This document shows positions 1-32,367 of a DNA stretch of 32,367 nucleotides, piece by piece. How positions within the stretch are numbered: the stretch's first letter is position 1; every line of letters starts with the position of its first letter. This stretch comes from Chiloscyllium plagiosum. Taxonomy: Eukaryota. The stretch is from the NCBI RefSeq assembly GCF_004010195.1, contig NW_025213354.1:1-32367 (forward strand), read 5' to 3'. The notes beneath the pieces were generated by a model. It worked only from the letters and a program-made list of their open reading frames with translations, did no database searches and was not told where the DNA came from. The position numbers and the translations under genes are program-made.

Positions 1-285
1 TGTGGGTGACATTGAGGGTCAGGTTGGGAGCGGTGTTGGATGACAGTGAAGGTCAGGCTGGGGGTGGTGTGTGGGCAGCAGTGATGATCAGGCTGGGGAC
101 AGTGTTTGACGGCAGTGAGGGTCAGGCTGGGGCCAATGTTGGACGGCGGTGACGGTCAGGCTGGGGGTGGTATGTGATCAGCAGTGAGTATCAGGTTGGG
201 ACTGGTGTTGGACGGCAGTGAGGGTCAGGCTGGGGGCGGTGTTGGACAGTGGTGAGGGTCAGTCTGGTGTCGGTAAGGTCAGGTT
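1..285. repeat. Degenerate GT-rich minisatellite, 34/35-bp unit (about GTGAGGGTCAGGCTGGGGGCGGTGTTGGACGGCA), about 8 copies, cut by the window edge
   Basis: The (G/T/A)GTCAGG-like anchor recurs at 17, 51, 86, 120, 154, 189, 223 and 257 (spacings 34,35,34,34,35,34,34). Confidence 0.85.
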
Positions 286-301
286 GTGGGAGGTAGCTGC
301 A

Positions 302-461
302 ACGGAGAGCTGGAACTGACAACCGAAGCGGCAGATACAAATCACTATAAATGCCGGAGGAAACATCACAGAAGCGCTTCACAGGAGGCTCCCAAGCACT
401 GAGGATGTCACCTAGACAGGGGACGAAACGTCTGCAACACAAATTTCCAGCTCGGCGAACA
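302..461 (+). mobile_element. Penelope-like element 3' terminal (pLTR) fragment, same family as 2855-3193
   Basis: Diverged match to the reverse complement of about 2899-3060. It contains the hammerhead core at 399-432. Confidence 0.8.
396..435 (+). ncRNA. Minimal type I hammerhead ribozyme motif (PLE-associated)
   Basis: GCA-CTGAGGA-T-GTCACC-TAGACA-GGGGAC-GAAAC-GTC-TGC. It has the CUGANGA and GAAA core boxes, a stem II, a GUC cleavage triplet and a 3-bp stem I (GCA/TGC). Confidence 0.65.
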
Positions 462-675
462 TCTTCCTTGTCTCTAACAATCCCTCTCCAGCCTCAGACC
501 CCTCCCTAACTCTAATCCCCTCCAGTCTCTCAAAGCTGTGCGATATGTGCCTTTCTTTGATTTCGGCCTTGAGGATACCCCATTTTTATTTCTCACTTGA
601 TGACGGCCCTTTCAGATTCCTGCGTCGAGCTCCAGAATTTCTTACTAAACCCCTCCATTTCACTTTCCTCCCAAA
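462..675 (+). mobile_element. Old L2-clade LINE 3' region fragment (probably continues at about 960-1050 after the SINE)
   Basis: Pyrimidine-rich sequence with degenerate similarity to the recalled L2 ORF2 C-terminus (gccctttcag...gagctccagaatttcttactaaacccctcc). Confidence 0.45.
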
Positions 676-693
676 CACATTGACACACTGTAT

Positions 694-958
694 GGGCGGC
701 ATGGTGGCACAGTGACCCGGGTTCAATTCCGGCCTCAGGCGACTGACTGTGTGGAGTTTGCACGTTCTCCCCGTGTCTGCGTGGGTGTGCTCCGGTTTTC
801 TCCCACAGTCGCAAAGATGTGCAGGTCAGGTGAATTGGCCATGCTAAATTGCCCATAGTGTTAGGTTAGGGGTATGGGTGGGTTTCGCTTCGGCGGGTCG
901 GTGTGGACTTGTTGGGCCGAAGGGCCTGTTTCCACACTGTAATGTAATGTAAAAAAAA
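694..958 (+). mobile_element. HE1-like tRNA-derived SINE with a deletion in the tRNA head
   Basis: GGGCGGCATGGTGGCACAGTG start, B-box GGTTCAATTCC, conserved core TGTGTGGAGTTTGCACGTTCTCCCCGTGTCTGCGTGGG, tail GGGCCGAAGGGCCTGTTTCCACACTGTAATGTAATGT-A8. It aligns to 14672-14988. Confidence 0.92.
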
Positions 959-1049
959 TGTAATCAATCATGTGTCATCTATTCTACTATCATTTTTTCT
1001 GACCTGGTTTCAAAGGTGGCCGATCATATTCCTGTATTAAGTGTCTTAA

Positions 1050-1248
1050 GGTTTACAGCACCGAAAAAGGCTCTGTAGGCCATTGAGTCTGTGCCAGTAA
1101 AAAAAACTATCACCAAACTATCCTGATCCATTTTACAATACACAGTCATCCGCACCATCTGTCTTGGTATCACAAGTTTGCACCTAAATATGCCTTAAAT
1201 GCGATTGGGAATTCTGTGCCTCCCACCCTTCCAGACAGTGAGGTTTAG
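1050..1248 (-). mobile_element. Degenerate CR1/HER1-type LINE 3' end
   Basis: Resembles the 3' end of the CR1 copy at 25370-25570 (tttacagcac...aaggc...ggcc; cttaaatg; cctcccacccttccagacagtgag). Confidence 0.55.
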
Positions 1249-1493
1249 TTCAACTGGTGCTCGATGATGGCATCACCCACAGGAACACAGAGCAGCTGGG
1301 TCTGTGCAAACCAGAGATCGCCCACACATTGGGAAGGCTGGCAGGGTCCCTGAGAGGGGGAAAAGGAGATTTACCAGGATGGTTCAAGGAATGGGGGATT
1401 GTAGTAGCATGTTTTGGATATTCTTTTAAATTATTCGTTGGTATGATATAGTTGTTGTTGATACATTGGGTTGATAATATCGATCTACAATAG

Positions 1494-1627
1494 ATGGATT
1501 CTCCTTCTCAACCTCTCCCCTTGCCTGGGCTGGGGTAACCTTCCGGTTAAACCACGACCAGACATCTCTCCCTAATGAGAGAGCAGCCCTATGGTCTGGT
1601 AGGACAATGCTGCCTTTACCTTTTACA
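1494..1627 (+). mobile_element. Body/3' part of a second SINE family
   Basis: ccttctcaacctctccccttgcctg...ggttaaaccacgaccag...gagagcagccctatggtc followed by a short ctttaccttttac tail. Recognised from recalled shark interspersed repeats. Confidence 0.45.
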
Positions 1628-1629
1628 CA

Positions 1630-1835
1630 GTGATGCCACTGTACCTCGGGGGTGGAGAGAGGGAATGCTGAGGGTGGTGGATGGGACACCATTTAGGCAC
1701 AGTGCTTTGTCCTGGAGGATGTTCATGTTCTTTAACATTGCTGGGAGCTGCACTGATGCAGGCAAGTGGACACCGTTCCAACACAACCCTGATGTGTACC
1801 TTATAGAGAGCAAACAGACATTGGGGAATCAGGGG
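1630..1835 (-). mobile_element. CR1/L2-group LINE ORF2 C-terminal pseudogene fragment
   Basis: ORF 1616..1813(-) LKNMNILQDKALCLNGVPSTTLSIPSLHPRGTVA resembles the recalled LKKLDxIQDKAARLIG..L.IHSLHHRR.VA C-terminal motif. Confidence 0.65.
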
Positions 1836-2699
1836 TTTGGGGAAACTGAGATTGTTCTCCTTGTAGCAAAGGAAATTGAGGGGAGCTGTGACAGAGGGGT
1901 TTACAAAAGTTACCCGTTATAATAATGAACCTTACACCCATCAGCTCATTGTACAAGGAAGACAGGACACATTGAAGGTGTGGGGAGAACTCTTGAGAGA
2001 ATGGGATGATTTAAAGGAGAACTTTTATGCAGTAAATGGGATTGAGCTGGAACACAATGTTCACGCACAATGGGAATATCCAGGTCCTGATGAATTGAGT
2101 AATTCTGTCAGGGTTTGGCGTTACAGTTACTGAGATTACCATCTAAATGTCCACCTGTAGTATCCTCTAATACAAGTTATAAAATCTGTCACTGTCAGTT
2201 CAGGTTAGAAACTCACACCATCCCCTCCTCCTGGGCCAGGATGACTGTACACATTACCCTTTCTGGAGGTCAGCAGTTAGTTCAGGGGGAAATCTATGTG
2301 GGTTTCTAGGAGTTTCCACCTTGGGAATTCATGTGACTGAACCCGGCAGAATTTTCATAGATGGGATAGAATATTCCAAGAGTCAGTGCGATGTGGAGAG
2401 CAGGATTTCCTTCCTTTTCTTTCCTTCCGTGTTGCCGCTGTGCCTCATCAATAAGACATGGGGAGTGAAAAGCTCATGCAGCGCGATGGGCAAGTTGTCT
2501 CCATTCTGACCAATGGGCAGCAAGCTCCTCCTAGTCATCCCATAGAGTCTCACGGAAAACAGAGCAACACTACACGCTTCCCACTGTCCAGGACTCCCAG
2601 TAAACGTTTAGAAGAATTGGTGGGAATCTGTCAGAAAAGGCATAACTGTAAAGTTCTAAGAGGACTTTGAAGAGGGAGAGATGCACAGGAGAAGGGGGC

Positions 2700-2827
2700 A
2701 ACAAGTTGCCAGATGGAGTATAATTTGGGAAAATGGGAAGTTGGTCATTTTGGAGGAGATAATAAAAGAACAGAGTGCTATTTAAATGGTGGAAACTGTA
2801 GAAAGCTGCACCACAAAGGGACCAGGG
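2700..2827 (+). mobile_element. CR1 LINE reverse transcriptase fragment
   Basis: Translates QMEYNLGKWEVGHFGGDNKRTECYLNG, homologous to WQMEYNMGKYEVMQFGRKNRGMDCFLNG at about 22504-22587. Confidence 0.85.
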
Positions 2828-2854
2828 NNNNNNNNNNNNNNNNNNNNNNNNNNN
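2828..2854. other. Assembly gap (27 N)
   Basis: Run of n characters. Confidence 1.
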
Positions 2855-2926
2855 AAGTTTGTGTGAAGATTTGTAGCTCGGGTGCTCGTTGTTGTGGTTC
2901 TGTTCGCCGAGTTGGAAGTTTTTGTT

Positions 2927-2966
2927 GCAAACGTTTCGTCCCCTGGCTGGGCGACATCATCAGTGC
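2927..2966 (-). ncRNA. Minimal type I hammerhead ribozyme motif
   Basis: Reverse complement reads GCA-CTGATGA-T-GTCGCC-CAGCCA-GGGGAC-GAAAC-GTT-TGC. Confidence 0.65.
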
Positions 2967-3117
2967 TTGGGAGCCTCCTGCGAAGCGCTTCTTTGATGTT
3001 TCCTCCGGTGTTTATAGTGGTCTGTCCCTGCCGCTTCCGGTTGTCAGTTTCAGCTGTCCGCTGTAGTGGTTGGTATATTGGGTCCAGATCGATGTGTTTG
3101 TTCCAGGAGGCTCCCAA

Positions 3118-3157
3118 GCACTGATGATGTCGCCTCGCCAGGGGACGAAACGTTTGC
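3118..3157 (+). ncRNA. Minimal type I hammerhead ribozyme motif
   Basis: GCA-CTGATGA-T-GTCGCC-TCGCCA-GGGGAC-GAAAC-GTT-TGC. Confidence 0.65.
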
Positions 3158-3511
3158 AACAAAAACTTCCAGCTCGGCGAACAGAACCACAACGGCAATA
3201 TTGTGAAGAATGTAGTTCTACATCAGATATTTCCCAGTGGGGGGGAGGGGCTCAGCAGTAAGGGAATGTAATTTGTAATAGCAACTGAAGGCAATGGCTT
3301 TAACCATTACAATGTTTCACTGGAGAAAATTGCAGCTAATCGAGTAGTGGGAGTGTGATGAGCAGTTTGATAACTGAGTAATGAAGAGGTATGACGGGGA
3401 GGTAGAGTTGGGCAGTGTCAGTGTACATGTTAAACCTCACACTGTGCTTTTGGACAAAGCCACCTCCTGGCAGTATGTCGGTGAGAAACAGGAGGGACCA
3501 AGGAGAGATCC

Positions 3512-3832
3512 TTAGATTCCCTACAGTGTGGAAACAGTCCCTTCGGCCCAACAAGTCCACACCGACCCTCCGAAGAGGAACCCATCCAGACCCATTCCCC
3601 TACGTTTACCACTGATTGATGCACCTAACACTACAGGCAATTTAGCATGGCCATTTCACCTAACCTGCACATCTTTGGAATATGGGATGAAACCGGAGCA
3701 CTCGGAGGAAACCCACGCAGACACGGGGAGAATGTGCAAACTCCACACAGTCAGTTGCCCGAGTCTGGAATCGAACCTGGGTCCCTGATGCTGTGAGGCA
3801 GCAGTGCTCACCATTGAGCCACCGTGCTGGCC
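3512..3832 (-). mobile_element. HE1-like SINE, full length
   Basis: The reverse complement has a tRNA head (CACGGTGGCTCAATGGTGAGCACTGCTGCCTCACAGC, GGTTCGATTCC), the conserved core and a GGGCCGAAGGGACTGTTTCCACACTGTAGGGAATCTAA tail. Confidence 0.92.
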
Positions 3833-3864
3833 AACCCTTGAGGGACACCACATGCAATGAATTC

Positions 3865-4085
3865 AGAAAGGAAATCAGAGAGGTTATCACAGCTGCAGAA
3901 GTTACCATTGTCGAGGAGGGTCTGCCTACTGAGGCAGTATGGGTGTAAATTAGAAGCAGTAAGGGAGCAGTCACCTCATTAGGGGTTTACTACAGGCCCC
4001 CAAACAGCAGCAGGGAGATTGAAGAAAGCATAGGTCGGCAGATTTTGGTAAAGAGTGAATGTAATAGGGATGTTGTAATGGGTCT
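3865..4085 (+). mobile_element. CR1 LINE APE-endonuclease domain fragment
   Basis: Translates TEAVWV*IRSSKGAVTSLGVYYRPPNSSREIEESIGRQIL..VVMG (YRPP motif). Confidence 0.85.
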
Positions 4086-5118
4086 TCCCCGTTGACAGCG
4101 AAGACGAAAAGATAATTGCCAACTGCTCTGCAATTTCCTCTCTTGCTTCCCACATAATCCTAAAATATATCCCGTGTGGCCCGGGGGACTTGTCTATTCT
4201 CAAGTTTTTCCAAATGCCCAACACATCTTCCTTCCTTTACCAGTCCGTTTCATACTCTCCTCTTCAATAATACGGTCCCTCTCATTTGTAAATACTGAAG
4301 AAAAGTACTCATTCAAGACCTCTCCTATCTCTTCCTACTCAATACACAGTCTCCCACTACTATCCTTGATCGGACCTACCCTCGTTTTCGTCATTCTCAT
4401 GTTTCTCACATACGCATAAAAGGCCTTGGGGTTATCATTGATTCTATCCACCAAAGATTTTTCATGCCCTCTCTTAGCTCTCCTAATCCCTTTCTTCAGC
4501 TCCCTCCTGGCTATCCTGTATCCCTCCAACGCTCTGTTTGAACCTTGTTTCCTCAGCCATATGTAAGCCTCTTCTTCCTCTTTACTAGACATTGAACCTC
4601 CCTCGTCAACCAATGTTCCCTCACACGACCATCTCTTTCCTGCCTGCCGGGTACATACATATCAAGGACACGTCGTATCTGTTCCTTGAAAATGTTCCAC
4701 ATTTGAATGACATCCTTCTCTGACAGCCTATGCTCCCAAATTATGCTCCTCAGACCCTGTCTTGCAGCATCGTAATTGTAAAATCTACCCTGTTGCATGC
4801 ACACATCTCCCTCCACAAGTCACAGAATTGTGGTCACCATCACCAAAATGGTCACCCACTAACAAGCCCATTACTTATCCTGGTTCGTTACAGAGTACCA
4901 AATCCAATATGGCCTCCTCTCTGGTCGGACAATCTACATACTGAGTTAGAAAAGCTTCCTGGACATACTCCACAAATACTGCCCCGTCCAATCAACTTAA
5001 TCTGAAGAGCTTCCAATCAATATTTGGGAAGCTGAAATCGCCCATGATGACTACCCAGTGGCTTCTGCACCTTACCAAAATCTGTTTCCCAATCTGTTTC
5101 TCCACATCTCTGCTGCTA
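4086..5118 (-). mobile_element. CR1 LINE ORF2 pseudogene fragment (endonuclease end, linker, start of RT)
   Basis: Minus-strand pieces VVIMGDFSFPNIDW, ARRELKKGIRRAKRGHEK..INDNPKAFYAYVR and LRIDKSPGPHGIY..EAREEIAE, separated by frameshifts and deletions. Confidence 0.9.
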
Positions 5119-5266
5119 TGAATGTCCTGGACCACTGTAGTGTTCCCCAACAGGGAAGGGGCACACTGGTCTGTTAATTGATGTGCAGTCGCCATTCATC
5201 CGTTCTGTCGCCTCTGCTCGGTTTCAGCAAAGTACCATGCCTCAAAGCATCTTTGCCTGCAGCGTG
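5119..5266 (-). mobile_element. Penelope-like GIY-YIG endonuclease fragment
   Basis: Reverse complement gives RCRQRCFEAWYFAETEQR...(frameshift)RMNG...PVGEHYSGPGHS, a degenerate WYIGET..RMNGH..VGEHF motif. Confidence 0.7.
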
Positions 5267-5269
5267 TTT

Positions 5270-5633
5270 TTTTTTAGTTTCGCGTCATTCTGAACATTAT
5301 GGCACGGACACCGCACACAGGGACTAACACCTTCAACAAATTATCTGGGTTGACACTAATTGTTAAAATTCACCTGAGAGTGTAACTATGAAAAGAAAGT
5401 TTTGTGATTTACATAAGAAAGAAATGAACCTAACAGATGGAAGACTTAACAAACAATCGAGTTATTTTTCAAAGTATAATTTCAGTTACGTCACACTGTA
5501 ACCTTTTGCTATAAATTCTGTATCTTACAACTGTGTACTCCACAACCACCAGATGAAGGAGCAGCTCCCCAAAAGCTAATGCTTCAAATTAAACCTGTTG
5601 GACTATGACCTGGTGTTGTGCGATTTTGAACTT
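5270..5633 (+). mobile_element. Penelope-like element 3' terminal region with a degenerate hammerhead (third PLE family)
   Basis: Ends ccacCAGATGA-AGGAGC-A-GCTCC-cc-AAAAGCTA...AAACCTGTTGGACTATGACCTGGTGTTGTGCGATTTTGAACTT. The hammerhead boxes are mutated (CAGATGA, AAAA) but the stem II hairpin is kept. Confidence 0.6.
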
Positions 5634-5928
5634 CGGAATTAGAATGTGGATCTCACAATTAAAACAGAAATGAGGAAGCATTTATTCTCTCAGACAGTTC
5701 TGGAACGGTATAATGTCTTGTAGCAGAAGGCTGTTGAGGAAGGGTCATTAGGTGTAATCAGGTTGAGATCGGCAGATCTTCTAACAGCAAAGATATCAAG
5801 CATTATGGGGAAAGGCAAGAATGTGCAGTTCAAGGTTTGCAGATTAGACATGAAACCATTCAGTAGCTGAACAGACTTGATGGTCTGAATGGTGTCTTTC
5901 TGTTCCTAAAATTGTTGGCCTTAATGTG
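5634..5928 (+). mobile_element. Old CR1 LINE 3' end
   Basis: Aligns loosely with 23040-23308 (gaaatgagga..ttctctcaga..gcagaaggctgt..gtcatt..atcaag..tatgggga..tggtctgaatgg..tttctgttcc). Confidence 0.75.
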
Positions 5929-6533
5929 AAGCTGGAAAACCGACCTGAGTAAAATGTGCCAAATTAAAAATGTGTGGTCCCCCGGAACACTGAACCGAGG
6001 TGAAATGTACAAAGAACTACACACAAAGAGCTGAAAATGTGGGTAATTGACTTGGAGTGATCAGTATACCAAAGTAAACAGCAAAACCAATATTCAGTGC
6101 GGACATTGAACCTGGCTCCACTAGGCATGAAGTTGGCTCTCACAAACCATCAATCCCCATCGATTTTCCTGACACCCTCTCCGTTCTTCATTGCAGCTGA
6201 CAACTGTAACATTTAGGAAAGCGATTCTGTCTGCTGCACAGCATCATTCTGCTTAGAAAGATCATGCAGAATTTCATATGGATTACTGTAAACGTTAACA
6301 TTTAACAAGCCATGACAGGGAAAACATTGAATACTTATCCCTATGATACCAGGGAAGACTTCTGGTAACATTACCCTGGACACCATGAGATTCGTCATTC
6401 TATTCTGCCATCCTTCTGTGCATGATCCCCTCAGCTCTATTCCGGTCTTGTCGGTTGGTTTACAATACTGAGGCTATCCAATCATCTGTTGCATTTCGGT
6501 TTCTGATGTATGAGACCTTCTCTCTGAGCTGGC

Positions 6534-6606
6534 AATGTGCTGGCTCGGTGGTGATAACACTGGTCTTGTAAACTAGAAAAGTGCTTGAAATAGCCCATTC
6601 CTGTTT
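6534..6606 (+). pseudogene. tRNA-Thr(TGT) pseudogene, D and anticodon arms recognisable
   Basis: 6541-6576 TGGCTCGGTGGTGATAACACTGGTCTTGTAAACTAG versus vertebrate Thr-TGT TAGCTCAGTGGTTAGAGCACTGGTCTTGTAAACCAG. Anticodon TGT at 6567-6569. The T-arm and acceptor stem are lost; a T5 run lies at 6604-6608. Confidence 0.65.
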
Positions 6607-7657
6607 TTCAATCCAGTAACTTGAGGAAAACGGTTCGGCAGGACAGGAAAAACCGAGCGTGAGCAATGATCCCGTTTGGCAGCAAGAACGAGGTGAGGCA
6701 GTACAAACTACAGAGTTTTGGGGAAAGAATGGGCCAGGAACACTGGGACGCAAGAGACTTAATGCTTCATTTCTTTGCAGTAACTAGACACTGGTGTTGA
6801 ACTCTGAAATGGGACAATATCAGCCAAGTGGGTGAATTCTTACTTTCTGCTTGTTTTTCCAGAGGCCTGTGTCACTCTTGGGGAAATGTGTCTGCGTGCT
6901 TCAGTCTGTGGGTAACATAGGGATTCACTGCTGCTTCATTCAGCCACACGGGTATTAGAACGAAACGTCTGTTAATGACATGCGAATAAAGAGACTTTCA
7001 ATCATTTCATGTTTATGCTGCATTAATCTGCGGTTATTGATCCACAGTTTAGATTCAGTCCCTGCAGTTAACATGCTGACTTCTCCAGTTTTTCATAGCT
7101 CAATGTGATGCATCAACTGTGTGTATAACGTGAGGGAGCTTGTTTCCCATATCTTGTGTTTATATGTGTCTTATGTCCAGCCTTCACCAATGGTTAGAGC
7201 AAGGGGAAAGGATGAGACCAATGTGTACGTCTGTCCGTGCCCATGCACGGCACCCACATCGGTAATTCTCTACTGTGCATTTACAGCAGTTATCGGTACT
7301 CCTACAACCAGCCCCTGCCCCTTTTGAAATATCTCCATTGTATTGTGCTGTGTCTCTGTGCTCATTTCGCCAAGGTGAATCACTTCTACCCAACCTGCTA
7401 CAGATTTCATCTGACAAAACACGTATTAAGAATCCCATGCATAAACATGCACTTCGCATCTCTCGCTATTTGGTTTTCCTGGATCTCTTTCAGACGTTCA
7501 TTTTAATTATTCCAATTCAATCTACATTTCAATGCAGTTTAGGCAACAGGCTCAAATTATTCTTTGAGACTTTATAATAACGTCGATGCATATAAATACA
7601 CTGTTGGAGTTCCAATTTCAAAACGACAGCTGTGATCATCCAAAAATAGCAACATTG

Positions 7658-7662
7658 AAAAA
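7658..7662 (-). terminator. RNA polymerase III terminator (T5) for tRNA-Ser
   Basis: TTTTT on the minus strand, 12 nt downstream of the tRNA 3' end. Confidence 0.7.
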
Positions 7663-7674
7663 CGTCTGGAACAG

Positions 7675-7756
7675 CGACGAGAGTGGGATTCGAACCCACG
7701 CGTGCAGAGGACAATGGATTAGCAGTCCATCGCCATAACCTCTCGGCCACCTCGTC
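7675..7756 (-). tRNA. tRNA-Ser (anticodon GCT), 82 nt, near-intact
   Basis: Reverse complement is GACGAGGTGGCCGAGAGGTTATGGCGATGGACTGCTAATCCATTGTCCTCTGCACGCGTGGGTTCGAATCCCACTCTCGTCG. It forms a full cloverleaf with long variable arm, A and B boxes and discriminator G. It has four substitutions against the recalled vertebrate consensus, one making a C.C mismatch in the variable arm. Confidence 0.92.
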
Positions 7757-8207
7757 AGGCGTAGGATGAGCCCTCTGATCTTATGAACAAGCGAATTGCG
7801 TACATTATGCACACCAGAGATATTTCTCCTTGGTATTGGTGAAATAATAAATAGCACAGTATGGTTCCAAGAGTATCGTCTGACCTCTGGGTGTGGGACA
7901 AGCGCACTCAGACTGTGACACTCTGCTCACAGTGATCAGAGCAAGAATGAAGAAATGAACAATGGATTAGCAGTCCATCGCCTTAACCTCTCGGCCACCT
8001 CGTCAGGCGTGGGATGAGCCCTCTGATCTTATGAACAAGCGAATTGCGTACATTATGCACACCAGAGATATTTCTCCTTGGTACTGGTGAAATGATAAAT
8101 AGCAGAGTATGGTTCCAAGAGTATGGTCCGACCTCTGGGTTGTGGGGCAAGCGCACTCCCACTGTGACACTCTGCTCACAGTGATCAGAGCAAGAATGAA
8201 GAAATGA
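7711..8207. repeat. Tandem duplication, 248/249-bp unit (7711-7958 and 7959-8207)
   Basis: Both units start ACAATGGATTAGCAGTCC and end GCAAGAATGAAGAAATGA, with scattered substitutions. Confidence 0.95.
7959..8004 (-). pseudogene. 5' half of tRNA-Ser(GCT), truncated duplicate
   Basis: Reverse complement is GACGAGGTGGCCGAGAGGTTAAGGCGATGGACTGCTAATCCATTGT, then unrelated sequence. There is no T-arm or B-box. Confidence 0.9.
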
Positions 8208-8878
8208 CGATGCAACAAGATCTGTTGAATTCTGAGAAGATTTGAAGTCAATGGAGTGGAGAGCCGGTGACAGCAGGAGATGTAAAGTTGTGTGTGAGGA
8301 ATTGTTTTCCAAACTGGAGGAGAGTGCATAGTGCTCAATGTCATTATTCGGAACACCTTTCTTCTGCTCAGATGTTTTGACACGCCCTTGTGTACAGGAC
8401 AGACAATTTCAAAATCGTAAATAAGGCTCAACTGAAAATTGAATTCAACAATGCAAAAACCTTGATCTGTATCATTTTCCTAGGCCATGCAACACCAAGT
8501 CACTGTATGATCACAGCAACACAGTGAGCAAGTGTCAGAAGGAAAATGAGTGCAGTGCCAAAGCGCATGCTGGGAGCAGCAATTGACACACGGGGAAGTG
8601 CATTTCCCATAACATGAACACTTCCCAAACAGCAGACTGCGATGGAAGAATTGAGAGGGATTTACACTTTGGAATTTGATGCCAGAGACACAATGGAGAT
8701 CTGTCATTGAGTCTGTTCAAGATGACGATTTTAACATTTCTACCGATGAAAAACAAAAAAAAAGGCTCATGGGTCAGGGAATGCAAATGTTGAATTTGTA
8801 TATTTCACCAAACTACCCATCTTTGCAATGAGTAGCTCACCACATTCCTCAAACAGGGTTAGAACCACTGGTGAAGAT

Positions 8879-8960
8879 GATCGCATAATGCCAGTTACCA
8901 GCTACGGAATCAGAGAACCGATCGCATAATGCCAGTTACCAGCTACGGAATCAGAGAACC
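8879..8960. repeat. Perfect 41-bp tandem duplication
   Basis: GATCGCATAATGCCAGTTACCAGCTACGGAATCAGAGAACC x2. Confidence 0.97.
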
Positions 8961-9016
8961 TCGGTTCCTTACCGTTAAGGTGCAGCCACGAATGTGGAGG
9001 TAAGCATTAATGTGTC

Positions 9017-9112
9017 GCTTCAGTGCTGCAGGTGACCAGTGCATGGTATCTCTGTGCCAGTATAGTGGGCTGTGCTCTGCCGAAGTTTTAAGTTTGAGCC
9101 TCACATGGAGCA
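9017..9112 (+). pseudogene. Intron-containing tRNA-Ile(TAT) pseudogene
   Basis: GCTTCAGTGCTGCAGGTGACCAGTGCATGGTATCTCTG (38 nt), a 22-nt intron, then CTGCCGAAGTTTTAAGTTTGAGCCTCACATGGAGCA (36 nt). This matches vertebrate Ile-TAT GCTCCAGTGGCGCA.../ATGCCGAGGTTGTGAGTTCGATCCTCACCTGGAGCA. The acceptor stem GCTTCA/TGGAGC still pairs. Confidence 0.75.
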
Positions 9113-18456: not shown

Positions 18457-19943
18457 GTGTGTGCTCCCTCAGTACTGACTCTTTAACAGTGTGTGCTCCC
18501 TCAGTACTGACTCTTTAACAGTGTGTGCTCCCTCAGTACTGACTCTTTAACAGTGTGTGCTCCCTCAGTACTGACTCTTTAACAGTGTGTGCTCCCTCAG
18601 TACTGACTCTTTAACAGTGTGTGCTCCCTCAGTACTGACTCTTTAACAGTGTGTGCTCCCTCAGTACTGACTCTTTAACAGTGTGTGCTCCCTCAGTACT
18701 GACTCTTTAACAGTGTGTGCTCCCTCAGTACTGACTCTTTAACAGTGTGTGCTCCCTCAGTACTGACTCTTTAACAGTGTGTGCTCCCTCAGTACTGACT
18801 CTTTAACAGTGTGTGCTCCCTCAGTACTGACTCTTTAACAGTGTGTGCTCCCTCAGTACTGACTCTTTAACAGTGTGTGCTCCCTCAGTACTGACTCTTT
18901 AACAGTGTGTGCTCCCTCAGTACTGACTCTTTAACAGTGTGTGCTCCCTCAGTACTGACTCTTTAACAGTGTGTGCTCCCTCAGTACTGACTCTTGAACA
19001 GTGTGTGCTCCCTCAGTACTGACTCTTGAACAGTGTGTGCTCCCTCAGTACTGACTCTTGAACAGTGTGTGCTCCCTCAGTACTGACTCTTGAACAGTGT
19101 GTGCTCCCTCAGTACTGACTCTTTAACATTGTGTGCTCCCTCAGTACTGACTCTTTAACATTGTGTGCTCCCTCAGTACTGACTCTTTAACATTGTGTGC
19201 TCCCTCAGTACTGACTCTTTAACATTGTGTGCTCCCTCAGTACTGACTCTTTAACATTGTGTGCTCCCTCAGTACTGACTCTTTAACATTGTGTGCTCCC
19301 TCAGTACTGACTCTTTAACATTGTGTGCTCCCTCAGTACTGACTCTTTAACATTGTGTGCTCCCTCAGTACTGACTCTTTAACATTGTGTGCTCCCTCAG
19401 TACTGACTCTTTAACATTGTGTGCTCCCTCAGTACTGACTCTTTAACATTGTGTGCTCCCTCAGTACTGACTCTTTAACATTGTGTGCTCCCTCAGTACT
19501 GACTCTTTAACATTGTGTGCTCCCTCAGTACTGACTCTTTAACATTGTGTGCTCCCTCAGTACTGACTCTTTAACATTGTGTGCTCCCTCAGTACTGACT
19601 CTTTAACAGTATGTGCTCCCTCAGTCCTGACTCTTTAACAGTGCTGTGCTCCATCAGTCCTGACTCTTTAACAGTGCTGTGCTCCCTCAGTACTGACCCT
19701 TTAACAGTGCTGTGCTCCCTCAGTACTGACTCTTTAACAGTGCTGTGCTCCATCAGTACTGACTCTTTAACAGTGTGTGCTCCCTCAGTACTGACTCTTT
19801 AACAGTGTGTGCTCCCTCAGTGCTGACTCTTTAACAGTGCTGTGCTCCCTCAGTACTGACTCTTTAACAGTGTGTGCTCCCTCAGTACTGACTCTTTAAC
19901 AGCGCTGTGCTCCCTCAGTACTGACTCTCCAACGGTGCTGTGC
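18457..19943. repeat. Minisatellite, about 46 copies of a 32-bp unit GTGTGTGCTCCCTCAGTACTGACTCTTTAACA (33-bp variants at the right end)
   Basis: Exact 32-bp period with no spacers. The unit contains the palindrome TCAGTACTGA. Confidence 0.99.
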
Positions 19944-20610
19944 ACCTTTCTAATCTTCAGGTCTTCCTCAATGGTCTCCCTCCTTGAATGTGAGTCTGCC
20001 CTTCAAATTGTGCAACATCGCCTTCCTACTGTCCTCTGTAAATGCGGAGTTGCCTATGAAATGACCCTCCAACAATCCATGCTCCCTCAGTTTTGCCTCT
20101 TTAAGCATACAGCACACCCTCAGTTCTGGCTGAGATGTTGTCCCTTGTATGTGCTCATGTCTCTGACTACACACTGTTTTCACTTAAAAGCTTGATCTCT
20201 CCTGACTGAGACAGAGCTGACACCAAGTTAGGGCCTTTTATTTCTTTGATTTTATTTGTTTGTTTGCTTTATTTATTGTCACGAGTAATTTGTTATAATG
20301 CGTGATTGACAGATTTAGGAGGTTGTCACTCGGCTTTTTACTGAATACATATGTTTGTATTTTAAAGTTGTTGCTGTTTGCTACTTCATTTCGTTATGAA
20401 TTCTCAAAATATTTTCCCTTCTCAGTGTTGTTTAATGTGATGCTGTATAACTCGATAAGATTGTGAACAAAGTTATGCAAACATGGGTAAATTTCTGTTG
20501 TTTAAAATAATTACCACCCTGGAGTTCTGATGTTCTTCCTGGTCTCTTCCTGAAGAATCGCTTTGGCATCAGGTTGAGGTGTGTCATTGTGATTATAGGG
20601 TGTTAGCGAT

Positions 20611-21131
20611 GTTTGAGAAGATTTGAAGCCCAGGTTAATGGTAAGTATGTAAGTTTGCTCGCAGTGCTTGAAGGTTAGTTTTCAGATGTTTCGTCACCAT
20701 AATAAGTAACATCATCAGTGAGAGTCTCCAGTCTCACCTCTCGATTTATAGGTCTTGGTTTCTTAAAGGTGGGTGATGTCATTTCTGGTTCTTTTTTTCA
20801 AGAGAAGATTGATAGGATCTAAATCGATGTGTTTATTGATGGAGTTCTGGTTAGAATGTCATGCCTCTAAGATTTCTTGTGCGTGTCTTTGTTTCGCCTG
20901 TCCTGGGATGTGTGTGCTGTTCCAGTCAAACTGGTGTCCTTCTTTGTCTGTATGGAAACTAGTGAGAGTGGGTCATGTCTTTTGGTGGCTAGTTGGTGTT
21001 CATGTATCATGATGGCAAGTTTCCTGCCAGTTTGTCTAATGTAGTGTTTTTTTTACAGTTCTTGTATGGTACTTTGTAAGTTTTTCCTGTAGTATCTAAT
21101 GGATCCTTTTAGTTCATGGGTTGCTGTTTAA
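20611..21131 (-). mobile_element. Penelope-like element 3' portion: GIY-YIG endonuclease pseudogene and terminus with hammerhead
   Basis: Reverse complement gives KHYIRQTGRKLAIMIHEHQLATKRHDPLSLVS..FDWNSTHI..EILEA*HSNQNSINKHIDLDPI. The terminus resembles 2855-2885. Confidence 0.88.
20682..20721 (-). ncRNA. Hammerhead ribozyme motif, partly degenerate
   Basis: Reverse complement reads TCA-CTGATGA-T-GTTACT-TATTAT-GGTGAC-GAAAC-ATC-TGA. Stem I is TCA/TGA and stem II is 6 bp with GU pairs; the stem III palindrome is broken (ATC). Confidence 0.5.
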
Positions 21132-21163
21132 TTACAGGGTGTCTACAAACCCGAGTCAGGGCT

Positions 21164-21420
21164 GGTGGTGGCAATGTCCTGGTGTTGGTACTGGGATAGT
21201 AATCCAGAGACCCGAATGGCAGCTGGAGAAACTTGAATTCACTAAAACTCTGGAATCAACCTGATGGTGATAATCTCTATGTTATAATACCCATCAGGTT
21301 TATCTGATCTAAACGTAACTCGAAACCTACCATGTGGATGGCCCTGTACTGCTCTCTGAGAAGTAGAGATGGACAATAAATGCTTCCTTAGCCAATGTTG
21401 CCCACATAACAAAAACAAAT
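21164..21420 (+). mobile_element. Degenerate SINE of another family
   Basis: tagtaatccagagaccc..atggcagctgg..tctggaat..gatggacaataaatgct..gcccacat, recognised from recalled shark interspersed repeats. Confidence 0.5.
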
Positions 21421-21557
21421 TCCTGTCATTGATATCAAACTTTATGGGATTGTATATAGAATTTGCAAAGAGCGATTTTAGTCCCCTTTACACTAGTCTG
21501 TGTGCATTGTATAAGGTTTCATCTTACAGATACTTTAAATTAACCTATGCAGGCACA

Positions 21558-23308
21558 TCATCAAAGAGAACATGCTAGAAGAACTGAAAGGTCTGAAGGT
21601 GGATAAATCACCTGGACCAGATGGACTACACCCCAGTGTTCTGAAGGAGGCAGCTGAAGAAATAGTGGGGGTATTGTATCAAAATACACGAGTATCACAC
21701 TTTTTATCAAAATACTTAGTGGTGATCTTCCAGGAATCACTGGAATCAGGGAGGGTTCCAGAGGACTGGAAATTTACTGATGTAACCCCCCTGTTTAAAA
21801 AGGGAGTAAGGCAAAAAATGGGAAATTACATGATAATTAGCGTGACCTTGGTTATTTAGCCTGACCTTGGTTATTTAGCCTGACCTTGATTATTTAGCCT
21901 GACCTTGGTTATTTAGCCTGACCTTGATTATTTAGCCTGACCTTGGTTATTTAGCGTGACCTTCGTTATTTAGCCTGACCTTGGTTATTGGTAAGATTTG
22001 GAGTCCATTGTGAAGGATGAGATTTCTAAAAACTCGAAAGTGCATGGTAAAATAGGGCAAAGTCAGCATGGTTTCATCAAAGGGAGACATTGCCTGACAA
22101 ATCTGTTAGCATTCTTTGAGGAGGTCCAATGGATGTTATCTACATGAACGTCAAGAAGGCCTTTGACAAGGTGCCAAACAGGAGGCTACTGAGTAAGATA
22201 AGGGTCCATGATGTTAGAGATAAGGTGCTAGCATGGATAGAAGCTTGGCTATCTGGTAGAAAGCTGAGGGTGAGGATAAAAGGGTCCTTCTCAGGATGGT
22301 GGCCAGTGACAAGTGATGTTCTGCAAGGGTCAGTGTTGGGACCATAACGTTTCATTTTATACATTACCGATCTAGATGAAGGAACTGAGGGCATTCTGGC
22401 TAAGTTTGCAGAGGATACAAAGATAGGTAGAGGGACAGGTAGCGTTAAGGAGGCAGGGAGGCTGCAGAAGGATATGGACAGGTTAGGAGAGTGGGCAAAG
22501 AAGTGGCAGATGGAGTACAACATGGGAAAGTATGAGGTCATGCAGTTTGGTAGGAAGAATAGAGGCATGGACTGTTTTCTAAATGGAGAGAACATTCAGA
22601 AATCTAAAGGGCAAAGAGACTTGTGTGCTCTAGTCCAGGATTCTCTCAAGGTAAACTTGCAGGTTGAGTTAGTAGTTAGGAAGGCAAATGCAATGTTGGC
22701 ATTTATTTCAAGAGGATGAGAATATTAAAGCATGAACATACTTCTGAGACTTTATAAGGCTCTGGTCAGACCACATTTAGAGTATTGTGTGCAGTTTTAG
22801 GCCCCATATCTCAGAAAGGATACACTGGCCCTGGAGTGGGTCCAGAGGGGTTCATGAGAATGATCCCAGACAAGAAAGGTTTCACACATGAGGAATGCTT
22901 GAGGACTCTGGGTCTATACTCAATGGAGTTTAGAAGGATGGTGGGGGATCTAATTGAAACTTACAGATTACTGAATGGTCTGGAGAGAGTGGAAGTTGGG
23001 AAGATGTTTCCATTGGTAGAAGAGATTAGAGTAAAGGGAAGACCTTTTAGAATGGAGATAAAGAGAAACTTCTTCAAGCAGAGAGTGGTGAATCTGTGGA
23101 ATTCATTGCCGCAGAACTCTGTGGAGGCCAGGTCATTGAGTCTATTTAAGACGGAGATAGACAGTTCTTGGGTATCGAGGGGATCAAGGGTTACGGAGAG
23201 AAAGTGGGAGAATGGGTTTGAGAAACCTATCAGCCACTATTGAATGGCAGAGCTGACTCAATGGGCTGAATGGCCTAATTTCTGTTCCAATAGTCTTATG
23301 GTCTTATG
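21558..23308 (+). mobile_element. 5'-truncated CR1 LINE: RT pseudogene through the 3' UTR
   Basis: LKVDKSPGPDGLHP, VPEDWK..VTPLFKKG, KAFDKVP, QGSVLGP, KFAEDTK (YADD-type motif mutated, about 22402), LYKALVRPHLEYCVQF and RVVNLWNSLP. Ends in (TCTTATGG)n. Contains stops, frameshifts and internal insertions. Confidence 0.97.
21837..21988. repeat. 8 x 19-bp tandem repeat TTAGCCTGACCTTGGTTAT inside the CR1 RT
   Basis: Units start at 21837+19n (n=0-7), with a few substitutions. Confidence 0.97.
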
Positions 23309-23381
23309 TTCGGCAGGAAGGAGATGAACCCAGACCTTTTGGCTTGGAATTGGGCACAGTACTGCCATGCCACAAGAACCT
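23309..23381 (-). mobile_element. tRNA-derived SINE head fragment
   Basis: Reverse complement GGTTCTTGTGGCATGGCAGTACTGTGCCC..AAGGTCTGGGTTCATCTCC has degenerate A/B boxes. Confidence 0.4.
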
Positions 23382-25370
23382 TCAGATGGCTTTTGTAAAA
23401 TTGTCTTGAATATTATCCTTCTCTTGCCATCATGTCGTTTAGTTTATCATCAGAAATTGATCTGAAATGAACAATCCAGAGATGTTAGAAAAGCTCGGAA
23501 ACAAAGTGGGCTAGTGATCTAATTTGGGGAAATGGTTATGCCACATTTGGTGTTAAAAATTGGCGAGCAGAGGAGGAAACACAACCTCAGGGAAAAAGGA
23601 GTTATATATTTTTCCTATTTGTTAAATAACGAGTTGGGATATAAAAAAAAGGCCATTAATAAAATCAGACTTTGTGGTGTACATGAGAATTCATTATTGC
23701 TTTATTCCAGTCCCATAGCAGTCTAATGTCAAATGTTTCATCGACTGAAATTTCAATCCTTGCTAGAGTGTCACGTCAGCACTGAACTTTTTCATTCCAC
23801 AACATTTAATGGACTCTGCGTTGCTCATTGCTTTTAAAACCTGAAAGAATGATAAGAGGTTATGTATGCAAATATATGCAAACATATGCTCAAATAAACA
23901 GCCTTAAATACAGTTCTGTCCCAGGATCATTGAAGAAGAAATTGATCTCCCACAGGATAGTATAATTCAATACAAATGGATGGTTTTGTTTAAGTACATT
24001 TTAATTCATGTTACTAACACCAGGAATAAATCTGTCAGGGTACACTATACACTTAAAAGCTTCTAATTCCTTCATTGCAGAAATTTAATTGAAAAAGAAA
24101 TAGTATCAGAAATGTTCGAAAAATAAATAGCATGTTTTATTCTTTGCATTGCTTCGTTCCCAGGCTTTGATGGCAAGCTCATTATACCTGAAAAGGGAAC
24201 GGTGATTGGTCTTGTTGAGCTACTGCGATTGGCACAATGTTAGTACGTCCACACAGCTGGACCACCAACCCTCATTTTTAAAATGAGTCAACAGCCATGC
24301 ATTCCCCAGTCTGAATGGTTTGTCTCTTGAAGGAAACTTGGAGATCGTGATGTTGTAAATGAGCTTTCTTGGTGTAAAAGATTGGAAGGCAGGGCGCTGC
24401 TGTTAAAGCAGAACCAGGGATTAATTCTGCTGAGTTACTGAGTTGGAAGTTTCCTGTCCAGTGTCCTGCCCGCTTCCTTCTTGTGAACAAACTGCCTGCT
24501 GTACCTGAGACATTTGGCTGATTTTTATTAGGAATCAGATTTGCAGAAGTTTTGTGGAGCTTTTCTCTGTGTGAGGCCATACCGATATCCTGCTGCTCGC
24601 TTCCTTAGCTATACACAGCTTACGGCAGAAGGACTCACCAATGCTGGGGATCCTGGGATTTTCAGCGCCAGTTTAAATTCTGCCAGCCAGGAACTGCCCT
24701 TCACATGGTGCAGGTAGTGGGAGGGGGTTTTAACAGAAATACTTCTCAGGGTACATCAGTGGCATGGGCGATACTTCATTCCAGATACAAGTACTTTCAT
24801 ACACATCGTGCTATTTTGCATCAGTACCTGTCTGATCGATTATCATTGTAACCGCAGCTACAGGAATCAAACGACACAGACCACCCATCCTTCGTGTTAT
24901 CCCATATTAGAAACCTGTCAAAGGGAAGGTTACTCTTTCCCTCGTGTCTTGCCATTGTTCTATGAGGGAGCATTATAGGTTGGAAAGACTTCAAAAGCTT
25001 TAATGCAGTAGCAGAGAAGGAAAAGAAAAGTAAAATAGCTGTCACTGTTTCTATCAGCAACCAGGGGCCACTTGCCTTTCAAACAACAACCATCAATGAG
25101 TGACAAACTGCCAGGCTTTGTGTCTGCAGGAAGTAGCAAGACAACATGGAAATACTGTGAGCCTTTAACTTCTGAAAGAGGCGACAATGTGCAAAACCTT
25201 AACACAAGGCAGACATACCCTGAGCATCCAAGTTGACACAAAGTGAGCAAGGGTGAAGAGAGCAATCGAGAATCCCTGAGATGCACCCTGGTTGAATTCA
25301 GGAGGTGAGTGCTGTTCATTGAAAGCTGTAGGTGCACACTGGAGTGCAGCATTAAAGTGCAGAACTATAT

Positions 25371-27427
25371 TAGAACATAGAAGGTAGAACATTACAGCAC
25401 AGTACAGGCCCTTCGGCCCTCGATGTTGCGCCACGCTGTCATACTAATCTGAAGCCCGACCCATCTACACTATTCCATGTCCATACGCTTGTCCAATGAC
25501 GACTTAAATGTACTTAAAGTTGGCGAATCTACGACTGTTGCAGGCAAAGCATTTCATACACTTATGACTCTCTGAGTAAAGAAACTATCTCTGACATCTG
25601 TCCTATATCTATCACCCCTCAATTTAAAGCTGTACCCCCTCGTGCTCGCCAATACCATACTTGGAAAAAGGGTCTCCCTGTCCACCCTATCTAACCCTCT
25701 GATTATCTTATATGTCTCTATTAAGTCACCTAGGAGAAAGTGAGGACTGCAGATGCTGGGGATCAGAGCTTAAAAATGTGTTGCTGGAAAAGCGCAGCAG
25801 GTCAGGCAGCATCAAAGGAGAAGGAGAATCGACGTTTCGGGCATAAGTCCAAAACGTCGATTCTCCTTCTCCTTTGATGCTGCCTGACCTGCTGCGCTTT
25901 TCCAGCAACACATTTTTAAGCTCTATTAAGTCACCTCTCAACCTTCTTCTCTCTAACAAAAACATCCTCAAGTCCCTCAGCCTTTCCTCGTAAGACCTCC
26001 CCTTCATACCAGATAACATCCTAGTAAATCTCTTCTGCACCCTTTCCAAAGCTTCCACATCCTTCTTATAATGCGGTGACCAGAACTGTACACAATACTC
26101 CAAGTGTGGCCGTACCAGAGTTTTGTACAGCTGCAGCATAACCTCATGGTTCCGGAACTCGATCCCTCTATTAATAAAAGCTAAAACACTGTATGCCTTC
26201 TTAACAACCCTGTCAATCTGGGTGGCAACTTTCAAGGATCTGTGTACCCGACCTTAGTGTCGTTTGCAAATTTACTAACCCACCCTTCTACACCCTCCCC
26301 TCATCCAGGTCATTTATAAAAATGACGAACAGCAGTGGACCCAACACCGACCCTTGCAGTACACCACTGGTAACTGGACTCCAGGATGAACATTTCCCAT
26401 CAACCACCACCCTCTTCTTCTTTCAGCAAGCCAATTACTGATCCAAACTGCTATATGTCCCACAATCCCATTCCTCCGCATTTTGTACAATAGCCTACTG
26501 GAGGGAACCTTATCGAGCGCCTTGCTGAAATCCATATACACCACATCAACCAGTTTACTCCCATCTACCTGTTTGGTCACCTTCTCAAAGAACTCAATAA
26601 GATTTGTGAGGCACAACCTACCCTTCACAAAACCGTGCTGACTATCCCTAATCAAATTATTCTTTTCTAGATGATTATAAATCCTATCTCTTATAACCTT
26701 TTCCAACACTTTACCAACAACTGAAGTAAGACTCACTGATCTATAGTTACCAGGGTTGTCTCTACTCCCCTTCTTGAACAGGGGAACCACATTTGCTACC
26801 CTCCAGTCTTCTGGCACTATTCCTGTAGACAATGACGATTTAAAGATCAATGTCAAAGGCTCGGCAACCTCCTCCCTGGCTTCCCAGAGGATCCTAGGAT
26901 AAATTCCATCCGGCCCAGGGGACTTATCTATTTTCACACTCTGCAGGATTTCTAATACCTCTTCCTTGTGAACCTCAATCCCACCTAGTCTAGTAGCCTG
27001 TATCTCAGTATTCTTCTTGACAGCATTGTCATTTTAAAGAGTGAATACTATCGAAAAATATTCATTTAGTGCTTCCCGTATCTCCTCTGACTCCACACAC
27101 AACTTCCTTGATTGGCCCTAATCTTACTCTCGTCATTCTTTTATTCCTTAAATACCTATAGAAAGCCTTAGGGTTTACCCTCATCCTATCTGCCAACAAC
27201 TTCTCATGTCTCCTCCTGGCTCTTCTGAGCTCACTCTTTAGGTCTTTCCTGGCTACCTTGTAACCCTCAAGCGCCCTAACTGAGCCTTCACATCTCATCC
27301 TAACATAAGCCTTCTTCTTCCTCTTGACTAGAGATTCCACTTCCTTCGTAAACCACGGCTCCAGCGCTCCACAGCCCCCTCTCTGCCTGACAGGTACATA
27401 CGTATCTCGGACACTCAGGAGCTTCCA
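25371..27427 (-). mobile_element. 5'-truncated CR1/HER1-type LINE ORF2 pseudogene with 3' tail, an internal deletion near 26250 and a nested PLE insertion
   Basis: ORFs 27062..27340, 26314..26937 (KIDKSPGPDGIYPR..VPEDWRVANVVPLFKKG..QHGFVKGR..DFSKALDKVP) and 25726..26235 (LYKTLVRPHLEYCVQFWSPH). The catalytic motif reads FANDTK at about 26253-26270. The tail is (TTCTATG)n-like. Confidence 0.97.
25732..25920 (-). mobile_element. Miniature fold-back PLE-derived insertion: perfect 73-bp inverted arms (25765-25837 and 25852-25924) with a 16-bp TSD
   Basis: The arms are exact reverse complements around a 14-nt loop. CTCTATTAAGTCACCT occurs at 25716-25731 and 25921-25936. The sequence is homologous to the termini of the 11617-13738 element. 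Confidence 0.93.
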
Positions 27428-28979
27428 TTTTGCGTTTTTCCAGCATTCTCTACATTTGTTTCAGACTTCCAACATTTTGTTTTTATGTGAGTATTTAATT
27501 CAAAATGGATTCATGTACAAAGATTACATCTGTATCAATGTTCACACCCTTTCATTGGAAAAGATACATTTTAACTGCCCTTTTGCTACAGTCAGACATA
27601 AAATAGAAGTTGATTCCCTTGTAACAGTCGCATTCCCAGAATCTGGACTGTGAAAAGTATTTGATTTTGTGCAAGCAAAAGAAAATTTATGTCATATTAA
27701 AATTGTAAAATGCCACAGTTCCAAGGGGATTCATTGGAAAGTATTGTTTTACTACTCTCTACTAAACATGCCAAATCTTATATTTCATTCCTGTGTTGTG
27801 ACTTATTGCTTTAAGACATGTTTTAATAACTTACCTTTGTGCATTACGTGATTTCCTAGCCTAATTTGAAATCCTGGGTTTTCCAAAGGCTTACATTTCT
27901 TGAGCCATAAAAGAAACCAAGGCATTCAAATTCAAAATGTACACGGCAGACTGAATGAAGCTTTCCCAACAATAGAAAGTTTGAAAATGAAACATAACTT
28001 TCTTGATTAATATGGGGATATCAATGTTAATTTTGCTCACAAAATTAAGAAGTACTGCTTCATCTTTCTTATTCATTTTGCAGGGTCTCATAAATGCTGT
28101 CCTTATTCCATGCAGAGGAATTCCCACTCATTGCAGTCACAATGGACATTCCAGTATTTATCTCTCCCTCAGTTTCCCACTCTCTTTCCCTTTCTCATGA
28201 CTGAAACGTTAACAAGGAAATTAATGTGCTCGCCACTTGCTCATAATTCCAAAATTCCAAATCAGCGTTTTGAAACTTTCGGAGAATTGTCCTTCTGCAA
28301 ATAGAGGCCACACTCAGAGCTTGTGAAATTGACAAACACAGGCTTATTCCTCATGATGTGGTGGGAAGAGAAGTTGACAGGACTGGTATAGAACCGACAC
28401 TCTGCACAGTGAAGTCAAGGATTCTCTTCCCTGAGCTGCAGACACAGACAGTCTTACAGTAGTGTCACAGTAGTGTAGTGTTAATTGCAAGACAGTATGA
28501 ACTAAATTACACTCAATGGAAAACAATTGGCTGTCTGGTTGTAGCAATTAGATAATAATTGTAACAGGAGGTTCCGTTTCTCTGCTAAAGCAGGTGCTAA
28601 TATCCAGTTTCCTGGTTTCAGTGAGTCTGCAGGGTGGTGTGCATTCTCATCAGGTGACACTCAGCCTTGGTAGGCTTTGTGGGGCTTCAGTACCTGAGGG
28701 AACTGAGGAGGCCCTTGGCGCTGCAGGAGTGGTGATGCTGTTGTGAGGTAGGAAGTCTGTTATCCAATCATCTAAGGAGTGTATTCCTTCAGTCTGCAAG
28801 CTGTTTAGATAATGTCTTGTTTTGTCGTTTAGCTCCTGAGCTGGTTGTGGTCAGGTTGAGGTATTATGGGTATGCTGTGTTTCGCCAAGAACAAACATGG
28901 TTTCTGTAAAAAGCAGTGGGCAGGCAGAGTGGTTTATTTTTCTACCACAAGAAACAGTCCCAAAAATAACTTGAACTGA

Positions 28980-29600
28980 TATCACTTTTTGAATATAAAG
29001 GACTCCAGGAAGTTACATAGAAAAATGTTGGGTCAATGAAAGAGACCAAGAGTATGGTCAAAGAGGTGCTTGAAAGGAGAGGGAGATATTGCGATTGAGG
29101 AGTTTGGCAGAATGCAAATGGGAATGAGGTGGTTGACTGGAACAGAGAGTCAGTGTTGCAGGGTCACAGTGATACATAGGAGGCTTAAAAAACTCTATGT
29201 AGGCCAGTATGCCATCACCAAGTCACCCTTTATTTACACATGTACAGTACATCGACTCTGAGAAGCTAGCTCAAAGCCAGTCCCCAGAGTGAGGAGACTC
29301 CTGTTTATATCTGTCAGCCAGGACGCCTTGACTGATCCAGGTTAACAGCCTCAATCAGGGATCTCATATTAAACATATCCACCAGACCCCTGTTCCAATT
29401 ATTATAGGGGGCCATGTCAGAAGGCAGGAGTTTAAAATGAAAAAGGGAGAGACTTAGAGATGGAAGAGTTATAAACATTGAGCTGTATATGTCTACAGAG
29501 AGATTTTAATGTCAAGCAGCTGAATCTTAAATCTGGAGGCTGTGACCCAGTGCACATGTTCGACAGTATGGCAGAGAAAACTGGAGGGAAACAATGGAGA
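28980..29600 (-). mobile_element. Old L2-clade LINE 3' region, split by a solo LTR
   Basis: Purine-rich degenerate match to the recalled L2 3' end (gaccaagagtatggtcaaagagg..tgaaaggagaggga..; agagatggaag..gagagattttaa..gaatcttaaat). Confidence 0.45.
29185..29406 (-). mobile_element. Solo LTR (probably Gypsy-type)
   Basis: On the minus strand: CCCTGATTG, TATA-like GATATAAA (about 29304-29311) and AATAAA (about 29229-29234) in LTR order. The TG..CA ends are degenerate. Flanks are GGAGGC and GGGGGC. Confidence 0.6.
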
Positions 29601-30919
29601 GGATATGGGATCAGAAGCTCAGCTCGTGCTGTGATAGGGACAATGGGTCTGCCAAGGGCAGGGGGTGGGGAGTCACAAATATGATATAAACCCCAACCCA
29701 GCTGGAAACACTGGATGTCTGGCAGCATTTGGTGAGAGAGGAAAACAGAGTTGCTGTGCTAAATGATCTTGGCCCTGTGGAGAAGGGTTTAGAGGCTGAG
29801 GGAATATCGGGAAGAACAAGCCTGGAACGTTCCATACTGCAGTCATACATACGGGGAACCTTCCTGGCCTCGGCTTGGTTCAGATTAAACAGTCCTTTGC
29901 ACAGAGACATGGAAGCACTTAGGGACAACTGTACAATGGCACCAGTATTTTCACACCATTGGGTGGCCTAATCCACCATCAAGGGAGGAAGGAGTGAGCT
30001 CATTTGAGGGACACTCCTACTAAATGGCCATTCTCCTCTATGATGGAGCCATAGGGATGAAAGGGCACAGCAGCATTCAAAAAGAGTCCTGCAGAGAGAA
30101 TTCCCCTCCATCCGGGTTTTTTCTGTCACCTTGATGCTCCTTTATGTGAGGACATCAGTGCAAGCAACCGATTAATCCTCCATTGTAGAGTGACGGTTAG
30201 TTATATCCTTACTCCAAGTATAGCTACTGAGAGTGAGCAGAAAGAACTATGTTGTAGGCATGTCAGATCACGTAGAATTGGAGCATGTCTCTGTAAGGCT
30301 ACAAGAGCATGAACTGTCTCACCATTCCTTGTCAATATTTGCATCAATAAAATTGTTGAAGTTCAACTTGCAGCTAGTGACATTGTACCAGGATGGGAGA
30401 GAGAGCAGCCAGTGTAAACCACACTGTCAGGCAGCTGCAGGAGGTGAGAAACATGCACCAGTTAAAACAAACATTAAACAGAAGGTACTAGAAATGCTGA
30501 ACCGGGTCTGTTAGCATCTGCGAGGAGAATGGTGAAGGCAGCTACAGTCAGACGGGCTGTGAAAGTGGAGTGTGCAGCCCAGCTTCTTACATGGCAGCAA
30601 GTGGTGAACCTGCCCATCGACCTGAAGGCAAACCACTGTCAAGAGCCCAAAGTGAAACCCAGAAATAGCACCATTTTACAGTAAAGTCTGAGGGTGATGC
30701 AGTGATCCCAAGCCAGAGCTGGGCAAGTCCCTGGGGAGAAGCTATTACAGTGAAGAGAGAAGAGGTAAAGGAAGAGGCCTATGCTTCCACCTTCCACAGC
30801 TCCCAAAAGCAGAAGAGATTGTGGGGTGAAGGAGAACTGAGGTATAAGAAGGAGGATTCAGTTGAAGGATACTGTCATCATCAATAGTTACAGCATTGCT
30901 ACTTGAACATGTCAGAAAT

Positions 30920-31410
30920 GGCTGCTTCATCGATGTCAAGCTCCATCTCCTCCCTTGGGGCATAAGGCCATGCAGTCGGGTCTGACCCACTCAGTAACTG
31001 CAACATCCCATTGTCTCTGACCTTGTCTGACAAAAGCGAATGGAGCCAGTGAGCGTGGCTACTCTGGCTGTTGTAACTGAATAACTGGGTGTGTGTGAAA
31101 GTTATGAGATCTTGTGCAGAGGCATGGAGCAGGCCTCAGTGAGTGAAGTTGAGGAGAAGCTATGAATCCTGATTGTCGGAACTTGAGCGATGAGATCCTG
31201 ACCACTCAGTAGACGTTTGTCACACTGTATACAGCCCCTTTGGCCTGATTCCAGGCATTGAATGCTACTCCTAAATCCCATTGCCTTCTGTGAGTTTGCC
31301 AGGTGGAGCTCCAAGTCTGTTACAAAGAGTGGCACAATTCATTTCTCGTGCATCTTCTCAGCTGAGTCCATCAGCGTAGCTTTGTAAAATCTTGGAAGCA
31401 ACATTTTCTT
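30920..31410 (-). pseudogene. Probable decayed two-exon Myb/SANT-like ORF of a PIF/Harbinger transposon
   Basis: Exon 1 relic NAWNQ..IQCDKR (cf. recalled R+..QC+K+..DL motif). Acceptor TTTTGTCAG at 31035-31027 is followed by KVRDN..GQTRLHGLMP..EEMELDI (cf. K..HN...TGGG..L..LTP.EE..L.I). Multiple frameshifts. Confidence 0.4.
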
Positions 31411-31554
31411 AGGTTCAACATTGATGGTGTTTCCTTCAGAACCAGATCCAACTTGATTTTAAGCACACGTTACAGCCATAATGCCCTTCTCCCTTAACGT
31501 GATAGAGCCTGGCTTTAAGAAGGGCATGACTTCTTTAACAGGTACAATAGCTAA

Positions 31555-31675
31555 ATGCTGCTGATGCTGGGATTCTGAAATCAATACAAAACATTCTTAT
31601 CAAGTCTGACTGCAGCCCTACCTTCATCATTCTCTATAGATGCTGCCAGACCTGCAGAGCATCTTCTGGTTTCAC
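31555..31675. mobile_element. Old PLE terminus remnant (similar relics at about 17250-17340 and 30465-30530)
   Basis: gctgatgctgggattctgaaatcaa...tagatgctgccagacctgcagag, related to 11360-11540. Confidence 0.5.
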
Positions 31676-31881
31676 TGGTGCTAGCTCCTCACATGCTGGG
31701 TCTCCTGTAGATACAGACAGCTGTCTATCAGGGCAGTTCGCTCATTCTTGTCCTGGTACAATGTCACCAGCTCCAAGTTGGCATGCTGCCTGCATCAGAA
31801 GCAATGGGCACAGGTTATTCAAGTATTGGGATCTTCCGCCCTTCCTGTGATATTGAATTCCACGGCCTGGCTGTGTAGGTT

Positions 31882-32188
31882 TTAGATTACATTACAGTGT
31901 GGAAACAGGCCCTTCGGCCCAACAAGTCCACACCGACCCGCCGAAGCATAACCTACCCATAACCCTACATTTAACCCTTACCTAACACTACGGGCGATTT
32001 AGCATGGCCAATTCACCTGACCTGCACATCTTTGGACTGTGGGAGGAAACCAGAGCACCCGGAGGAAACCCACGCAGACACGGGGAGAATGTGCAAACTC
32101 CACACAGTCAGTCGTCTGAGGCGGGAATTGAACCCGGGTCTCTGGCGCTGTGAGGCAGCAGTGCTAACCACTGTGCCACCGTGCCACC
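31882..32188 (-). mobile_element. HE1-like SINE, full length, little diverged
   Basis: Close reverse complement of 14672-14988. Confidence 0.95.
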
Positions 32189-32367
32189 GTTTTCATCAGG
32201 AATGATGAGGTACATGTAGCCAGGAACAGGAAGCTCCTGAAGGGAAGCAGATGAACCCTATCCCTGGGGAAACTGAGTTAAAATTTTATTTACTGTGAAC
32301 CAGTAAGCAACAATATCAAATCATTCCAACCAGTTCATTTACTGAGGCCATTATAGTGTTTATAAAG

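Follow-up and report, generated by a model that had tools for sequence, protein, structure and literature searches.

Within the window, by which we mean the whole 32,367-nucleotide stretch of Chiloscyllium plagiosum DNA analysed here, a fragment of ORF2 from a LINE that we take to be of the CR1 type occupies positions 25383-27200 of the minus strand (RVT_1 match, E = 1.9e-12; the fragment was read only as far as 27200). It is interrupted by a 189-bp insert, 25732-25920. The insert lies between the two copies of a 16-bp TSD (25716-25731 and 25921-25936), which are identical at 16 of 16 positions, extend no further on either side and mark a target of 62.5% A+T. The arms of the insert's palindrome, 25765-25837 and 25852-25924, pair over 73 bp with zero mismatches, and their last 4 nt lie inside the right TSD copy, whose first four nucleotides (25921-25924) thus also continue the arm and form a 4-nt microhomology. 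The folding z-score of this hairpin is -19, and none of 200 shuffles was equally stable. An earlier note on this DNA had described the perfect arms, the TSD and the 4-nt overlap, and all of these are borne out.

That note's further observation, that the insert breaks a CR1 ORF, also holds. Excising the insert together with one TSD copy makes the CR1 frame intact again across the empty site (LRGDLIETYKII), and the joint expected of an empty site, from 25715 to 25921 with a single TSD copy (a skip of 205, with 16 letters that fit both sides), is present in all four of the four sequencing runs. The reads that contain this joint come either from empty alleles or from other CR1 (LINE) copies, probably the latter. 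Elsewhere, the host ORF had already been disrupted by stops and frameshifts. The unique flank at 25250-25413 is unchanged in two runs of organism A; among the contigs and reads displayed, none crosses the insert's own junctions, which leaves the insert without independent confirmation at its own locus.

The insert carries parts of a Penelope-like element (PLE). At its left end, 33 bases found on the left arm only (25732-25764, minus strand; 37 nt if the four microhomologous bases are counted), to which the earlier note gave no name, are a PLE 3′ tail that matches the 3′ end of an older copy at 13738. Position 25732 is the 3′ end of the element, since hundreds of contigs terminate at 25732/25733, with unrelated, AT-rich flanks. 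Next to the tail, 25765-25842 (minus strand, in the element's sense) is the 3′ part of a pseudo-LTR and is 85% identical to 11620-11698. The tail-less inverted arm, 25847-25920, lies on the plus strand, and its first four bases, 25847-25850, can be read from either arm (4-nt overlap). With its layout, TSD, family and the position of its join all read directly from the DNA, the 189-bp insert is a real, dead and extremely 5′-truncated miniature of the known PLE insertion pattern, best explained as made in one step, at insertion, from an endonuclease-bearing Penelope-like retrotransposon.

Palindrome tip, hammerhead remnant and age

On the minus strand, 25831-25850 is the remnant of a hammerhead ribozyme with stem II, the GAAA box and the GUC site. 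Its CUGAUGA half is absent, and the palindrome turns around inside the hammerhead, as the earlier note had recognized. The same note had described a 14-nt loop. Pairing in fact runs inward past the 73-bp arms for five more pairs, to 25842/25847, two of them mismatched (C25838·A25851 and G25841·T25848), so that the true tip is a loop of 4 nt, 25843-25846. This is the loop of stem II, of which 25839-25842 is the 3′ strand and 25847-25850 the equivalent of the 5′ strand. In the older copy, the corresponding position reads as stem II of a complete hammerhead, and RNA reads continue from 25843/25847 into the CUGA half that is missing from the insert; the older copy's whole hammerhead and these reads together identify the insert's centre of symmetry as the stem II loop. 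Active hammerheads have both a CUGANGA and a GAAA box. No CUGANGA...GAAAC motif occurs within the insert, and with half of the catalytic core missing the insert is no ribozyme on its own. An Rfam scan returned no hammerhead match; its miRNA and snoRNA matches were hairpin-shaped and below the gathering scores, and were rejected as matches of shape.

The two tip changes are transitions at 25848 (where the family letter is C) and 25851, one of them at a CpG. Under even decay, two changes within the inner 5 of 78 pairs have p = 0.004, or 0.024 if CpG sites are given tenfold weight, and it is more likely that these changes date from the join, or that the tip mutates faster.

Zero mismatches were rejected as proof of youth, since zero differences in 85 compared positions permit up to 1.8% change per copy. 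This corresponds to 2.5 × 10^7 generations at 7 × 10^-10, the mutation rate given in PMC10587355 for another species, the epaulette shark. The insert is younger than the host LINE and than the other inverted copies in the window, whose arms diverge by 3-24%, and it departs from the majority letter once in the tail and twice at the tip. ‘Relatively young’ is a fair description of its age; the earlier note's ‘very young’ goes beyond these figures.

The Penelope-like family and its other copies

The older, longer copy of the same family lies on the plus strand at 11602-13753 (about 2.1 kb), with a TSD of about 15 bp (13/15 identical). It consists of a tail-less inverted arm (11617-11726) with a whole hammerhead at 11706-11682, and a 3′ pseudo-LTR with a decayed hammerhead at 13623-13646 and a tail that ends at 13738. 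What links the insert to this copy is the DNA identity of the ends (77-86%), namely 85.5% to 11620-11695 and 76.5% to 13634-13738. The ORF of the older copy is decayed, with remnants of RT and GIY-YIG, and it had no Pfam or PDB match. Translated with X at stops, it aligns over 445 aa with protein P0008 at 33% identity (E = 4e-66), and P0008 matches both RVT_1 and GIY-YIG. Nineteen relatives of this ORF were found among 1544 candidates, the best three being from Chiloscyllium punctatum (52-55%). On the antisense strand of the older copy, a potential 3′-terminal hairpin of 8-9 bp at 11716-11717, just upstream of the hammerhead core, is stronger than stem II.

The family is very abundant: over the arm, contig depth adds up to about 3-5 × 10^5 times the depth of the unique flank, a ratio that is not a copy number. 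The DNA pattern of the family had 0 matches in viral and metagenome contigs, and a protein scan of the viral contigs found no relative.

EN+ PLEs are described as an inverted, 5′-truncated copy beside a direct copy, with a 30-40-bp tail at one end (PMC8557442, PMC3846280; for the tail also PMC11167929). The family has RT followed by GIY-YIG, a hammerhead in the pseudo-LTR, an adjacent inverted and 5′-truncated copy, a one-sided tail of 30-40 bp and a TSD in an AT-rich target. The insert shares its head-to-head arms, one-sided tail, TSD and junction palindrome with the published EN+ unit (Arkhipova et al. 2013, PMC3846280; Craig et al. 2021, PMC8557442), but differs in that it is only 189 bp long and has no ORF, and that its junction palindrome is stem II of the hammerhead. 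Minimal hammerheads of the same motif type are reported in metazoan PLEs, as opposite-strand pairs 100-700 bp apart (Cervera and De la Pena 2014, PMC4209133), whereas the insert is missing half of the catalytic core. Two other classes were considered and rejected. Retrozymes are defined as tandem units each with a complete type I hammerhead (10.64898/2026.07.22.740005), and the insert is a single head-to-head unit with half a core rather than a non-LTR retrozyme. In a class II MITE, terminal inverted repeats would reach both ends; here, 33 nt at the left end are unpaired.

Two further fold-backs in the window allow comparison. The element at 2855-3193 belongs to a second hammerhead family and has arms at 2891-2980 and 3104-3193, each with a whole hammerhead, a 123-nt spacer, and a one-sided extension of 36 nt that reaches an N gap. 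Its arms differ at 3 of 90 positions, two of which are adjacent in the stem II loop, and they possibly derive from two template RNAs. An old relic of a related family, at 11363-11516, has arms that are 76% alike and a 46-nt spacer. Only its longer arm contains a decayed GAAA-GUU-like motif (11439-11446; weak, as 45 of 2000 shuffles were as good), and the short arm breaks off some 24 nt 3′ of that motif. The relic has the general PLE layout, but no symmetric turn at stem II, and does not support the recurrence that the earlier note had read from it. As this relic, with its 46-nt spacer, has drifted to 76%, homogenisation of arms by gene conversion is not needed for the insert's zero mismatches, though it may have contributed.

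Elsewhere in the window, the minus strand of 20620-20950 contains a further hammerhead motif (20718-20688) and looks like another PLE 3′ end. At 14412-14981, two copies of another dispersed repeat form a head-to-head pair (about 570 bp, 78% self-complementary), with further copies at 3512, 17637 and 31883. The minus strand carries a tRNA match of 60.9 bits, and part of a second copy of it, at 7675-7756 and 7948-8004, inside a 248-bp duplication, and tandem arrays with units of 32-33 bp and 19 bp lie at 18329-19960 and 21796-22023.

Priming and joining of the two arms

The insert probably arose from two separately primed cDNAs, one per target strand, that were joined through the 4-nt self-complementarity of stem II. 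The GIY-YIG nuclease would cut both target strands, with an offset of 16 nt between the nicks. A cDNA would then start at the outer edge of the tail, primed by the plus-strand 3′ end at 25731, while the other target 3′ end, pairing by 4 nt with RNA at the inner edge of the tail, would prime a second one. Both cDNAs would be short antisense copies of the same region, taken from two RNAs or from the two pseudo-LTRs of one RNA. Stem II is self-complementary, and a cDNA ending in its 5′ strand could pair with a cDNA ending in its 3′ strand; imprecise pairing followed by fill-in would give a near-symmetric hairpin with two changes at its tip. Of the 4-5 bases at the join, two depart from the family letter, which would leave G25847, C25849 and C25850 to carry this pairing. 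The role of stem II would be that of a microhomology, requiring neither ribozyme catalysis nor stalling.

In the twin priming of L1, which Ostertag and Kazazian are said to have described in 2001, both nicks reportedly prime and the cDNAs join by microhomology, leaving one part inverted. In L1 the two parts reportedly copy different stretches of one RNA, whereas both parts of the insert copy the same stretch. An experimental counterpart is Poseidon of Anolis, studied in vitro by Frangieh et al. (2024, PMC11167929). There, reverse transcription starts at two sites that delimit the tail, each target strand is cut and extended, again with these start sites, and insertion proceeds without any need for hammerhead cleavage. 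Poseidon and the insert have AT-rich targets in common and, on our reading, the other features too; no homology between primer and start site is reported for Poseidon, in contrast to the 4 nt at the insert's tail-less end, and the main text of that study does not discuss inverted arms. Among the papers listed in our literature search, we found none that ties PLE inversions to stem II or to two primers.

Related loci provide the evidence that separates two primers from one. The best 80 of 506 loci were kept and all were screened for inverted repeats and hammerheads. Nine were read closely and six could be evaluated, L008 and L031 being cut by contig ends and L049 having another structure; L017, L044 and L064 are among the loci with inverted repeats elsewhere, which were not counted as 5′ arms. 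Five of the six evaluable loci (L013, L047, L053 and L062, and more weakly L030) carry the tail on their short inverted arm, while the ORF belongs to the arm without a tail. The tail is shared by L013, L047, L053 and L062, with pairwise scores of 31-37 of 45 against a background of 3-10; support is weaker for L030 (16-17), and the tail arm of L003 could be assigned to neither side. TSDs are exact in L013 (16 bp), in L030, L047 and L053 (13 bp each) and in L062 (7 bp, weak). As each arm of these five loci has sequence that is absent from the other, they cannot have come from the self-copying of one cDNA, and the division of tail and ORF between the arms argues, from sequence comparison, that both target strands prime. 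The tail-less arm also ends at the same place, +69 from the G of GAAA, in the insert, the older window copy, L030, L047 and L053. Judged by BLAST ends, the central joins overlap by 5, 4, 4 and 2 nt in L013, L030, L008 and L062 (four of the six resolved cases), and have gaps of 4 nt in L047 and 9 nt in L053. In L008, where 2-61 is inverted relative to 2414-2473, the end of the inverted arm coincides with the start of the CUGA box (-20), and the join has the 4-nt overlap. A caveat is that the discriminating loci belong to other families in other animals (amino-acid identity 40-50%) and that carrying an ORF was the basis of their selection.

The strongest competitor is a snap-back, which is possible but unlikely: a single cDNA would have run from 25731 through stem II, folded its 3′ end on the 4-bp stem, copied itself and joined the target by the 4-nt microhomology. 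One such event would explain the exact symmetry at the stem II loop, and for the 189-bp copy alone it predicts a sequence identical to that expected from two primers. In the older copy, a 3-bp stem II snap-back can form at the end of the antisense strand. The minority alleles at 25814 and 25821 that are common to both arms are explained as well, although two RNAs of one source would be expected to give them too. In the asymmetric cases in the window (the older copy, the second family and probably the relic), the tail-bearing arm is the longer one, which counts against two primers and which a snap-back allows too. On the other hand, a snap-back leaves unexplained why the second arm stops at the tail boundary and is impossible for L013, L030, L047, L053 and L062, and the hammerhead is read through in most copies (649 loose ends listed versus 21 reads over the tip). 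Precedents exist: PMC3846280 reads an inverted-junction palindrome as self-priming, and the ‘snap-back’ 5′ junctions of R2 (Zhang et al. 2024, PMC11371274; also PMC11331408), in which the 3′ end of the cDNA primes on the cDNA itself before it joins the target, correspond to the mechanism proposed in the earlier note. In R2, as reported in PMC11371274, they are a minor junction class without the fixed tail boundary seen in the insert.

Self-copying as the PLE route to inverted arms thus fails for the five related loci and leaves the fixed +69 boundary unexplained, and with these precedents it is not an under-described mechanism either. Nor is the proposed stalling at the ribozyme hairpin supported, since the tail-bearing cDNA had gone past the loop and reached the 5′ strand of stem II, a stem of little stability (about -2.4 kcal/mol for the DNA of the older copy). 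What stands of that interpretation is the PLE origin of the insert, made at insertion, its turn inside the hammerhead and its joining to the target through a 4-nt microhomology, while stalling, self-copying, novelty, recurrence and the labels ‘very young’ and ‘MITE-like’ are not supported.

Other explanations place the origin of the symmetry elsewhere. It is quite unlikely that a longer head-to-head insertion, with the hammerhead whole in both arms, was later trimmed at its centre, through a deletion between the two stem II repeats or the repair of a cruciform tip. Longer forms are present in the window, and a small central asymmetry is said to be the signature of centre-break repair (reportedly described by Cunningham in 2003). 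A deletion would, however, increase the perfection of a palindrome rather than reduce it, the 123-nt and 46-nt spacers in the window persist untrimmed, and no longer allele was seen, in reads that could not show one clearly. Microhomology-mediated deletions in PLE copies are nevertheless reported (PMC3846280). Very unlikely, too, is a join of two cDNAs by four untemplated bases (25848-25851), with the stem II position a coincidence and pairing without a role: two of these four bases are off-family, and L047 and L053 have gaps of 4 and 9 nt, yet the two differences are both transitions (one at a CpG), and the arm ends are placed symmetrically around the loop. That the insert is a fold-back artefact of assembly or library, or a MITE that amplifies itself, is hardly credible. 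In favour of such a reading, no displayed read spans the insert's own junctions, but the exact TSD, the one-sided tail that ends at the family's 3′ end, the two tip mismatches and the restored host frame all speak against both, and the ends of the insert are not terminal inverted repeats, as those of a MITE would be.

Stem II as a joining place

A broader version of the two-primer reading can be formulated, in which each target strand primes at one of the tail-bounding start sites and stem II is a preferred place of pairing, so that palindromes centred on stem II recur independently in very many copies. We regard this extension as doubtful. Other inverted arms have their inner ends at -66, -20, -509, -670, -265, -251, about -81 (L062), and -40 and -43 (window). 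None of these nine falls in stem II (-1 to -12), although the test is weak, as this set cannot include symmetric stubs. A search of the 80 related loci for short fold-backs centred on a hammerhead found none of this kind, and one unrelated palindrome, in L049. Other copies of the family have left-to-right joins at unrelated positions.

At 25848, contigs reach 0.77, 0.36 and 0.32% of their depth at 25821, which may be an effect of alignment; if real, the tip depth is about 1,000-3,000 times that of the unique flank, which is not a copy number, and the other listed joins reach at most 724 depth units, or about 40 times the flank. In the RNA run, 21 reads cross 25848, 18 of them with the family letter, and 424 + 225 listed loose ends continue into an intact hammerhead, making the tip-crossing share 3% at most. 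The tip-crossing records could be real stem II joins elsewhere, ties between the reference arms, or library fold-backs. Four left-to-right joints were displayed, out of a set with more than 800 further ones, and their arms end at +25/+36, +18/+26, -1/+45 and -10/+37; two of the four thus have one end in stem II, a point in favour of the earlier note. In two other fold-back joins, from 25847 to 25888 and from 25839 to 25896, one of the arms ends within stem II. The former has a depth of 470 and 306 in organism A and of 12.7 in organism B, and may be amplified in A.

As a single insertion, the 189-bp copy is a dead by-product of a known layout, and its value is as a clean footprint of PLE integration. 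Priming by both target strands would account at once for the inverted arm and for a tail at one end only, and is testable in the existing in vitro system. If stem II is a hotspot, an RNA structure kept for the ribozyme would shape the palindromes that litter the genome.
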